Assembly (NCBI GenBank): GCA_963743795.1
Contig: CAVUQZ010000004.1
Coordinates: 339,686 to 403,685 of the forward strand
Reading direction: 5' to 3'
DNA from: an uncultured Chloroflexia bacterium
GTDB lineage: Bacteria; Chloroflexota; Limnocylindria; Limnocylindrales; CSP1-4
DNA: 64,000 nucleotides
Part shown: piece after piece, positions 1 through 64,000 of the stretch
Position numbering within the stretch: the stretch's first letter is position 1
Layout: each line of letters begins with the position of its first letter
Notes under the pieces: generated by a model
Told to the model about the DNA's origin: nothing
The model's database searches: none
Seen by the model: only the letters and a program-made list of their open reading frames with translations
Made by a program: the position numbers and the translations under genes

Positions 1-1
1 G

Positions 2-1273
2 CTGCAGCGCATCTACGGCACCGTCTGGCCCACCCAGGATGAGCTGGACGCCTACCTGCATAGGCGTGAGGAGGCCAAACGGCGAGACCACCGCCGCCTC
101 GGCGTGCAGCTGGATCTGTACAGCTTCCACGACGTCTCGCCCGGGGCCGCGTTCTGGCACCCCAAGGGCTGGACGCTCTACCGGACCCTCGAGAACGCCA
201 TGCGCGAGCTGCAGGCGGACCGCGGCTACCAGGAGATCTATACGCCGCCGATGGTGGCCAAGAAGTTGTGGGAACAGTCGGGCCACTGGGACCTCTATCG
301 CGAGCACATGTTTCTGATCGAGGCGGAGGAGCAGACGTTCAGCCTCAAGCCGATGAATTGCCCCGAGAGCACGTTCATCTACAAGAGCCGCACCCGCTCG
401 TACCGCGATCTGCCGCTGCGGCTCTCCGAGTACGGCAAGCTGCACCGCAACGAGCTGTCCGGCGTGCTGGCCGGGCTTACGCGCGTGCGCCACTTCGTCA
501 CGGACGACGCCCACATCTATGTCCGGCCGGACCAGATCGGCTCGGAGATCGAGGCACTGTTGGGCGAGGTGCGCACGTCCTACTCGTGGTTCGGGCTGGA
601 GCCCCACTTCACGTTCGGCACGCGCCCCGAGAAGGCGCTGGGCGACCCCGCGCTGTGGGAACGCGCCGAGATGCTCATGCGCGACGCGCTCGAGAGCTCG
701 GGGATGCGCTACCGCACGAAGGAAGGCGACGGAGCCTTCTACGCGCCCAAGATCGACATTCAGGTGGAGGACGCCCTGGGGCGCGAGTGGCAGACGGCCA
801 CGATCCAGGTGGACCTGGTGATGCTGCCCGAGCGCTTCGACCTCACCTACGTGGACGAGAACGGCGACCACGTTCGGCCGGTGGCCATCCACCGCGCCAT
901 CTACGGCTCGCTGGAGCGCTTCATCGGCGTCCTGGTCGAGCACTTCGCCGGTGCCTTCCCGATCTGGTGCGCTCCGGTCCAGGCTGTTGTCATTCCCATC
1001 GCCGACCGGCACGTCGAAGCGGCAGACGAGCTGGCCGGCCTCCTGACGGCTCGACAGCTTCGCGTCGAGGTCGATGGGTCGGACGGACGGATGCAGAACA
1101 AGATCCGCCTTGCCCAGGAGCAGAAGATCCCCTACATGCTCGTCCTGGGCGACCGCGAAGTCGAAGGTCGCACCGTCGCCATCCGCAACCGCGCGGGGGA
1201 GCAGGAGAACGGCGTGACATGGGACGCGTTCATCGAACGCCTCGCCGAGGAATCGGCAGCTAGGCGGCCCTAG
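2..1273 (+). CDS. thrS: Threonine--tRNA ligase (5'-truncated by window edge)
   Basis: Frame from nt 2 reads LQRIYGT...RDHRRLG, then KPMNCP, HRNELSG, GLTRVR, AFYAPKID and HRAIYGSLERF, all ThrRS motifs. Confidence 0.98.
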   Translation: MQRIYGTVWPTQDELDAYLHRREEAKRRDHRRLGVQLDLYSFHDVSPGAAFWHPKGWTLYRTLENAMRELQADRGYQEIYTPPMVAKKLWEQSGHWDLYREHMFLIEAEEQTFSLKPMNCPESTFIYKSRTRSYRDLPLRLSEYGKLHRNELSGVLAGLTRVRHFVTDDAHIYVRPDQIGSEIEALLGEVRTSYSWFGLEPHFTFGTRPEKALGDPALWERAEMLMRDALESSGMRYRTKEGDGAFYAPKIDIQVEDALGREWQTATIQVDLVMLPERFDLTYVDENGDHVRPVAIHRAIYGSLERFIGVLVEHFAGAFPIWCAPVQAVVIPIADRHVEAADELAGLLTARQLRVEVDGSDGRMQNKIRLAQEQKIPYMLVLGDREVEGRTVAIRNRAGEQENGVTWDAFIERLAEESAARRP

Positions 1274-1290
1274 CGTCGAAACGGCTCGTC

Positions 1291-1890
1291 TTAGCGGACC
1301 TCGTAGAGCGCCCAGCCGCCGGAGATCGGGTTGACGACCCACATCTCCCAGCCGGCGTTGTTGCCCGCTAGGGCCGTCCACCAAACCCTGATTAGAACGG
1401 CGTGGGCCTTGTCGACAGACGCCGCGAAGGCTGTGCCGCTAAGCCAATCGGCGAGTGACAGGGCGTCCTTGGGATTCGCCTCGACTGTGTATGCCTTGCC
1501 GGCCGAGGCCAGGTATGCCTTCCGCTCGACCGTATAAGCAGCCAGGGTTCCCCCTCCTACTCCGTCAGGGGCGAGCATGGACCACGCCTGAGCGTAGTTG
1601 CCGGCGATGAGCGAGTCCTCGTAGGCATGCATGAAAGCCACGGCCCCGGGTACGCCAGTCGGGAACGGTGTGACGGCAGGTGTGGGCGACGGGGTGGGGA
1701 CAGGCGTAGGAGTTGGGACAGGCGTCGGGGTGGGAATTAGCGTCGCCGTCGGCGCGGGCGTCGGAGTGGATGCCGGCGTCGGGATCGGCGTCGCCACTTC
1801 AGTTCCGGTTGGTGACGGCGTGGCAGCAGCCGCCGTGCAACCCGCGACTACCAGGCATGTCGCCACCAGCGCCAAGAAGAATCGTGTCAT
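1291..1890 (-). CDS. Hypothetical lipoprotein with Pro/Thr-rich linker
   Basis: Signal peptide with lipobox VVAGC, (PT)n linker and a small globular C-terminal domain. Confidence 0.8.
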
Positions 1891-1977
1891 CGTTGTCCTC
1901 CCGGCAACCCTTGGGACGCGCCCTCATTGCACAGGTCGCGACGTTCAGACTACGCTCTCTGGCCGCCGTTGCGGGGT

Positions 1978-2007
1978 TTGCCGCTCGCGGAATCCCTGTG
2001 CTATAGT
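1978..2007 (+). promoter_or_regulatory. Sigma70-type promoter of infC-rpmI-rplT
   Basis: TTGCCG (1978-1983), 18 nt spacer, extended -10 TGcTATAGT (1999-2007). Confidence 0.6.
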
Positions 2008-2009
2008 CC

Positions 2010-2068
2010 CGCGGGCGACCGCCCGGTGCAGTCGTGCGCCGGGTTTGGGCCGCTCGTCTGCTTTCGGG
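2010..2068 (+). promoter_or_regulatory. Structured 5' leader of the infC operon (candidate L20-type leader)
   Basis: Hairpin with GCGGGCG/CGCTCGT and CCCGGTGCA/TGCGCCGGG pairings, followed by CTGCTTTC, upstream of infC-rpmI-rplT. Confidence 0.4.
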
Positions 2069-2118
2069 CTGAGAATCCGAATTGCCGGCAACTGGAACAC
2101 GCCTAGAAGGGGTTCGCC

Positions 2119-2802
2119 ATTAGCCGAGACCTGCGCATCAATCAGATGATCCGCGTCTACGACGTTCGGGTTGTCGATGAAGACGGTAGCCAGCTTGGCG
2201 TCATGCGAACGGCCGACGCCTTGCGGCTTGCGCAGGAGCGGGGGCTCGACCTTGTGGAGGTTGCACCGCTGGCCAGTCCGCCCGTGGCGCGCCTTCTGGA
2301 CTTCGGCCAGTACAAGTACGAACTGACCAAGCGTGAGAAGGAAGCCAAGCGGAAGCAACGCTCGATAACCTTCAAGGAAGTCAGACTCAAGCCCAAGATC
2401 GGCATCGGCGACTTCGACACGAAGGTCAGGCGGGCAGTCGAATTCCTGGAGGATGGCGATAGGGTCAAGATCTCAGTTCAGTTCCGGGGACGGGAGTTGA
2501 CCCACCCGCAGATCGGACGCGACCTGCTGGACAAGTTCGCGGAGCAAATCAAGGAACACGGCGTGGTCGAGCGGCCCCCACTCCTCGAGGGCAAGTCGAT
2601 GCACATCAGCGTCGCCTCAACCCACAAGCCGAAGCCGCACGAGCCGACCCCTGCGGCCGCGGCCAGGAGTCACGCCAGAGCAACAGATGACACGGCGCCC
2701 GAAGGCGGGCCCGCCAAAGACGATACGAAGGAGCCGCCGCCGGCGCCCCCGGCTGCACCGAGACCCGAGCCGGAATCCGGATCGGCGTCGACTGGAGTGT
2801 GA
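2119..2802 (+). CDS. infC: Translation initiation factor IF-3 (ATT start codon)
   Basis: IF3 motifs GLDLVEVAP, DFGQYKYE, KEVRLKPKI and FRGRE. An in-frame ATT at 2119 follows AGAAGGGG and gives the conserved ISRDLRINQMIR N-terminus. Confidence 0.97.
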   Translation: MSRDLRINQMIRVYDVRVVDEDGSQLGVMRTADALRLAQERGLDLVEVAPLASPPVARLLDFGQYKYELTKREKEAKRKQRSITFKEVRLKPKIGIGDFDTKVRRAVEFLEDGDRVKISVQFRGRELTHPQIGRDLLDKFAEQIKEHGVVERPPLLEGKSMHISVASTHKPKPHEPTPAAAARSHARATDDTAPEGGPAKDDTKEPPPAPPAAPRPEPESGSASTGV

Positions 2803-2809
2803 TACCAAC

Positions 2810-3013
2810 GTGCCGAAGATGAAGAGCCACAAGGGGACCCAGAAGCGGATCGGGGTCACCGGCGGTGGCAAGGCGGTTCGCGTCAAGTCATGGCGGGGCC
2901 ACCACCTCGAGCTCAAATCCTCGCGGCGCACTCGCCGCTATGCCGGCAAGGAGATCGTGACCGGGGAATCGCTCGATCAGATCCGCCGGCTGTTGCCGTA
3001 CCTGGGAGTCTGA
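2810..3013 (+). CDS. rpmI: 50S ribosomal protein L35
   Basis: GTG start gives MPKMKSHKGTQKR...IRRLLPY; lies between infC and rplT. Confidence 0.97.
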   Translation: MPKMKSHKGTQKRIGVTGGGKAVRVKSWRGHHLELKSSRRTRRYAGKEIVTGESLDQIRRLLPYLGV

Positions 3014-3019
3014 TCGTCG

Positions 3020-3370
3020 ATGGCACGCGTCAAGCGGGGCGTAACCGCCCATCACCGTCACAAGCGCCTTCTCAAGGACGCGGAGGGCCGCGAAGGCACC
3101 AACTCGCGACTCATCAGGCGTGCCCATGAGTCGGCCCTTCATTCGCTGGCCTACGCGACGCGCGACCGAAAGCAGCGCAAGCGCCAGATGCGCCAGTTGT
3201 GGATCATCCGCATCAACGCGGCCGCCCGGCTGAACGGCCTCCCGTACGCGAAGTTCATCGCCGGCCTGAAAGCTGCCCAGATCGAGCTGGATCGCAAGAT
3301 CCTCGCGGATCTGGCCGTGCGCGACCCTGCCGCCTTCGCACAGGTCGCCGCCATCGCCGGCCAGGCCTGA
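3020..3370 (+). CDS. rplT: 50S ribosomal protein L20
   Basis: MARVKRG...[23 protein letters not shown]...[11 protein letters not shown]. Confidence 0.98.
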
Positions 3371-3423
3371 CGCAAGCGCGACCGGCGACGGTCGCGGGCC
3401 CGCACCGGAAGGGGAACCGAGGC

Positions 3424-4461
3424 GTGGATTTCGATAGTCTCAGCCAGGACGTCCGGGCCCTGCAGCGGCGCGCCCTCGACGAGATCTCGGCTGCTCCGGA
3501 TCCAGCCTCGCTCGAGGAGCTTCAGATCCGGTACCTGAGCAAGAAAGGCGAGCTCACGTCCGTCCTGCGCGGCATCGGCGCGCTGCCGGCCGAAGACCGC
3601 CCCCGTGTTGGGGCCCTGGCCAACGAGGTGGGTGAGGCCGTCAAGGGCGCCCTGGCCGATCGCGGATCCGTCTTGCGGGCTCAGGTCCAGCAGCTTCGCC
3701 TGGCTGCGGAGAGCGTCGACGTCACCCTTCCCGGACGGACGGTCGCCCGAGGCACGCTACATCCCATCCCCGAGACCATCTCCGCCATCGCGGAGGTCTT
3801 CGGCCAGTTCGGTTTCGTCGTCTACGAGGGACCCGAGGTCGAGGACGACCTGACCAACTTCCAGATGCTGAACATCGCCCCCGATCATCCTGCCCGGGAC
3901 CTGTGGGACACGCTGTACGTGGACATTCCGGGGCACCTTCTGCGGACCCACACGAGCCCGGGTCAGATCCGGGTGATGCAGTCGACGCGGCCGCCGATCC
4001 GCGCCCTTCTGCCGGGCCGCTGCTTCCGGTACGAGGCAGTTGACGCGAGCCACGGCTTCGAGTTCTTCCAGGTCGAGGGGCTCATGGTCGACGAGGGAAC
4101 CTCCATGGCGGACCTGAAGGGTCTCCTGGACGAGTTCGCCCACGCCTTGTTCGGGCCCCGCAAGACGCGCTTCCGGCCCGGCTACTACCCGTTCACCGAG
4201 CCGTCGGTCGCGTTCGACGTCCAGTGCGTGGTGTGCGGGGGGGTCGGCTGCCCGGCCTGCTCCAGGTCGGGATGGATGACGATCCTGGGCGCCGGGATGG
4301 TCCACCCGGTCGTGCTCCAGTACGGCGGCATCGACCCGGAGCGCTACCAGGGCTTTGCCTTCGGCATGGGCGTCGAGCGCATCGCCAACCTCCGCCACAC
4401 CGTTCCGGACCTGCGCTATTACCTCGAGAACGACCTGCGCTTCCTGGAGCAGTTCCGATGA
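3424..4461 (+). CDS. pheS: Phenylalanine--tRNA ligase alpha subunit
   Basis: Motifs HPARD, LLRTHTSPGQ, YYPFTEPS and GFAFGMGVER; GTG start at 3424. Confidence 0.97.
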   Translation: MDFDSLSQDVRALQRRALDEISAAPDPASLEELQIRYLSKKGELTSVLRGIGALPAEDRPRVGALANEVGEAVKGALADRGSVLRAQVQQLRLAAESVDVTLPGRTVARGTLHPIPETISAIAEVFGQFGFVVYEGPEVEDDLTNFQMLNIAPDHPARDLWDTLYVDIPGHLLRTHTSPGQIRVMQSTRPPIRALLPGRCFRYEAVDASHGFEFFQVEGLMVDEGTSMADLKGLLDEFAHALFGPRKTRFRPGYYPFTEPSVAFDVQCVVCGGVGCPACSRSGWMTILGAGMVHPVVLQYGGIDPERYQGFAFGMGVERIANLRHTVPDLRYYLENDLRFLEQFR

Positions 4462-6956
4462 AGGTTCCGCTCGGCTGGCTACGCGAGTACGTGGACGTCC
4501 AGCTGACGCCGGAACAGCTTGCCGAGCGCCTGACCCTGCTCGGAATGGAAGTCAAGGGGATCGAGCAGTGGGGCGCCGACTGGCGCTCCGTCGTCGTTGG
4601 CGAGCTGCTAACTGTCGAGAAGCACCCCTACGCGGATCGCCTGCATCTCACGACCGTCAACATCGGGTCCGGGGAGCCGCTCCACATCGTCTGCGGCGCC
4701 CACAACATCGCGCCAGGCCAGCGCGTTCCTGTAGCCCTCCCGGGAGCCGTCCTGCCGGGCGACCGGCGCATCGAGCGGACCGAGAAGATGGGCATCGCGT
4801 CGGAGGGGATGCTGTGCTCGGGTGACGAGCTGCATATCACCAGCGACGCCGAGGGGATCCTCATCCTGCCTGCAGAGATGCCGCTCGGCCGGCAGCTTTC
4901 CGACGTCTATGGCGACGTCGTCCTGGACGTCGACGTCAAGCCCAACCGCGGCGACGCCCTGTGCCTCATAGGCCTGGCCAGAGAGGTGGCGGCTGCCACA
5001 GGGGCCGCCGTGCGATGGCCCGAGATTGGCGTCGAGGAGACCGGTAGACCCGTCACCGATCTCCTGAAGGTAGAGGTGCGCGAGACCGGCCTGTGCAGCC
5101 GCTTCGTGGGCCGATGGGTCAGCGGGGCGAAGATCGGTCCCTCCCCGGACCGGGTTCAGATGCGGCTGCAGGCTGCGGGCATGAGGCCCGTGAGCAACGT
5201 CGTCGACGCCTCCAACTACGTGATGCTCGAACTGGGCAAGCCGACCCACACCTTCGACGGGGCGTCCATCCACGACCGCACGATCATCGTCCGGCGGGCC
5301 ATGCCGGGCGAGCGGCTGGAGACGCTCGACCATGTCGAGCGCGAGCTGACGCCGGAGACCCTGATCATTGCCGATTCGCGAGGTCCGATCGGCATCGCCG
5401 GTGTGATGGGCGGCGCCGAGAGCGAGATCACGGACGCGACGACGGAGATAGCGATCGAATCGGCCATCTTCGACCCGGTCAGCATCCGCAGGACCGGTCA
5501 TCGGTACGGCCTGCGTTCCGAGGCCAGTCTGCGCTTCGAGAAGGGCCAGGAGTTCCGGCTTGCGCGAATCGGGGCTGATCGCGTCGCCCAGCTCACCCTG
5601 GCCTGGTCCGGCGGCGCCGTCGCCCGAGGCCGCGTCGACTCCGCCCCCGCCGAGCCCGAGCCGGCCAGGCTGGCGTTCAGGCCGCGGCGGGTGGACCAAC
5701 TCCTGGGCGCCGAAGTTGCTGTTGCCGAGCAGCGCGCGCTGCTGGCCCGTGTCGGAATCGAGACAGAGCCGGCGGCGGCGGCGCAGATCCAGGTCGCAGC
5801 CGATCCGCAGCCCCTGTCCGTGCCGGCCGGGTCGGACGCGGTGCTCGTCGCGCTGGTTCCGACCTGGCGACACGACCTGGCGATCGAGGCCGACGTAGCC
5901 GAGGAGGTCGCCCGCGTTCGCGGCTACGAGGCGACTCCGGCCCACCTACCGGATACCCTCATGCCGGCCTACCGACCCTCGCCCCTCGGAGTTCGAGATC
6001 TGGTCCGCGAAACGCTGGCCGGGGCCGGCCTGACCGAAGTCGTCACTCACGCGCTGGTTGCGCCCCAGGACGAGGCCCGCCTGGCGTGGCCGGAGGATGC
6101 CAGTGAACCCGCGCTGCCGGCCGATCTGGCGGCCGAGCCAGGCGAAGCGATCGTCGTGACGAACCCGATCTCGGCTCCGCATTCGGTCCTGAGACGGCAT
6201 TTGGCCGGGAGTCTGCTCGAGGTCCTTTCCCTGAACGAGCGTCAGGGCCGCTTCGACGTCGCGGTCTTCGAGATCGGGAAACGCTACGCCCGCGTGCAGG
6301 GTCGGGCGCGCGAGTGGACCCGGCTCGGCTTTCTCCTGTCGGGAGCGGCGGAACCCGGGTCGTGGAACCGACCGGAACGCCCCTACGATCTCGACGACGC
6401 CAAGGGCATCGTCGAGCTGATCTGCCGGCGCCTGGGCCTCCCCAGGCCTTCGTACGTGTCTGACACTCGTGGCTTCCCGTTCCATCCGGGCCGGGCCCTC
6501 GTGGTCGAAACGCAGGCCGACGGAGGCGCGCTGTCGGGGCGGATCGCGGAGATACACCCGGATGCGCTGGCCAGGTGGGACCTTCGGGCCGAGCGCGTTG
6601 TCGTCGCCGAGCTCGCCGCTCCGGCTCTGGATTCAGCCGTTCCGGCGCGTGTGCATGTAGTGCCGATACCGCGCTTCCCCGAAGTCGAGCGCGATCTGGC
6701 GGTCGTCGTTGCCGAGGCCCGCACGGCGGCCGAAGTCGAAGCGACGATCCGGCGCCACGGAGGCAGTCTTCTGCGCGGCCTGCGCTTGTTCGACCTCTAT
6801 CGCGGCGCCCCTCTCGCCGCGAGTGAGAAGAGCCTGGCTTACCGGCTGACCCTCGGAGCGAACGACCGAACGCTCACCGAAGCTGAGCTGGACGCTGCCG
6901 TGGCTCAAGTCCGGACGGGCCTGGAGTCCGATCTGGGAGCGCATATCCGAACCTGA
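4458..6956 (+). CDS. pheT: Phenylalanine--tRNA ligase beta subunit
   Basis: MKVPLGWLREYV start overlaps the pheS stop; IVCGAHN, PNRGDAL, SEASLRFEKG and a C-terminal FDX-ACB domain. Confidence 0.97.
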   Translation: MKVPLGWLREYVDVQLTPEQLAERLTLLGMEVKGIEQWGADWRSVVVGELLTVEKHPYADRLHLTTVNIGSGEPLHIVCGAHNIAPGQRVPVALPGAVLPGDRRIERTEKMGIASEGMLCSGDELHITSDAEGILILPAEMPLGRQLSDVYGDVVLDVDVKPNRGDALCLIGLAREVAAATGAAVRWPEIGVEETGRPVTDLLKVEVRETGLCSRFVGRWVSGAKIGPSPDRVQMRLQAAGMRPVSNVVDASNYVMLELGKPTHTFDGASIHDRTIIVRRAMPGERLETLDHVERELTPETLIIADSRGPIGIAGVMGGAESEITDATTEIAIESAIFDPVSIRRTGHRYGLRSEASLRFEKGQEFRLARIGADRVAQLTLAWSGGAVARGRVDSAPAEPEPARLAFRPRRVDQLLGAEVAVAEQRALLARVGIETEPAAAAQIQVAADPQPLSVPAGSDAVLVALVPTWRHDLAIEADVAEEVARVRGYEATPAHLPDTLMPAYRPSPLGVRDLVRETLAGAGLTEVVTHALVAPQDEARLAWPEDASEPALPADLAAEPGEAIVVTNPISAPHSVLRRHLAGSLLEVLSLNERQGRFDVAVFEIGKRYARVQGRAREWTRLGFLLSGAAEPGSWNRPERPYDLDDAKGIVELICRRLGLPRPSYVSDTRGFPFHPGRALVVETQADGGALSGRIAEIHPDALARWDLRAERVVVAELAAPALDSAVPARVHVVPIPRFPEVERDLAVVVAEARTAAEVEATIRRHGGSLLRGLRLFDLYRGAPLAASEKSLAYRLTLGANDRTLTEAELDAAVAQVRTGLESDLGAHIRT

Positions 6957-7066
6957 GCCGATTGTGGCCGAAGGTCCGAGTACCCTTGGCACGTTGAACC
7001 GCCGGCCAGGCCGCTGCTAACCTAGCCCCGCTCCAGGAGGGACGCTGGGGCGACGTCAGCGACAGG

Positions 7067-7651
7067 GTGGAGGATTCGTTGGACATCATCGGCACCATCA
7101 GGAATGCGCCAATCGTCGACCTGGCCATCTTCATGGGCCTGTTCCTGTTCTTCATCCTCGGGGTGATGCAAGGCACGATTCGTCGGACCCTCGGCATCAT
7201 CAGCATCCTCTTCGCGTTCCTCCTGGCCGCCAATCTGAAGGGCGCGTTCGGCGACTTCCTGGCCCCGAACTGGACCCAGTTCCCGCGTGAGTACAACCAT
7301 CTGCTGGCCTTTGTGATGATCTTCTGCGTCGGCGCGGTTGCCTCCTCGATCCTCATTCAGGGGTTCTACAAGCGCACTGAGATCTACGCCGCGCACCCGG
7401 TCGTCGACGACATCCTGGGCGGCCTGCTGGGTCTCGCCCAGGGCCTCCTCCTGCTCATCGTCGCGGTGATCATCCTCGACTCGTACACGCTGCCGCCCGC
7501 CCAATCGGGCGACGTAGGCCTGCTTCGATCGGCTCAGGATTTCATCCACGACTCGACCATCGCCGGCGGGGTCAAGGATGTGATCGCGCCGCCGTTCGTC
7601 CACATCCTGTCGTTCCTCCTGCCGGCCGACCTGGTGGCGACCTTCCCCTGA
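7067..7651 (+). CDS. CvpA (colicin V production) family membrane protein
   Basis: Four TM segments and DDILGGLLGLAQG motif; typical position between pheT and mutS2. Confidence 0.8.
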   Translation: MEDSLDIIGTIRNAPIVDLAIFMGLFLFFILGVMQGTIRRTLGIISILFAFLLAANLKGAFGDFLAPNWTQFPREYNHLLAFVMIFCVGAVASSILIQGFYKRTEIYAAHPVVDDILGGLLGLAQGLLLLIVAVIILDSYTLPPAQSGDVGLLRSAQDFIHDSTIAGGVKDVIAPPFVHILSFLLPADLVATFP

Positions 7652-7701
7652 GGCCCGCTGGAAGCCGCCCCCACGAGAATCGAAGGCGGGACCAGGGCTT
7701 C

Positions 7702-8415
7702 ATGACCGACCGACCGTTTCCGCGGGACCTCCTGAGGCGAGACGCGCCCGAGGCGGCCGGTAACCTCCTAGGCGCCAGGCTGATCCGAGGCCGAGGCCCC
7801 AGCGCCCGAGTCGGTCGCATCGTCGAGGTGGAGGCCTACGCCGGCCAGGAGGACCTGGCATCGCATGCCCGTTTCGGACCGACCACGCGAAACCGGGTCA
7901 TGTTCGGCTCGCCGGGTCTCGCCTACGTGTACCTTGTCTACGGCATGTACAGCTGCCTGAACGTCGTGACTGGAGAACCGGGCCGGGCGGGCGCTCTGCT
8001 CGTGCGTGCCGTGGAGCCTCTGGCGGGTGTGGAAGTGATGCGCGAGGCTCGTCTGGCGTGGCTCGAGAGGCCGAGAGCCAACGAATCTGACCCACGCGGG
8101 GGGTTCGGGGCCGAGCGGATCTCACGCGCCCGACGGCGCATCGAATCCCTGCCCGAGTCCGCCCTGGCCGCGGGTCCGGGCCTGGTCTGCGCCGCGTTCT
8201 CAATCGGCCGCGGCGATGATTCGGTTGACCTCTGCGATCCTGGATCGGATCTCCGGCTGGAGACCGGACCGGGCGACGACGACCCGGCAGTCGAAACGGG
8301 CCCACGGGTCGGCATCGGCTATGCGCCGGAGCCCTGGCTCAGCCGGCCCTGGCGCTACTGGCTGAAGGGCGGCGCGGCCGTCTCGAAGCCCCCTCGGTCG
8401 CACGGTGGCACATAG
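7702..8415 (+). CDS. mpg: DNA-3-methyladenine glycosylase (MPG/AAG family)
   Basis: GRIVEVEAY, YVYLVYGMYSCLNVV, LVRAVEP, GPGLVC and GPRVGI motifs. Confidence 0.93.
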   Translation: MTDRPFPRDLLRRDAPEAAGNLLGARLIRGRGPSARVGRIVEVEAYAGQEDLASHARFGPTTRNRVMFGSPGLAYVYLVYGMYSCLNVVTGEPGRAGALLVRAVEPLAGVEVMREARLAWLERPRANESDPRGGFGAERISRARRRIESLPESALAAGPGLVCAAFSIGRGDDSVDLCDPGSDLRLETGPGDDDPAVETGPRVGIGYAPEPWLSRPWRYWLKGGAAVSKPPRSHGGT

Positions 8416-10868
8416 TGACAGCCAGGGACGCCGCGCCGCTGGAGCCGCCTGCTGCCGCCCTCGCGGCGCCCGGAGCCGGCCTCGACCGTAGGTCGCTTTC
8501 GCTCCTGGAGTTCCCCCTCGTGCGCGCACGGCTGGCTGCGGCCGCGGGCTTTCCGCCCGGCCGTCGTCTGGCGGAGGCCCTGGAGCCATCCACCGACCCG
8601 GTGATCGTGGCCCGCGGGCTCGAGGAGACGTCGCAGACGCGATCCTTCGTGGCCGAACATCCGGGCGCCGGCATCGGCGGCAGCAAGGACATCGGGCCAT
8701 GGATCGAGCGCGCCGCCCGCGGCGGCCGCCTGGATCCGTCCCATTTCCTGGACATCATGGTCACGCTCGAGGCCGCGTCCCGCCTGGGCGAGGCGCTGAG
8801 TGGCGACCGGCGACCTCTGCTGCGCGACCTGACCCGGGAGGTCCACGCCCTGCCGAGCCTCCGCAACGTGCTGCAGCGAAGCTTCGATCCGGCCGGCGAG
8901 TTGCTCGATACCGCCTCGCCCAGGCTCGGCGGCCTGCGCAGGGCGGTAAGGGTGGCCTACGAACGCCTCCGCAGCCGCCTGGATCAGCTCGTCCACTCCA
9001 GTGAGCTGGCCACCTCACTTCAGGAGCCCATCGTCACCCTGCGCGGCGGCCGCTATGTGATTCCCGTTCGAGCCGAGGCGCGCGGCCGGGTCAAAGGGAT
9101 AGTCCACGACGCCTCGGGCAGCGGCCAGACACTGTTCGTGGAGCCAATCGTGGCGGTCGAGCTGGGCAACGCCTGGCGCGAGGCCCAGCTCGCCGAGGTG
9201 GCCGAGGTGGAGCGCATCCTGGACGAGCTCTCGTCCCTTGTGGCCGGCCAGGCCGGCCCCCTGCGCGAAACGCTCGCGGCCCTGGCCCGCTACGACTTCT
9301 GGTCGGCGAAGGCGCGCCTGGCTGAGGAGATGGACGCGGTCCCCGCGGAGATCGCGGATCGGCCCGAGATAGCGCTTCTGGGCGCTCGCCATCCCGGTCT
9401 CGGCGGCCGAGTCGTGCCGATAGACATCAAGCTCGGGGGAGAGTTCAGGGCGCTGCTCATAACCGGACCGAACACCGGCGGCAAGACGGTTGCCTTGCGG
9501 ACGCTCGGCCTGCTGAGCCTGATGCACCAATCGGGTCTGCACGTGCCGGCCGACGTCGGGACGCGATTGCCCGTCCTCGCGGACGTCTATGCCGACATCG
9601 GCGACGAGCAATCCGTGGCCCAGTCGCTCTCCACCTTCAGCGGCCACATGCGGGCCATCGTCCGCATCGTCGAGGCGGCCGGGCCGAACAGGCTGATTCT
9701 TCTCGACGAGCTCGGTGCCGGTACGGATCCCACGGAGGGCTCGGCGCTGGCGCAGGCTCTGCTCGATTTCTTCATCCGATCCGGCGCCCTGGTCGCGGCC
9801 ACGACACACTATGCCGAGCTCAAGTTGTACGCGCACACCACCCCGGCGGCTCGCAACGCTGCGGTGGAGTTCGACGTCGAGACGCTGCGGCCCACGTTCA
9901 AGCTCACGATCGGGCTGCCGGGCCGCAGCCAGGCGTTTGCGATCGCCGAGCGTCTCGGGCTGCCCGGCCCGATCGTGGCCGAAGCTCGCTCACGCCTGAC
10001 CGAGGAGCAGCAGGCATTCGAGGAGACTCTCGCCTCGATCAAGGCGACGGAGGCCGAGACGGCCGAGGCCCTGGCTCAGGCGCGCATCGCCGAGGAGCGC
10101 GCCAGGGCCGCTCAGGCCAGCGCGGAGGATGAGCGCCGCCGCGCCCGCCGCGAGCGCGACGAGGCCGTCAGCAAGGCCCGGGACGAGGCCGAGCGCCTCG
10201 TGGACGAGGTCAGAACCGAAGTCCGAGGGATCAGGCGCAAGCTCGAACGGGAGACGGTCACCCAGCGCAGTCTGGACGAAGATCTCGAGCGAGCCCGAGC
10301 TCAGCTGGACCGGCTGCCGGCCAACGAGCCGGAGCCGGCTCGCACGGGCCCGATCGCATTGGTCTCGTGGCGAATCGGGATGCGGGCTCGCAGCCACACC
10401 ACCGGCACGGAAGGCCGTATTGCGGCACTGGACAAGAGAGGCCGCCGGGCGACTCTGGAGGCCGGCGGAATGCGCCTCAGCCTGGCTGTGGAGGACCTCG
10501 AGCCGGCGTCCGACGGCGAGGGCGGCGCGGCCAGACCAGGCGTCAGCGCCGCCGGGTCGAAGTTGCGATCCGCGCCCCTGGACACCCCCAGCTCTGCCTC
10601 GCGGCTTCAGCTGGACCGGGCACGAACTGTGGCCTCGTCCTTGGACCTCCGCGGGGCCACGGTCCAGGAAGCGCTGGAGGTGCTGGACCGCTACCTCGAC
10701 GACGCCTCCCTCGCGGGCCTGGAGCAAGTGACGGTAATCCACGGAATGGGGACCGGTGCCCTCCGCGACTCGGTCCGCGAGCACTCCTCGGGGCATCCGC
10801 TGGTCAAATCGTGGCGACCCGGCGGTCGCGGGGAGGGCGGGGACGGCGCCACGATCGTCTTGCTCTGA
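8415..10868 (+). CDS. mutS2: Endonuclease MutS2
   Basis: ITGPNTGGKT, DIGDEQS, STFSGHM, DELGAGTDP and C-terminal Smr domain (LDLRG...IHGMGTGALR). Confidence 0.96.
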   Translation: MTARDAAPLEPPAAALAAPGAGLDRRSLSLLEFPLVRARLAAAAGFPPGRRLAEALEPSTDPVIVARGLEETSQTRSFVAEHPGAGIGGSKDIGPWIERAARGGRLDPSHFLDIMVTLEAASRLGEALSGDRRPLLRDLTREVHALPSLRNVLQRSFDPAGELLDTASPRLGGLRRAVRVAYERLRSRLDQLVHSSELATSLQEPIVTLRGGRYVIPVRAEARGRVKGIVHDASGSGQTLFVEPIVAVELGNAWREAQLAEVAEVERILDELSSLVAGQAGPLRETLAALARYDFWSAKARLAEEMDAVPAEIADRPEIALLGARHPGLGGRVVPIDIKLGGEFRALLITGPNTGGKTVALRTLGLLSLMHQSGLHVPADVGTRLPVLADVYADIGDEQSVAQSLSTFSGHMRAIVRIVEAAGPNRLILLDELGAGTDPTEGSALAQALLDFFIRSGALVAATTHYAELKLYAHTTPAARNAAVEFDVETLRPTFKLTIGLPGRSQAFAIAERLGLPGPIVAEARSRLTEEQQAFEETLASIKATEAETAEALAQARIAEERARAAQASAEDERRRARRERDEAVSKARDEAERLVDEVRTEVRGIRRKLERETVTQRSLDEDLERARAQLDRLPANEPEPARTGPIALVSWRIGMRARSHTTGTEGRIAALDKRGRRATLEAGGMRLSLAVEDLEPASDGEGGAARPGVSAAGSKLRSAPLDTPSSASRLQLDRARTVASSLDLRGATVQEALEVLDRYLDDASLAGLEQVTVIHGMGTGALRDSVREHSSGHPLVKSWRPGGRGEGGDGATIVLL

Positions 10869-10953
10869 GCGGACCGGACTAACCGCTTGCACTGGTGCGA
10901 CAATCGCGGGCGATGGCGACGCCAGAGACGGTCGTGGCCAGATGGAGGAGTGA

Positions 10954-12073
10954 TTGAGCTTGGCCACGAGCCGGACGGCGCGGGCTGATGTCGCGCGAGC
11001 AGTGAGGGTCGTCGACGCGACCGAGACTGCGCCGGCGGCGTGGGACCAGATGGCCGTGCGAAGCCCCATGGGTGAGGCGTTCCAATCCCACGCCTGGGGC
11101 GAGCTCAAGCGGGCACTCGGTTGGACTGCCCTTCGCTATGTGATCGAGCTGTCCGATCGGCCGGTTGCGGCCGTCTCCATCCAGGAGCGATCCGGTCTGG
11201 GACGGCCCGTTGGGCCGTTCGGCCGCTTGCGAGTCCAGTACGCGCCACGCGGGCCCGTGCTCCTCGAGACCGAACCGGCCGCCGCCATGGCCGCGCTCGA
11301 GGGCCTGCGGCTGATAGCCAAATCGCGCGGCGCCATGTCGCTGACGATCGACCCGGCGTGGGAGGAGGGGAGCGACCTCACTGGCGCTCTCCGCGGATCC
11401 GGTTTCCGCATGGCGGCACGGGAGATCCAGGTGTCGCGCACCGCCATGATCGTGCCTCTGGAGAAGTCCGAGGAGGCCCAGCGGAAGCTGCTCGGCCACA
11501 CCACTCAAGCCGACCTCAGCCGGGCCGTCCAGCTGGGTGTCACCACAGAGATGGCGGATCTGGCAGACCCGGCCGTGCGCGAGCCGGCGCTGGCCGAGTT
11601 CTTCGACATGCACGCCGCCACCGGCAAGCGCGAAGGATTCCTCGTCAGAGACCGCGACTACGAATTGAGGCAGTGGCGAGCCCTCGGCGAGTCCGGTGTC
11701 GCGAGCCTCTGGTTCGCGGGCTCTCGGTCGCCGCGACACGGGGGCGCTCCTGCTCCACTCAGGCAGGCTCCTGGTCTACTTCGCCGCGGGGTCCCGTGAC
11801 GATGCCGATCTGCGCCACACGCGAGCCAACCATCTCCTGCAGTGGCGAATCATCCGCTGGGCGGCCGAGTCCGGGTTCGGCGGCTACGACATGGGCGGCG
11901 TCGACACTCAGTCAGCTCCGGGGGTTCCTGCGGACGAAACCCACCCGCTCTGGAACCTGTACCTGTTCAAGCGCCGTTTCGGTGGAAGACCGGTGGTCCG
12001 GGTGCGCGCTCACGAGTACGCTCCCCATGCGCTTCTGGGAACGGCCTGGCGGCTTGGCAGGCGGTTCCGTTGA
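10954..12073 (+). CDS. FemAB/FemX-family peptidoglycan bridge aminoacyltransferase (one frameshift near 11730)
   Basis: FQSHAWGELK and YAPRGP in ORF 10954; ANHLLQWRIIRWA, YDMGG and LYLFKRRFGG in ORF 11696. The two halves are joined by an indel. Confidence 0.85.
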
Positions 12074-14034
12074 GCGACGACAAGCCTGTCGCCGAAGAAT
12101 CGCCTCGGCACCGGGGCTGGCGACCGCGCGACTGGATGTCGTCCCGACTTCACAGGGAAGACGCAGCAACGGAACCCGGCGTCACCGCGCAAGAGCCCGC
12201 GTCGCCGTCCGAGCCGGTCACGGCTGGCCCGGACCCGGCCGTCGCCCGGTCAGCGCCGCCCGCCGGCGCGCCCGATGCGCCGGATCAGCGCCGGCGCCAC
12301 TCCGCCCGGCCCGCCGACGAGGAGTACGTACCGTTCGTCCCGCGGGGCCGGCGCGAGATCTCGGCCATGGTGGGCTCGGACGTCACCGGCGACGTGGTCC
12401 TCGCCACGGACCAATCGGCCACGGACCTGGCCGCGATATCGGCGGCGCGGCTTGGCGGCCGGGCGATCGCCCTGGCCGGCGTGGTCGTGGTCGCTGGGGT
12501 AGTCCTGTCGCGACTGCTGGGTGAGGTTCGTCTGGCGGTCCTCGGCGCCGAGTTCGGCGCCGGCGCCAACCTCGATGCCTTTACTGCCGCCTTCCGTATC
12601 CCGGACACGCTCTTCCAGCTCGTGGCCGCCGGCGCCATCGGCTCAGCCGTGGTGCCCGTGGCCTCGGAGCTTATGGCCCGCGGCGACACCGAAGGCGCCC
12701 GCAAGCTCATTTCCACGATCACCAACCTGATGGTTCTGGTCCTCGCGCCGCTGGCCGCGATCGCCTGGCTGTTCGCCCCGGTGCTCGTGCCACTCATCGC
12801 GCCCGGCTTCGAGCCGGACAGGCTCAACACCACCATCGACCTCACCAGGCTGATGCTGTTGTCGCCGATCCTGCTGGCTGTGGGCGCGGTGATGGCGGCC
12901 GGCCTGAACTCGCTCGGTATCTTCGGCCCGCCGGCCATGGCTCCGAACGTCTACAACCTGGTCATCATCGCGGCGGCAATCGTGCTCACGCCCTTCTTTG
13001 GCATCCAGTCACTCGCCATCGGAGTGGTCCTGGGTGCGCTGGGTCATGTCCTGATTCAGGCTCGGCCGTTCGTGGGCCATCGGCTCTATCGGCCCGCCAT
13101 GGACCTGAGCGACCCGGCAGTTCGACAGACCCTCCTCCTGATGGGCCCGCGGGCCCTGGGTCTGGGAGCCACGCAACTGGTGTTCCTGGTCTATACGGTC
13201 TTCCAGTCGACCCTGCCTCGGGGCGAGGTGACTATCTTCAACTACTCGTTCATGGCTCTGCAGATCCCCGTCGGCTTGCTCGGCGTGCCTCTGGGAATCG
13301 TGCTGCTGCCGCCGCTGTCGCGGGCGTTTGCCCTCGGCCAGCACGATCAATTCCGAGCCCTCGCCGACCAATCGCTCCGGCTTCTCCTCTTCGTCACGAT
13401 CCTGCTGACAGGTCTCATGCTCGCCCTGGCCACCCCGACGATCGCCCTGCTGTACGGATACGGGAGGCTCACTCCCTCAGACCAGGCGGCCATGGTTCCG
13501 GTCTTCATCGTCTTCCTGGCCGGACTCGTCGCCCACGTGATGATCGCCCTGCTGGCCCCTATCTTCTACGCCGGCAAGGACACCCGAACGCCGGTGACGG
13601 CCGCTCTCCTGGCGGTCGCGATCGACATCGGCGGGGCCATCATCCTGTTCCCGTTCTTCCACCTCGAAGGACTGGCTCTTGCGATAGGCCTCGGGGCATG
13701 GGCGGAGGTCGTCATTCTGGTGACGCTCATGGAGAAACGCATCGGCTTCGATCTGCGGCCGATGGTGCGCCACTCGATCAGCTTCGTCGGCGGCGCGTGC
13801 GTCGCCTCGGCAGCCGCATATCTGGCAGCCCGGTTCGTGGAGAACTACACCGGCGGGCCCGTATCATTCGTGGCTCGAGTCGCTGAGCTGGCCCCGGCAG
13901 GGCTCGTCGGCCTGGCGGTCTATGTAGCCTGGGCACGCGCCTTCAGGCTGCCGGAGCTCGGCGGAGCACTGCAGCTGGCCCGCACTCTGCTCGGCCGCGG
14001 CGAGAGTTCCGGCCACAAGGCCGCCGGGCGCTGA
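12070..14034 (+). CDS. murJ: Lipid II flippase MurJ (MviN) with long disordered N-terminal extension
   Basis: SRLLG, DAFTAAFRIPD, P-G-G (QIPVGLLG) and FYAGKDTRTP motifs, many TMs. Probable TTG start overlaps the fem stop. Confidence 0.93.
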   Translation: MSDDKPVAEESPRHRGWRPRDWMSSRLHREDAATEPGVTAQEPASPSEPVTAGPDPAVARSAPPAGAPDAPDQRRRHSARPADEEYVPFVPRGRREISAMVGSDVTGDVVLATDQSATDLAAISAARLGGRAIALAGVVVVAGVVLSRLLGEVRLAVLGAEFGAGANLDAFTAAFRIPDTLFQLVAAGAIGSAVVPVASELMARGDTEGARKLISTITNLMVLVLAPLAAIAWLFAPVLVPLIAPGFEPDRLNTTIDLTRLMLLSPILLAVGAVMAAGLNSLGIFGPPAMAPNVYNLVIIAAAIVLTPFFGIQSLAIGVVLGALGHVLIQARPFVGHRLYRPAMDLSDPAVRQTLLLMGPRALGLGATQLVFLVYTVFQSTLPRGEVTIFNYSFMALQIPVGLLGVPLGIVLLPPLSRAFALGQHDQFRALADQSLRLLLFVTILLTGLMLALATPTIALLYGYGRLTPSDQAAMVPVFIVFLAGLVAHVMIALLAPIFYAGKDTRTPVTAALLAVAIDIGGAIILFPFFHLEGLALAIGLGAWAEVVILVTLMEKRIGFDLRPMVRHSISFVGGACVASAAAYLAARFVENYTGGPVSFVARVAELAPAGLVGLAVYVAWARAFRLPELGGALQLARTLLGRGESSGHKAAGR

Positions 14035-14077
14035 CCGCCTCTCGGGAAGGCACCGCGACCCTGGGCGGCACGCGCTC

Positions 14078-16989
14078 CTATGCGCGCCGGGACCCTCTTG
14101 GGTCCCAGTGTCCACCGCGCAGCCGGCTCGCCAGAGAGCCGGGCAGCGTTAGGAGCGGAACGAACACGACCGGAGAAGGAGAAGGGCTCGGCGTGGGAGT
14201 GGGTGTGGGCGTCGGTGTCGGCGTGGGTGTGGGCGTGTGCGTGGGCTTTGGCGTCGGGGTCGGCGTCGGTGTGGGCGTGGGGGTCGGCGTGGGTGTGGGC
14301 GTGGGGGTCGGCGTTGGCGACGGGCTGGCCGACGGAGGAGGCGTTCCCGTGTTGGAGGTGCACGTCGTCGTCGGCGCGAAGGGCGCGCCCCATGTCTGGC
14401 CGAACGGCGTCCAGAATCCGGTCTGATAGAAGTACATGGTGGCCCCGTTGTTGGGGCCCCCTCGTTTGCCGACGCCCTGCTGCGCTCTGGCGATCCAGAT
14501 CTGATCGTACTTTTGCCAGTTCTGCCCGGCCGGCGGGTTGGCCTCTACCTGGCTGAGATCGAGCAGCCCCTTCGTTTCCTTGACCCCGGGGCAATCCCAC
14601 GTCCAGACCGTGTTGGTGACCGTGTCCACGTCGACCGGCACCTTGGTGTTGTCTACCTGCTGTGGGACCGTCCCGTCGATGAAGACTTCTCGGACCGTCT
14701 GAGTCGTGTACGCGCCAGGCAGCATCCCGCTGTTGGCGTCCACCGTGGCCCACGAGACTCCACCCGGCTGCTGGAAATCGACCACTGGCGTGCCGGCGGT
14801 CGCATCCTGCATGAAGGCGTGCCAGATCGGGGCTGCCAGCTCGAGGGACATCACGCTGTGCCCCGGGGCGCGGTCGCTGTTGCCGGCCCAGACTCCAGCC
14901 ACGATGGCCGGTGCACCCGGACTCGCGGGCGGCGCCACGTACCCAACCGCGAAGAGATCTTCCGTCTGGTCGCTGGTGCCGGTCTTGAGCGCGGCGGGCC
15001 GGCGAACCTTGCCCTCCATCAGCTTGTACTGGCTCCACCAGTTGTTCTGGGACGGATCAGTGTTGCCGGCCAGGATGTTCGTCATCACGTACGACGCCTG
15101 AGCCGTCGACGGGTGCGTCGTCTTGGGGGTCAGGGAAGATGCCGGCAGAATCTCGGCGCCCTTCGCGTCCGTGACCGAGAGGATCAGGTTCCTCTGAACC
15201 AGAGATCCCGAGTCCGCGATCGCGCCATAGGCGGATACGAGGTCCGCCGGGTGGACCTCAACGGTGCCGATGCCGACCGAAACGCCCGGGTTCGAGTTGG
15301 CCGGGAAGGTGAGCCCAAACTGCGTTGCGCGCTGCATTACATGCGCCACGCCGTTGATGGCGGCGGTCTTGACCGCAGGGATGTTGAGCGAGTACTGGAG
15401 GGCCTCGCGCAGTCGCACCGGGCCGCGCTCGAAGCCGTCCGCGTCGTGGGGTATGTAGCCCCCGCCGAAGTCGGTGGCCACGTCCATGTAGAGCGAGGCC
15501 GCCGTGATGCTCTTGTCCTGGATGCCGATCAAGTAGTTGATCGGCTTGAACGATGAGCCGGGCTGGCGGCCGATTCCGGACGACAGCACGTCGTACTCGG
15601 GGTCGAAGTAGTTCTGGCCGGCTTTGGCGGGGTCCTTGACGGGCTTCTCGTAGAAGCCGGCACTGCCCGCGTAGGCGAGAACCTGCCCGGTTCGATAGTC
15701 GACGGCGATGAGGGCCCCGTTGTGGATGTTGCCGTTGCGCAGGCCAGTCGTGCTGGTGGAGCTTGGGCCGATGATCCGGGTGTAGTTGTACGGGTCGCTC
15801 TTGGCGGTGATGCCGATACCAGGACTAGCGAGGTAGGCGATGTCGTCCGCCAGCGTCGCCTGGTTCGGCCCGAAGATGTAGGCCTTCAACCACTTCTCGG
15901 CGGACGCCTGCATCTTGGCATCCAGCGTCGTGATGACCCTGTAGCCGCCGGTGTCGACAGCCTCACAGTCGGCGGGGTCCGTGTCCGGTGGGCAAAGCAG
16001 GCTCGCCAGCTGCTGGCGAACCAGAAGGTCGAACTGAGGCGCGATGTTCGGGGAGCGAACCGCAGGGTGGAGGACCACCGGCTCGGACTCGGCGGCCAGG
16101 AGGGCGGAATCGGCGTACTTGCCCTTCAGCAGGCCGTCGCGGTTGTTGCGGCGCATGTCCTCCAGGATCGCATTGCGACGGATCACGATCGGCTTCGCGT
16201 CGGGAACGACCAGTGTCCCGTCTTCCATTTCCTCGGCGTTCGCCACGAGGTCGTACGCAGAGGGCGCTTGCAGCAGGGCGGCCAGGATCACCGACTGGGC
16301 GATGGTCAGCTTGCTGAGGTCCGTTATCCCGAAGTAGCCCTGCGCGGCCGCCGCGATGCCGTAGCTCTGGTTGCCGTAGAAGTTGAGGTTCAGGTAGGCG
16401 GTGATGATCGCCTGCTTGCCCTGCTCGCCAGGGAACTCATTCGTGAGCCGGATCGACTGGATGATCTCCTTGATCTTCCGATCGACGGTGCTGGTCGTGG
16501 GCGGCAGCAAGCGCTGCCTGACGAGTTGCTGAGTGATCGTCGACGCGCCTCGAGCATGGCCCGAGAGCGCGTCGCGGAGTGCGGACAGGACGGCGGCCGG
16601 GTCGAACCCCGTGTTCGACCAGAAGGTCTTGTCTTCGGCGCTGGTGGTTGCAGTCGAGGACGACGTTCGGGATCTCGGCGAACTTGAGTACGCGACGGTT
16701 CTCCGAACCGAAGGCCGCAAGCTGGATCGTGCCGGTGCGGTCGTAGCAGGACGGTCTGCTGGTTGTAGTTGATGCTCTCCAGCAGGTCTTCGGGATCCTG
16801 GAGATCGCTGCTGTAGGACCTGTAGATGTCGACAGCGCTCACGAAGGTAACCATGCTGAGAACGAAGAACGTTCCCAGCAGGAAGAGCGGCAGGATCACC
16901 GCGACACGGCCGCCGGCGCCACCGCGCGCTCGGCGGCTGCCGTGGCCATTGCGCCTGCGGCGTTCACGTCGGGCGAGACTGGTCTGCAT
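14078..16989 (-). CDS. Class A penicillin-binding protein (transglycosylase/transpeptidase); frameshifts near 16655-16745
   Basis: [41 protein letters not shown] and KTGT motifs. The N-terminal TM anchor [13 protein letters not shown]... is in a shifted frame. Confidence 0.92.
14190..14322 (-). repeat. (Pro-Thr)n coding low-complexity repeat in the PBP C-terminus
   Basis: Degenerate 6-bp units (ggcgtg/ggtgtg/ggcgtc) encoding PTPTPT. Confidence 0.85.
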
Positions 16990-17099
16990 GGCGGCTCGCA
17001 AGATAGCATAGGTAGACAGGCGGCCAACCCACCCCTCACCGCCGGGCTCTCGGACGAGTACGTCCGTCGCGACGTGACGAAAAGGAGCGGAATCGGGCC

Positions 17100-18426
17100 A
17101 TGACGCTGCCTGGAGAGACCGAAGGAACGAACCCCGCAACGATCCCCGGCGGATTGCCCGGGCTCCTCGACGAGCTGCGCTGGCGGGGCATGCTCCACCA
17201 GTTCAGCAGCGGCCTCGCCGAGCGTCTGGCGACCGGCAAGCCCATCAAGGGCTACAACGGGTTCGACCCAACGGGCCCTTCGCTGCACATCGGGCACCTC
17301 GTGCCGATCTTCGGCTTGATCCACCTCCAGCGGGCCGGTGGCACGCCCGTGGTCGTCATTGGAGGCGGAACCGCGATGATCGGCGATCCGTCCGGACGGT
17401 CGGCGGAGCGACTCCTGCTAAGCCGGGCCATGGTCGAGGAGAACGTCGTGGGTATGCAGGCCCAGCTGACGCGCTTCCTCGACTTCGACGGCCCCAACGG
17501 CGCCGAAGTCGTCGACAACTACGAGTGGCTGAGCTCGTACTCGCTGCTGCGCTTCCTGCGCGACATCGGCAAGCACCTGACCGTGCCGTACATGCTCGCC
17601 AAGGACTCGGTCCAGGTACGGCTCGACGCCGGGCTGAGCTTCACGGAGTTCAGCTACATGCTCCTCCAGGCCGCCGATTTCCTGCACCTCTATCGAGTCG
17701 GCGGCGTCGAGCTGCAGATGGGTGGCGCCGACCAGTGGGGCAACATCACCGCCGGCCTGGAGGTGATCCGCAAGGAGTTCGGGGCCGGCGAGGGCCAGGA
17801 CCTCGCGTATGCGGTGAGCTACCCACTGCTCACGAACGCGAGCGGCGCCAAGTTCGGCAAGACGGCCGCCGGCACCAGCGTCTGGCTCGACCCCAACAGG
17901 ACGAGCCCGTTCCAGTTCTACCAGTACTGGCTCGACGCCGACGACCGCGACGTTGGCAAGTACCTGCGGACCTTCACCCTCTTCGACCAGGCTCGAGTTC
18001 GAGGACCTGGAGGCGCAGCAGGCCGCTCATCCGGAGACACGGGTGGCGCAACGGGCCATGGCGTACGACATCACCGCGCGGGTCCACGGCGAGGACGAGG
18101 CGAAGAAGGCGGTTCAGATCAGCGAGGCCGCGTTCTCCAAGGATCCGATCCGCGACCCCGAAGTCCTCGAAGCGCTGTTTGCGGCCGTCGAGCACTTCGA
18201 GTTCACCGCCGAGGACCTGGCCGGCGGAGCGCTGCGTATCGCGGTCGTGAGCGGCCAGTACGCCTCGAACGGCGAGGCCCGGCGGGCCATCACGCAGGGC
18301 GGCCTCACGATCAACGACGAGCGGATCAAGGCGCCCGAGGACGCCGTCCCGGCCCCGATCGGCGGCCGCTACCTGGTCCTTCGCGCCGGCAAGAGAGGCG
18401 TTCGGATCGGCCGGCTCAAGAGCTAG
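17100..18426 (+). CDS. tyrS: Tyrosine--tRNA ligase (frameshift near 17995)
   Basis: GFDPTGPSLHIGH, QMGGADQWGNI, KFGKT and TSPFQFYQYW; the C-terminal S4 domain (SNGEARRAITQGG) is in the next frame. Confidence 0.96.
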
Positions 18427-18468
18427 AGGCGACCCGGGTGGCGGCCTGCGGCGGCGCGGCCTGCGCGG

Positions 18469-19149
18469 CTACGCCCTGTGGCGCTCTCGCAAGCGAGCGA
18501 TCACCTCCGACGGCGGCAGATCGCGCTCGCGCAGGACGACCAGCGTGTGGTAGAGCAGGTCGGCCACCTCGCCGGTCAGGGCGTCCCGTGTGGCCGGCCG
18601 GCGTTCGGCTGAGGCGACCGCGTCGTCCTTGGCGGCCATCAGCACTTCGGTCGCCTCCTCGGCCACCTTGCGGCCGGCGCCGTCGACCCCCGCGGCAAGA
18701 AGGCGAGCTGTGTACGACGTGGCGGGATCCGCTCCGGCACGCTGATCGATCGTCGCCCAGAGCGTCTCGAGCCACTCGAAACCCTGGGAGCGGGTGGGCG
18801 GAGTGGCGAGCCGCGGCTCGGCGCCCTCGGCGTCGAAGCAGCTGCGCGTGTTGCGGTGGCACGTCGGGCCGGCCGGATCAACCTGCATGAGCAGCGCGTC
18901 GCCGTCGCAGTCGACCGCGATGTCCACCAGGCGCAGCACGTTGCCGCTCGTCTCGCCCTTGCGCCACAGGCGATCGCGCGAGCGGGAGTGGAAGTGGACC
19001 TCGCCGGTGGCCAGGGTCGCCGCGAGCGCCTCGGCGTCCATGTAGGCCACCATGAGGACCCGGCCGTCGGCCGCATCCTGGACGACGGCCGGGACGAGGC
19101 CGGCCGGACCCCAGGCGACGTCCGCAACCGGCGGCTTCCGGTCGGTCAT
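18469..19149 (-). CDS. hisIE: Bifunctional phosphoribosyl-AMP cyclohydrolase / phosphoribosyl-ATP pyrophosphatase
   Basis: [44 protein letters not shown] and EVADLLYH. Confidence 0.95.
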
Positions 19150-19939
19150 GCGACTGCCTCCCCGACGGGTCGCACCGGCAGGCCGGCCGCGGCCATCGCC
19201 GCCTTGACCGAGGCGATCGAGTGCATCCGGCGGTGGAAGATCGAGGCCGCGAGAACCGCGTCCGCCTTGCCGTCGCGCACCGCCGCGACGAAGTCTGCCG
19301 GGCCCGGCGGCGCCGCCCGAGGCGATGACCGGCACGCGGACCCGCGTGGCGATGGCCGCCAGCAGCTCGGTGTCGAAGCCGCTCCGCGTTCCGTCGCGGT
19401 CCATCGACGTGACCAGCAGCTCGCCCGCGCCCAGCTCCACGACCCGCAGCGCCCACGCGACCGCGTCGAGGTCCGTGGCGCGACGACCGCCGTGCGTGAC
19501 GACCTCCCAGGTCCGGGCGGCTGCCATCGGCCTGTGGCAGCCGTCGCGCGTCGATGGCGCACACAACCGCCTGGCTGCCGAACCGCTCGGCGCAGGCCGT
19601 CAGGAGCTCGGGCGTGGCCACGGCCGCGGTGTTGAACGAGACCTTGTCCGCGCCGGCTCGCAGCACGTCGCGCATCTCGTCGACGCTGCGCACGCCGCCG
19701 CCGACGGTGAGTGGCACGAACGCCCGGCTGGCGGTCCGGCGCACGACTTCGAGCATCGTCCCGCGCCGCTCGTGGGCGGCGGTGATGTCGAGGAAGACGA
19801 TCTCGTCGGCGCCCTCGCGGGCGTAGCGCTCGGCCAGCTCGGCCGGGTCGCCTTCGTCGGTGAGGTTCACGAACTTCGTCCCCTTGACGACGCGGCCCTT
19901 GTCCACGTCGAGGCACGGGATCACCCGACGGGCCAGCAT
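19146..19939 (-). CDS. hisF: Imidazole glycerol phosphate synthase cyclase subunit (frameshifted)
   Basis: [48 protein letters not shown] and [11 protein letters not shown] across three frames. Confidence 0.93.
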
Positions 19940-20596
19940 CAGGCGACCTCGGCGGCTGGCGCACGGCGCGCTGCCGGCCTCACAAGCCCGACGAAGTTGG
20001 ACAGCACCCGAAGACCGGCCTCGGACGACTTCTCGGGGTGGAACTGCAGCCCGTACAGCGAGCCCTTCGCGACCGCGCTGACGAACGGCCGACCGTGCGT
20101 CGTGCGAGCCACGACCACGCCTTCGTCGGCCGGAGCAGGCGCGAAGGAGTGCACGAAGTAGAAGTACGAGCCGTCCGGGATGCCGTCGAACAGCGGGTGC
20201 TGCCGGACGATGCTCCACCGAGTTCCAGCCGATGTGCGGCAGCGTCGGCGCGTCCACCAGCCCGACCGTCCGGCCCGCCAGCAGCCCGAGCGTCTCGGCG
20301 TCGCCTTCGTCGCTCGCCTCGAAGAGGAGCTGGAAGCCCAGGCAGATGCCGAGGCACGGTCGTCCCGGCGCGAACCCAGTCACGCAACGGCTCGACGCAG
20401 GCCGCGCTCGCGCAGGTGGTCCATGGCCGGCGCGGCGGCGCCGACACCGGGAACCACGATCGCGTCCGACGCCGGCCAGAGCCGACGGTTCGTCGGCCAC
20501 GACGACATCGGCCCCGACCGCCGCCAGGGCCCTGGTGATGCTGACCATGTTCGCGGCGCCGTAGTCCAGGACCGCGACCTTGACCGGGTCGGTCAT
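19939..20596 (-). CDS. hisH: Imidazole glycerol phosphate synthase glutaminase subunit (frameshifted)
   Basis: [30 protein letters not shown] and GLQFHPEKS across frames. Confidence 0.92.
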
Positions 20597-21216
20597 CCGA
20601 GCGACCCCTTCGTGGAGGCGGGACCCTGACGTCGCGGATCGACCGCGACCGCGGCGCGCAGCGCCCGACCCAGCGCCTTGAACGCGGCCTCGGCCAGGTG
20701 GTGGTCGTTGCGGCCGCGGCCCTCGGACGTTCAGCGTCACGCCGCCGGCGCGGGCGAACGACTCGAAGACGTGCTCGATCAGCTGAAGCGGCAGCTTCCC
20801 GGCGCGCTTGCCCCTGAACGGCAGGTCGACGACGGCATACGGCCGGCCGCCCACGTCCACGACCGCCGTGGCCACCGATTCGTCCATCGGCACGGCGGCG
20901 TCGCCGAAGCGGACGATGCCCGGCGCGGTCGCCGAGAGCCTCGGCCAGGGCGGCGCCGAAGACCAGCGCCACGTCCTCGACCGTGTGGTGCTCGTCGACG
21001 ACCAGATCGCCCGTGCGCCTCGACCTCGAGATCGAAGAGGGCGTGGTGGGCCAGCGAGCCGAGCAGGTGGTCGAAGAAGCCGACGCCCGTCTCCATCTTG
21101 GTCTCGCCGCTCCCGTCGAGGCGCAGGGTCACCGTGATCTCCGTCTCGCGAGTGGTCCGCGTGACGGTCGCGGACCGCTCGCCGGAGGCGACGACGGTGC
21201 CGATCTGGCTGCTCAT
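20593..21216 (-). CDS. hisB: Imidazoleglycerol-phosphate dehydratase (frameshifted)
   Basis: [23 protein letters not shown] and [14 protein letters not shown] pieces. Confidence 0.92.
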
Positions 21217-22337
21217 GCGGGGATCCCTCTGGCTGCGTCGATGAGTCGGTCGTTCTCCTCCGCCGACCGGACGGTCAGGCGGAGGCAGTCGGCGAGCGGG
21301 TGGTCGCGACCGAAGGTGCGCGGGCACCAGCCCCTTGCGAAGGAGCGCCTCGGCGGCCGCGGCAGCCGCAGCTGGGCGAGTCGAAGCGGACCAGGATGAA
21401 GTTGGCCCGCGACGGATACGGGCGCCAGCCGATCGTCGGTCAGCTCGCCCGTCAGGCGGCTCCGCTGCTCGGCGATTCGGGCGACGTTGGCCGCCGCAAG
21501 CTCGGGCCGCGCGAGCGAGGCCGTGGCCAGGGCCGCCGAGACGGTGCCCACCGAGGCCGGGGCGCGGTACGAGACGATCGGCGCCAGGGTCTCCGGTCTG
21601 GCTATCGCGAACCCGACTCGAATGCCGGCCAGTGCGTGGGCCTTGCTCAGCGTCCGGATCACGACCAGCCGCGGGTAGTGGGCCCGAAGCGGCAGCACAG
21701 AGCGGCCGACGAACTCGGCGTAGGCCTCGTCCACGACTACCACCGGGGCCTCGCGCCCGTCGCGCAGCGCCGTGGACGCCAGGGCCTCGAGCAGCTCGCC
21801 GATCCGTTCGGGCGGCTCGCAGGCGCCGGTCGGGTTGTTCGGCTCGCACAGCCAGACCAGCCGGGCGCTTCGGGCGGCCTCGACGAGCGCCGCGATGTCG
21901 AGCCCGAAGCCGCCCTCCGGCCCGAGCCGCGGCACGGCAGCGACGCGCGCCCCGCGCTGCTCCGACACGATCCGGTACATGGCGTAGGTCGGCACGGCCA
22001 CGACGGCCGCGCGATCCCTCTCGCAGGATAGGCGCGAGCCGTCAGGTCCAGCGCCTCGTCGGCGCCGGCCGTCGGGAGCAGCTCGTCGGGCGCCACGCCG
22101 TACGACGCCGCGGCCGCAGCCACGAGCGCGGCGTAGTCGCTGGGCGGGTACTCGGACAGGGGCGGGTCGAAGGGCCCCGCCAGGACGTCGCGCAGGTCCG
22201 GCGGCACGGGCGAGGTGTTCACGTCGAAGCGGACGATCGACTCGCGCGGGCAGGCCGTACGCGGCGGCCAGGAAGTCGGTCGTCGGCTCCCAGACGTAGG
22301 TCGGCAGCGGCTCTGAGGCGCCGAGCCGAGCGCTCAT
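21213..22337 (-). CDS. hisC: Histidinol-phosphate aminotransferase (frameshifted)
   Basis: [46 protein letters not shown] and LRLTV...ENDRL. Confidence 0.92.
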
Positions 22338-23684
22338 CGACCGGCCTCCTCGAAGCGGACTTCGACCGCCCGCTTGTGGGCGATCAGGCCTTCGGCCTCG
22401 GCGATCGCCTCGACGGCGTCGCGGATGGCGGCCAGGCCGTCGCGGCGTGATCCGCTGCACCTGGATGAACTTGCCGTAGCTCTCGGTCGACAGCGCGCCG
22501 CAGGAGCGGGCCAGGCCGCCGGTGGGCAGGACGTGGTTCGCGCCCGAGGCGTAGTCGCCGGCGGACTCGGGCGCGTACGGGCCCGACGAAGAGCGAGCCC
22601 GCGTTCCGCAGCCGCGCCACGGCCTCCTCGACGTCGTCCACGACCACCGAGAGGTGCTCCGGGGCGTAGCCGTTGACGAAGTCGAGCGCCGGCGTCGCGC
22701 GACGGGCGCGAGCACGACCAGGGCGCCAGCTCGCCAGCGACCGCTCCAGGATCGCGCGCCGGGCCGCGGTCTCGAGCTGACGGGCCAGCTCCGCCTCGAC
22801 GGCCGCGGCGACGGCCGCGTCCCAGGTGACCAGCAGGGCAGGGGAGTCCGGGCCGTGCTCGGCCTGCGAGAGCAGGTCGGCGGCGACGTGGACCGCGATC
22901 GGCCGTGGCATCGGCCACGACCATCACCTCGGACGGCCCGGCGGGCAGGTCGATGCCGCACTCGCCGAAGACCTCGAGCTTGGCCGCGGTCACCCAGGCG
23001 TTGCCCGGGCCCGACGATCCGGTCGACCGGCTCGACGCCCGCCTCGGGCAGGCCGTAGGCCAGCGCCGCCGACGGCCTGGGCGCCGCCGGCGACGATGAA
23101 CGCGTCCACGCCGACGAGCCCGGCCGCGCCGAGGAGCGTCGGGTTGAGGCGGCCCTCCGCAGTCGGCCGGGGAGGCGACGACGATCCGGCCCGACGCCGG
23201 CGACCTGGGCCGGGACGACGCCCATCAGCAGCGAGCTCGGGTAGGCCGCGGAACCGCCCGGGCGCGTAGACGCCGACGCGGGCCAGCGGCACCCAGCGCC
23301 GCTCGATCTCGACGCCCGGGACGATCGTCGTGAAGCGCGTCTCGGGCAGCTGCGTCTCGGCGAAGCGGCGGATGTTGTCGATCATCTGCTCCAGGCCGGC
23401 CCGGATGCGCGGCGGCAGGGCGTCGCGCGCGGCCTGCCATCTCGGCCCGGCTCACGAGCAGCGAGCCGTCGGCCCGGCCGCCGCCGAACCGGGCGTTGGC
23501 GTCCCGGACGGCCGCGTCGCCGCCGCTCTTGACGGCCGCCAGGATCGCCCGGGCGCCCTCGCGGACCCGCGGGTCGGGGACCGCGCCACGGCGCAGCAGA
23601 GCCGCGAACCTCGGCGGCGACGGCCGGATCGGAAGCGGCGCGGGACAGCTCCAGGCGGCGCAGGTTGACGGACGCTGCGCTCAC
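22334..23684 (-). CDS. hisD: Histidinol dehydrogenase (multiple frameshifts)
   Basis: [43 protein letters not shown] and [13 protein letters not shown]. Confidence 0.92.
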
Positions 23685-24544
23685 GGGACGAGCTTCTCGA
23701 TGGGCAGGATGAGGATGCCGGACGCGCCGGCGGCCTTGAGCTTCGGCAGCAGCGACCAGACCGCGTCCGCGTCCACGACCGAGTGGATCGCGATCATGCC
23801 CTCGTGGGCGAGCGGAATGACCGACGGCGACTCCAGGCCCGGGCAGCAGATCCTCGAGCTCCGCGGCCTTGGCCATCGGCGCGTTCATCATCAGGTACTT
23901 GCGGTCGCGCGCGGCCAGCGTGGCGCTCAGCATCGTCTGGATCGAGTCCAGCACGTCGGCGCGCTCGCGTCAGGGCGGTCGGGTTGGCCAGCAGGACGGC
24001 CTCGGACGCGAAGACCTCCTCGATCGGGCGGAGGCCGTTGACGACCATCGTCGAGCCGGTGGAGACGAGGTCGACGATCGCCTCGGCCAGGCCCAGGCGC
24101 GGCGCCACCTCGGCCGCACCGGAGACCGGGATCACGTCCACCGGTATGTCCCGGCTCTCGAAGAACCGGCGGGTCAGGCTCATGTGGGACGTGGCCACGC
24201 GCAGGCCCGCCAGGTCCTCGGCGGCGCGGTAGGGCGAGTCGTTCGGGACGGCGACGGTCAGGCGGCAGCGCCCGTAGCCGAGCGTCCGCAGCTGCGGCAC
24301 GTCCGACCCCGATTCGGCCACCAGGTCCAGACCGGTGACGCCAAGCTCGGCCACTCCGTCGCTCACGAACTCGACGACGTCGTTGGTGCGAACGAACAGG
24401 ATGTCCAGGTCGAAGTTCTGGACGCGCGCCACCAGCGCCCGCTCGCCGGCTTCGAAGACCAGGCCGGCGTCGCGCAGCAGGCCGTACGGTCGGTTCGACC
24501 AGGCGGCCCTTGTTCGGTATGGCCAGGCGCAGACGCCGGGTCAT
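23681..24544 (-). CDS. hisG: ATP phosphoribosyltransferase, long form (frameshifted)
   Basis: RLAIPNKGRL, LGVTGLD, LGYGRCRL, GAAEVAPRLGLAEAIVDLVSTGST, YLMMNAP and C-terminal LKAAGA. Confidence 0.92.
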
Positions 24545-24881
24545 CGAGACGGCTCTCCAGTCGGGGCGGGGGATTGGCCGGTCTCGGCCGCGCGGAGTCG
24601 CTCGAGCGCCCGCAGGTAGCCGCCCTCGCCGTGGTGCAGCCACTGGGCGATGCGGGTGATCGTGGCCGTGCTCGCGCCGGTCCGGCTGCGAGATCTCGGC
24701 GTAGTGCATGCCCGCGTCGAGCAGCCGGACGACGGCCCAGCGCTGGGCCATGTCGTGCAGCTCGCCCGAGCGTGCAGAGGTCGCGGAAGAAGGCCGAGGC
24801 TTCGTCGACGGTCTCGAGGCGCAGGATCGCCTCGAACAGCTCGCTCGCGGCCTCGTCGCGCCAGGCTTCCATCGCGCTCAT
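24541..24881 (-). CDS. YerC/YecD family TrpR-like repressor (HisR candidate; frameshifted)
   Basis: LFEAILRL...FFRDLCT, MAQRWAVVRLL and TGASTATITRIAQWLHHGEGGY; first gene of the his operon. Confidence 0.88.
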
Positions 24882-24956
24882 GTCGCCGCATCCTCGATGC
24901 GTCCGATTGTCGCCGGATCTCGCACGCCGTCGTGGCGCCATCCGGCTCTGTCGTGA

Positions 24957-24982
24957 TGTAGTAGCATAGTAGCATGCTACAA
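24957..24982. promoter_or_regulatory. Putative HisR/TrpR-type operator between the divergent his promoters
   Basis: AT-rich island TGTAGTAGCATAGTAGCATGCTACAA with 8-bp periodic GTAGCAT units and a perfect palindrome GTAGCATGCTAC (24969-24980). Confidence 0.65.
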
Positions 24983-25000
24983 CGCAGACGCAAGCCGGCG

Positions 25001-25749
25001 ATGCGGCCGGAACTTCCAGCTCCTGCCGGCGATCGACCTCCGGGGCGGGCAGGTCGTCCGCCTCGCCGAGGGCGACTTCGCGCGGGAGACGGTCTACGGG
25101 ACGGATCCGGCGGCGGTGGCGCGCGGCTTCGCCGCGGCCGGCGCGCGCTGGATCCACGTCGTGGATCTCGACGGCGCCCGGGACGGCGGCCGGCGTCAGA
25201 CGGAGGCGGTCGCGCGAATCGTGGCTGCGGTCGGGAGGGGCGTGTCCTGCGAGGTCGCCGGCGGGCTGCGCGACGAGGCGGCCGTCGAGGCGGCTCTCGC
25301 AGCCGGGGCGGCGCGGGCGGTCGTCGGCACGGCGGCCCTGCGCGACCCGGCGTTCGTGGAGCGGCTCGTCGCCCGCTTCGGCGCGGAGCGGATCGCCGTC
25401 GCGCTGGACGTGCGGGACGGACTCGCCGTCGGCCACGGCTGGGTTCCGGGGTCGCCCGGCGTGCCCGCGGACGAAGCCCTGGCGGGGCTCGCCGATCGGG
25501 GCGCCGCGGACGTTCATCGTCACGGCGATCGAGCGCGACGGACTGCTCGCCGGGCCCGAACCTGGAGCTTGCTGGGCCGGATGGTCGCTCTGGACCGCGG
25601 CGACGTCGTCGCGTCAGGCGGGCGTTTCGTCGCTCGACGACCTCGCCGCGGTCCGCACCCTCGGCTGCGCCGGCGCCATCGTCGGCCGGGCAATCTACGA
25701 GGGCGGCCTCGATCTGGCCGAAGCGGTGCGTCTGGTACGGGGCAACTGA
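25001..25749 (+). CDS. hisA: ProFAR isomerase HisA (frameshifted)
   Basis: FQLLPAIDLRGGQVVRLAEGDF, HVVDLDGA, EVAGGLRD, AVVGTAA, IAVALD and GAIVGRAIYEG. Confidence 0.92.
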
Positions 25750-25774
25750 CGAGCGCCAGGCGTCCAGCCGCGTC

Positions 25775-27088
25775 TCAGCAGGTCGGCGGCTGCGTCTTGC
25801 CGTAGTAGCGGCTCGTCTTGCCGAACAGCTGTATCGAGAGCGCCGCCACCTTGTCCAGCTTCAGGCAGCTCGTGGACGCGCCCGCCGTGGCGCTCGAGAC
25901 GCTGTACGGCGGACCGAGGACGTACCTGTCGAAGTTCTCGGGCGGGATGTTCTGCCCGGCAGCGACCATGTCGGCCACCTGCGACGCCGGGAAGTCCGTC
26001 CGGACGAGCGAGCCGGCCTGCTGAGTCCAACTCGGGAGATTTACCACCACGCCCGGCGTCGCCATCTTGTGCTCCAGCGCGATCAGGATCTGCTGCTGCC
26101 GACCGGCCCGGGCATAGTCGCTGTTGCCGGTTCCGTGGCGAGACCTGGCGTAGGCGAGGGCATGGCGCCCGTCAAGATGCTGCCGACCGGCGGCCAGCGT
26201 GAAGCCGAAGGGCGAGCCGTCGAGCCAGTCATACGTCGGATCGTTGATGGCCCCGGGATTGTCGATGTCGATCCCGCCAACCATGTCGATCATCTTCATG
26301 AAGTTGGCCAGGTTCATGACGGCGTAGTAGTTGATCGGGACGCCGACCAGATAGCTGATCTCCTTCACGAGGGTCGGGAACGGTTGATCAGGGGATTTGA
26401 TCCAGCCGTTCTGCACGTAGGTGGGCAGGGAGTTGATCTTGATCTTCGAAGTCCCACCCCAGTAGAACGGGAAGCCGGCTGTGTCCCGTGGAATGCTCAC
26501 CATGGCCACCCGGTTCGTGGCCTTGTCGAAGCTCACGACCATGATCGAGTCGTAGAGACGCTCCGAGCGGGTCGAGAACTGGTCGAGGCCTGTTAGCAGG
26601 ATCGTGACTCGGGAGCCGCTCACCGGGGCTACGCCCGCCTCGTCGCCGCTGGCGTTTCCGCCGAACGTGTGAGAGCCGATGTCGTATGCGGACCAGAGAT
26701 AGACGGCTCCGGCGGCGTGGCTGGCAACGATGGCAACCAGCAGAAGCATGAGCGCCATGCGCTCACCCGCACGTACGGTCAGGCGGCGGTCGCCCTGGGC
26801 GTATGCGTGCGCCACGGAAAGGAGGCGCCAGAAGCCGAGACCGACGACTGCGACCAGCGCCGCCCAGGCGAACGTCGGGTCCAGGAAGCGAGCCACCAGG
26901 ACCGACAGGCCCTGCCGAGATTCGTAGTAGAGGACGGCGGCCAGCGCCACGGCAGGGATGCCAAAGAAGATCCCCAGTTGGATTCGACCGGCATAGAACT
27001 GCCCGAGCCCGGGCCAAAGGAACGACAGCAGGGCTCCGAGTGACGGGGATCGAGATCCCTGCCGGCGAGCGGTATTGAAGTTGGACAC
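25775..27088 (-). CDS. LytR-CpsA-Psr (LCP) family protein
   Basis: N-terminal TMs; DSIMVVS, VSIPRD, KIN, LDGRHALAYARSRH and SDYARAGRQQ. Confidence 0.92.
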   Translation of the reverse strand: MSNFNTARRQGSRSPSLGALLSFLWPGLGQFYAGRIQLGIFFGIPAVALAAVLYYESRQGLSVLVARFLDPTFAWAALVAVVGLGFWRLLSVAHAYAQGDRRLTVRAGERMALMLLLVAIVASHAAGAVYLWSAYDIGSHTFGGNASGDEAGVAPVSGSRVTILLTGLDQFSTRSERLYDSIMVVSFDKATNRVAMVSIPRDTAGFPFYWGGTSKIKINSLPTYVQNGWIKSPDQPFPTLVKEISYLVGVPINYYAVMNLANFMKMIDMVGGIDIDNPGAINDPTYDWLDGSPFGFTLAAGRQHLDGRHALAYARSRHGTGNSDYARAGRQQQILIALEHKMATPGVVVNLPSWTQQAGSLVRTDFPASQVADMVAAGQNIPPENFDRYVLGPPYSVSSATAGASTSCLKLDKVAALSIQLFGKTSRYYGKTQPPTC

Positions 27089-27257
27089 TACGGCACGACT
27101 CTACTACCGGTTTGGGGGGAACGTCTTTCACGACGCGGTAGCCACCACGACAGTGACGCGAGAAGGCGGCGCCCACTCACGGTGAAAGGGCGGTGCCGAG
27201 TATCGGTTAGCCCGCAGCCGTCAGTGTCCTGGCCCGAGCCGAATCGACCCTCGGGTC

Positions 27258-29345
27258 TCAGTGCTCCTCGTCCGCGTGGGCCTTCCTATGGGCCTCGATC
27301 ACCTTTTCGGCGATGTGCTGCGGCACGTCCTCGTAGTGGTCCAGCGTCGCCGTGAACGTGCCCCGGCCGGCAGTGAGCGAGCGAAGCTCGGTGGCGTAGG
27401 TGAACAACTCGGCCTGGGGGACGTGGGCCGTGATGACTTGCAGCCCGTCCTTGACGTCCATCCCGAGAACGCGGCCGCGGCGGCCGTTGAGATCTCGGTT
27501 GACGTCGCCCATGTAGGCCTCGGGGATCCGGATCTCCACGGTCATGATCGGTTCCATGAGCGCCGGCTTGCACTCCAGGACGCCCGACTTCAACGCCAGT
27601 CGGGCCGCCAGCTTGAACGACAGCTCGTTCGAGTCGACCGCGTGGAAGCTGCCGTCGTAGAGCGTCGCCTTGAAGTCGCTGAGCGGGTAGCCCGCCAGGA
27701 TCCCTTCTGCCGCCGTCTCGCGGACGCCCTTCTCGACTCCGGGGAAGAAGTTCTTGGGCACCGTGCCGCCGACGACATGCTCGGCGAAGACGACCCCGCC
27801 GCCCGGATTCGGCTCGATCTCGAGCCACACGTCGCCGAACATACCGTGGCCGCCGGTCTGCTTCTTGTAGCGGCCGTGGGACTGCGTCTTGCCCCGGATC
27901 GTCTCCTTGTAGGGGACCTTGGGGATGGAGGTCACGATCGCTGCCCCGAACTTGCGCTTGAGGCGCTCGCCAAGGACGGCGATGTGAGCGTCGCCCATGG
28001 CCACCAGGACCTGCTCGCCCGTCTCGCTGCGGACGACGCGAGCGGACGGCTCCTCTTCCAGCATTCGCTGCAGGGCCGAGCCCATCTTGTCCAGGTCCGC
28101 CTTTGTCTGCGGCTCGATGGCCACCTGCAGAGTGGGCACGGGGAACTCGAGCGGCGGCAGGGCGTATGGGTACTCGCGAGACGAGGTAAGCGTGTCGCCG
28201 GTGGCCGTGACTGTCAGCTTGGCCACGGCCCCGATCTCGCCGGCGTGGAGCTGCCCGACGGTCTCCTGGTCCTTGCCGTGGAGGAGAAGCAGCTGGCCCA
28301 GGCGCTCGTCCTCGCCACGCGTCGCATTCCAGGCGTGGGCCTGGCCCTGGAGCGTTCCAGAGAGCACTCGCAGGTACGTCAGGCGGCCCACGAACGGATC
28401 GGCAGTGGTCTTGAAGACTCTAGCCACGAGCGGACCGGCCGCGTCCGGAACGATCCTGGTCTCCTTGCCGCCCTTGGGATCGGTCGCGACTATCTCGCCC
28501 AGGTCCAGCGGTGAGGGGAGGTAGCGAACGATGGCATCGGCCAGCGCCCGAATACCGATGTCCCTGGCCGCGCTGCCGACCAGCACCGGCGCAACCAGGC
28601 CGGCCCGGACCGCCTTCTTGACGCAGGCCTCCAGCTCGGCGTCGGTGATCTCCTCGCCCTCGAGGTACTTGGTCATCACGTCGTCGTCGGCTTCCGACGC
28701 GGCCTCGATCAGCTGGTCCCGGCGGGTGGCGAGCTCATCGGCCATGCCGGCCGGAACCGCTGCCTCGACTTCCTTCCCGCCCTGCAGCTCGTACGCCTTG
28801 CGGTGGATCACGTCGACGAAGCCGGTAAACTTCTCGCCCGCCCCGATGGCCACGTGCAGAGGCGCGATCTTCTGCCCGAACGACGCCCTGAGCTTGTCGA
28901 CTGCGTTGCCCGGATTCGCGTTCTCCCGGTCGCACTTGTTGATGAAGAAGAGCGCCGGCCGGCCGGTCCGGCGAGCCACCGCCACGGTCGACTCCAGGCC
29001 CGCTTCGACGTTCCCGGAGGCGTCCATCAACAGGACTGCAGCGTCCGCGGCCGCGAATCCCTCGGCGACCTCGGCGGCGAAGTCCGCGTAGCCGGGGGTG
29101 TCAATGAGCTGGATCCTTGTCCCGTCGTGATCCAGTGACGCGACCGCCAGGCTCAGCGACTGGCGTCGCTTCTGCTCTTCCGGCTCGTAGTCAAGGCTGG
29201 CCGACCCGTCGTCGACGCGGCCGAGCCGGGTGATCGCCCCGGCATCGAAGAGAAGGCGCTCGGCCAGCGTCGTCTTGCCGGCACCGGCGTGCGCGGCAAT
29301 GACGACGCTGCGAAGGTGGGGGAGGTCGACACTCTTGGTTGTCAT
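27258..29345 (-). CDS. Elongation factor G-like protein (EF-G2)
   Basis: Full EF-G architecture (AHAGAGKTT, DTPGYADF, NKCD, KKQTGGHG, GSFHAVDS, TELRSLTAGRG) with divergent G motifs. Confidence 0.93.
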   Translation of the reverse strand: MTTKSVDLPHLRSVVIAAHAGAGKTTLAERLLFDAGAITRLGRVDDGSASLDYEPEEQKRRQSLSLAVASLDHDGTRIQLIDTPGYADFAAEVAEGFAAADAAVLLMDASGNVEAGLESTVAVARRTGRPALFFINKCDRENANPGNAVDKLRASFGQKIAPLHVAIGAGEKFTGFVDVIHRKAYELQGGKEVEAAVPAGMADELATRRDQLIEAASEADDDVMTKYLEGEEITDAELEACVKKAVRAGLVAPVLVGSAARDIGIRALADAIVRYLPSPLDLGEIVATDPKGGKETRIVPDAAGPLVARVFKTTADPFVGRLTYLRVLSGTLQGQAHAWNATRGEDERLGQLLLLHGKDQETVGQLHAGEIGAVAKLTVTATGDTLTSSREYPYALPPLEFPVPTLQVAIEPQTKADLDKMGSALQRMLEEEPSARVVRSETGEQVLVAMGDAHIAVLGERLKRKFGAAIVTSIPKVPYKETIRGKTQSHGRYKKQTGGHGMFGDVWLEIEPNPGGGVVFAEHVVGGTVPKNFFPGVEKGVRETAAEGILAGYPLSDFKATLYDGSFHAVDSNELSFKLAARLALKSGVLECKPALMEPIMTVEIRIPEAYMGDVNRDLNGRRGRVLGMDVKDGLQVITAHVPQAELFTYATELRSLTAGRGTFTATLDHYEDVPQHIAEKVIEAHRKAHADEEH

Positions 29346-29539
29346 CTGCGCAATCGATCCTCTGGTGGCGTTGGAGCGGGCAGGATGAGCGGCGTGACGA
29401 GCGGAGGCCGCGGTCAGGCCATGATAGCCGGGCGGGCCGCCGGAGACGAGCGTGACGCGACCGGAACGGACTCGGCGGTCAATCCGTCGGGCCGGCCGCG
29501 ACCGGCCGGGATGCCCCCTCGGGCGCTATACTCCGGCCG

Positions 29540-30286
29540 ATGTCAGGTCACTCGAAATGGTCCCAGATCAAGCGCCAGAAGGGCGCCAACGACGTAAAAC
29601 GCGGTGCCGTCTTCACCAAGATGGGCCGCGAGATCAGCGTCGCCGCGCGCGCCGGCGGAGGCGACCCTGACGGCAACTTCCGGCTTCGGCTGGCCATCGA
29701 ACGTGCTCGTGCCATCAACATGCCGCTCGACACGATCAAGCGCGCCATCGAGAAGGCGGCCGGCGGCGGCGAAGGCGAGCAGTTCGAAGAGATCATGTAC
29801 GAGGGCTACGGGCCGGGCGGGGTGGCCTTGATCGTCGAGGCCGCGACGGACAACAAGAACCGGACCGCGGCGGAGGTTCGGTCCATCCTCACCAAGGCCG
29901 GTGGGCAGCTGGCCGGAGCCGGCAGCGTGGCCTGGCAGTTCGAGCAACGTGGCGTGATCATCCTGGCCCACGGCGGCAATCAGGAAGAGCTGGAGCTTGT
30001 CGCCATCGACTCGGGCGCGGACGACGTCGACACCAGTGGCGATCAGGTCGAGGTCTTCACCAAGCCCCACGACCTGGAGGCGGTGCGCCGATCGCTCGAG
30101 GCTGCCGGCGTGAAGATCGAATTGGCCGAGCTGTCGATGAGCCCCAAGAACACCGTCGAGCTGGACGTCGCCAGGGCGCGACAGGCGCTTCGCCTGGTCG
30201 AATTGCTCGAAGACCAGGACGACGTCCAGCGCGTCACCGCCAACTTCGAAATCCCCGAAGAGATCCTCGCCGAGGTCGGTGCGTGA
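29540..30286 (+). CDS. yebC: YebC/PmpR family protein
   Basis: MSGHSKWSQIKRQK, YEGYGPGG, TDNKNRT and DDVQRV. Confidence 0.96.
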   Translation: MSGHSKWSQIKRQKGANDVKRGAVFTKMGREISVAARAGGGDPDGNFRLRLAIERARAINMPLDTIKRAIEKAAGGGEGEQFEEIMYEGYGPGGVALIVEAATDNKNRTAAEVRSILTKAGGQLAGAGSVAWQFEQRGVIILAHGGNQEELELVAIDSGADDVDTSGDQVEVFTKPHDLEAVRRSLEAAGVKIELAELSMSPKNTVELDVARARQALRLVELLEDQDDVQRVTANFEIPEEILAEVGA

Positions 30287-30921
30287 TAATCCTGGGGATC
30301 GACCCGGGGACCGCAATGCTCGGCTACGGGCTCGTCGAACGGACGGGGCCGAGGCTGCGCGCCATCGACTACGGCGTGATCACCACTTCTTCCCGTCTGG
30401 CATTGCCCGAGCGGCTCGAGGCCATCTACCTGGCGGTGACCGACCTGATCGAGCTGCATGCCCCGGCGATCGTGGGCGTCGAACGTCTCTTCTTCACCAG
30501 GAACGCCCAGACGGCCTTCGCCGTCGGTCAGGCCCGAGGCGTGGTCTTGCTGGCCGCCGCAATTCACGACTTGGAGATCCGGGAGGCGACGCCGAACGAG
30601 GTCAAGGTCGCGACGGCGGGCCACGGCTCGGCCGCCAAGGAACAGGTGCAGCGCATGGTCCAGGCGATCCTGGGCATGCCCGAGCTGCCCACCCCGGACG
30701 ACGCCGCGGACGCGCTCGCGATCGCAATCTGCGTCGCGAACCGCGAGCGATCAGTCAGCCGGATCCCGACCGGCGCCCTGGACAGGTCCGCCATCGAGCC
30801 CGCGGCGAGCGGCGTCACGCCGTACGAGAAGGCCGTCCGCGAAGCGCTGCGTCGTGAGCGCCTGGGCGTGGGGCCGAACGGGCAATCCTCGCGCGTGCCC
30901 AAATCCAAGACTGCGTCCTGA
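30283..30921 (+). CDS. ruvC: Crossover junction endodeoxyribonuclease RuvC
   Basis: ILGIDPG, VERLFF, GQARG and PDDAADALAIA. Confidence 0.96.
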   Translation: MIILGIDPGTAMLGYGLVERTGPRLRAIDYGVITTSSRLALPERLEAIYLAVTDLIELHAPAIVGVERLFFTRNAQTAFAVGQARGVVLLAAAIHDLEIREATPNEVKVATAGHGSAAKEQVQRMVQAILGMPELPTPDDAADALAIAICVANRERSVSRIPTGALDRSAIEPAASGVTPYEKAVREALRRERLGVGPNGQSSRVPKSKTAS

Positions 30922-30940
30922 GCAGGCGCGGAGGGCCGCC

Positions 30941-31534
30941 GTGATCGCATCTCTGGACGGCATGGTCAGCGCCGTCTTCGCCGATTCGCTCATCCTCGAA
31001 GTTGGCGGCGTGGGCTATCGCGTCTTCTGTGCGCCGTCCGTGCTGGTATCGACCCGGGCGGGGGAGCGGGCGAAGCTCTTCACCCACCACCTGGTCCGCG
31101 AAGACGCCCAGGCGCTGTACGGCTTCCGAACTCCCGACGAGCTGGGCTTCTTCGGGCTGCTGCTGACCGTCACCGGAGTTGGCCCTAAAGTCGCCCTGGC
31201 CATCATCGGGTCGCGCGCGATCGGGGACCTGCAGCTCGCCATTCTCTCGGACGACCTCGCCCTGCTCACGGCCGTATCCGGGGTCGGCAAGAAGCTGGCC
31301 GCCCGCATCGTCCTGGAGCTCAAGGAGAAGGTCGCCGCCGCGGGCGTGGCGGCCGGAGCTGCCGCGGGCGGCGCAACGGCGGGCGAGTCGGAAGTGGTGG
31401 GCGCGCTGCTGGCCCTGGGCTATTCGGCCGGCGAGGCCCGCCAGGCCTCCCGCGAAGCGCTCGCGGATCTCACCGTTGGCTCGAGCCTGGAGGATCGCGT
31501 CAAGGCGGCGCTGCGGACGTTGGTCAGGGGATAG
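30941..31534 (+). CDS. ruvA: Holliday junction branch migration protein RuvA
   Basis: GTG start; GGVGY, VREDAQALYGF, VTGVGPKVAL and GVGKKLAARIVLELKEK. Confidence 0.96.
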   Translation: MIASLDGMVSAVFADSLILEVGGVGYRVFCAPSVLVSTRAGERAKLFTHHLVREDAQALYGFRTPDELGFFGLLLTVTGVGPKVALAIIGSRAIGDLQLAILSDDLALLTAVSGVGKKLAARIVLELKEKVAAAGVAAGAAAGGATAGESEVVGALLALGYSAGEARQASREALADLTVGSSLEDRVKAALRTLVRG

Positions 31535-31565
31535 GCCATGCCGCCGCCCGGGGCAATCGACCTGT

Positions 31566-31591
31566 AGAACGTCCGTTCCATCTGATACACT
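31566..31591 (+). promoter_or_regulatory. LexA (Cheo-type) SOS box with extended -10 upstream of ruvB
   Basis: GAAC-GTCC-GTTC (31567-31578) followed by TGaTACACT (31583-31591). Confidence 0.7.
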
Positions 31592-31613
31592 TGCCACATG
31601 AGCGAGAGCGCCC

Positions 31614-32702
31614 GTGACTGACATCTCGCGAATACTCGCCCCGGACGTGGAGGACGAGGTCGAGGTCGCCGTGGACCGGACGCTGCGGCCGCGCACCCTG
31701 GACGAGTACATCGGCCAGCGCGAGCTGAAGGCGAACCTGTCGATCCTCCTCGGCGCGGCCCGGGGGAGAGGGGACGCCGCGGATCACGTCCTGCTCCATG
31801 GCCCGCCAGGCCTGGGCAAGACGACCCTCGCCACGATCATCGCCCGCGAGCTGGGCGCGAACATCCGATATGCCAGCGGCCCGGCCATCGAGCGGGCAGG
31901 GGACCTGGCCGCGATCCTGACGTCGCTGGACGAGCGCGACGTCCTCTTCATCGACGAGATCCACCGCCTCAACCGGGCCGTGGAGGAGATCCTGTATCCG
32001 GCCATGGAGGACTTCGCGCTGGACGTGATGATCGGCAAGGGGCCGTCGGCGCGGAGCCTGCGTCTGAGCCTGAAGCCGTTCACGATCGTCGGCGCCACGA
32101 CCCGCGCCGGCCGGATATCCAGCCCGCTGCGCGACCGCTTCGGGGCAACCTACCGGCTCGACTTCTACGACCAGGCGGACCTGACCGCCATCGTCGAGCG
32201 CTCGGCGAGGCTGCTGGGGGTGGAGCTGAGCGCGGACGGCGCCACGGCCATCGCCCGGCGGGGGAGGGGCACGCCGCGCGTCGTGAACCGCCTCCTGCGC
32301 CGCGTCCGCGACTACGCCCAGATCAACGGCGACGGTCGTGTGGACGCCGCCACCGCGGACAAGGCCCTGGCCGCGCTCGAGATAGACGACCAGGGTTTGG
32401 ACGGAACGGACCGAAAGCTCCTGGCAGCGATCGTCCAGAAGTTCGGCGGTGGGCCGGTCGGCGTGCAGGCCCTGGCGGCCGTGCTGGCCGAGGAGGCGGA
32501 GACGGTCGAGGACGTGTACGAGCCGTTCCTGCTGCGCCTCGGGTTCCTTGACCGCACCCCGCAGGGTCGCATCGCCACCGACGGCGCCCGCCAGCACCTG
32601 GCCCGGATGGGTTTCGAGGTCCCACCGCAGCGTCGGGCGGATCAGGAACAGCCGGCTCTCTGGGACGGGGCTTCCGGCGAAGTCGAACCGCCCGCCCGTT
32701 GA
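31614..32702 (+). CDS. ruvB: Holliday junction branch migration DNA helicase RuvB
   Basis: [35 protein letters not shown] and LRDRFG. Confidence 0.98.
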
Positions 32703-33921
32703 TGGAGCCGACTCCCGGCTCGCCGGGTGCAGCGGCCGGCTCCCCGGGCGGCCGAGCGGACTCACCGGCGCGATACGAAGTGCTCGCGCCGCCGCCACGC
32801 CGACGGCTCCACTCGCGCCCGCCTCGGCCGCCTGACGCTGCCACACGGCGTCGTAGAGACGCCCCAGTTCATGCCGGTCGGGACGAACGCCACCGTCAAG
32901 GCGCTCGATCCGGCGGACCTGCGCGAGGCCGGCGCCACCATCATCCTGGCGAACACGTACCACCTGTACCTGCGCCCCGGCCACGAGCGAATAGCCGCCC
33001 TGGGCGGCCTCCACCGTTTCATGGCCTGGGACCGGCCGCTGCTGACCGACTCGGGCGGCTTCCAGGTCGTCTCCCTGGGCGAGCTTCGCAAGATCGACGA
33101 CGACGGAGTCACGTTCCAGAGCCACCTCGACGGCTCCTACCACCGCTTCACGCCCGAGCATTCGATCGCCGTTCAGGAGGCGCTGGGCGCCGACATCGCC
33201 GTCGCCTTCGACCAGCCCGTGCCCCCGGCTTCCTCAACGCCCGAGGCCGTCGCCGAGGCGACCGAGCGGACGAATCGCTGGGCCGAGCGATCGCTGGCCG
33301 CCCACACCAGACCGGATCAGGCCCTCTTCGGGATCGTTCAGGGCGGCCTCGATCCGGACCTGCGGGCCCGTTCGACTGCCTTCATGGCCAGCCTGCCGTT
33401 CGACGGCATCTGCATCGGCGGCCTGGCCGGCGACGAGACCGCGGCACAGCGTGAAGCCGTGCTGGACGTGGCCGTCGGATTGCTCGCGGCGGACCCGCGA
33501 CCGCGCTACCTGATGGGCCTCGGCTCGCCGGCGGATCTGCTGGAGGCCGTCCATCGCGGCATAGACCTGTTCGACTCGGTCCTGCCCGCGCGTGTGGCCC
33601 GCAACGGCCAGCTGTGGGTTCCCGGCGGCCGCCTGAACATGCGCAACGCCCAGTTCGTGGACGACCCGAGGCCGGTCCAGGACGGGTGTCGATGCATCCT
33701 CTGCCGGCAGTTCTCGCGCGCCTATCTGGCCCATCTGTTCCGAGCGGAAGAGCTCCTCGCCTACCGCCTCGCAACTTGTCACAACCTCACCTTCACCCTA
33801 GACTTCATGGCCGAAATCCGCTCCGCTCTGCGCTCCGGCACGTTCGCCTCGCGCCTGCCCGAGCTTCGGGCAACGCGCGCACCCGTCAAGGTCGCGTGCA
33901 TCGGCAGTGCAGTCGGAGTGA
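32702..33921 (+). CDS. tgt: tRNA-guanine transglycosylase (indels near both ends)
   Basis: TPQFMPVGT, ANTYHL, TDSGGFQ, GIVQGG, PRYLMG, LFDSV and CxCxxC..H Zn site. End coordinate is inferred by correcting an indel near 33870. Confidence 0.93.
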
Positions 33922-33961
33922 AGAGCCCATCGGTAGCCTGTAGCACGCGGAGGCGCATCAG

Positions 33962-34114
33962 ATGGCCAGTCGAGACCGCCCCCACCGACAAGAGAAGAAG
34001 AAGCCCAAGGACGCGGCCGCCAAGACCAAGATCCAGCCCTTGCTGGAGCCTCCGACCAACGTCGAGGTCTGGAAGCCAAAGCGGAAGCCGCGCACCGAGG
34101 AGACCGAGAGCTAG
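33962..34114 (+). CDS. Unannotated 50-aa Lys/Glu/Pro-rich small protein upstream of recA
   Basis: GGAGG RBS then ATG; MASRDRPHRQEKKKPKDAAAKTKIQPLLEPPTNVEVWKPKRKPRTEETES*; codon usage is GC3-rich. Confidence 0.7.
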   Translation: MASRDRPHRQEKKKPKDAAAKTKIQPLLEPPTNVEVWKPKRKPRTEETES

Positions 34115-34180
34115 CTCGCGGGCGGAAGCCATCGGGCGGCCGCTCCGCGTATCCCGGAGAGGACAGGAGCGAGGAGCAAG

Positions 34181-35254
34181 ATGGCGATGATCGAGCGAGG
34201 GGCCGAGGCCCGAGCAACCAACGGCGAGCGGTCCGTCGAGCGCACCAAGGCCGTCGACGCCGCGATCCTGTCGATCGAGAAGCAGTTCGGTCGCGGCTCG
34301 ATCATGCGCCTCGGCTCCTCCGAGCGTCAGGCTGTCGACTTCATCCCCACGGGCTCGATCGCCCTGGATCTGGCCCTCGGCGTCGGCGGGATACCCGCGC
34401 GGCCGCATGACGGAGATCTTCGGGCCCGAGTCTTCGGGCAAGACAACGCTCTGCCAGCACGTCCTGGCTGAGGCTCAGAAGAGGGGCGGCGTAGTCGCGT
34501 TCATCGACGTCGAGCACGCCCTGGACCCGGGCTACGCTCGCGCCTGCGGCGTCAACGTGGACGATCTGCTCGTCAGCCAGCCGGACACCGGCGAGGACGC
34601 GCTCCAGATCACCGAGACCCTCATCCGGTCCGGCGGCGTGGATTGCGTCGTCCTGGACTCGGTCGCCGCTCTCGTGCCCAAGGCCGAGATCGAAGGCGAG
34701 ATGGGCGACTCGTTCGTCGGCATCCAGGCCCGCCTCATGAGCCAGGCCCTGCGCAAGCTGGCCGGCGTCGTCAGCCGCTCGAACACCGCCCTGGTCTTCA
34801 CCAACCAGCTGCGCGAGAAGATCGGCGTCATGTTCGGCAACCCCGAGGTCACGCCCGGCGGCCGCGCCCTCAAGTTCTACGCCAGCGTCCGGCTCGACAT
34901 CCGGCGCATCGAGACGATCAAGGTCGGCACGGAGTCGGTCGGCAACCGCGTCCGGGTCAAGGTCGTCAAGAACAAGGTCGCGCCGCCGTTCCGCGTCGCC
35001 GAGTTCGACATCATGTTCGGCGAGGGAATCTCCGCGCGAGGGCGGCCTGCTGGACGTCGGCGTGGCCATGAGCATCGTCAGCCAAGACCGGCGCCTGGTT
35101 CACCTTCGGCGAGACCCGCCTGGGCCAGGGCCGCGAGGCCGCCAAGGAGTTCCTCAAGGGCAACCCGGACATCTCGGCCGAGGTCGAGAAGCAGATCCGG
35201 GGCAAGATGTCCGAGGTCTCCCTGCCCGTCGAAGGGATCGAAGAGGCCGAATAG
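34181..35254 (+). CDS. recA: Recombinase RecA (frameshifts near 34395, 35040 and 35080)
   Basis: [50 protein letters not shown] and KNKVAPPF. Confidence 0.96.
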
Positions 35255-35260
35255 GCCGGC

Positions 35261-35904
35261 ATGCCACGGCGCAGCGGACCGGAGCGGCTCGAGGCGCGAC
35301 GGCGGCGTCTCGAGCGCCATGCCGCCGTCGAGGACCCGGACGTAGTCCTCAACGCCGCGGCCCGCTTCCTGGAGCTTCGGTCCCGCTCGGTTGACGAGGT
35401 CCGCCGCCACCTGGCGGCCGCGCGATACCCCGCCGAGCTGATCGAACGCGCCATCTCCCGGCTTCTCGAGCTGGGGATGCTGGACGACCGGGCTTTCGGC
35501 CGCGCCTGGGTCGAGTCGCGGGATCGAGCCCGGCCGCGCGGCGAGCAGGCCCTCCGGCGGGAACTGGCGCTCAAGGGCCTGGATCGCGAGCTGGTTGCCG
35601 AGGTCCTCGCCGAGCGGGCAGGGGCAAGGCGGTCCCGGCGACGAGTTCGACACTTCGCGTCCCGCTGAACCGGGCGCGGACCGTAGAGCGGCGGAGAAGC
35701 CTGCTGGCGCGGCGCGCAACGGCCCTGACCCGCATCGCCGATCCACGGCAGCGCCGCCAGCGCGCCTACGCGCTGCTGGCTCGCAACGGCTTTGGCCCGG
35801 ATGTCTGCCGCGAGGCCAGCGCCCGCTTCGTCGCGGCGAGCCTGGCCGGCGGGGGCGACGCCGACCTCGACGCAGCCGATCCAGACGCGGCCGGCGAGCC
35901 GTGA
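35261..35904 (+). CDS. recX: Regulatory protein RecX (frameshifted)
   Basis: [14 protein letters not shown] and RELALKG; C-terminal [11 protein letters not shown] in another frame; directly after recA. Confidence 0.88.
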
Positions 35905-35960
35905 GACCGCGCACCGCGCCGGCATAGCCCGATTCCCGCCGCGGCCGTAGACTACGCGGC

Positions 35961-36115
35961 GAGACGAACAACGCGTCGCCGGCCTACGCCGTAGCCACGA
36001 CGCCAGCTCGAATCATCGACAACGCGGCTCTACTGCGGTCTACCCCGGGAGCGGGCAGGGCCCAGATAGGGCCGCCCTAACCTATTCCTACGTACCTCCG
36101 GTCGCGTCATTCGAC
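35961..36115 (+). ncRNA. Candidate 6S RNA (ssrS-like)
   Basis: -10 TAGACT at 35948-35953. About 155-nt rod with end-to-end pairing and a central asymmetric bubble, immediately upstream of rny-ymdB. Confidence 0.6.
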
Positions 36116-36135
36116 CGGGTGGGAGGCAAGTTCAG

Positions 36136-37665
36136 ATGGATACCGCCCTAGTGGCTGCCGTAGTCGCGGCCGCCGTCGTGGCGGGCGTGATCGTCGGCTT
36201 CATGGCCCGCGGCCAGCTGGCCAACCAGGGAGTGAAGAGCGCGCAGGAGAAGGCCGCTCGGATCGTCGCCGAGGCTCGCGCCCAGCAGAAGGAATTCATC
36301 CTCGAAGCCAAAGACGAAAGGCTCAGACTCGGCCGCGAAGCCGAGGACGAGGCCCGCGCCAAACGAGCCGAGCTGGGAACCCTGGAGAGTCGCCTCCTTG
36401 CCCGAGACGAACAGCTGGACCTCCGCTCGGACATGCTCGAGCAACGCGACCGCAAGCTCCTGGACCGCGAGCGCGAGCTCGAGCACAGCCGCCAGGAACT
36501 CGCCAGGGCTCAGCTGGACCACGTCGCCGCTCTCGAACGAGTGAGCGGCATGAGCGCCGACGAGGCCAAGGCGCAGCTCCTGGAAGCCGTTCGCGACGAG
36601 GCCGATCGCGACGCCGTCCGCCTGGCCAAGTCGATCGAGCGCCAGGCTCGCGACGAAGCCGAGGAGCGAGCGCGCGAGATCGTCATCACCACGATGCAGC
36701 GCATCGCGGCCGACCACACGGCCGAGCACACGGTCTCGACGGTCCATCTGCCCAACGACGAGATGAAAGGCCGCATCATCGGCCGCGAGGGCCGGAACAT
36801 CCGCGCCCTCGAACAGGCCACGGGCGTGGATCTGATCATCGACGACACCCCCGAGACGGTCGTCATCAGCGCCTTCGACCCGGTCCGCCGCGAGATTGCC
36901 CGACTGGCCCTGACCAAGCTGATGCAGGACGGCCGGATCCATCCCGGACGCATCGAGGAGGTCGTGGCCAAGGCCCGCGCCGAGGTCGACCTGACGATGC
37001 GCCAGGCCGGCGAGCAAGCCGTCTACGACGCCGGCATCCCGGCCCTGCCCGCGGAGATCGTCAAGCTCCTCGGGCGCCTCAAATACCGCACCAGCTACGG
37101 CCAGAACGTCCTCGTCCATTCGGTCGAAACCAGCCGGCTCGCGGCCATCATCGCCGCCGAGCTCGGTGCCGACGTCCAGGCCGCCAAGATCGGCGGCCTG
37201 CTCCACGACCTTGGCAAGGCGGTCGACCACGAGACCGAAGGACCGCACGCCCAGATCGGGGCCCAGATCGCACAGCGGCACAACCTGCCGGCCAAGGTCG
37301 TCAACGCCATCGCGGCCCATCACCAGGAGGTCGAGTTCGCCTCGCAGGAGGCCCCCATCGTCCAGGTCGCCGACGCGATGAGCGCCTCGCGGCCGGGGGC
37401 CCGCGGCGAGTCCATGGAGACCTACGTGCGGCGCCTCGAGGATCTCCAGGCCATCGCCGAGAGCTTCGATGGAGTCGAGAAGAGCTTCGCCGTCCAGGCC
37501 GGTCGCGAAGTCCGCGTCCTCGTGAAGCCGGACCAGATCGACGACGTCATGGCCGCTCACCTGGCTCGCGACGTGGTCAAGAAGATCGAGACCAGCCTTA
37601 CCTACCCGGGCCAGATCAAGGTGACGGTCATCCGCGAGACGCGGTCCGTCGAATACGCCAAGTAG
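36136..37665 (+). CDS. rny: Ribonuclease Y
   Basis: N-terminal TM, coiled coil, KH domain ([14 protein letters not shown]), HD domain (LLHDLGK) and SASRPGAR. Confidence 0.98.
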
Positions 37666-37669
37666 CCGC

Positions 37670-38512
37670 GTGGTCAGCGCCGGGGGTTCGCCTCACTCGG
37701 ACGCACCAGCCCGGGGAATCTGCCGGATCCTGATGATCGGCGATCTCATCGGCAAGCCCGGCCGGCTCGCCCTCGAGGCGCTCCTGCCGGACCTGCGGCG
37801 CGCGCGCCACATCGCGTTCGTGACCGCCAACGGCGAGAACGTCGCCGGCGGCATGGGCCTGACCGCTTCCACCGCCCAGGCGATGTTCGCGGCCGGCGTC
37901 GACGTGATCACGTCCGGCAATCACGTCTGGGACAAGCGCGAGATATACGAGCAGCTCGACCGCGACGAGCGCATCCTGCGCCCCCACAACTACGGCACGG
38001 ACGGAGTCCCCGGGCGAGGCTGGGGCATCTTCGGAGCCAGCGATGGGACGGACGTGGCGGTCCTGAACTTCCAGGGCCGGACCTACATGATCCCCATCGA
38101 GAACCCCTTCACCGAGTTCGACCGGCTCGTCGACGAGGCATCCGAGCCGCTGCCGCCAGTTCGCATCGTCGACTTCCACTGCGAGCTGACCAGCGAGAAG
38201 TGCGCCTTCGGCATCTACCTTGACGGCCGGGCCAGTGCCGTGGTGGGTACGCACACGCACGTCCCCACTGCCGACGAGCGGATCATGCCCAAAGGAACGG
38301 CCTACCAGTCGGACCTCGGCATGGTTGGGCCCATTCACAGCGTCATCGGCTTCAACCCGGCCACGGTCATCCCGCGCTTCCTCAATGGCCTGCCCACGCG
38401 TTTCGAGGTCGGCACCGGGCCCGTGGTCTTCAACGCCTGCCAGATCGACGTGGACGCGGCAACCGGCCGGGCCGTAGCCATCGAGCGCATCCAGCGCGTC
38501 GTCGAGGTCTGA
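37670..38512 (+). CDS. YmdB/TIGR00282 family metallophosphoesterase
   Basis: IGDLIGKPG, NGEN, TSGNH, VDFHCE and GTHTHVPTAD; follows rny. Confidence 0.93.
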   Translation: MVSAGGSPHSDAPARGICRILMIGDLIGKPGRLALEALLPDLRRARHIAFVTANGENVAGGMGLTASTAQAMFAAGVDVITSGNHVWDKREIYEQLDRDERILRPHNYGTDGVPGRGWGIFGASDGTDVAVLNFQGRTYMIPIENPFTEFDRLVDEASEPLPPVRIVDFHCELTSEKCAFGIYLDGRASAVVGTHTHVPTADERIMPKGTAYQSDLGMVGPIHSVIGFNPATVIPRFLNGLPTRFEVGTGPVVFNACQIDVDAATGRAVAIERIQRVVEV

Positions 38513-38513
38513 A

Positions 38514-39524
38514 TTGACCCGCTCCGGGCCCGACGGAGACGACCTGCGCGGCGACACCGGATCGTTCCGCTTCCGCGGAACCGCGTACCGGGCAACGTGG
38601 GGCGAACCGGTCGTGCCACCGCATCCGTCACGCGTCGATCTCCACACCCACAGCCGACGCTCGGACGGCGTGATGGAGCCCCTGGCGCTCGTGAAGGCGG
38701 CCGCGGCGGCGGGAGTAAGGCTGCTGGCCATCTCCGACCACGACACCCTGGCGGGAGTACGCGAGTTGTGCGCCCCGGGCCGCGAGCCACTCCCCCTGGA
38801 ACTCCTCTCTGCCGTCGAGATCAACAGCGTGGCGGCCGGGATCGACAGTCTCTGGGAGGGCGAGCTGCACATCCTGGGCCTTGGAGTAGACCCGAACGAC
38901 GACGCCTTCGAGGCGGCTCTTGCCAGGCAGCGAAACCTGCGAGCGGCGCGATTCCACCACATCGTGAGACGCCTGCGCGAGCTCGGGTACCCGATCGAAG
39001 AGCAAGCGGACCGGCTGCTGGCCGCGGCCGGCGCCTCACCCGGGACGTCCCTGGGCCGGCCGCAGATCGCCCGCTGCCTCGTTGCCGCCGGCCACGCTGA
39101 ATCCGTGGACGACGCCATGCAACGGCTGCTGGCCCGAGGCCGGCCGGGCTACGTGCCGCGCGACGGGCTGGGCCCGCGCGAAGCCATCTCGGCCGTCAGG
39201 GCGGCGGGCGGGCTTCCCGCGCTTGCCCACTTCGCCGATGCCGCGGAGCGGCGAGACCTGGTGGGTGAGCTGGCCGCCGCCGGACTCGGCGGTCTGGAGG
39301 TCCATTACCGCCACTTCGACGCGGCGACCGTGGCGGCGCTCGGAGGCCTGGCGCGCGAGATGGGATTGGTCCAGACCGGCGGCAGCGACTACCACGGCGA
39401 CGTCGAGACGTATGCTCAGGCCCACGCCGCCCTCTACGTACCCGACGAGGACGCCACCGAAGTGTTCGCATCGCTTGGCCGCCCCTCTAGCCCCACCGAC
39501 GGAAACCCGGCCGCGACGTCATGA
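38514..39524 (+). CDS. PHP domain metal-dependent phosphoesterase (TrpH/YciV-like)
   Basis: DLHTHSRRSDG, ISDHDT, ELHILG, GRPQIAR, LAH and TGGSDYHG. Start uncertain. Confidence 0.9.
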   Translation: MTRSGPDGDDLRGDTGSFRFRGTAYRATWGEPVVPPHPSRVDLHTHSRRSDGVMEPLALVKAAAAAGVRLLAISDHDTLAGVRELCAPGREPLPLELLSAVEINSVAAGIDSLWEGELHILGLGVDPNDDAFEAALARQRNLRAARFHHIVRRLRELGYPIEEQADRLLAAAGASPGTSLGRPQIARCLVAAGHAESVDDAMQRLLARGRPGYVPRDGLGPREAISAVRAAGGLPALAHFADAAERRDLVGELAAAGLGGLEVHYRHFDAATVAALGGLAREMGLVQTGGSDYHGDVETYAQAHAALYVPDEDATEVFASLGRPSSPTDGNPAATS

Positions 39525-41227
39525 CCGTTCGACCGGCAGGTCTCACGGCGCCGCTCACGACGCTGCGGCCGGCCTTCGCGCCCGGGCTCGCACCAGGGCT
39601 CGCGCCCACGGCCGCACCTCCTGCCGTGGATCCGGAGGTGGCCGAGTTTCGGCCGGAGCCGCGAAGCCTGCCCAGCTTCCACGTCTGGACCCTGGGCTGC
39701 CAGATGAACCAGAGCGACTCCGAGGAGATGGCCGGCCAGCTCCTCGCCGCCGGCTGCATTCGCGCGCCATCCCTGGAGGCGGCGGATCTGGTCGTCATCA
39801 ATACCTGCGCCGTCCGCGAACACGCCGAGGCCAAGGTGATCGGCCGCCAGGGCATGCTCGCCGAGCTCAAGCGAGCCCGGCCGGGGATGCGCGTCGTGCT
39901 CACCGGCTGCGGCGTCCGCGAGGCCGAGCGGGCGGGCCTGGCACGCCGCTTCCCGGCCGTCGACATGTTCCTCCGTCCCGACGAGGAGCCCGAGCTTGCG
40001 CTCCGTCTGGGCCTGGTTTCCGCGCAGGCGCCGATCGGCCTCCAGACGGTCGCCACGGCCTCCACGACCGTCCTTGGCGGCAGGCCGGTCAGCGCGGCCG
40101 ATCGCCTGGCCGCGGGCCGCGCCACGGCCCTCTCGGAAGCCAGGGTGGCCCGTTCCTCGACGATCTCGGCCTGGCTGCCGATCGTCTACGGCTGCGACAA
40201 GACCTGCACCTACTGCATCGTGCCGTTCAGCCGCGGTCCGGAGCGGAGCCGCCCCTTCGACGACATCGTGGCCGAGGCGCGCCAGATCGCCGCCGAGCAC
40301 TTCGCCGAGCTGACCCTGCTCGGCCAGAACGTCAACAGCTACGGCCACGACCTGCCCGCGGAGGAGCGCTTTGGGCACATCGACACGCAGCGCTGGGGCG
40401 GTCGCAAGCTCGACCTGCGGGCCCGGCCCGACCTCGCGGAGCTGCTGCGCGCCATAGACTCGATTCGCGACGCATCCGGCCGGCCCGCGATTCCACGGCT
40501 TCGCTTCATAACCTCGCATCCCTGGGACCTCTCGGACAGGCTGATCGAGGCGATGGCCGAATGCCCGGGCGTCTGCGAGCACCTGCACCTGCCGATTCAA
40601 TCGGGTGACGACGCGATGCTGCAGCGGATGGGTCGCCAGTACACCGTCGAGCACTACCGCGAGCGCCTGGCCCGCATCAGGGCTGCCGTGCCGGGGATCG
40701 CCATCTCGACCGACGTCATCGTCGGCTTCTGCGGCGAGACCGAAGCGCAGTTCCAGGCGACCTTGCGCGTCCTCGAGGAGATCCGCTACGACACGGTCTT
40801 CGCGGCCGCCTACTCTCCGCGACCGGGGACTCCCGCGCTGCGAATGGCCGACGACGTACCGGCGGCGGACAAACGCCGGCGCCTGAACGAGCTCCTGGCC
40901 CGCCAGGAGGCGATCGGCCTGGAGCTGAATCGCGCCTGGCTCGGCCGCGAGGTAGAGGTTCTGGTCGAGCGGCTCACCCCGCCCCGACGTGCGGCCGTCG
41001 TAGACGACCCGGCGTATGCCGACATCGAGGACGCCGACGCGGGCGTTCCGGCTCTGGCCGGCACGGCGGGGCAGGGGAGCGTTGCCCTGGCCGGCCGGAC
41101 TCGCCACAACAAGCTCGTGCACCTGGCCGGCGACCCTTCGCTGGTCGGGCGGGCCGTCACGGTCCGCGTGGAGTACGCCGGCCCGTTCGCGCTCCGCGGG
41201 CGCGTCGTCGACGCAGCAACTGAGTGA
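39521..41227 (+). CDS. miaB: tRNA-2-methylthio-N6-dimethylallyladenosine synthase
   Basis: TLGCQMN, NTCAVRE, GCDKTCTYC radical SAM motif, LLGQNVNSYG and TRAM domain. Confidence 0.95.
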   Translation: MTVRPAGLTAPLTTLRPAFAPGLAPGLAPTAAPPAVDPEVAEFRPEPRSLPSFHVWTLGCQMNQSDSEEMAGQLLAAGCIRAPSLEAADLVVINTCAVREHAEAKVIGRQGMLAELKRARPGMRVVLTGCGVREAERAGLARRFPAVDMFLRPDEEPELALRLGLVSAQAPIGLQTVATASTTVLGGRPVSAADRLAAGRATALSEARVARSSTISAWLPIVYGCDKTCTYCIVPFSRGPERSRPFDDIVAEARQIAAEHFAELTLLGQNVNSYGHDLPAEERFGHIDTQRWGGRKLDLRARPDLAELLRAIDSIRDASGRPAIPRLRFITSHPWDLSDRLIEAMAECPGVCEHLHLPIQSGDDAMLQRMGRQYTVEHYRERLARIRAAVPGIAISTDVIVGFCGETEAQFQATLRVLEEIRYDTVFAAAYSPRPGTPALRMADDVPAADKRRRLNELLARQEAIGLELNRAWLGREVEVLVERLTPPRRAAVVDDPAYADIEDADAGVPALAGTAGQGSVALAGRTRHNKLVHLAGDPSLVGRAVTVRVEYAGPFALRGRVVDAATE

Positions 41228-42180
41228 CCGCGCCCGCGCCACCGCCCCTGGTCGTGCTGGCCGGCGCCACCGCGACGGGCAAGACCGCTCTGTCGCTGAC
41301 GCTCGCTGAATCCCTCCTGGCGCGCGGCATCCCCGCCGAGATCGTCTCGGCCGATTCGCGCCAGGTCTACCGGGGCATGGACATCGGCACGGCCAAGGCC
41401 GGGCCACAGGAGCGGGCCCGGGTCCCTCATCATTGCCTCGATCTGGTAGACCCGGACGCCGCGTTCAGCGTCGCCGACTACTCGCGGCATGCCGCTCTGG
41501 CGCTCGTCGGGATCGCGGAACGCGGCGCCGTGGCACTGCTGGTCGGCGGCACCGGGTTCTACTTGCGGGCCGTGGCTCGCGGGATGGCCGTGGACCAGCT
41601 GCCGTGGGACCTGGGCGTGCGCGCGGAGATAGAGGCCGCTCTCGAGGGCGGTGGCCTGGCCCCGCTGGTCGCGGAATTGCGCCGCGTGGCCCCGGTCCGG
41701 GCCGCCGCGATAGACCAACGCAACCCGCGGCGCGTGGTCAGGGCCCTCGAGATCGCCCGTCTCCAGGGTGACGCGCCACTGCCTGAGCCCCGTGGCTACG
41801 GCAGGCCCGTCCTCTGGCTGGGGCTGCGGGTGGAGCCTGCTGCACTGCGCGAGCGCATCCACGCCCGCGCCAGGGCCCAGTTCGACGCCGGCCTTGTCGA
41901 AGAGACACGGGCGCTGGTCGCGCGCTTCGATCCATCACTGCCGAGCTTCTCCGGCATCGGCTACGCCGAAGCACTGGCCGTCATCGAAGGCCGGCTGGGG
42001 CGCGAGGCCGCCATCGCCCAGGACGCGCGGCGCAACGTCCTCTTCGCCAACCGCCAGGCCACCTGGTTCCGCCACGAGCCAGATGTCCACTGGCTCGACG
42101 CCACGCGCGAACTGCCCCTCGAGCAGGCCTCCGAGGCAGTCGAGAGCTACCTGTCCATCTCCGCGGAGGCGACCCGGTGA
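41224..42180 (+). CDS. miaA: tRNA dimethylallyltransferase
   Basis: GATATGKT, SADSRQVYRGMDIGTAK, VGGTGFY and RQATWFR. Confidence 0.96.
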   Translation: MTAPAPPPLVVLAGATATGKTALSLTLAESLLARGIPAEIVSADSRQVYRGMDIGTAKAGPQERARVPHHCLDLVDPDAAFSVADYSRHAALALVGIAERGAVALLVGGTGFYLRAVARGMAVDQLPWDLGVRAEIEAALEGGGLAPLVAELRRVAPVRAAAIDQRNPRRVVRALEIARLQGDAPLPEPRGYGRPVLWLGLRVEPAALRERIHARARAQFDAGLVEETRALVARFDPSLPSFSGIGYAEALAVIEGRLGREAAIAQDARRNVLFANRQATWFRHEPDVHWLDATRELPLEQASEAVESYLSISAEATR

Positions 42181-42227
42181 CTCGTTCCGACCGGCTTCGC
42201 ACAGCGCTTCGGCTATCCTGAGCCGGT

Positions 42228-43553
<1,326 letters not shown>

Positions 43554-43615
43554 ACCGGCCTCGAGAGGCGCCCGGTGGATCGCACGTACGCGCTCGGAGC
43601 CACGGGCGGGGAGTA

Positions 43616-43763
43616 TAGAACGTCCGTTCTACGTTTACTCGCCGCAATCGGGCCATCGCCCCTACCCGTGTTGGCAGCACGTGGACAACTCCCAAAAGGA
43701 AGGCCCCCGTTTTCGAAAGTGGTGGATAAGCCACTTCCTGCGGCATCTGGCCGAGCCTATTGT
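43616..43763 (+). promoter_or_regulatory. Upstream control region of ncRNA A (SOS box, two DnaA-box-like sites, -10)
   Basis: TAGAACGTCCGTTCTA (43616-43631), GTGGACAAC (43681), GTGGATAAG (43722) and TATTGT (43758). The same spacing recurs at 44983-45129. Confidence 0.65.
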
Positions 43764-43770
43764 TCCTTCT

Positions 43771-44046
43771 GCCCGGAGGGGCCAGCGAGATCGTCACCGG
43801 CTCAGCGGTTTCGACGGAAACGGTGTAGCGATCTACCTGAAGGTCCAGGAGCCCGCAAGGGTTTCTGAGCCGGAAGGCCGGTCGTGAACCGCGGAAGTCG
43901 GAATGTAGAGGGTTGGTGGCAGTCCCGGCCAGTGGCCGGAGCGCAGGTCGCCGTTTGAGCGAGGAGTTTTCGGACCCCTTGTTCGCGGAGACCAAAGCGA
44001 CCGACACACGCGAGACCGCAGTCCGATCGAACAGGTTCCTTCGGGC
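43771..44046 (+). ncRNA. Putative structured ncRNA A (~276 nt), family not recognised
   Basis: 5' GCCCGGAGGGGCC pairs with 3' GGTTCCTTCGGGC. Multiple internal hairpins, including GCAA and TTCG loops. No credible ORF. Confidence 0.7.
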
Positions 44047-44206
44047 GCTTTCGTGTGTCCGGCTGGGCCAGCGTCCGGCAGCTGGGCCAGGCGCGCGCGC
44101 GCCGGCGCCGGCCCCCGGGAGCCGTGGCGCATCGAGATCCGGCCTGGCGGGGTAGGGGACCCAGGAGGTATCCTCGGCCGCGACCCACCCTGCAAGCAGG
44201 AAGTCG

Positions 44207-44965
44207 ATGCCGCACGTCAGCCCCAGCGTCTGGATCATCGTGCCGACGTACAACGAGCGGGAGAACGTCGGCCCGATCACCAACGCGATCCTGGGAGTCG
44301 TCCCCGAAGCCCACGTCCTGATCGTCGACGATGGATCTCCGGATGGCACGGGCGAGCTGGCCGACGATATGGCCGCCCGCAATCCCGCGATCGCGGTGCT
44401 GCACCGTCAGGCCAAGCAGGGCCTGGGGCGGGCCTATGTGGCGGCGTTCAAGGAGCTGCTCGCCGGCGACGCTGACATAGTCGTCCAGATCGATGCCGAC
44501 TTCAGCCACCCGGTGAGATATCTGCCCTCGCTGCTGGAACCGCTTCGCGCCGGCTCGGCGGACCTGGTCCTCGGGTCCCGCTACGTCAAAGGGGGCCAGA
44601 TCCCGCGCTGGAAGCTGCTCCGCCGTCTCGTCAGCCGCGGCGGCAGCGTCTTCGCCGGGGTCGTGCTCCTGCTCCCGTTCCGCGATCTCACCGGCGGCTT
44701 CAAGGCCTGGCGCGCGGATGCCCTCCGGGCGATCGACCTAGACCGGCTACATGCCGGTGGGTACGCCTTCCAGATCGAGACGACCTTCAAGGCCAGACTG
44801 GCCGGTGCGCGCATCGTGGAGGTCCCGATTACGTTCGAGGAACGCCGGGCGGGACAGTCGAAGATGAGCATGTCGATCTTCATGGAGGCCTTCCGGCTCG
44901 TGCTGGCGCTGCGGGTAACGAACCTTCGACGACGGCGCCGGGCGCTCCCTCGGCCAGCCGCCTGA
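44207..44965 (+). CDS. Polyprenol monophosphomannose synthase (GT2, Ppm1/DPM1-like)
   Basis: IVPTYNEREN, VDDGSPDGTG, QIDADFSH, GSRY, DLTGGFKAWR, GYAFQIE and EVPITFEERRAGQSKMS. Confidence 0.92.
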   Translation: MPHVSPSVWIIVPTYNERENVGPITNAILGVVPEAHVLIVDDGSPDGTGELADDMAARNPAIAVLHRQAKQGLGRAYVAAFKELLAGDADIVVQIDADFSHPVRYLPSLLEPLRAGSADLVLGSRYVKGGQIPRWKLLRRLVSRGGSVFAGVVLLLPFRDLTGGFKAWRADALRAIDLDRLHAGGYAFQIETTFKARLAGARIVEVPITFEERRAGQSKMSMSIFMEAFRLVLALRVTNLRRRRRALPRPAA

Positions 44966-44982
44966 CGGCCCCGGCGCGGACA

Positions 44983-45129
44983 GCACGTCCGTTCTGAAGC
45001 CCTTCGACGCGCCGAACGCTCGCGCAGGGCGACGTGTGTGCGAACCGTGGGAAAGGCCCTCCGACACACGCACGAGTTTCCAAAGACGTGGATAAGGCCG
45101 TTGGCGCCCAACCGCCGGACGGCTAGATT
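44983..45129 (+). promoter_or_regulatory. Upstream control region of ncRNA B (paralogous to 43616-43763)
   Basis: GCACGTCCGTTC (44983), GTGGGAAAG (45047), GTGGATAAG (45088) and TAGATT (45124). Confidence 0.65.
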
Positions 45130-45136
45130 CTCCTCA

Positions 45137-45218
45137 GCCCGGAGGGGCCACGAACAACCGAACGACTCGACCGATTCTCGGATCGGCCGAACGATGCGGG
45201 GTCGCGGTTCCTTCGGGC
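45137..45218 (+). ncRNA. Putative ncRNA B (~82 nt), same terminal helix as ncRNA A
   Basis: Identical 5' GCCCGGAGGGGCCA and 3' GGTTCCTTCGGGCG ends; internal hairpin CCGATT-CTCG-GATCGG. Confidence 0.65.
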
Positions 45219-45236
45219 GTTTCCGTATCCGTCACG

Positions 45237-45277
45237 CGCGGCCCGTCGCAGCCCAGCCGCCGGCGGGCCGCTTGCTG
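45237..45277 (+). terminator. Possible intrinsic terminator after ncRNA B
   Basis: GCGGCCCGTCG...CGGCGGGCCGC stem followed by TTGCTGT (weak U tract). Confidence 0.35.
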
Positions 45278-45371
45278 TCCGTCCGCCTCTAGTCGACCGA
45301 GGACGGGAACACGCACCAACCCAGCTCACGAGCCGCGAATCCACGTATGGTTGGGCCTGCTGGAGAAACGC

Positions 45372-45413
45372 TAGCCTAGTCCTCTTGACAGGCTATGCCT
45401 AGTCGGCTAGGCT
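45372..45413 (+). promoter_or_regulatory. hicAB promoter with palindromic operator
   Basis: TTGACA (45385), 17 nt spacer, TAGGCT (45408). Palindrome GCCTAG-TCGG-CTAGGC (45397-45412) overlaps the -10. Confidence 0.75.
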
Positions 45414-45419
45414 GCGGTC

Positions 45420-45635
45420 GTGAAGCGCCACGAGCTCCTACGGCGGATCGCGAAAGCGGCCCGTGCGAAAGGGGTGGTGTGGCAACTTGAGCGGCAAGGC
45501 GCCGGTCACGAGATCTGGCGATGTGGCGAGACGCCGATGCCATTGCCGCGGCACAAGGAGATCGGCGACAGGCTGGCCGAGGCGGTATTCGCGGGGCTCG
45601 AGATCGAACTCGGGAAAGACTGGTGGCGCAGATGA
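45420..45635 (+). CDS. Type II toxin, HicA family
   Basis: MKRHELLRRI...RQGAGHEIW...LPRHKEI: HicA G.H and P.H motifs. Confidence 0.85.
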   Translation: MKRHELLRRIAKAARAKGVVWQLERQGAGHEIWRCGETPMPLPRHKEIGDRLAEAVFAGLEIELGKDWWRR

Positions 45636-46066
45636 GACAGACGTTTCGTGCCATCGCCAGACGTGACGGGCGGTGGTGGTTCGTACAGGTTCCGGAACGA
45701 GCGGGTCTCTTCACGCAGGTGCGCCGGCTGGACCAGGCCGAGGCGATGATCCGCGAAGTCATCGCGTTGATGCTTCAGGTTGCGGAGGATTCCTTCGATG
45801 TCGTCATCGAGCCGCAGCTGGAGTCCCTCGGCGATCTTCGAGAGACGATCGAAGAAGCCCTCCGCGCACGCCAGGCGGCGGAGGAGGCTCAGGACGCATC
45901 ATCGGCTGCGATGCGCCACGCGGTCCGAGAGGTCCGCAGCGCGGGTTACACCGCGCGTGACGCCGGCATGCTCCTGGGCGTCAGCAACCAGCGCATCAGC
46001 CAGCTCGAGCACGGCGAGGGCAGGAGGCCGATTCGAGCTCCACAGCAGCCGGCTGCCGACTCCTAA
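45632..46066 (+). CDS. HicB-like antitoxin with C-terminal HTH
   Basis: ATGA overlap with the toxin; WWFVQVPE..GLFTQVRRLDQAEAMIREVI and HTH ARDAGMLLGVSNQRISQL. Confidence 0.85.
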   Translation: MRQTFRAIARRDGRWWFVQVPERAGLFTQVRRLDQAEAMIREVIALMLQVAEDSFDVVIEPQLESLGDLRETIEEALRARQAAEEAQDASSAAMRHAVREVRSAGYTARDAGMLLGVSNQRISQLEHGEGRRPIRAPQQPAADS

Positions 46067-46171
46067 CGCCATCCTGATGATCCCGCGCACGACTCCGGGC
46101 CTCATATCACTGCCGATAAGATAGGTTATGTCCGTTGGATCACGCAAGCCCAGATGCCTACCGTGTACGAG

Positions 46172-46600
46172 TCAGTCCTCGTCGCCAAGGTCGGCCTCGA
46201 TGTCGTGCACTACGAGGCTCTTCCCCTGCCAGTGGCCCTTCACGCGCACCGGGCGATCCTCGAGGCCCCCGATTAGGTCCACCAGTGCTAGGGTGTCTGG
46301 TACGAGACACTTCTGCTCGCGGTCCACGGGGCCGAGGGCGATGTGGCGACGGTTGAGGTCAATGACCCGGAGGACGTCGCGTAGCTCGACCTCCAGCTGA
46401 TCCGGAGCCGAGGCTGCGCCACGTGGCAGTCTGCGACGGACGACTGATCGGACGGCCGGCGTGAGGATGGTCGGCGCGTCAGGAGACGCGACACGGCGGA
46501 CCTCAATTTCCCCAACTTCGTGGCCGTCTGGCGCGAGGTTCCTGTATGTTGATGTAGTCCGCCGGGCGCTCGCGCCCGCTCTCGAAACCGTGGCCAGGCA
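46172..46600 (-). pseudogene. C-terminal remnant of a hypothetical protein
   Basis: Protein-like stretch YRNLAPDGHEVGEIEVRR...LRVIDLN...VRVKGHW with no clear start; lower GC than surroundings. Confidence 0.35.
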
Positions 46601-46610
46601 TTCCGTGCTC

Positions 46611-47141
46611 CTAACGCTTGCTCTCGGCCTTGATACGCTCGCGACCCGCCTCGGTGATTCCCCAGATGCCGCGAGGGGAGTCGGCGGCAAGTTGTCCCAG
46701 TCCGACGAGATGGAGTCGAGCGAACTGGGCCCTGTTGTGCCACCGGATGTTGCCGCTGCTAATTGGCTGAAGGTCGAAATCGGTGAGTTTGTCAGCCAGG
46801 GCTGGTGCGATCAAATCGAGTACCTCTCGAGCCGGCGCCCGGCCTTTCGGCTGCAAATCGAGGGCCTCTAGGATGGGCAGCTCGTACTCCCTCTCCGGAA
46901 GGAGCGCGCCTCGCGGCGCCCGCGCCTTCCGAGTACCTACCCGTCGAGCCCTCCGCTTTCTCCCGGGCTGATGCGTTGACTCCGCGGCACCGCTGACCGC
47001 GAGTACGACTTCTGTCTCCAAGACTGAAGCCTCCAGTCCGAGAAGCCGCCGCAACACGCTGTTCGGAGTGTCAATGAATGGCTCCGCGTGCTGCTTCAGC
47101 AGGTCAAGAACCTCGTGGTCGACGTCAATCTGAGGGCTCAC
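46611..47141 (-). CDS. SeqA-N-like (RHH) + Mrr N-terminal winged-helix protein
   Basis: N-terminal IDVDHEVLDLLKQHAEPFIDTPNSVLRRLLGL; C-terminal PILEAL...RWHNRAQFARLHL...RGIWGITEAG typical of Mrr_N. Confidence 0.75.
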   Translation of the reverse strand: MSPQIDVDHEVLDLLKQHAEPFIDTPNSVLRRLLGLEASVLETEVVLAVSGAAESTHQPGRKRRARRVGTRKARAPRGALLPEREYELPILEALDLQPKGRAPAREVLDLIAPALADKLTDFDLQPISSGNIRWHNRAQFARLHLVGLGQLAADSPRGIWGITEAGRERIKAESKR

Positions 47142-47159
47142 AACTCACTCCAATCTCAG

Positions 47160-47200
47160 TTGCTAGGTAGCAAAGTACATTGCTGCCCAACCCATGTCAA
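47160..47200 (-). promoter_or_regulatory. Promoter and palindromic operator for the Mrr_N gene
   Basis: Minus strand TTGACA (47195-47200), 17 nt spacer, TACTTT (47172-47177). Palindrome TTGCTA-GG-TAGCAA at 47160-47173. Confidence 0.6.
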
Positions 47201-47337
47201 CACCCAATGCAGATGGTAATGTACACTGCACGCTGGCTCCGCGTAGACAATGGGGAGTCGTGACCGCTGGGCCCGCCATGTGCCATGCCTCGAATGACTG
47301 TGGCGGCGAAGGAGATCGTCTAGTGGTGTCTAGGGCT

Positions 47338-47481
47338 CAGCCTCGAGAGGATGAGGTACAGGAGGTTGGCGCGATCGAGGCGGTCGAAGCGGTCGATCTG
47401 AGCGTCGAAGTCGCACTTCTCGATGACGTCGCGGGTGTCGACGTCGAAGGCGGAGATCCAGGCGCGCAGGTTGCCGGCGAG
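47338..47481 (-). pseudogene. Internal fragment of type I restriction-modification methyltransferase HsdM (N-terminal domain)
   Basis: A frame absent from the ORF track reads LAGNLRAWISAFDVDTRDVIEKCDFDAQIDRFDRLDRANLLYLILSRL, resembling the HsdM_N helical region. Confidence 0.65.
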
Positions 47482-47899
47482 CCCGTTCGTTGAAGGCGAA
47501 GATGCCGATCATCACGCTGTTGAGACTCAGCAAGTTGAAGGCGTAGTCGAGCAGGAGCGACATGGCCTCCGTGCCGATCCCTTTGCCCCGACTCTCCTTC
47601 TCGCTGACGAAGATGCCGGCCTCGGCGCAACGATCGGCCTTGTTGACGGAGAAGAGCAGGCAGCGGCCCACGGGAGCGTCCCAAGCGAGGTCCACGATCG
47701 TGAAGACGGCCTCGCCGCTGCGCACGATCTCCTCGCAGGCGCGCTCCTGGGCCGCCGTAGTCACGACGGCGTACGCCTCATCGCCCAGCGGCAGCGCGAC
47801 CTCGGGATCGTTGAGCCAGCGCGTCCAGAGTTCCGCATCGTCCGACGCGGCCGGTGACAGGTAGCACTTCGATCCCACGAGCTTTCGATAGTGCGTCAT
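47482..47899 (-). pseudogene. RimJ/RimL-type GNAT acetyltransferase, 3'-truncated
   Basis: MTHYRKLVGSKCYLSP...RGKGIGTEAMSLLLDYAFNLLSLNSVMIGIFAFNERA stops abruptly before the expected Y.K.GF motif. Confidence 0.75.
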
Positions 47900-48141
47900 C
47901 CCCGTTACTAGCTGTCGGGCCGGATCGATCCGTCGCCTCCCACCCATCGAACGGCCTGGGCCAAGCGTCTCCCCCGAATTGCCTCCGGTGCTTCCCTACT
48001 CTACCCACAGGTGGCGCGGCGAGAACGGTGTGCGCCGCGACCTGCCGCGATCGCGGGCCGTAGTCCGAACCAATGGGGCTGCACGCTGGTCATCCAGTTG
48101 TGCAGAATTGCACGACCCAGTAGTTGCACGAGGGAGGGGTC

Positions 48142-48882
48142 ATGTCCGCAGTCAGATGGGTGGTCGATGCTCTGCTGGGTTCGCCAATTCCCTCACCCAA
48201 CTGGCTGGACCCAAGACATCGTGGTGCAGCGTGGCGAGCGCCCGGCGCCTCGTGGGCGGGCGTGGGCTCCTCCGTTGGCAGATACCACGTCTCGGGCGCA
48301 CGAGTCGCTGTGGAATTGGCCGAGCTGAACACGTGCGTCAATCCGCCGGTGATCCAGGGTTGGGCCTGGTGTCTGGCCTTGATTGGCGCGGCCGTAACGC
48401 TGCTCGGCGTCCGCGACCTGGGAGTCAACGGACCCGGCGACGCGCGAGCGATCTTGATGATCTTCAGCCCGATCCCGGCGTGGTGCGCGGCAGTCTTGCT
48501 TGGCGGTTTCTTCAGCCACGACGTCGAGCTGCGCGATGGCGTGGTGTACGTACGCCGGTGGACGGATGTCTGGTTCGGCCGTCAGGGCAAAGTCGTTGGG
48601 CCGGTCGAAACGCTACACGCCGTTCTCAGCTGCGGAGATCATGTCCAGATGGCGGGCGAGGCCGGTCCAGTCGTCGTGTCCATGACCATGTGGCCGAGCT
48701 CTTCTCGCCAATACCTCGAGGAGCGTTTCGAGCGCTGGGGAATCGAACTCGAATTCCCCGGACGCCACCACGTTCATCACCCACAGCACTGGAACCATGG
48801 GCACCATCGGTTCGGCCGTCCACTGCCTCAACAAGGCCGACGCGGAGACACGGCACCGCACGACGTGCACGATCACGGCTAG
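48142..48882 (+). CDS. Hypothetical membrane protein with His-rich C-terminus
   Basis: GGGAGGGG RBS, two TM segments and tail HHVHHPQHWNHGHH...HDVHDHG. Confidence 0.7.
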   Translation: MSAVRWVVDALLGSPIPSPNWLDPRHRGAAWRAPGASWAGVGSSVGRYHVSGARVAVELAELNTCVNPPVIQGWAWCLALIGAAVTLLGVRDLGVNGPGDARAILMIFSPIPAWCAAVLLGGFFSHDVELRDGVVYVRRWTDVWFGRQGKVVGPVETLHAVLSCGDHVQMAGEAGPVVVSMTMWPSSSRQYLEERFERWGIELEFPGRHHVHHPQHWNHGHHRFGRPLPQQGRRGDTAPHDVHDHG

Positions 48883-48916
48883 GATCGGAGCTGGCGGGCT
48901 AGGGTGCTCCCCTACT

Positions 48917-49222
48917 CTAGCCGGGCGGGGCAAGCGGCGAAGACGTGGCCGAGACGGCCGAGCGCGCATCCTGGATCGTCACCACGGCGACGCGGTCGGC
49001 CGGCTCATCGTAGAGGTACACGATCAGCATCCAGCGCCATGGCCCAAGGAGGAAGCGGAAATCGATCCAGCGGCCCACCAAGGGAGCACCGAGCTGCGGG
49101 AAGCGCGTCAAGGGGCGAAGCGACGCCTTCACCCGGGCGTGCGTATTGGGCGGGAGACTCAGCGTCCGAATCAGGCGGTCGAGGTCGGCCAGGGCAGTGG
49201 GGGTGACGACGACGGTCGCCAC
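48917..49222 (-). CDS. Type II toxin, RelE/ParE family
   Basis: VVVTPTALADLDRL...LTRFPQLG...IVYLYD...VAVVTI. Confidence 0.82.
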   Translation of the reverse strand: MATVVVTPTALADLDRLIRTLSLPPNTHARVKASLRPLTRFPQLGAPLVGRWIDFRFLLGPWRWMLIVYLYDEPADRVAVVTIQDARSAVSATSSPLAPPG

Positions 49223-49225
49223 CTC

Positions 49226-49480
49226 TCAGAGATCCTCCAGCGGCGTCCCGAGGCCGGACCGGGCCTCCCCTGCCCCACGCTGAGCGCGCTCGAAGGCACC
49301 CGGGATTTGGTCAAGTAAGTCCGCCACATTTCGCGGATCCGGATCGGCCTCCTCGAGAGCCGTCGAGAGCAGCGACCGCGCGATCGTCCCCGGGTTCGTA
49401 TGCGTTCGGTCGGCCAGCCGACGGAGCTTGGTCGCGTGCTCTTCGTCCAGAACCACGTTCAAGCGAGATGTCTTGCCCAT
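49226..49480 (-). CDS. Putative antitoxin (RHH-like)
   Basis: MGKTSRLNVVLDEEHATKLRRLA...GTPLEDL, directly upstream of the RelE/ParE toxin; -10 TATGCT 7 nt before the ATG. Confidence 0.78.
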   Translation of the reverse strand: MGKTSRLNVVLDEEHATKLRRLADRTHTNPGTIARSLLSTALEEADPDPRNVADLLDQIPGAFERAQRGAGEARSGLGTPLEDL

Positions 49481-49749
49481 ATTCAAGAGCATACACGAGA
49501 GGGCACGCCCCGTGTACCGGGTGGCCAGACTCCCGGTTCCGGTTCGCGTCGCCGAAACGGCGAATTGACCCGGACCAAAACGACGATGGGCGGTGCGGGC
49601 CGTGGTCGTCGCCTCGCCGGCGGTTGCTACCTATCTGTTCGAGGGTCCGTCCCTTGGAGCGGCCGCTCGTCTGTTTGTGGCGGGAATACAATCGGCAGGC
49701 ACCCGTTCCGCCGAGCGCGAGGCTCGGCCACCGGGTGGAGGAGGCGAGC

Positions 49750-50468
49750 ATGAGTCAGCACAATGGTGGTCCGATCCGGATCCTGGCCGTGGTGGCGGCC
49801 GCCAGCCTGTTACTGGCCGCCTGCGGGTCGAGCACTCCAACACCGGCCGTCGTCGTGACGCCCACCCCGACGCCAGAAGTGACCGCGACACCCACTCCGG
49901 AGGCGACACCGACGGGGGCCCCACTCCGGAAGCGACACCGACGGCCGAGGTGACCGCCACTCCGGAAGTGACCCCGACCCCATCGCCCGCACCCTCACCG
50001 ACTCCGTCACCGACCCCCACGTCCCCGGCCTCGTTCTGCTCGGGCAATGCCGACAACCAGACCTTCTTCCTCGGAGCCGCCCACGCCGTCAAGGCCACCA
50101 TCTACTGCGCCACCAAGCTGCCCGCCGGCTGGGCCATCAGCGCCGGCAGCTGGCAAGGCACCAAGAGCGGCGGCTGGATGGACGTGACCTACAAGTACAA
50201 GAACACGAGCCAGACGTTCGAGATCAAGGAGGGGGCTTTCTGCCTGGACGCCGCCATCGTGTGCACCGGCGGCGCTCTTATCCTCGTCCAGCCGGACGTC
50301 CACTTCGACGGGATCTCGACCAACCTCGCTTCGTACGGGGGACCCGGCACCTACCTCATGATCATCAACCCGGGCAAGACCAACGCTTACTTCCTGATCA
50401 TGCAGAACATCACCCAGGCGGCCGCGGTCACCATCGGGGCCAACATGACCGCAGTGCCCGAGAGCTGA
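49750..50468 (+). CDS. Lipoprotein with Pro/Thr-rich linker (frameshift near 49925)
   Basis: GGAGGAGG RBS, lipobox LLLAAC, TPTPEVTATP repeats and a Cys-containing C-terminal domain. Confidence 0.78.
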
Positions 50469-50754
50469 GCCGCCAGCCGGTCGTCTCCCGGCCACGCCCA
50501 ACTGATCTGTTCGGGCGGTCGCTCCCATCGGAGCGACCGGCCGCAGTTCGGGCAAATGCCAACGTCGACTCGCGCAGCGCCATCGGTCATCCCCCGTCCT
50601 CCAGCCCGTCGAACGGCGTGGGTAGAGCGTTTCCCCCGGCGTGCGTGACGGTCCCCCTACTCTGGCGAGGCGGGGCAGGACGCGGAGCGTCGCCTCCACG
50701 GATGCTGCACTTCGCGCCAGCCAGCTGCGTACTCTTGTGGGCATGCTGCTTCAC

Positions 50755-52365
50755 ATGAACCGACGGCGACGGACAACCCTGACAGGCCTTCTCGCTGGCC
50801 TTGTCACCTCGACGGCCATCGCCTGCGGCGGCTCGGTCCAGCCGAGCTCGAGCCCCACGTCCTGGGTGCCAGCCTCTTCGATCGCGGTCTTTCCACTTCA
50901 GAGCTGGCCGCCGATCCTGATCCCGGCGGCGAGCCCAACCGACAGCTCTTGCGACGAAGGCCCCACCCAACCCCCACAGCCAGGGCCGCCGAACGGCTGG
51001 CCTGTGATGCTGGGCGATGTGAGCCAGCCTCCCCGGATCGGTCCTGATGGAACGTCCTACCTCGTCCAGGACATGAACCTGGTGGCCCTCGATACCACCG
51101 GGCATGAGCCCGCAGGTTGGCCCGTGAAGCTGAGTATCGCCCCGTTGGATTCGAGCGGTTACACGCCGACGGACGTCGAGGTCGGGCCGGATGGAACGGT
51201 CTATGTGACGGGAGGCGACACGATCGAGGCCTTCCACCCGGACGGCACACCGGTGTCAGGCTGGCCCTACCGCGCCAGCCGCATCCCCTACCCCGCCTTC
51301 GTAGCTGCTGTGCTGCCCGTAGCAGAGGGCGTGTACACCGACGTCAACGCGGGCGAAGTCGTGCTGCTCGGCAAAGACGGGGCGCCTCGGCCCGGTTGGC
51401 CGGAGTCGCTCCCAAGTGCCGCGGACGGTTCCTCCTCCGCACGGCTCTTGATAGGCCCCGATGGAACGCTGTACGCCGAGGACCAAGCCGCCGACACGAT
51501 CTACGCCTACGGCTCCGACGGCGCCCTCAAACCCGGCTGGCCGCTCCACGGTTGGGCAGCCATGACCTTCGATCCGAGCGGCCGCATCTACGTCTGGAAG
51601 CACCGTTTTGCGGCGGCGGCCGGTGCCAGATACTCCGGCCCGGCGATCGAGACGCAGATAGGCGCACTGGATGCTACGGGCCGTTTCTATCCGGGTTGGC
51701 CGATCAAGTTCGACGGGCCGGTATCTCGGCCGACGTTCGGCCCGGATGGCACCGTGTATGCAACAGGCGGCACCTCCGGTCAATCGAAGACGTCCAGCAC
51801 CATCGTCCTGGCCTTCGATGGGAGCGGTAACCCCAGGCCCGGCTGGCCCGTTTCGTTGCCGGCGGGCTACCGGGCTCAAGGGAGCCTCCCAGCTGTCGCG
51901 CAGGCAGCCCCCGATCCGCCGGTTGTCGCCCCGGACGGCACCGTGCACGTGATCGCCGGCGTTCTCGACTCCGCCGGTCCGCCGAGTGAGTCTATCTTCG
52001 CGTTCCTCCCGAGCGGTCGCCCGGCGCCGGGCTGGCCGCGCGCGATCGGACCCGGACAGCTCAGCAACGTGATGGCCGATCCTGCCGGCTCGGGCTGGTT
52101 GACTGAGGGGAGCGACATCTATCTGGTTATTGACAACCGCATCGTGGCGCTGCAGTCCGACGGCACGGTCGCGCCAGGCTGGCCGCTCAGCCGGCCGTGC
52201 GACGCCAGCCCGCAATGGGTGGAGCAGACGCCAGACGGCGGCCTGCTGGTCCTGTGGAACGCGGGTGCCAAACCCTATGACGGCACCCTGGAGATCCGCT
52301 ATCGGCCTGACGGGTCGGTGGCCGGAACCGTAGCCATGCTCCAGGACCCTGGCCGAGCCAGGTAG
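50755..52365 (+). CDS. Secreted/lipo beta-propeller protein with GWP repeats
   Basis: Signal ending AIAC; nine xGWP and five (G/A)PDGT repeats. Confidence 0.75.
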   Translation: MNRRRRTTLTGLLAGLVTSTAIACGGSVQPSSSPTSWVPASSIAVFPLQSWPPILIPAASPTDSSCDEGPTQPPQPGPPNGWPVMLGDVSQPPRIGPDGTSYLVQDMNLVALDTTGHEPAGWPVKLSIAPLDSSGYTPTDVEVGPDGTVYVTGGDTIEAFHPDGTPVSGWPYRASRIPYPAFVAAVLPVAEGVYTDVNAGEVVLLGKDGAPRPGWPESLPSAADGSSSARLLIGPDGTLYAEDQAADTIYAYGSDGALKPGWPLHGWAAMTFDPSGRIYVWKHRFAAAAGARYSGPAIETQIGALDATGRFYPGWPIKFDGPVSRPTFGPDGTVYATGGTSGQSKTSSTIVLAFDGSGNPRPGWPVSLPAGYRAQGSLPAVAQAAPDPPVVAPDGTVHVIAGVLDSAGPPSESIFAFLPSGRPAPGWPRAIGPGQLSNVMADPAGSGWLTEGSDIYLVIDNRIVALQSDGTVAPGWPLSRPCDASPQWVEQTPDGGLLVLWNAGAKPYDGTLEIRYRPDGSVAGTVAMLQDPGRAR

Positions 52366-52393
52366 AAGGGGTTGGCTCAGCGCGCTCGCCGAC

Positions 52394-53128
52394 TCACGGC
52401 AGCCGGCCGAGGATCGTTTGGGCCTGCGCCTGGAGAGCCGCAAGGGTCGGAGCCGCCTTACCGAGGGCCACGTCGCTGAAGCCGAAGAAGATCGTGCCCT
52501 TGAGCGCGTAGATGGCGCCCGCGCTGAAGCTCTGCCCCGAGACCGTGATGGTCCCGCTGACATACGCGGCGCCATCCGCGAAGGTGGGCAGCTCGATGAA
52601 CGGGATTGCCTTACCCGCCTGCTGCTGGATCGCCGCCTCCGCTTCCGCCTTCCCCGCTTGTGCCGTCGCCACATCGGGTGCTTGGCCGACGATGACCATG
52701 AACACGTTCAGGGTCTGGCCGCCGTAGGTGCATATCTTGCCGCCTCCGGACGTTGTGCTCTCCACGCCTGCCCCGTACGACGCGCCGGCGAACTGCGACG
52801 CTTCCTGACTGGTCACGAGCTGGCAAGGATCGAGCGAAGTCGGGACTCCCGTCACCTGGCTTATCGGCGCGGGTGTGTCGGTGGGCGCCGGGGTGGCGGG
52901 AGCCGGCGTGACCGGGGCCGGCGTGACCGGGGCCGGCGCAATGGGCAGGGGCGTCCCCGTAGCGCCGGCGGGGGAACTCGACGAGGTGCCGCAAGCCGCG
53001 GCGACGAGCCCTACGAGAGCCACTGCCGCCACCCGGCGGACTACTCCGGCAAGCCGCCGGCGAGCTACTACGCGGCCGGTCTCGAGGTCGTGGCCCTGTG
53101 GGAGCAAAACACCCATCCATTGATACAT
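52394..53128 (-). CDS. Lipoprotein (DUF3558-like, DPC...C motif)
   Basis: Lipobox VAAAC, TPAP repeats and LDPCQLVT...ICTY. Start uncertain. Confidence 0.7.
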   Translation of the reverse strand: MYQWMGVLLPQGHDLETGRVVARRRLAGVVRRVAAVALVGLVAAACGTSSSSPAGATGTPLPIAPAPVTPAPVTPAPATPAPTDTPAPISQVTGVPTSLDPCQLVTSQEASQFAGASYGAGVESTTSGGGKICTYGGQTLNVFMVIVGQAPDVATAQAGKAEAEAAIQQQAGKAIPFIELPTFADGAAYVSGTITVSGQSFSAGAIYALKGTIFFGFSDVALGKAAPTLAALQAQAQTILGRLP

Positions 53129-53337
53129 CTGAGTCTCTCCGTGGGAATTGGCTCGCCTCCTCGCAACACCAAGGCGGCACGATGGATTCCCCATCGTTTG
53201 GACGGACGCGTCAACGATCCCCCGCCCCTGGCTCGCGTGGTGCAGGGGCCGTTCCTCAGGGTGGGCCAGGCACTCGTCTGCCCTCGACCTCCCGGCTCCG
53301 GTGGGCCAGGGCGAAAGGCTTCGCACAGCGGGCTGAC

Positions 53338-54015
53338 TCAGCCGGGCGGCGTCTCAAGGTGGCGGCCGAGGAAGGCGAGCGTGCGCTCGAATGCAAGGTC
53401 GGCGGCAGGCGCGCGGTGGGCGTCGCGTGAGGGTTCGGCGAACCAATGCCCGGTCCCCGGGTAGCGGTGGATGACGACGTCGCGGCCGGCCGAGCGGAGA
53501 GTGACCTCGAAGGCAGCGACGCCTTCGTCGGACTCGTAGGGGTCCGTCTCGGCGAAATGCCCGAGGACGGGTACCGACGCCCGAGTGAGGCTCCCGCCCG
53601 CGATCGAGCCGTAGTACACGACCGACGCGACCAGCCGGTCGCGCTCGGCCGGGCTCCACATCGCCCACGCCGCGCCCATCGAGAACCCCACGGTCGCGAG
53701 CTTCGCCGTCGGGCCCAGGCGGTCAGCGAGGTGGTCGATCGTCGCCAGGGCGATGGCATCTGCCGCCGCCTGGTCCATCGAATCCGACAGCCGCTCTGCC
53801 TCCTCAATAGTCGACGCCACCGAGCCGCCGTACAGGTCCGGAGCGACGACGGCGAACCCGGCCGCGGCCAGTCGGTCGGCGTACGCGACGACGTCATCGT
53901 TGAGCCCCCACCAGGGATGGAACACGACGACGCCCGGTGCTCCAGACCCGACTTCGCCCGCCCCGTACACACGCGATGTGATGCCACCCGCCTGGATCGT
54001 CTCGAACTTGCCCAT
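53338..54015 (-). CDS. Dienelactone hydrolase family protein
   Basis: HPWWGL, APDLY, VGFSMG, VYYG and YPGTGHWF. Confidence 0.92.
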   Translation of the reverse strand: MGKFETIQAGGITSRVYGAGEVGSGAPGVVVFHPWWGLNDDVVAYADRLAAAGFAVVAPDLYGGSVASTIEEAERLSDSMDQAAADAIALATIDHLADRLGPTAKLATVGFSMGAAWAMWSPAERDRLVASVVYYGSIAGGSLTRASVPVLGHFAETDPYESDEGVAAFEVTLRSAGRDVVIHRYPGTGHWFAEPSRDAHRAPAADLAFERTLAFLGRHLETPPG

Positions 54016-54075
54016 GACGCTCCTCGACTACGCCTCAACGCAGCGTACAGGAACATGATCTGGCAGAGTTGCGCG

Positions 54076-55504
54076 ATGGGCGCGGATGATGCGAAGGTCA
54101 TCTTCACCGGTATCGCGGCGTCGTACGACCGCGTCGCGACGATCCTGTCGTTCGGGCAGGATCCGCGGTGGCGGCGGGCGCGCGATCGACGCGATCGACG
54201 CGCGCCCCACGGACCGCGTTCTCGATGTCGCGACGGGCACCGGCATGGTCGCGCAGGCGCTGCACGATCGATACGGCTGCGCGGTGGTCGGGGTCGATCA
54301 GAGCGCGGACATGCTGGCGGTGGCCCGAACTCGAGACGGCGTCTACGAGACCATCGTCGAAGGGCGCGCGGAGAAGCTGCCGTTTCCGGACGCGGCGTTC
54401 GACCACCTCACCTTCACGTATCTCCTGCGCTACGTCGACGATCCCGCGGCCACGATGCGGGAGCTCGCTCGAGTCGTGAAGCCCGGCGGTCGGGTGGCGA
54501 TGGTCGAGTTCGGCCTGCCGGGTGGCGTGTGGCGCCCGCTGTGGTGGCTGTACACGCGCATCGGGCTTCCGCTCGCGGGTCGCGTCTTCTCGGCGAAGTG
54601 GTCCGCGGTCGGCGCGTTCCTCGGTCCGAGCATCGAGCGCTTCTACGCCCGCCATCCGCTTTCGGCCGTCGAGCGGCTACTGGCGCGAGGCCGGCCTCGG
54701 CGACGTGCGCACGCGCCGGATGAGCGTGGGCGGCGGCGTCGTCATGAGCGCGACCAAGGTCGAGCGCACCGCGCTCCCCCACTCCGGCGTCACTCGCGCC
54801 GGCGTTCTATGCGGCCCGCGGTGGCGGATGGCGCGACTACTGGACGCTCCTCCACCCGCCATACACCGTGTGGCATCTCTCGTACGTGCTCCTCGGGGCG
54901 GCGCTGGCGCCCTCGCCCGACCCGAAGATCGTCGCGGGCGCGCTCGTCGCGTTCGGGCTCGCCGTGGGCATCGGCGCGCACGCCTTCGACGAGCTGAACG
55001 GCCGGCCCCTGCGCACGCGGATCCCATCGCCGGTGCTCGTCGCCCTCGGCACGGCGGCGCTTCTGGTCGCGGTCGCGATCGGCCTGGTCGGGGCGACGAT
55101 GGTCGGACCGCTCTTCCTTCTCTTCGTGATCGGCGGCGCCGCGGTCGTCGTGCTGTATGCCTTCGAGGCGCCTCTCGTGCACTCGGACGTCGGATTCGCG
55201 GTCGGATGGGGCGCGTTCCCCGTCGCGGCGACCGCGTACGCGACGGGCGCTCATCCGGTGCCGACCGCGCTCGCGGCGCTGGCCGCCGCGCTGCTGAGCC
55301 TGGCCCAGCGGCGGCTCTCCACTCGCGCGCGCTCGATCCGCCGTCGTGCCGTCGAGCGTGAGCGGCGAGATCGTCTACTCGGACGGATCGAAGGAGTCTA
55401 TCGACGCGCGCGGGCTCATCGGCGCAGCCGAAGGAGCGCTCTCGATCATGTGGCTCGCGATCTTCGCGGTCTCGCTCGCGGTGCTGCTCGCGCACTGGCT
55501 CTGA
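54076..55504 (+). CDS. UbiE/MenG-like SAM methyltransferase probably fused to a UbiA-like membrane domain (indels near 54180, 54675, 54778 and 55355)
   Basis: YDRVATILSFGQDPRWR, VLDVATGTG, FTYLLRYVDD and ELARVVKPGG; then PAFYAARGGGWRDYWTLLHPPYT and AHAFDELNGRPL with multiple TMs. Confidence 0.7.
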
Positions 55505-55533
55505 CTGGCCGCTGAGGACCGGCGCCGGCGCGC

Positions 55534-55791
55534 CTAGTACCTCGTGCGGCGCGTCTCTTCCTTCTTCTCCGGGCGTGGCTCGTGGCCGGGGCGTGGTGGA
55601 TGCGGGGCCGTCCCGGGAGCCATGTCCGGCTGGCGCGGCTGCGGCCCACGAGCGCGGGCCGCTTCCACCTGCTGCGCGAAGGCTGCCGCGCGGTCGGGCG
55701 GAATGGCGCGCTCCCACTCGACGGTGATCTGTTTCACCCGCGCGTTTCCGGCCGCTCGCTGCTCACGCTCGTATCTCGACCTCTTCGTCAT
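55534..55791 (-). CDS. Small basic Pro-rich hypothetical protein (85 aa)
   Basis: GAGGAC RBS then ATG; MTKRSRYEREQR...PDMAPGTAPHPPRPGHEPRPEKKE; GC3-rich. Confidence 0.65.
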   Translation of the reverse strand: MTKRSRYEREQRAAGNARVKQITVEWERAIPPDRAAAFAQQVEAARARGPQPRQPDMAPGTAPHPPRPGHEPRPEKKEETRRTRY

Positions 55792-55944
55792 CTGGTCCTC
55801 GTCTGGGACATCCGGCATCTCCGCCGAATGGGACAACCATCTTGCTCTCATTGACGACGCCTGTCTCGCAGTCCGCTGCAATTAGGCGGTCGGCGGCGCT
55901 CCAGTGTCCCGATGCTACCCAATCCGGATCACACGACCGCAGAC

Positions 55945-56340
55945 CTACGGAATGGAGAAGCTGAGAGTCCAAGGCCCTGTGCCCAGGCCCACCAGCTTGA
56001 TCACGGTAACGGTCCAGTCCCCCGTCGGATCATCGACGCCCGCCGACGTATAGACCGTTATCTCCGATCCCGTCTTGCCCACACCCGATACTGGAACGTC
56101 CTGGCCCTGCGCTGGTTAACGGACACGTCGATCGGCCCGCAGTCGGTGTCGGGCGGGAGGCCGGCCATGCGAAGGTTGACTGTGACCATCGGCATGGGGA
56201 GGTGACTATCCCTTCGAGGGTGAACGTGCGGACGCCGTCGTTGCTCTCGGTCAGGAGGCGATGTGGCCGAGTCGCCTGCAACCGACCCGGCCACCGTGAG
56301 GTCGAACGCGAACGAGGCGTTCACCGTGGACCCGTGCGGG
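55945..56340 (-). pseudogene. C-terminal fragment of an unknown beta-rich (secreted-type) protein
   Basis: Pieces VNASFAFDLTVAG, NDGVRTFTLEGI and GDWTVTVIKL..GPWTLSFSIP* in shifting frames, with no start codon. Confidence 0.35.
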
Positions 56341-56344
56341 AGAT

Positions 56345-57543
56345 ACGACCTCGGACCGCTGGTCCGCGGGCAGCGTCGAGACGCACGCCTTCCACGGTCT
56401 GGGTGAGTTGCGGCCAGCCGATCTGTTCGGCCGTGTCGGTGACCGTAGTCGGGAGCGATGTCTTCGCGTATTCGCCAACAGGGAGGATCGGCAAGGCCAG
56501 ATACGAGACGAGCGCGCCCGACAGCGCCGATGCAGCGGCGAACGGTCGCCCAGCGCACGCGATGCCGGCCACGTGACAGCCAGCCGTCGAGGCGGATCGC
56601 GCCCGCGGCCATGAACACGGGCGCGGTGCCGACCGCGTAATACGCCTTGCCCCCGCTGACGTACACCAGAACGATCCCGACGATGGCGGCAATCCCGATC
56701 GCGCGCCATGGCGCCGCATCCTTCGCCCTCAGAACCCATATCGCGCCAGCGATCGAGACTGGGAACAGGAGCGGCCCGGTGAAGAGCCAGAGCAGAGCGC
56801 AACAGCTGGGCCCGATTGTCGCCGGCCTGGTCGGCGATGTGGGCCGCCAGCGCGAGTTGCGGCCAGCCGTTGGCCGCCTGCCAGATGAGGTTCGGCGCCC
56901 AGAGGATCACGGCGATCCCGATAGCCGACCAGGCCCACGGCGAGCGCACTACGTCCGCAGCGCCGGGCCACCAGCAGCCCCGCGGCGAGTCCGGCGCCCA
57001 GGAAAACGAGCGTGTCCTTGTTCTCGAGTCCGATCCCGGTCGCGAGGCCGAGCGCCAGCCAGAGACGCCGATCGCCGCCGCGAGCAGCTTCACCAGCAGC
57101 CACAGGATGACGGCCCAGGCGAGCAAGTCGAACTCGGCGGTGTCGTCGAGATGGCCCGCGAGGAGATAGCCGGATAGGGCGGCTGTGGCCGCCGCCAGGA
57201 CCTGAGCCCGTCGCGAGCCGCCCAGGTCACGCGCAATGAGCGCGGTCAGGATCACGACGATCGCCATCTCGAGGGCGGGCAGCAACCGCACGGCCGTCGG
57301 CGAAACCCCGAGCAGGGCCGCCGAGACCGCGGTCAGCAGCGGGGTCAGTGGTGGTTGGTCGGCATAGCCGAACGTCGGATGGCGGCCCGCCACGATGAAG
57401 TACATCTCGTCGCGGTGGAAGCCGTACGCGCCGGACACCGCCAGCAACCCGGCGAACATGAGGCCGGCGACCAGGAACACCGGCCACGGAAGGGCTGGCC
57501 ACGATGGGCCGGATCTGGCCGTGTACCCTGGCTTCTCGCTCAT
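56345..57543 (-). pseudogene. GT39/PMT_2 (ArnT-like) membrane glycosyltransferase, frameshifted and 3'-truncated
   Basis: YGFHRDEMYF, GYADQPPL, GLENK, PNLIWQAANGWP, GGKAYY and EQIGWPQL; ends abruptly after LPADQRSEVV. Confidence 0.75.
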
Positions 57544-57787
57544 CGGACCTACGCTCGCAGATCCCTCCTCAGCTGGCGGCGTTATCACCCGCGGAATCAT
57601 ACGGCGCGGCCGATTAGTCCTGACCACACCCGTGCCAACGCCGGTACGGCGGCGCCTCGGTTCGCTTGAAGGGCGATGCGGCGCCACTTATCCTGTGCCG
57701 GCGATGATCCTCTAGTTTCGGCTGCAGTTGCGTTGCGCGCGCCCCATGTCCGGCTGGGCGCGCTCCCCTACCCTCCCGATCTTGGAG

Positions 57788-58642
57788 ATGTCCGTGTTTC
57801 GCGAGCTTCAACGAATCAACGAACGGCCGGCCGTCTTCTCGCGGCTCACGACTGCGGCCCTTTGGACGGATCCACACATCTCCGAGCAGATGCTGCGGTT
57901 CCACCTCGACGGGTCGATCGACCTCTCGTCCCGAAAGACCGAGTTCATCGACGCCTCGGTGGCCTGGATCACCGAGGCCTTCCATCTGACCGGCCAATCA
58001 CGGATCCTCGATCTCGGCTGCGGGCCGGGACTCTACACGAATCGCCTTGCGCGGGCTGGCGTCGACGTGACCGGGATCGACTTCTCGTCGCGATCGATCG
58101 CATATGCACGCGAGGCGGCAGCGCAGGAGGGCCTGCGAGCGACGTACGTGAACGAGGACTACCTGGCCTGGGAATCGAGCCAGCGCTTCGACTTGATCAC
58201 GATGATCTTCTGCGACTACTGCGCCCTGGCGCCCCAACAGAGACTGCCCCTACTCCACAAGATCGAGCGGCTGCTGGAGCCGGAGGGAGCGTTCCTATTC
58301 GACGTCTGCTCGCTGGCGGCGCTCGGCGCGCGTGTCGAGTCGGCTGAATATGCACCGTCGCTCATGGACGGGTTCTGGTCACCGGTCCCCTACTTCGGAT
58401 TCCTCAACAAGTTCGTCTACCCCGAGGAACGGGTCACTCTCGACAAGTACGAGATCGTCGAAGCCGACCGCACGAGGACCTTCTACAACTGGCTCCAGTA
58501 CTTCGACCCGGAGGCGATCACTGCGGAGCTGGATCGGGCTGGCCTGGAGGCTGCGTCTGTCCTCGGCGACGTCGCCGGGCGGCCATTCGAACCATCTTCG
58601 TCCGAGTTTGCGATCGTCGCCCGCCGAAGCGCCCGGGCCTGA
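57788..58642 (+). CDS. Class I SAM-dependent methyltransferase
   Basis: LWTDPHISEQML, ILDLGCGPGLY, GIDFS and FDLITMIFCD. Confidence 0.9.
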   Translation: MSVFRELQRINERPAVFSRLTTAALWTDPHISEQMLRFHLDGSIDLSSRKTEFIDASVAWITEAFHLTGQSRILDLGCGPGLYTNRLARAGVDVTGIDFSSRSIAYAREAAAQEGLRATYVNEDYLAWESSQRFDLITMIFCDYCALAPQQRLPLLHKIERLLEPEGAFLFDVCSLAALGARVESAEYAPSLMDGFWSPVPYFGFLNKFVYPEERVTLDKYEIVEADRTRTFYNWLQYFDPEAITAELDRAGLEAASVLGDVAGRPFEPSSSEFAIVARRSARA

Positions 58643-58821
58643 GGTGCTCCCGGACCGTCTGACGTCGGGGCGTAAACGGCGGCGAGCTGATGCCTGCCGT
58701 CTCGGCCGGCGTCGATGCCGGGGCGGCATTCCGGCCAGGAACGGCGGCAAATGTCCCGCTTGTCATCCGGGGCTGCGCGCGACAACCTTCGCGAATGGCG
58801 CACTCGTGGCCCCATCTTGCG

Positions 58822-60894
58822 ATGCCTCACCGCCTGCCGTGGCGGATCCTGGGCGTGCTTGGCGTGGGGGTCCTCGCCGGCGGCTGCATGCTCCCGCCCG
58901 GGGTTCTCCTTCCGGTCATCCCCGGCCTCACGCAGCCGACGGCCGTAACCGAGCCGCTCGACGGCGCGGACCGGGACGGAGTTGCGGTCGCGATCTCCAG
59001 TCGGCTCTCGAGCCGCGCGTCCGTTCCGGTCGTGTACCTGGTTCCCGACGGGGCCTATGCCGATGCCGTGGCTGCAGGACCGGCGGCGGCACGAGACCGC
59101 GGGGCGATCCTCTACACGGCAAGCGGGTCGCTGCCGGCTGCCACAGCCGACGAGCTGGTCCGGCTGAATCCCGCCCGGGTAGAGGTGGTGGGCGCGACCT
59201 CGACGGTCGCCAACTCAGTCCTCGCCGGCGTAACGGCCAAACTGGGCTCCGGCACACTCGTGGAGCGCGTCTCCGGTCGGACCCCGGACGGCATGGCCGC
59301 GGCCCTTTCCACTCGATCGTTCGAGGCAGGCAGCGTGGAGACGGTGGTGGTCGCCTCGGCCGACAACTACTGGGATGCCGTCGCCGCGGGGCCGGCGGCG
59401 GCGACTCTGGGCGCGCCGCTCCTCCTCGTGACTCGCAACGCCCTGCCCACCACGACCGCGGCCGAGCTGCGACGCTTGGGTCCGAAGCGCGTGATCGTCG
59501 TGGGCAACACCGGGTCCGTCTCCGGCGCCGTCCTGACCGGGATCGATGCGATCGTCCCGGAGGTGGAACGCGTGTCGGGCGGCGATCGCTACGCCACTGC
59601 CGCGGCCGTCGCGGCTCGGTTCTTTCCGCGCGCATCAACCGCGGTGGCGACGAGCGGCGTGAGCGACACGGGTAGCCTCGCGGCCGTGCCACTGGCCGCG
59701 GAGAACGATGCTCCGATCCTCCTTGTCCAGGGGGGCGATCAGCTGCCATCCGCCACCCGGGACAGCCTGGTTTCCCTCAAGCCGAGCCTCATCTACACCG
59801 CCGGCCGGCTGTCCGAGATCATCCGTGGCGAGCTCCGCGGCTTCTCGGATGGAAGGCTGTCCGTGCCCACCGACAACGTGGCGTACTCGGCGGGCAGCGT
59901 CGGCTATCACGACCCGGGCGAGATGCTGACTCTCATCAAGGCCACCGAGATCGCCTACCCGTCGCTCGTCCACGTCTTCTCGATCGGCAAGAGCTACGAG
60001 GGTCGCGACATCTGGGCAGCGAAGGTTTCGGACAACGTGGCCCTCGACGAAAACGAGCCCGAGGTGCTCGTCGATGCGCTCCACCACGCGGCCGAGCGCC
60101 TAGGCGTGGAGCAGGCGCTGTATCTCCTCGCGACCCTGACTTCGGGCTACGCGAGCGACGCCCTCGTCCACCGGCTTGTCGACGAGCGCGAGATATGGAT
60201 CATCTTCGCCGTCAATCCGGACGGCTGGGCATACGACCTATCAGGCAACGGATATCAGTTCTGGCGCAAGAACCGCCAGCCCAACGGGAAGTACAACCCC
60301 GGGACTGATCTGAATCGAAACTACAGCTACAAATGGGGCTGTTGCTCGGCCAGCTCACCGAATGAATGGGATTGGAACTACAGGGGCCCGGCTCCGTTCT
60401 CGGCTCCTGAATCAAAGGCGGTCGCCGATTTCGTGGCCAGCCGCGTTGTAGACGGAAAGCAACAGATACGAACCCACGTGACTCTGCATACAAACGGCGA
60501 GCGCGTCCTCTATCCATACAGCTACACCTTGCAACGGCTGCCGAGCGACATGAATGCCGACGACTATGCGGTCTTCCGCAGCATGGCTCGAACCATGGCC
60601 GGCATGAACGGCTACACCGCTGAGCAGTCGAGCCAGCAATACCCCACCGACGGAGATGAGATCGACTGGCTCTACGCGACCTATCGGATCTTCTCCTTCA
60701 CCTTCGAGCTCTATCCGGATGAGAAGGCCGGGAAGGGCATCATCTACGTGCCCGATACAGTCATCGCCAAGCAGACGGCACGCAACCGCGGAGCGCTGCT
60801 CTACCTGATTGACGCCGCGGCTTGCCCTTATGCCGCCATCGGCAAGGCCGCGCAGTACTGCCCCGACGTGCCCGCGCCAACTCCCTCGCCGTAG
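58822..60894 (+). CDS. Lipoprotein: cell-wall-binding-repeat-2 (x3) + M14 zinc carboxypeptidase
   Basis: Lipobox LAGGC. CWB2 repeats GADR, ERVSGGDRYATA and APLLLV. Peptidase motifs SIGKSYEGR, HHAAE, NPDG, WRKNR, DLNRNY and FELYP. Confidence 0.88.
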   Translation: MPHRLPWRILGVLGVGVLAGGCMLPPGVLLPVIPGLTQPTAVTEPLDGADRDGVAVAISSRLSSRASVPVVYLVPDGAYADAVAAGPAAARDRGAILYTASGSLPAATADELVRLNPARVEVVGATSTVANSVLAGVTAKLGSGTLVERVSGRTPDGMAAALSTRSFEAGSVETVVVASADNYWDAVAAGPAAATLGAPLLLVTRNALPTTTAAELRRLGPKRVIVVGNTGSVSGAVLTGIDAIVPEVERVSGGDRYATAAAVAARFFPRASTAVATSGVSDTGSLAAVPLAAENDAPILLVQGGDQLPSATRDSLVSLKPSLIYTAGRLSEIIRGELRGFSDGRLSVPTDNVAYSAGSVGYHDPGEMLTLIKATEIAYPSLVHVFSIGKSYEGRDIWAAKVSDNVALDENEPEVLVDALHHAAERLGVEQALYLLATLTSGYASDALVHRLVDEREIWIIFAVNPDGWAYDLSGNGYQFWRKNRQPNGKYNPGTDLNRNYSYKWGCCSASSPNEWDWNYRGPAPFSAPESKAVADFVASRVVDGKQQIRTHVTLHTNGERVLYPYSYTLQRLPSDMNADDYAVFRSMARTMAGMNGYTAEQSSQQYPTDGDEIDWLYATYRIFSFTFELYPDEKAGKGIIYVPDTVIAKQTARNRGALLYLIDAAACPYAAIGKAAQYCPDVPAPTPSP

Positions 60895-60990
60895 CCGTGA
60901 AGCTGGCGTAGTCGGGCGGAACGCCCAAGCCCAACGGTATGCTCGCGTGGCCGAGCGTCTCAGGCAACTCGGACGAATGGAGGAGAAGCC

Positions 60991-61686
60991 GTGCTGGACA
61001 TCACGGGCAAGTGGGTGCTGCTCACGGGTGCGAGCCGCGGCATCGGCAGGCAGGTGGCTGGGGCATTGGCGGACAGAGGCTGTCGGCTCATCCTCCACAG
61101 CCGCAGTCACGAGCACACGGCCGCGCTGGTGGCCCAGTTCCAAGCGCGTGGCCTCACCGTGCATGCACTGGAAGCTGAACTCTCCGACCAGACGCAGGTG
61201 ATCGCCCTGGCGGAAGAAGCGCTGCGTATCTCCGGCGGAATCGACATTCTCTACAACAACGCCGCCATCCAGTCGCCCTGGCACGAAGACGTGTTCACCA
61301 CCGACCTGGACGAGTACGGGCTCAGCTTCCAGGTGAACACGATCGCGCCGATCACCCTCTGCAGCCTGATCCTGCCGGGCATGATCGAGCGGAAGTTCGG
61401 CCGGGTGGTGAACGTTACGTCGGGCATCACGGAGCAGCCCCAGCTCATGGCCTACGCCGCCTCCAAGGCTGCTCTGGACAAGTACGTCTACGACATGGCG
61501 CCCCATCTCGAGGGCACCGGCGTGACGATGAACCTGCTGGATCCCGGCTGGCTGCGCACCGATCTGGGCGGACCTCAGGCCCCCAACTCCGTGGAATCCG
61601 TGCTTCCGGGCGCCCTGGTACCCGTGCTGCTGGAGGATGGCACCTGCGGGGAGTGGTTCAGCGCCCAGGACTATCGAGAGGCGTGA
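60991..61686 (+). CDS. Short-chain dehydrogenase/reductase
   Basis: TGASRGIG, NNAA, YAASKA and PGWLRTD. Confidence 0.93.
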   Translation: MLDITGKWVLLTGASRGIGRQVAGALADRGCRLILHSRSHEHTAALVAQFQARGLTVHALEAELSDQTQVIALAEEALRISGGIDILYNNAAIQSPWHEDVFTTDLDEYGLSFQVNTIAPITLCSLILPGMIERKFGRVVNVTSGITEQPQLMAYAASKAALDKYVYDMAPHLEGTGVTMNLLDPGWLRTDLGGPQAPNSVESVLPGALVPVLLEDGTCGEWFSAQDYREA

Positions 61687-61705
61687 CCTGATGGGCGCCG
61701 CCGGC

Positions 61706-62545
61706 TCAGGGGATCCAGTTGAACTCGTCCGGGTTCGGGCCTCGGCGGCCGTTTCGATGGAGTCCTGAGATCGCCAGCATGTCGCCGTCCGACAGCTCGA
61801 AGTCGAAGAGGGCGAAGTTCTCCGCGATCCGCGCAGGCGTCACCGACTTGGGAAAGACGATGTCGCCCCGCTGGATGTGCCAGCGGAGGGTTACTTGCGC
61901 CGGGGTCCGGTTCAGTCGCCTTGCGATCTGCCCGATGGTGGGATCGTCCAGGACTTCCCCCTGAGCGATCGGCGACCACGCCTCCGTGGCGATTCCGTGT
62001 GCCTTGTCGTACGCCCGAACGTCGTCCTGGATGAAGTACGGGTGGATCTCGATCTGATTGACCGCCGGGGTGACCTCGGTCTCCCTGGCCAGCCGCTCGA
62101 GGTGGTGCGGCTTGAAGTTCGAGACGCCGATCGCCCTGACGCGTCGGGAGCGGTAGATCTCTTCGAGCGCCTTCCATGTCTCCACGAAGTCGCCGACGCC
62201 CGGCAGCGGCCAGTGGATGAGGAAGAGATCGAGATACTCGAGCTTCATTACCGCCAGCGATCGATCGAAGGCCGCCAAGGCGTCGTCATGGGCATGGAAG
62301 CCGTTGTTGAGCTTGCTCGTCACGAAGACGTCGGCCCGAGGGATACCGGAGTCGCGAATGGCCTGCGCGACCTCGCGCTCGTTGCCGTACATCTCCGCGG
62401 TGTCTATGTGGCGGTAGCCAACCTTCAAGGCCTCGAGCGTAGCCGCCCTGGTCTCGTTCGGCTCGATCTGGAAGACGCCGAACCCGAGCTGCGGGATCTC
62501 CACGCCGTTGTTGAGCTCGACGTTCGGAACTACGCTCACTGCCAT
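61706..62545 (-). CDS. Aldo/keto reductase (2,5-DKG reductase-like)
   Basis: LNNGVEIPQLGFGVFQ, GYRHIDTAEMYGNE, LFLIHWP, IGVSNF, NQIE and FPKS. Confidence 0.95.
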   Translation of the reverse strand: MAVSVVPNVELNNGVEIPQLGFGVFQIEPNETRAATLEALKVGYRHIDTAEMYGNEREVAQAIRDSGIPRADVFVTSKLNNGFHAHDDALAAFDRSLAVMKLEYLDLFLIHWPLPGVGDFVETWKALEEIYRSRRVRAIGVSNFKPHHLERLARETEVTPAVNQIEIHPYFIQDDVRAYDKAHGIATEAWSPIAQGEVLDDPTIGQIARRLNRTPAQVTLRWHIQRGDIVFPKSVTPARIAENFALFDFELSDGDMLAISGLHRNGRRGPNPDEFNWIP

Positions 62546-62713
62546 CTGTCTCCTACTGCTGGGTCGCGCATGGTCAGCGGCAGGGACGCCGGGCAGGTCG
62601 CGCCAAACCGCAGGGACTTCGAAGATCCAATTGTAGCCGCCGCGTCGCCGGCGACCGTCCAGGCTCCTGCGGCCGTCGGGGCTCCCGCAGCCGCCACGCA
62701 CGGGGCTGGCCGG

Positions 62714-63259
62714 CTACCGAAGAACAACGAGGATGACGATAACCAGCACGATCAGGATCGGCGTCCATGCCCAGGCCCAGCCGTTCGGGTCGGATGGCCC
62801 GCTGCCGATGCCGGTCGGCCGGATGCGCAGAAGGGGCTGGTCCGCGGTCCTTGCCTGAAGGGCCTCGTCGCTGGCGCGGTATGGGTTGAAGGCCTCGAAG
62901 ATCGCGGCAAAACCGGCGTTCTTGAGGATCTGGCGGATGACTATCGCTCGCTCTGTAGCGTCGTCCACCTCCGCGGCGTGGCCGGCAATCGCTCCTCCGG
63001 GCAGGATCACATCTATGTCGGGGTTGGCCTGCAGGTTGCGGAACCAGTCCGACGCCCTGCCGTAACCGGCCAGGCAGTAGACGCTGCCGTTGCGGATGGC
63101 GTAGTTGAGCGGCACGTATCGCACACGGCCGGTCTTCCGCCCGATGGTTCTCAAGACCATGATGTACCCAGTAAGCGGGTTGCCGAAGAACGGGCCGAGG
63201 CCCAGCCGGAACATCGGCACCATCAGGAACTTGTTCAGGAAGCGGAAGAAGCGGCGCAC
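62714..63259 (-). CDS. Deazaflavin (F420)-dependent nitroreductase family protein
   Basis: TIGRKTGRVR..PL and DWFRNLQANP motifs; C-terminal TM. Start uncertain. Confidence 0.85.
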   Translation of the reverse strand: MRRFFRFLNKFLMVPMFRLGLGPFFGNPLTGYIMVLRTIGRKTGRVRYVPLNYAIRNGSVYCLAGYGRASDWFRNLQANPDIDVILPGGAIAGHAAEVDDATERAIVIRQILKNAGFAAIFEAFNPYRASDEALQARTADQPLLRIRPTGIGSGPSDPNGWAWAWTPILIVLVIVILVVLR

Positions 63260-63274
63260 AGCGGTTCCTTTCGG

Positions 63275-63994
63275 CTAAGTCAGGCCTTTCAGGACGAAAG
63301 CCACGAACGCCGCCGTCAACCGTTCCGGCGGGATGGTCTCGTCGGCGACCTGGAAGTACGTGTTCAGGTACGGGAGCAGCTCGCTATCGCCGACACAGAG
63401 AGTCAGCGCATTGACCAGGCGAGCGGCCGCCTCCAGGTCCACGTCGGGACGGATCTCCCCACGGCCAGCAGCCTGCGCGAGCATCGCGTGCGTCAGCTCG
63501 CGCATGGCCGTGGCAATCGGCCGCACCACGCTCTCGGCGAAATCCGGATCTCCCTGGTACGCGGCCCGTCCGAAGAAACGCACCAGGCCCGTCTCCGTCT
63601 GCCCCCACTCCACTCCGACCGTGAGGTAAGTGGCGAGCGCGTCGCTCAGGGGCATCGCCAGCAGGTACGGACGCGACATCTCGAGGAAGTCGATCATGTA
63701 CCGGACGCACAGCTCGACGGCGAAGTCCAGCAGGCCGTCTCGCTTTGGGAAGTACTGGTAGAGCGATCCGACTGACACACCTGCCCGCCGGGCGACTTCC
63801 TTGACGTTCAGCGCCGCTGGCCCTCTCTCCGTGGCTTCCTCCAGGATCGCGTCGATGACCGCCTTCTGGCGGGGCGGGTCGAGGCGCCGGAAGGTGCGGG
63901 TCACCTTGCCGTCCTTCTCCAGCGCAAGGATGTACGGCGCCAGACTGATCCAATCGGAGTCGTTGGTCTGAGTCGTCCTGGCGGTGTGAACCAT
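63275..63994 (-). CDS. TetR/AcrR family transcriptional regulator
   Basis: HTH NVKEVARRAGVSVGSLYQYFPKRDGL; GEIRPDVD. The start is near the window edge. Confidence 0.9.
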   Translation of the reverse strand: MVHTARTTQTNDSDWISLAPYILALEKDGKVTRTFRRLDPPRQKAVIDAILEEATERGPAALNVKEVARRAGVSVGSLYQYFPKRDGLLDFAVELCVRYMIDFLEMSRPYLLAMPLSDALATYLTVGVEWGQTETGLVRFFGRAAYQGDPDFAESVVRPIATAMRELTHAMLAQAAGRGEIRPDVDLEAAARLVNALTLCVGDSELLPYLNTYFQVADETIPPERLTAAFVAFVLKGLT

Positions 63995-64000
63995 TGGTTC

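What the first reader, a model, noticed from the sequence alone, without database searches (positions are those of the whole stretch)
43616..45225. Twin ncRNA genes with an identical terminal helix and identically spaced promoter architecture flanking ppm1 (candidate new RNA system)
Seen: both gaps around the GT2 gene contain the same ordered elements at matching offsets from a shared start G (43771 and 45137). These are an SOS-like box at -153/-154 (GAACGTCCGTTC / GCACGTCCGTTC), GTGGACAAC / GTGGGAAAG at -90, TTTCnAAAGnnGTGGATAAG with its last 9 nt at -49 to -41 (17/21 identity), a -10 TATTGT / TAGATT 7 nt before +1, then GCCCGGAGGGGCCA. Both end in GGTTCCTTCGGGCG plus a U-rich tail, which closes a 13-bp helix with G-U pairs on the 5' end. 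The interiors are unrelated (276 versus 82 nt) and the spacers have diverged, so only the functional-looking elements were kept. Inference: two co-regulated RNAs sharing a protein-binding or processing handle but carrying different cargo domains. This is conceptually like paired bacterial Y RNAs, but I see no Ro-binding motif. I do not recognise the family.
Basis: partly seen in the sequence, partly recalled or inferred. Interest (0 to 1): 0.9.

Follow-up and report, generated by a model that had tools for sequence, protein, structure and literature searches.

The report
RNA gene family behind DnaA boxes
The two look-alike RNA genes are real members of an undescribed family of small structured RNAs in soil and sediment Chloroflexota, all closed by the same end-to-end helix and all placed behind binding sites for the replication initiator DnaA, which suggests that these bacteria signal the state of DNA replication through RNAs.

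Summary
The pair belongs to a larger family. This genome (a Limnocylindria MAG, Chloroflexota) holds five such genes. Relatives hold 1-4 each in four of the five families sampled in the class: f1 44/44, f4 50/50, f3 33/49, f5 1/1. None was found in six ~1.1-Mb genomes of f2. No Rfam family matches.

All members start at a G seven nt after a TAnnnT -10. All pair their first ~13 nt with their last ~13 nt, and a U-rich tail follows. The interiors differ, and their helices covary. The oldest cargo is a hairpin with the loop GAGAUNNCAUCAA.

The upstream GTGGAYAA repeats match the DnaA boxes of this organism's own oriC, and also those upstream of gidB and parA. They all point the same way, and their spacings of 11, 31-33 or 41-42 nt keep them in helical phase. 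The "SOS-like" box is the same palindrome that lies upstream of lexA and recA here. It is conserved upstream of the two window RNAs only.

RNA1 appears as a discrete RNA in four metatranscriptomes.

Best reading: stable trans-acting RNAs whose closing helix also serves as terminator, transcribed under DnaA control (two also under LexA). Their targets are unknown.

The parts
43618..43629 (.). LexA-type SOS box GAACGTCCGTTC, 153 nt upstream of RNA1
   Evidence: Read. A palindrome GAAC-N4-GTTC with a variable N4 is kept at -151 to -153 in 7 of 7 class A orthologue promoters. The same palindrome lies upstream of lexA and of a recA-family gene in this genome.
43681..43689 (+). Distal DnaA-box-like element GTGGACAAC (-90)
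   Evidence: Read. It forms one of 5 clusters of GTGGAYAA in the genome. It lies 41 nt, four helical turns, from the proximal box; 41-42 nt is the commonest spacing in the family.
43722..43730 (+). Promoter-proximal DnaA box GTGGATAAG (-49 to -41)
   Evidence: Read. A box with at most 1 mismatch starts at -58 to -44 in 126 of 137 family promoters and at -52 to -48 in 125 of 137.
43758..43763 (+). -10 hexamer TATTGT, 7 nt before the start G
   Evidence: Read. TAnnnT starts at -14 to -12 in 120 of 137 promoters. No consensus -35 was found.
43771..44055 (+). RNA1 (class A, about 285 nt). Closing helix strands at 43771-43783 and 44034-44046; U-rich tail at 44047-44055.
   Evidence: Fold. Alignment of 8 orthologues gives 92 pairs, 13 of them with compensatory changes. 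Metatranscriptome contigs span 43779-44014, 43795-44027, 43792-44014 and 43783-44026 in four runs of four studies. By BLAST it is found only in this genus (3/3 genus genomes, 0/77 others in the family).
44207..44965 (+). Glycosyltransferase family 2 gene (ppm1-like) between the two RNA genes. Context only.
   Evidence: Pfam PF00535, E = 6.6e-26.
44983..44994 (.). LexA-type box with one changed base, GCACGTCCGTTC, 154 nt upstream of RNA2
   Evidence: Read. A related box is found in 12 of 17 class B orthologue promoters (11 at -151 to -154, one at -164), several as the full GAAC-N4-GTTC.
45047..45055 (+). Degenerate distal box GTGGGAAAG (-90)
   Evidence: Read. It has two mismatches to GTGGAYAA. 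Only 6 of 17 class B promoters keep a distal box with at most 1 mismatch.
45088..45096 (+). Promoter-proximal DnaA box GTGGATAAG (-49 to -41)
   Evidence: Read. 16 of 17 class B promoters have it.
45124..45129 (+). -10 hexamer TAGATT, 7 nt before the start G
   Evidence: Read; family-wide position.
45137..45227 (+). RNA2 (class B, about 90 nt). Closing helix strands at 45137-45149 and 45206-45218; U-rich tail at 45219-45227.
   Evidence: Fold. Alignment of 18 orthologues gives 28 pairs, with little variation and 2 pairs with compensatory changes. It lies downstream of class A, on the same contig and strand, in 7 genomes of the genus including this one. Expression could not be assessed.

Best explanation
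RNA1 and RNA2 are two members of a family of stable, structured, probably trans-acting small RNAs of the class Limnocylindria.

Each gene is a compact unit:
- (1) Two to four DnaA boxes (GTGGAYAA), all in one orientation and in helical phase. The last box abuts a weak -35.
- (2) A TAnnnT -10, with a start at a conserved G.
- (3) A 5' strand G(N)CCCGRAGGGGYC that pairs with the 3' strand GGUUCCUYCGGG(N)C once the whole RNA has been made.
- (4) A U-rich tail.

Inferred mechanism:
- DnaA bound to the phased boxes controls transcription. Activation is most likely, because the core promoter is weak and the proximal box sits where class I/II activators sit.
- RNA output would therefore follow the amount or nucleotide state of the replication initiator.
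- The end-to-end helix plus U tail ends transcription and locks both ends into a nuclease-resistant stem.
- The interior carries the function. The ancestral cargo is a hairpin with the invariant loop GAGAUNNCAUCAA. Classes A and B are young, genus-level cargos.
- A and B carry an additional LexA box about 150 nt upstream, so they probably also respond to DNA damage.

Shown: the elements, their conservation and phasing, the RNA structure, and expression of RNA1.
Inferred: DnaA and LexA binding, the sign of regulation, termination at the closing helix, and action in trans. The molecular target is unknown.
For: Family and conservation:
- There are five paralogues in this genome. Four were found by their helix ends. 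The fifth was recognised by its loop motif.
- The exact two-part pattern occurs in 25/36 genus genomes, with 0 control matches.
- At least 119 loci were found in public genomes, nearly all labelled Chloroflexota or Limnocylindria.
- A covariance model of the hairpin class hits f1 44/44 and f4 50/50 genomes.
- A double-hairpin form occurs in f3 33/49 and f5 1/1.

Structure:
- Class C has 97.6% of cells paired and 8 pairs with compensatory changes; 0 of 500 shuffles reach this.
- Class A has 13 compensatory pairs.
- The closing helix gains a matched extra pair, U-A or U-G in f4 and A-U in f3. Pairs 2-12 are standard in 20/20 f4 RNAs.

Promoter:
- A proximal box is present in 126/137 promoters and distal boxes in 120/137. 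The reversed control gives 11 and 2. Only 3 promoters have a box at -220 to -130.
- Spacings between boxes are 11, 31-33 or 41-42 nt in 139 of 145 intervals.
- The -10 is in register in 120/137.

Identity of the boxes:
- Only 5 clusters of boxes exist in this genome: the dnaA-dnaN spacer, upstream of gidB, upstream of parA, and two of these RNA genes.
- The tandem boxes found in an f2 genome lie just before what reads as the start of dnaN, an assignment made by eye and not checked with Pfam.
- The RNase P and tmRNA promoters have no boxes.

LexA.

Expression:
- RNA runs hold 10-13% of the sampled words of the 1.9-kb stretch, while DNA runs hold 40-54%.
- All four long contigs lie inside RNA1.

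Tail: T is at 91-94% at positions +3, +4 and +8 after the helix.
Against: - No binding, start-site or 3'-end data exist. Contigs cannot show ends or strand.
- A terminator stem whose strands lie 56 to 250 nt apart is kinetically unusual. The 3' end could instead come from processing.
- The fifth paralogue has no recognisable boxes, and class B has mostly lost the distal box.
- The sign of DnaA control is a guess.
- Most of the f1 set was collected with a pattern that fixes the helix sequence. Its invariance within f1 is therefore partly circular. The f4 and f3 sets are the independent ones.
- Another factor with DnaA-like specificity cannot be excluded.
- The LexA box lies too far upstream to occlude the DnaA-type promoter, and no second promoter was recognised.
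- A search for complementary targets of the conserved loop gave nothing usable.
Confidence: 0.55

Rival explanations
1. The functional parts are the DNA box arrays, acting as DnaA-titrating or DnaA-recharging loci like datA, DARS or the Bacillus DnaA-box clusters. The RNAs would be by-products of promoters that happen to lie beside them.
For: Box clusters are rare in the genome and otherwise mark oriC, gidB and parA. The boxes are phased like an oligomer-loading array. That DnaA-box clusters outside oriC are known in other bacteria is recalled, not from a call.
Against: The RNAs carry covarying helices and invariant loops that are conserved across families. RNA1 accumulates in four metatranscriptomes. 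The distance from the proximal box to the -10 is fixed to within +/-2 nt in 125/137 promoters, which points to promoter control rather than mere titration.
Confidence: 0.1
2. They are cis-acting leaders (riboswitch or attenuator type). The closing helix would be a conditional terminator that gates read-through into the downstream gene, ppm1 in the case of RNA1.
For: RNA1 lies 152 nt upstream of ppm1 on the same strand. Class C has a conserved same-strand open frame downstream in 33 of 52 loci. The helix plus U tail looks like an expression platform.
Against: One identical helix serves unrelated interiors, which is not how ligand-specific leaders are built. Downstream genes differ between paralogues and between families. 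RNA2 is followed by TTGACA-17 nt-TAGGCT at about 45386-45414, before the next frame (read). The metatranscriptome contigs stop inside RNA1 (a weak hint only). The f3 form carries two copies of the hairpin in one RNA.
Confidence: 0.1
3. The closing helix is mainly a binding handle for an unknown protein. The family would then form ribonucleoproteins with exchangeable RNA modules, as Y RNAs do with Ro.
For: The helix sequence is kept across family-level divergence while the interior stems covary freely. The tandem G-U pairs at positions 10-11 never become G-C in any sequence examined, although that change would strengthen the helix.
Against: No TROVE/Ro and no Hfq were found in this genome, which is 81% complete. 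No conserved neighbouring gene that could be a partner was found. The f1 sequences were selected by the helix pattern. Overlap with the promoter-proximal transcribed region and with terminator function could also hold the sequence fixed.
Confidence: 0.15
4. One of the larger members (class A or D) is the 6S/Ms1-type RNA of this lineage, which sequesters RNA polymerase.
For: The Rfam 6S model finds nothing in 13 of 13 genus genomes, so the niche is unfilled. RNA1 is abundant in one metatranscriptome, with contig depth 120 and a short contig at 2364.
Against: The predicted folds are multi-branched, not a rod with a central bubble. No 6S or Ms1 match appears even at E = 10. Class A is confined to one genus, whereas 6S-type RNAs are broadly conserved. 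The 6S model is insensitive and rings in only 5 of 14 control genomes.
Confidence: 0.05
5. It is a miniature mobile element (MITE) with terminal inverted repeats.
For: The two ends are an imperfect inverted repeat at the DNA level.
Against: There are only five copies in the genome. Positions are orthologous across the genus: A sits upstream of B on one contig in 7 genomes. The three G-U pairs make the repeat strand-specific. The unit has a fixed promoter upstream and a U tail downstream, the interiors covary, and no target-site duplication is visible beside either copy.
Confidence: 0.02

Closest known systems
Bacterial Y RNAs (YrlA/YrlB) with Ro/Rsr
   Same: Several small RNAs per genome whose 5' and 3' ends form a conserved helix, with variable modules inside. 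They are linked to stress or DNA damage.
   Different: No TROVE/Ro gene was found and there is no Rfam Y-RNA match. The genes are not next to a partner gene. The helix here is followed directly by a terminator-like U tail, and the genes sit behind DnaA boxes.
Paralogous sRNA sets with shared ends (OmrA/OmrB, Qrr1-5, PrrF1/2; recalled, not from a call)
   Same: Neighbouring or multiple paralogues that share promoter architecture and conserved terminal sequences but differ in the middle. They are co-regulated by one transcription factor.
   Different: In those sets the conserved ends are a single-stranded seed and a local terminator hairpin. Here the two ends pair with each other, the interiors range from 45 to more than 300 nt, and the proposed regulator is DnaA.
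DnaA-controlled promoters and DnaA-box clusters (Bacillus sda, dnaA, the six box clusters; E. coli datA/DARS; recalled)
   Same: Several consensus DnaA boxes lie upstream of a weak promoter, which couples expression to replication status.
   Different: The known targets are protein genes or non-coding DNA loci. No paper describing an sRNA family behind DnaA-box arrays turned up in four full-text searches (listings and abstracts only).
Cell-cycle sRNAs EcpR1 (Sinorhizobium) and CcnA (Caulobacter)
   Same: Small RNAs tied to replication and cell-cycle control (abstracts seen in the listing: PMC4414408, PMC8959179).
   Different: By their titles and abstracts they act on cell-cycle regulators. 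That EcpR1 targets the dnaA and gcrA mRNAs, and that CcnA is driven by CtrA, is recalled and not in the listing. Neither abstract mentions DnaA boxes. They have no sequence or structural likeness to this family and no shared closing helix.
6S RNA / Ms1
   Same: Abundant stable RNAs whose ends pair.
   Different: Rod-with-bubble architecture was not found. No model match.

Membership tests
Any Rfam 15 family | Covariance-model match at or above the family's gathering score | tested here: not met
   0 matches in the whole window at gathering. Only a chance miRNA match, on the other strand inside ppm1, at E = 3.4. There was no relevant match for the other paralogues or for the f3, f4 and long members.
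Bacterial Y RNA / Ro system | A Ro/Rsr (TROVE) protein encoded in the genome, usually beside the RNA | tested here: not met
   PF05731 gives 0 matches in the genome, which is 81% complete. The control rings in Deinococcus.
Bacterial Y RNA / Ro system | A helix formed by the 5' and 3' ends, with variable modules inside | tested here: met
   A 13-bp closing helix appears in the folds and in the alignments.
6S RNA | Match to RF00013, and a long irregular hairpin with a central bubble | tested here: not met
   0/13 genus genomes match. The folds are multi-branched.
SRP RNA | Match to RF00169 or RF01854 | tested here: not met
   There is no match in this genome. An ordinary small SRP RNA is found elsewhere in 11 of 12 other genus genomes, so the family does not stand in for it.
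DnaA regulon / DnaA-box promoter | Two or more close matches to the DnaA box near the promoter, at conserved positions | tested here: met
   Proximal box in 126/137 promoters and distal boxes in 120/137. All point one way, and 139 of 145 spacings are 11, 31-33 or 41-42 nt.
DnaA regulon / DnaA-box promoter | The motif is the one used at the organism's own origin | tested here: met
   Two GGTGGATAAC boxes, further near-matches and an AT-rich tract lie in the 423-bp dnaA-dnaN spacer. Box clusters also lie upstream of gidB and parA.
DnaA regulon / DnaA-box promoter | DnaA binds, and expression changes with DnaA | not testable with these tools
   This needs EMSA or ChIP and perturbation experiments.
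LexA (SOS) regulon | A GAAC-N4-GTTC palindrome that is also present upstream of lexA and recA in the same genome | tested here: met
   The box is exact upstream of RNA1 and has one changed base upstream of RNA2. It is conserved in 7/7 class A and 12/17 class B promoters. The palindrome lies about 40 nt upstream of lexA and directly upstream of a RecA-family gene.
LexA (SOS) regulon | The box overlaps the regulated promoter | tested here: inconclusive
   The box lies about 140 nt upstream of the -10. The consensus scan found no second promoter. -10-like hexamers flank the box on both strands but are not conserved.
Intrinsic (factor-independent) terminator | A G+C-rich stem followed directly by a U-rich tract | tested here: inconclusive
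   The U-rich tract is conserved (T at 91-94% at +3, +4 and +8), and the only stem in front of it is the closing helix. Its strands are 56-250 nt apart, and the standard scan finds no local hairpin on the + strand.
MITE | Many dispersed copies with terminal inverted repeats and target-site duplications | tested here: not met
   Five copies. Positions are syntenic. No duplications are visible.

The most novel reading that the evidence does not exclude
Limnocylindria may use a natural RNA 'chassis'. It consists of a DnaA-gated promoter (with LexA in addition for two members) fused to a fixed closing helix that terminates, stabilises and perhaps recruits a protein. Different RNA cargos have been slotted into this chassis repeatedly during evolution. 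On this reading the family is an RNA arm of the replication-initiation and DNA-damage circuits. The invariant GAGAUNNCAUCAA hairpin would bind DnaA or another replication or cell-cycle factor, closing a feedback loop on initiation.
Probability: 0.2. Interest if true: 0.9.

Novelty: new variant of a known kind. Interest (0 to 1): 0.78.

Why it matters
DnaA is known as a transcription factor for a handful of protein genes. I know of no described case of a whole family of structured RNAs behind phased DnaA-box arrays, and four full-text searches found none. If DnaA control is real, it gives a directly testable link between replication initiation, the SOS response and riboregulation. The lineage is uncultured but common in the soil, peat and sediment metagenomes that hold this stretch.

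The fixed end-to-end helix with exchangeable interiors is also an unusual way to build RNA genes. It could inform RNA scaffold design.

In practice, the promoter-plus-helix signature allows members to be found by pattern in any Limnocylindria genome. RNA abundance relative to DNA coverage could serve as a replication-state marker in metatranscriptomes.

Tried and rejected
- Known RNA families: rejected.
- Y RNA/Ro: no TROVE protein. Hfq was also not found. The genome is only 81% complete, so neither absence is proven.
- SRP RNA stand-in: rejected, because relatives have a normal SRP RNA.
- 6S-like RNA: no model match and the wrong fold.
- MITE: rejected on copy number and synteny.
- Base-pairing targets. 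I looked for genomic sites complementary to this genome's class C loop. There were dozens of hits in coding sequence and none informative. The one notable hit was the antisense of the fifth paralogue, which showed that this paralogue carries the same loop.
- A conserved neighbouring gene that could encode a partner.
  - In f1, a YbaK-type tRNA_edit gene lies upstream of class C in 41 of 52 loci.
  - In f4 the neighbours differ between orthologue groups: beta-CASP nuclease, ECF sigma factor, PMT_2, lipoprotein.
  - No partner emerges.
- Box pairs at 30-32 nt spacing in this genome. Only class D and the gidB locus were found, because this genus mostly uses 41-42 nt.
- The alignment from the model search (A5) also picked up weak antisense matches, so I did not use it for counts.
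- Expression of RNA2. No contig of the four RNA runs lies on it. At about 90 nt it may simply be too short for contigs, so this says nothing.
- Lack of RNA cover on hflX, ppm1 and the spacers. No DNA run was laid beside the RNA runs, so the common stops of the contigs inside RNA1 are only a weak hint.
- Circular forms. No joints were seen, but the contigs do not reach the helix ends, so this was not tested.
No earlier notes were used.
- Papers: I saw only search listings and abstracts. No paper was read and no supplements were seen.
- Unpublished genomes:
  - The f4 tally includes G139, G148 and G174.
  - The tally includes G148.
  - The f3 tally includes G157 and G163.
  - I fetched no sequence from them. 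The family-level statements stand without them.
Full report
OBSERVATION.
- RNA1 runs from G 43771 (GCCCGGAGGGGCC) to GGTTCCTTCGGGCG at 44034-44047, followed by a U-rich tail.
- RNA2 runs from G 45137 (same 13-mer) to the same 14-mer at 45206-45219, followed by a tail.
- Each motif occurs exactly twice in the window, on the + strand.
- The ends pair into a 13-bp helix with three G-U pairs. That helix is part of the minimum-free-energy fold of both RNAs (z = -4.34 and -3.59).
- The upstream elements sit at matching offsets: a palindrome at -153/-154, GTGGACAAC/GTGGGAAAG at -90, GTGGATAAG at -49 to -41, and TATTGT/TAGATT 7 nt before the start G.
- The surrounding genes are miaA, hflX, RNA1, a family-2 glycosyltransferase (ppm1-like) and RNA2.

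NOT A PAIR BUT A FAMILY. The window is part of an 11-contig, 2.87-Mb, 68.5% G+C genome that is 81% complete.
- It holds three more members:
  - a 75-nt RNA at C1:81893-81967 (-);
  - a 177-nt RNA at C10:468197-468373 (+);
  - a 129-nt RNA at C1:316010-316138 (-).
- Their helix strands differ from the window copies only by changes that keep pairing: G to A opposite U, and C to U opposite G. The exception is the 129-nt member, which has one A-C mismatch in the helix.
- The two-part pattern occurs in 25 of 36 other genomes of the genus and in 0 of 24 genomes of a sister family with 1.0-1.4-Mb genomes. The reversed control pattern gave no match.
Nearly all are titled Chloroflexota, Chloroflexia, Limnocylindria or Limnocylindrales; one is titled Verrucomicrobiia.
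- In the loci held then (162), I found 143 distinct RNAs. They fall into cargo classes:
  - a 73-79-nt hairpin class (C, 55 sequences);
  - a mixed class of 79-316 nt (47 sequences);
  - class B, 81-83 nt (18 sequences);
  - class A, 272-276 nt (8 sequences);
  - class D, about 176-180 nt;
  - several singletons.
- One member elsewhere (G095) is a long RNA made of many hairpins with CGCAAG loops.

DISTRIBUTION WITHOUT THE PATTERN.
- A covariance model of class C was run over 151 genomes of the class, including this one. It matched f1 44/44, f4 50/50, f2 0/6, f3 0/49 and f5 0/1. The f4 count includes three unpublished genomes.
- The f4 RNAs come as 2-3 per genome and are 66-76 nt long. They have the helix G-UCCCGRAGGRGC.../...GGUUCCUYCGGGR-C, that is, one extra pair (U-A or U-G) after the first G-C. 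Pairs 2-12 are standard in 20 of 20 RNAs examined.
- f3 was missed by the model but was found through its promoter. It has a roughly 177-nt RNA with the helix GACCCGAGGGGUC.../...GGUCGCUCGGGUC (A-U at the extra pair) and two copies of the class C hairpin.
- A pattern for this f3 form matched f3 33/49 and f5 1/1. It also gave 2 hits in f1 that lack the hairpin motif and look like chance. The f3 count includes two unpublished genomes.
- The family therefore spans four of the five families sampled. It was not found in the six small f2 genomes searched.
- Class A was found by BLAST only in this genus: 3/3 genus genomes, and 0/77 genomes of 48 other genera of the family.
- Class A lies upstream of class B on the same contig and strand in 7 genomes including this one. 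They are 1.0-1.1 kb apart in six genomes and 2.8 kb apart in one. I did not check that ppm1 lies between them in the other genomes.

RNA STRUCTURE.
- Class C has the closing helix, two interior helices, and a 13-nt loop whose G-GAU--C-UCAA positions are invariant in the 55 f1 sequences. In the f3, f4 and f5 members it reads mostly GAGAUNNCAUCAA, with a few departures.
- On a MAFFT alignment, 97.6% of cells pair and 8 pairs show changes on both sides. 0 of 500 shuffles reach any of the five measures, and sliding the partners drops pairing to 32-49%.
- Class A gives 92 predicted pairs, 13 of them with compensatory changes in only 8 sequences.
- Class B gives 28 pairs but little variation, because it was sampled within one genus only.
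- Class D folds into a multi-branched shape with GCAA-type loops.
- The helix sequence in the f1 set was fixed by my search pattern, so its invariance there proves nothing. The independent evidence comes from the model-found f4 set and the promoter-found f3 set.

PROMOTER: DnaA BOXES.
- In 137 promoters with 220 nt of upstream sequence, GTGGATA occurs in 102 and GTGGACA in 100. The occurrences pile up at about -50, -85, -95 and -105.
- Allowing one mismatch to GTGGAYAA:
  - 126/137 have a box starting at -58 to -44;
  - 120/137 have one at -110 to -75;
  - the reversed control gives 11 and 2;
  - the reverse complement gives 0 and 7;
  - only 3 promoters have a box at -220 to -130.
- Every cargo class shows this, although class B keeps the distal box in only 6/17 promoters.
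- The spacing between successive boxes is 11 nt (27 cases), 31-33 nt (52 cases) or 41-42 nt (60 cases), out of 145 intervals. These are one, three and four helical turns.
- The proximal box starts at -52 to -48 in 125/137 promoters, and TAnnnT starts at -14 to -12 in 120/137.
- There is no consensus -35. Only TT at -37/-36 stands out.
- GTGGAYAA is the complement of TTRTCCAC, the core of the DnaA box; that consensus is recalled.
- In this genome the motif is not enriched overall (81 sites against about 71 expected). However, five clusters of two or more sites within 150 bp exist, where my own rough estimate is about 0.3 by chance. They lie:
  - in the 423-bp spacer between dnaA and dnaN, together with an AT-rich tract;
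  - upstream of gidB/rsmG;
  - upstream of a gene that I read as parA from its Walker motif (not run through Pfam);
  - upstream of RNA1 and of class D.
- The tandem pair 11 nt apart occurs 1-3 times per genome in f1 (41/44) and f4 (39/50), and rarely in f3 (4/49) and f2 (1/6). The control pattern gave four matches in all.
- Where I compared coordinates, the tandem pair lies about 100 nt upstream of a model hit. I compared only the coordinates listed, by eye and without counting.
- The single f2 case lies just before what reads as the start of dnaN, by eye.
- The RNase P and tmRNA genes of this genome have no boxes in the 160 nt upstream.

LexA BOXES.
- GAAC-N4-GTTC, with a varying N4, is kept at -151 to -153 in 7/7 class A promoters. 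A close form is kept in 12/17 class B promoters. It is found in no other class, which gives 19/137 overall.
- The genome has 30 such palindromes. Those with A/T-rich flanks include:
  - one about 40 nt upstream of lexA (Pfam LexA_DNA_bind plus Peptidase_S24);
  - one directly upstream of a RecA-family gene;
  - one about 170 nt upstream of ftsZ.
- At lexA and recA the box lies between a TTGAC-type -35 and the -10.
- At the RNA genes the box lies too far upstream of the DnaA-type promoter to occlude it, and I could not identify a second promoter.
- It may mark a second, damage-inducible start, or a block to read-through from hflX and ppm1. This is open.

EXPRESSION.
- The index search found DNA runs holding 40-54% of the sampled words of 43500-45400. 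Six RNA runs held only 10-13%. RNA1 makes up 15% of that stretch.
- I laid four RNA runs from four studies.
- Each gave one contig of 223-264 nt lying wholly inside RNA1: 43779-44014, 43795-44027 and 43792-44014 with no differences, and 43783-44026 with one difference and depth 120.
- One run also gave a 44-nt contig at depth 2364.
- One contig is preceded at 43783 by what I recognise (recalled) as an Illumina adapter end.
- The only other pieces are 32-34-nt matches at 44233-44266 inside longer unrelated contigs. I take these to be a conserved stretch of the glycosyltransferase from other organisms.
- Contigs cannot give strand, exact ends or level, and no DNA run was laid beside them. The firm statement is therefore that RNA1 sequence is present in RNA libraries of four studies as short discrete contigs.

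THE CLOSING HELIX AND TAIL.
- After the helix, T is found at 67%, 91%, 92% and 94% of sequences at positions +2, +3, +4 and +8. The genome as a whole has about 16% T. A C-rich stretch follows.
- The scan found no local terminator hairpin on the + strand. The closing helix is therefore the only stem that could work with this tail.
- The tandem G-U pairs at positions 10-11 never become G-C in any sequence seen. Position 10 does become A-U in 6 of 20 f4 RNAs.

WHAT IT IS NOT.
- No Rfam family matches.
- No Ro/TROVE and no Hfq were found in this incomplete genome.
- RNase P RNA and tmRNA lie elsewhere.
- SRP RNA is missing from this MAG but is normal in 11/12 other genus genomes.
- The 6S model finds nothing in 13/13 genus genomes, but it is insensitive.
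- Copy number, synteny and strand-specific G-U pairs argue against a mobile element.

MOST LIKELY MECHANISM.
- Shown: a conserved gene unit made of phased DnaA boxes, a weak promoter, a start G, a 5' helix strand, a variable structured cargo, a 3' helix strand and a U tail. Also shown: covarying RNA structure, presence of RNA1 in RNA libraries, and LexA-type boxes upstream of the two window genes.
- Inferred: DnaA oligomerises on the boxes and activates the promoter. Repression is the alternative. The completed RNA closes on itself, and this ends transcription and protects both ends. The cargo acts in trans. A and B are also wired to the SOS response.
- I put about 0.9 on a real, new, expressed RNA family, about 0.6 on DnaA control, and about 0.55 on the whole statement.
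- What the RNAs act on is unknown.

NOVELTY.
- Four full-text searches gave no paper on DnaA-box-driven sRNA genes or on non-coding RNAs of this lineage. I saw only listings and abstracts.
- Known cell-cycle sRNAs (EcpR1, CcnA), by their titles and abstracts, act on cell-cycle regulators (listing). Nothing there says that DnaA boxes drive them.
- I class the finding as a new variant of a known kind: the kind is bacterial structured sRNAs, and the new features are the gene architecture and the regulator.

LIMITS.
- Much of the f1 collection is pattern-selected.
- Relatives are not independent samples.
- Several tallies include unpublished genomes (named under Tried and rejected).
- No paper was read in full and no supplements were seen.

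Noticed in passing
G000:C4:665216 (outside the window; locus L237 position 1517): A LexA-type box whose 12 bases are identical to the one upstream of RNA1 (GAACGTCCGTTC) lies about 170 nt upstream of ftsZ (Pfam Tubulin plus FtsZ_C). This hints that cell division is under SOS control here.
   Followed up: partly
window 31567-31578 (G000:C4:371252): A third copy of the identical 12-base palindrome GAACGTCCGTTC. Here it lies inside a long open frame (stop-free frame of 513 codons across it), so it may be coding.
   Followed up: no
G000:C10:530734 and 530767 (locus L233 positions 1535 and 1568): Two LexA-type boxes 33 nt apart lie just upstream of a 102-codon frame on the minus strand with no assigned family. 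This could be a small SOS-induced gene.
   Followed up: no
G000:C1:292771-292804 (locus L220): A divergent pair of DnaA boxes lies next to a good promoter (TTGACG, 17 nt, TACTGT). It is followed by about 170 nt of G+C-rich leader before gidB/rsmG. No Rfam match was found for the leader.
   Followed up: partly
G000:C1:316010-316138 (-), locus L224: The fifth family member (129 nt) carries the conserved GAGAUCGCAUCAA loop and a TAGAGT -10 seven nt before its start. It has no recognisable DnaA boxes and has one mismatch in its closing helix. It may be regulated differently or be decaying.
   Followed up: partly
locus L232 (G095:C1:1749054-1749672): A long family member whose interior is a string of at least ten short hairpins, each with a CGCAAG loop. 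It recalls multi-site sponge RNAs.
   Followed up: no
window about 45386-45414: A near-consensus promoter (TTGACA, 17 nt, TAGGCT) lies downstream of RNA2, just before the GTG of a frame starting at 45420. It shows that strong sigma-70-type promoters exist in this genome, in contrast to the weak -35 of the RNA promoters. The consensus scan did not list it; its second hexamer reaches only 3 of the 6 bases of TATAAT.
   Followed up: no
locus L207 positions 408-481: In one f4 genome a tRNA gene follows a family member by about 40 nt.
   Followed up: no
class C loci of family f1 (for example locus L223 2656-3222, minus strand): A YbaK-type aminoacyl-tRNA editing-domain gene lies directly upstream of the class C RNA on the same strand in 41 of 52 loci examined. 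The linkage is not seen in f4.
   Followed up: partly
whole genus: No 6S RNA is detectable with the Rfam model in 13 of 13 genomes of the genus. The model is insensitive, so this is an open gap rather than an absence.
   Followed up: partly

Follow-up and report, generated by a model that had tools for sequence, protein, structure and literature searches.

A clamp-ended small RNA gene family of one Limnocylindria family, with DnaA-box-like sites in its promoters and, in one genus, a LexA-type box further upstream

The Chloroflexota class Limnocylindria is widespread in soils, sediments and fresh water, and most of its members are uncultured; to our knowledge, its RNA regulators are almost entirely uncharacterised. 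Several described small RNA (sRNA) families consist of sibling genes with a common upstream regulator site: Qrr1–5, RsmX/Y/Z, CsrB/C, GlmY/Z and the streptococcal csRNAs. The Y RNAs and YrlA/YrlB, the partners of Ro/Rsr, pair their 5′ end with their 3′ end in a conserved helix that carries a variable modular body, and their copies may lie side by side. The promoters controlled by DnaA, whose box has the consensus TTATCCACA / TTGTCCACA, include those of dnaA itself, nrdAB, mioC and B. subtilis sda. According to the portions of the sources used here, sibling sRNA families are mostly base-pairing regulators (PMC4211561), and 6S RNA and the actinobacterial Ms1 are abundant, structured, stand-alone RNAs with paired ends (PMC4191392, PMC9130861).

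In the 64,000-nt stretch of DNA analysed here (the window), an sRNA gene, referred to as type A hereafter, was found between two protein genes.

42228–43553, + strand: upstream gene, HflX-type GTPase (Pfam GTP-bdg_N, GTP-bdg_M, MMR_HSR1)
43771 to about 44058, + strand: small RNA gene, type A (conservation, fold z-score, metatranscriptome contigs)
44207–44965, + strand: downstream gene, family 2 glycosyltransferase (Pfam Glycos_transf_2)

This is a real, expressed, stand-alone structured sRNA gene, and its transcription probably starts near 43771. The RNA measures about 276 nt up to the end of the clamp helix described below and, with a U-rich tail, about 290 nt overall. Three kinds of evidence support it. 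One is conservation: type A occurs in all of the 24 same-genus genomes searched, with sharp conservation limits at 43770 and 44058–44065. Another is folding: the minimum free energy (MFE) of the + strand is −145.1 kcal/mol versus −120.1 ± 5.56 for the shuffled sequences (z = −4.50; none of 200 shuffles was as good), while the − strand folds no better than its shuffles (z = −0.72; 46 of 200 equally good). The last is transcription: in four metatranscriptome studies, contigs lie wholly within the RNA (43779–44014, 43795–44027, 43792–44014 and 43783–44026), with no mismatch in three and one mismatch in the other. They fall short of the clamp on both sides and, being assembled contigs, show neither the ends nor the levels of the transcript; within this limit, one contig has a depth of 120 and a 44-nt piece a depth of 2364, without comparable cover of the flanks. 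For the flanking genes, the sole contig cover was one 32–34-nt partial match inside the glycosyltransferase gene, seen in three of the four runs. The four ORFs overlapping the RNA (306, 235, 130 and 80 aa) gave no Pfam family, and single-base indels in the homologue alignment argue against coding.

The structure was examined in an alignment of 25 homologues (A1). The elements of the resulting fold are as follows.

43770–43782, + strand: clamp helix P1, 5′ strand (U)GCCCGGAGGGGC, 13 pairs with 44035–44047
43789–43793 with 44024–44028, + strand: P2, GAUCG/CGAUC, 5 pairs, 99.2% paired
43795–43918, + strand: long irregular rod domain, consensus helices 3–7, GCAA loop at 43855–43858
43919–43944, + strand: near-invariant hairpin CCGG-CCAGU-GGCCGG with flanking pairs, helix 8
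43942–43999, + strand: long 3′ hairpin, UUCG cap at 43969–43972, helices 9 and 10, 22 pairs
44035–44047, + strand: 3′ strand of clamp helix P1, GUUCCUUCGGGCG, in which two G·U wobble pairs are conserved
44048–44059, + strand: U/G-rich, terminator-like tail CUUUCGUGUGUC, directly 3′ of the clamp

The RNAalifold consensus has 77 pairs with 95.4% of the cells paired, and at 17 of these pairs both partners change; 1 of 500 shuffles attained as many. In overall shape, the clamp is followed by a multi-helix junction with four arms: the rod, the near-invariant hairpin, the UUCG-capped hairpin and a small hairpin. Numerous bases in the loops and at the junction do not vary. The 13 pairs of the clamp are formed in 100% of the cells, with a change from GC to AU at one pair in 4 sequences, and P2, which extends the clamp, shows the same kind of compensatory change at one pair in 2 sequences. 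Helix 8 is 98.5% paired, with 4 of its 8 pairs constant throughout; without covariation, this hairpin rests on its conservation. The outer register of the 3′ hairpin is unsettled because an alternative RNAalifold fold scores about equally: two folds of the 3′ domain are about equally supported.

The preliminary description, made from the sequence of this stretch, had regarded the RNA as evolved, complex and not merely a terminator. This view holds, given the 24 congeners, the covariation and the isolated contigs in the four studies; the energy comparison that it had called for also came out in favour of the + strand. Every sequence element that it quoted is present where it had been placed, and the nine-pair stem and four hairpins of its tRNA-sized five-way junction can be drawn exactly in this single sequence. 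Across the 25 homologues, however, the 27 pairs of that junction are formed in 75.1% of the cells versus 95.4% for the consensus. Its closing stem (CCGGCTCAG/CTGAGCCGG) is 69.8% paired, one pair being formed in 4 of the 25 sequences; the GTAG/CTAC and CTG/CAG hairpins reach 60.7% and 61.3%; and the GTTTC/GAAAC hairpin has no compensatory change, its 5′ strand covarying with a distant partner instead. Covariation favours the GCAA-capped rod, whose 33 pairs (helices 3–7) are 88–99% paired with 13 changed on both sides, and the rod replaces the five-way junction. Other elements of the description are retained: the GAGCCC-GCAA-GGGTTT hairpin (88% of its cells paired; both partners changed in 3 pairs), the almost invariant CCGG/CCGG hairpin at 43925–43939 (98% paired), the GATCG/CGATC helix, and the UUCG-capped hairpin of the 3′ half (helix 10; 19 pairs, 90.4% paired, 5 changed on both sides). 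Thus, homologue covariation bears out a complex consensus fold, while the five-way junction is abandoned. Absent from the description were the 13-bp clamp between both ends, the other members of a multi-copy family and the distinctive promoter, which are treated below.

The clamp is the MFE pairing when the transcript ends inside the U-tract, and in the 292-nt version the clamp fold lies just 2.6 kcal/mol above the MFE. After the clamp, the tails of the family contain on average 6.0 T per 12 nt, as compared with 15.7% T in the genome. A simple scan for sigma-70 promoters and for intrinsic terminators (a short G+C-rich hairpin with a loop of 3–8 nt and a T run) reported no promoter and no + strand terminator at the RNA; its sole terminator-like site lies upstream of the RNA, at 43704–43719 on the − strand. 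Since the hairpin in question consists of the entire RNA with the clamp at its base, a terminator function is read from the tail, and termination probably takes place within this U-rich segment. The clamp would then act both as the terminator hairpin and as end protection.

The relatives of type A were sought first by BLAST: among 150 other genomes of the taxonomic family, full-length type A is confined to this genus. Outside it, matches covered just the final ~30 nt, and these led to a family of sibling sRNAs. The clamp pattern GCCYGRAGGGGYC / GGUUCCYYYGGGC, which joins both RNA ends and is present at this locus as 43771–43783 pairing with 44034–44046, was found in 81 of the 91 genomes of one Limnocylindria family (f1), while the reversed-pattern control gave 0. 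It was found in 0 of 209 genomes of four sister families (f2–f5), and in a scan of the whole collection, 77 of the 80 matches listed were labelled Chloroflexota, Limnocylindria or similar; these counts come from exact patterns, by which divergent members outside f1 may be missed. Downstream of hflX in two sister families, 28 loci (3 of them with 0–165 nt available) contained no box or module. Type A is thus a genus-specific member of a sibling sRNA family that is limited, among the genomes searched, to one Limnocylindria family. In 123 of 124 forward instances, the 3′ strand of the clamp reads GGUU and not GGCU, although the search pattern permitted C.

Four family members (siblings A–D) exist in this genome. 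They have dissimilar bodies of 70–280 nt and share only the clamp, the U-rich tail and the promoter; repeated hairpin-loop or flanking motifs are found within the siblings. One of them follows the glycosyltransferase gene.

45137–45218 (82 nt), tail to 45228, + strand: sibling small RNA, type B (same clamp fold, z = −3.04)
45088–45095 (box), 45124–45129 (−10) and 44983–44994 (LexA-like box), for the + strand gene: sibling B promoter elements, located by sequence

Sibling B is present in the same-genus loci; it had no cover among the metatranscriptome contigs, which cannot prove absence. No functional lead came from the genes beside siblings C and D, namely a cytosine/purine permease, a convergent groEL and a LuxR/TPR regulator.

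In the promoter region, the following elements were found at type A.

43618–43629, no strand assigned: LexA-type (Cheo) box GAACGTCCGTTC, an exact GAAC-N4-GTTC palindrome some 150 nt before the RNA begins
43681–43688, + strand: distal DnaA-box-like site GTGGACAA (reverse complement of TTGTCCAC), with family-wide phasing
43722–43729, + strand: proximal DnaA-box-like site GTGGATAA, at a family-wide position
43758–43763, + strand: −10 element TATTGT, a family-wide TAnnnT

The TAnnnT hexamer ends 5–9 nt before the 5′ G in 70 of the 71 family members, and exactly 7 nt before it in 63. In the sibling promoters, a GTGGAYAA sequence abuts the −35 region, and a second site precedes it by three or four helical turns. 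The proximal box (about −48) lies at −46 to −51 in 67 of the 71 promoters; at type A, exactly 40 nt separate the end of the 9-nt box GTGGATAAG from the first G of the RNA. The distal box is found in 49 of the 71, at 41–42 nt (43 cases) or 32–33 nt (4 cases) from the proximal one. Both sites at type A match the DnaA-box core TT(A/G)TCCAC. A box and a −10 element at that spacing occur only 6 times in this genome: at three siblings, at the parA promoter, at one unknown transcript and at one site within a coding region. The dnaA–dnaN spacer contains 2 exact boxes 21 nt apart and one near-match, beside an AT-rich stretch, and at least one box was found in each of the 4 dnaA loci examined. Tandem box pairs number 12 in 5 genomes (control, 0): 6 at sibling promoters, 3 beside dnaA, one with the same 21-nt spacing as the dnaA type, and 2 unexplained. 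Since the genome as a whole shows no enrichment of the 8-nt box (81 seen versus 71 expected), the case for DnaA depends on where the sites lie, on their pairing and on the boxes next to dnaA; these suggest that the GTGGAYAA sites are DnaA boxes.

Of 25 same-genus loci, 21 have the exact GAAC-N4-GTTC in this position, and another copy of the motif, CGAACGGGCGTTCT, precedes the lexA domain match of this genome by 58 nt; the 12-nt LexA core alone is not enriched genome-wide (30 seen versus 24.4 expected). LexA is the probable ligand of the box at about −150. Because a LexA site at this distance cannot directly repress the proximal promoter, a second promoter would be needed, and −10-like hexamers are candidates for it. 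The conservation of the promoter and the clamp among the paralogues partly reflects common descent.

The family is uncatalogued. In the whole window, none of the 4227 models of Rfam 15 matched at the gathering score; at E ≤ 10, the region 43400–44300 gave nothing but one chance match of 25 nt, unrelated and lying on the − strand beyond the limits of the RNA, and at E ≤ 1 nothing relevant was found at three other loci. No riboswitch or self-cleaving ribozyme family matched in these searches. ARAGORN reported no tRNA or tmRNA in 43500–45400. The 6S model RF00013 matched neither the region nor any of 5 whole genomes of the family, and Ro/TROVE (PF05731) was found in 0 of the 5, while both were detected in control genomes; Hfq was found in 0 of the 5. 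As for other candidate partner proteins, CsrA occurs in 1 of the 5. The literature searched yielded no work on Limnocylindria sRNAs, no pertinent work on CSP1-4 ncRNA or on 6S in Chloroflexi, and no description of DnaA-box-driven small RNAs, the sole DnaA-box result being an unrelated review.

When compared with the described systems, the locus resembles each in part. Like the Qrr, Rsm, Csr, Glm and csRNA families, this one has several paralogous genes per genome, some in tandem and each with its own promoter, and all the promoters carry the same upstream site architecture at a fixed distance. Unlike them, it has no common body but just a 13-bp clamp, a tail and a promoter; its site resembles a DnaA box and not a response-regulator or sigma-54 site; and a partner such as Hfq or CsrA is not evident. 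It shares with Y RNA and YrlA the helix made of both ends, the variable body and the side-by-side copies, but the TROVE/Ro gene, an Rfam Y-RNA match and support for a tRNA-like domain are all missing from the genomes and loci searched. In common with DnaA-controlled promoters, sites with the DnaA-box core adjoin the −35 region in helical phase, and the same sites occur in the dnaA–dnaN spacer and the parA promoter; the differences are that the product here is an sRNA family and that DnaA binding is putative.

Taken together, these features make it rather probable that type A is a stand-alone, abundant ~290-nt sRNA acting in trans, perhaps by binding protein, and tied to the state of replication and DNA damage. 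By way of the DnaA boxes and the LexA box, the synthesis of the RNA would track replication initiation and DNA damage. Our leaning to protein binding has four grounds: 123 of 124 instances keep the same clamp sequence with its tandem G·U pairs; loops and junction hold many invariant bases; hairpin-loop or flanking motifs are repeated in the siblings; and Hfq was not found in the 5 genomes. More specifically, the RNA may serve as a decoy or scaffold through its invariant clamp and loops, a proposal that we make tentatively; a protein scaffold was also among the roles named in the preliminary description, and it is still plausible. A further version, that DnaA (with LexA in this genus) directly drives a regulon of clamp-ended sRNAs in which the clamp is the handle for a common partner protein, is unlikely as a whole. 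If it is true, each sibling brings a different RNA body to one common partner, and the family would be a new ribonucleoprotein class that couples the state of replication and DNA damage to post-transcriptional control in Chloroflexota. If DnaA drives the family, this would be a direct link between replication control and sRNA regulation, which was not found described in the literature searched. The locus offers a concrete, testable case: an expressed family, apparently abundant in environmental transcriptomes, with a common structural handle and with promoters that seem to be wired to the replication initiator and the SOS repressor.

It is somewhat unlikely, by contrast, that the RNA is a base-pairing regulator in which the clamp merely stabilises and terminates. 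In such a case, the seeds on mRNAs, used without Hfq, would be the unpaired AAUGUAGAGGG, or the repeated CCGAACGA of sibling B. This reading fits a stand-alone expressed sRNA with its own promoter and terminator-like signals, repeated single-stranded motifs flank the central hairpin in the siblings, and sibling sRNA families, as noted above from part of the source, mostly work in this way. However, seed-type regulators are not typically multi-helix RNAs of 290 nt in which many paired and loop bases are invariant, stability alone would not need a strictly fixed clamp sequence, and a 10-mer complement search was dominated by chance, its best result being two matches of 11–12 nt versus ~0.4 estimated for one 11-mer.

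In another rival reading, the RNA binds RNA polymerase as a functional analogue of 6S RNA or Ms1. Since RF00013 has no match in the 5 family genomes searched, the 6S niche looks empty there, and the contig depths given above, together with the highly structured stand-alone RNA and its paired ends (as in the parts of the 6S and Ms1 sources used here), agree with such a role. We nevertheless consider it quite improbable. The consensus has a clamp and a four-arm junction and not a rod with a central bubble, and no 6S or other Rfam model matches the RNA even at E ≤ 10. Unlike 6S and Ms1, so far as those portions describe them, the type A body is found in one genus and its siblings have quite different bodies on the same chassis; a polymerase-binding RNA is expected to keep its body, so these differences count against this role.

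Very improbable is a cis-acting leader, namely a riboswitch or attenuator, of the downstream glycosyltransferase gene. The RNA does lie 145–160 nt upstream of this gene on the same strand, and the order of hflX, the RNA and the glycosyltransferase gene is kept in 25 of 26 same-genus loci. Against this, the clamp is directly followed by the U-rich tail, and the RNA contigs of the four studies stop before the gene. Besides, the same chassis occurs also downstream of the glycosyltransferase gene (sibling B), different siblings follow hflX in other genera, elsewhere the chassis lies beside unrelated genes or is convergent with groEL, and no riboswitch family of Rfam matched.

Finally, the tRNA mimic or ribozyme that the preliminary description had proposed on the basis of the five-way junction is extremely improbable, since the junction, drawable as it is in one sequence, fails covariation against the competing rod, ARAGORN finds no gene there, and no tRNA-like or ribozyme Rfam family matched at E ≤ 10. 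It is a caution that an attractive local fold from one sequence was overturned by covariation. Separately, a Chloroflexota repeat cluster (#8,581), as given in the portion of a 2026 preprint used here, was compared with the locus; it is an 8-nt-period TAGTC array and hence a different element.

RNA A, the product of a plus-strand small RNA gene extending from 43771 to about 44058, was found to be a discrete, conserved and expressed RNA of several helices that is closed by a clamp, a 13-bp helix joining its 5′ and 3′ ends. It is one of a set of sibling RNAs having a common promoter design. Its gene occupies a 653-nt gap between two protein genes.

Features of the RNA A locus, its consensus fold and its siblings
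42228–43553, plus strand: HflX-type GTPase gene upstream of RNA A, preceded by miaA
43618–43629: perfect palindrome GAAC-N4-GTTC, about 150 nt upstream of RNA A, exact in 21 of 25 congeners (same-genus genomes)
43770–43782 with 44035–44047, plus strand: clamp, 13 bp, 100% of alignment cells paired
43789–43793 with 44024–44028, plus strand: GAUCG/CGAUC extension of the clamp in the RNAalifold consensus
43795–43918, plus strand: long irregular rod with a GCAA cap, 33 pairs, 13 with compensatory changes
43919–43944, plus strand: near-invariant hairpin of the consensus fold
between the hairpins at 43919–43944 and 44010–44019, plus strand: 3′ domain of the consensus fold
44010–44019, plus strand: small hairpin of the consensus fold
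44207–44965, plus strand: family 2 glycosyltransferase gene downstream of RNA A
45137–45218 (tail to 45228), plus strand: sibling B, 82 nt, just past the glycosyltransferase gene
another contig: sibling C, 74 nt
another contig: sibling D, 176 nt

In a DNA search of 40 relatives, the RNA A stretch was found in all 24 same-genus genomes (71–90% identity), whereas a sister family with small genomes gave no match in any of 16. Most matches begin at query position 31 (43770) and end at 44058–44065, and these edges are sharp: a −10-like hexamer lies 7 nt upstream of the 5′ edge, and the 3′ edge falls at the U-rich tract. The order hflX, RNA A, glycosyltransferase is retained in the same-genus loci, each flank being found in 25 of 26, and the two missing flanks belong to loci cut by contig ends. 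No Pfam family was found for any of the four ORFs that overlap the stretch, and single-base indels occur throughout the homologue alignment; RNA A is not coding. The plus strand of 43771–44062 folds at −145.1 kcal/mol vs −120.1 ± 5.56 kcal/mol for dinucleotide shuffles (z = −4.50), so that in this comparison, which a preliminary description had proposed, it surpassed all 200 shuffles; on the minus strand (z = −0.72), 46 of 200 shuffles did as well. The folding signal is thus real and strand-specific. The motifs quoted in that description are all present where it had placed them. No Rfam 15 match was obtained in the whole window at the gathering score, and the sole match at E ≤ 10 within 43400–44300 was a 25-nt chance one on the other strand, outside RNA A.

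Parts of a 551-nt query are held by 20 public runs from 14 studies, 14 of these runs being recorded as RNA. When four metatranscriptome runs from four studies were compared with 43300–45400, contigs were found to cover 43779–44014, 43795–44027, 43792–44014 and 43783–44026 (no mismatch in three, one mismatch in one). Outside RNA A, three of the four runs had a partial match of 32–34 nt within the glycosyltransferase gene, and nothing else in this interval was covered. There is good evidence that the stretch occurs in nature as an isolated RNA species, and the reading of RNA A as a cis leader of the glycosyltransferase gene, beside which it is retained, is unlikely. One contig had a depth of 120 and a 44-nt piece a depth of 2364; such contigs show neither ends, strand nor level, and they are weak evidence for the exact ends. 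At both ends they break off before the clamp, as would be expected if the clamp, being shared among siblings, breaks the assembly. In run X5, one contig has Illumina adapter sequence immediately before 43783, a position 12 nt downstream of the predicted 5′ end; the junction may mark either processing or the end of a fragment.

For the consensus fold, 25 of the 26 full type A matches were aligned, the copy truncated by a contig end being left out. RNAalifold predicted 77 pairs, and 95.4% of the cells pair. One of 500 shuffles had as many pairs changed on both sides as the 17 observed, and none of the 500 reached the other four measures; when the 3′ partners were slid by 1–3 columns, the pairing fell to 33–48%. 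In four sequences, one clamp pair has switched from GC to AU. For the sequence of this genome itself, a transcript ended inside the U-tract has the clamp in its minimum-energy structure; at 292 nt, the structure with the clamp costs only 2.6 kcal/mol more than the minimum. A 3′ domain drawn as one long hairpin with a UUCG cap (overall pairing 94.6%; 20 covarying pairs, a count that none of 500 shuffles attained) performs about as well as the RNAalifold version, its outer register being tentative. The extension of the terminal helix by GATCG/CGATC, pointed out in the preliminary description, is present in the consensus. The tRNA-sized five-way junction drawn there is not: only 75.1% of its cells pair across the 25 homologues, its closing stem is paired in 69.8% of the cells, with one pair formed in only 4 of 25 sequences, and two inner hairpins are about 61% paired. 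Among its four hairpins, the GCAA hairpin alone is common to both folds. A tRNA-like reading is unlikely: ARAGORN found neither a tRNA nor a tmRNA at RNA A, and covariation on the 25 homologues rejects the five-way junction.

The search was extended to 150 more genomes from this taxonomic family (including one unpublished genome, G121). Outside the genus, matches were limited to the last ~30 nt of RNA A; a genome often had several of them, at times in tandem, with the same 5′ motif lying 70–210 nt upstream. Among the loci fetched up to that point and this genome, 71 distinct instances were recognized: 32 short (70–86 nt), 14 medium (145–209 nt) and 25 type A. This genome carries four members, A to D. 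The clamp, the tail (the U-rich tract after the clamp) and the promoter are common to the siblings, and the bodies are wholly unlike between types, being built from recurring elements: CUUG-capped stems, 13-nt GAGAUCRCAUCAA loops, GCAA loops and a direct repeat around a central hairpin. Sibling B folds with the same clamp as RNA A (z = −3.04); its central hairpin is flanked on either side by CCGAACGA, and in its promoter (44983–45129) a LexA-like box, GCAC-N4-GTTC, accompanies a GTGGATAA box and the −10 TAGATT. In other genera of the family (loci L042, L047, L055 and L038), two or three short siblings lie in tandem, 250–400 nt apart, downstream of hflX, each with a box pair and promoter; compensatory variants are present in their central hairpin AGGUG-CUUG-CAUCU. 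The 3′ strand of the clamp is GGUU (two G·U pairs) in 123 of 124 forward instances, though the pattern allowed C. The exact clamp pattern was found in 81 of 91 genomes of the family and in 0/12, 0/92, 0/103 and 0/2 genomes of four sister families of the class; the reversed-pattern control gave no match anywhere. In two sister families (the counts including unpublished genomes G368, G251, G297 and G262), other genes follow directly downstream of hflX, and neither a box nor a module is present there. A promoter-plus-5′ pattern matched at least 118 stretches of the whole species collection, and 77 of the 80 listed matches were labelled Chloroflexi/Chloroflexota, Chloroflexia, Limnocylindria/-ales or Anaerolinea-type. 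In the literature searched, supplements aside, we found no description of this clamp-ended family or of small RNAs driven by DnaA boxes; a Chloroflexota repeat cluster of a preprint is a different element.

The promoters were also examined in the 71 instances. TAnnnT ends 5–9 nt before the first G in 70 (exactly 7 nt in 63), and GTGGAYAR occurs at −46 to −51 in 67. A second copy of this box was found upstream in 49, 41–42 nt further in 43 cases and 32–33 nt in 4, distances equal to four and three helical turns, respectively. The 12 nt after the clamp contain 6.0 T on average vs a genomic T content of 15.7%. Read in reverse complement, GTGGAYAA gives the core of the DnaA box. Across the genome this 8-mer shows no enrichment (81 occurrences against 71 expected), but its setting is informative, as it occurs at the sibling promoters, the parA promoter and the dnaA-adjacent sites. 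Box and −10 at the family spacing occur six times in this genome: at siblings A, B and D, at the parA promoter, before one unknown transcript and inside a coding region. Twelve direct box pairs exist in five genomes (control 0): six at sibling promoters, three adjoining dnaA, one with the same 21-nt spacing as the dnaA-adjacent sites, and two unexplained. A box was found in all four dnaA loci examined, one of which has three boxes 20–22 nt apart. The dnaA-dnaN spacer here (L181, G000:C10:645812–646236) contains GGTGGATAAC twice and TGTGGAGAA, 21 nt apart, as three phased DnaA-type boxes at 645870–645919 adjoining an AT-rich stretch, which follows near 646110–646150; it is likely oriC. Judging from these sequences, DnaA would bind at the box sites. 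Before the soj-like parA (L180, G000:C4:700020–700063), TTGTCCACA and TGTGGATAA lie 34 nt from each other, arranged in the box-to-(−10) layout of the siblings. At L179 (G000:C1:292771–293000), a sibling-type promoter (TTGTCCACA, then CGTGGATAAC, TTGACG and TACTGT) drives a G+C-rich transcript with neither clamp nor Rfam match; this transcript may represent a long leader or a further RNA linked to a DnaA box. An element directly upstream of the distal box of RNA A, CCCGTGTTGGCAG (43665–43677), is kept in nearly all same-genus type A promoters.

The GAAC-N4-GTTC site at RNA A is followed by −10-like hexamers. In 15 of 20 congeners, sibling B is preceded at an equal distance by a relaxed version, and the lexA domain match of this genome also has the motif 58 nt upstream, a distribution consistent with LexA binding. 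Another such site lies about 2.7 kb upstream of a recA match (about 34247–35033; G000:C4:373932–374718), which consists of two overlapping pieces in differing open frames (118 and 384 aa) and could reflect a frameshift or an assembly error.

As for function, the level of RNA A would be set by DnaA, plus LexA in this genus, and the RNA would work in trans; the clamp and U-tail may serve as a terminator and may also give end protection. Protein binding is tentatively favoured, because the clamp is fixed in sequence, wobble pairs included, many bases of the loops and junctions do not vary, RNA A is large and complex, and the repeated motifs of the siblings would suit multimeric binders. Base-pairing regulation, the main rival, is considered somewhat less likely. 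Neither Hfq nor Ro was found in five genomes of the family, and CsrA was found in only one of the five. A 6S/Ms1-like role is improbable: the 6S model has no match in five genomes, which leaves room for such a role, but the shape of RNA A, the limitation of its body to the genus and the dissimilarity of the siblings speak against it. The gene order in E. coli is miaA-hfq-hflX; in 41224–43553, hfq is missing from this position and hflX comes directly after miaA, and the small RNA genes come right after hflX.
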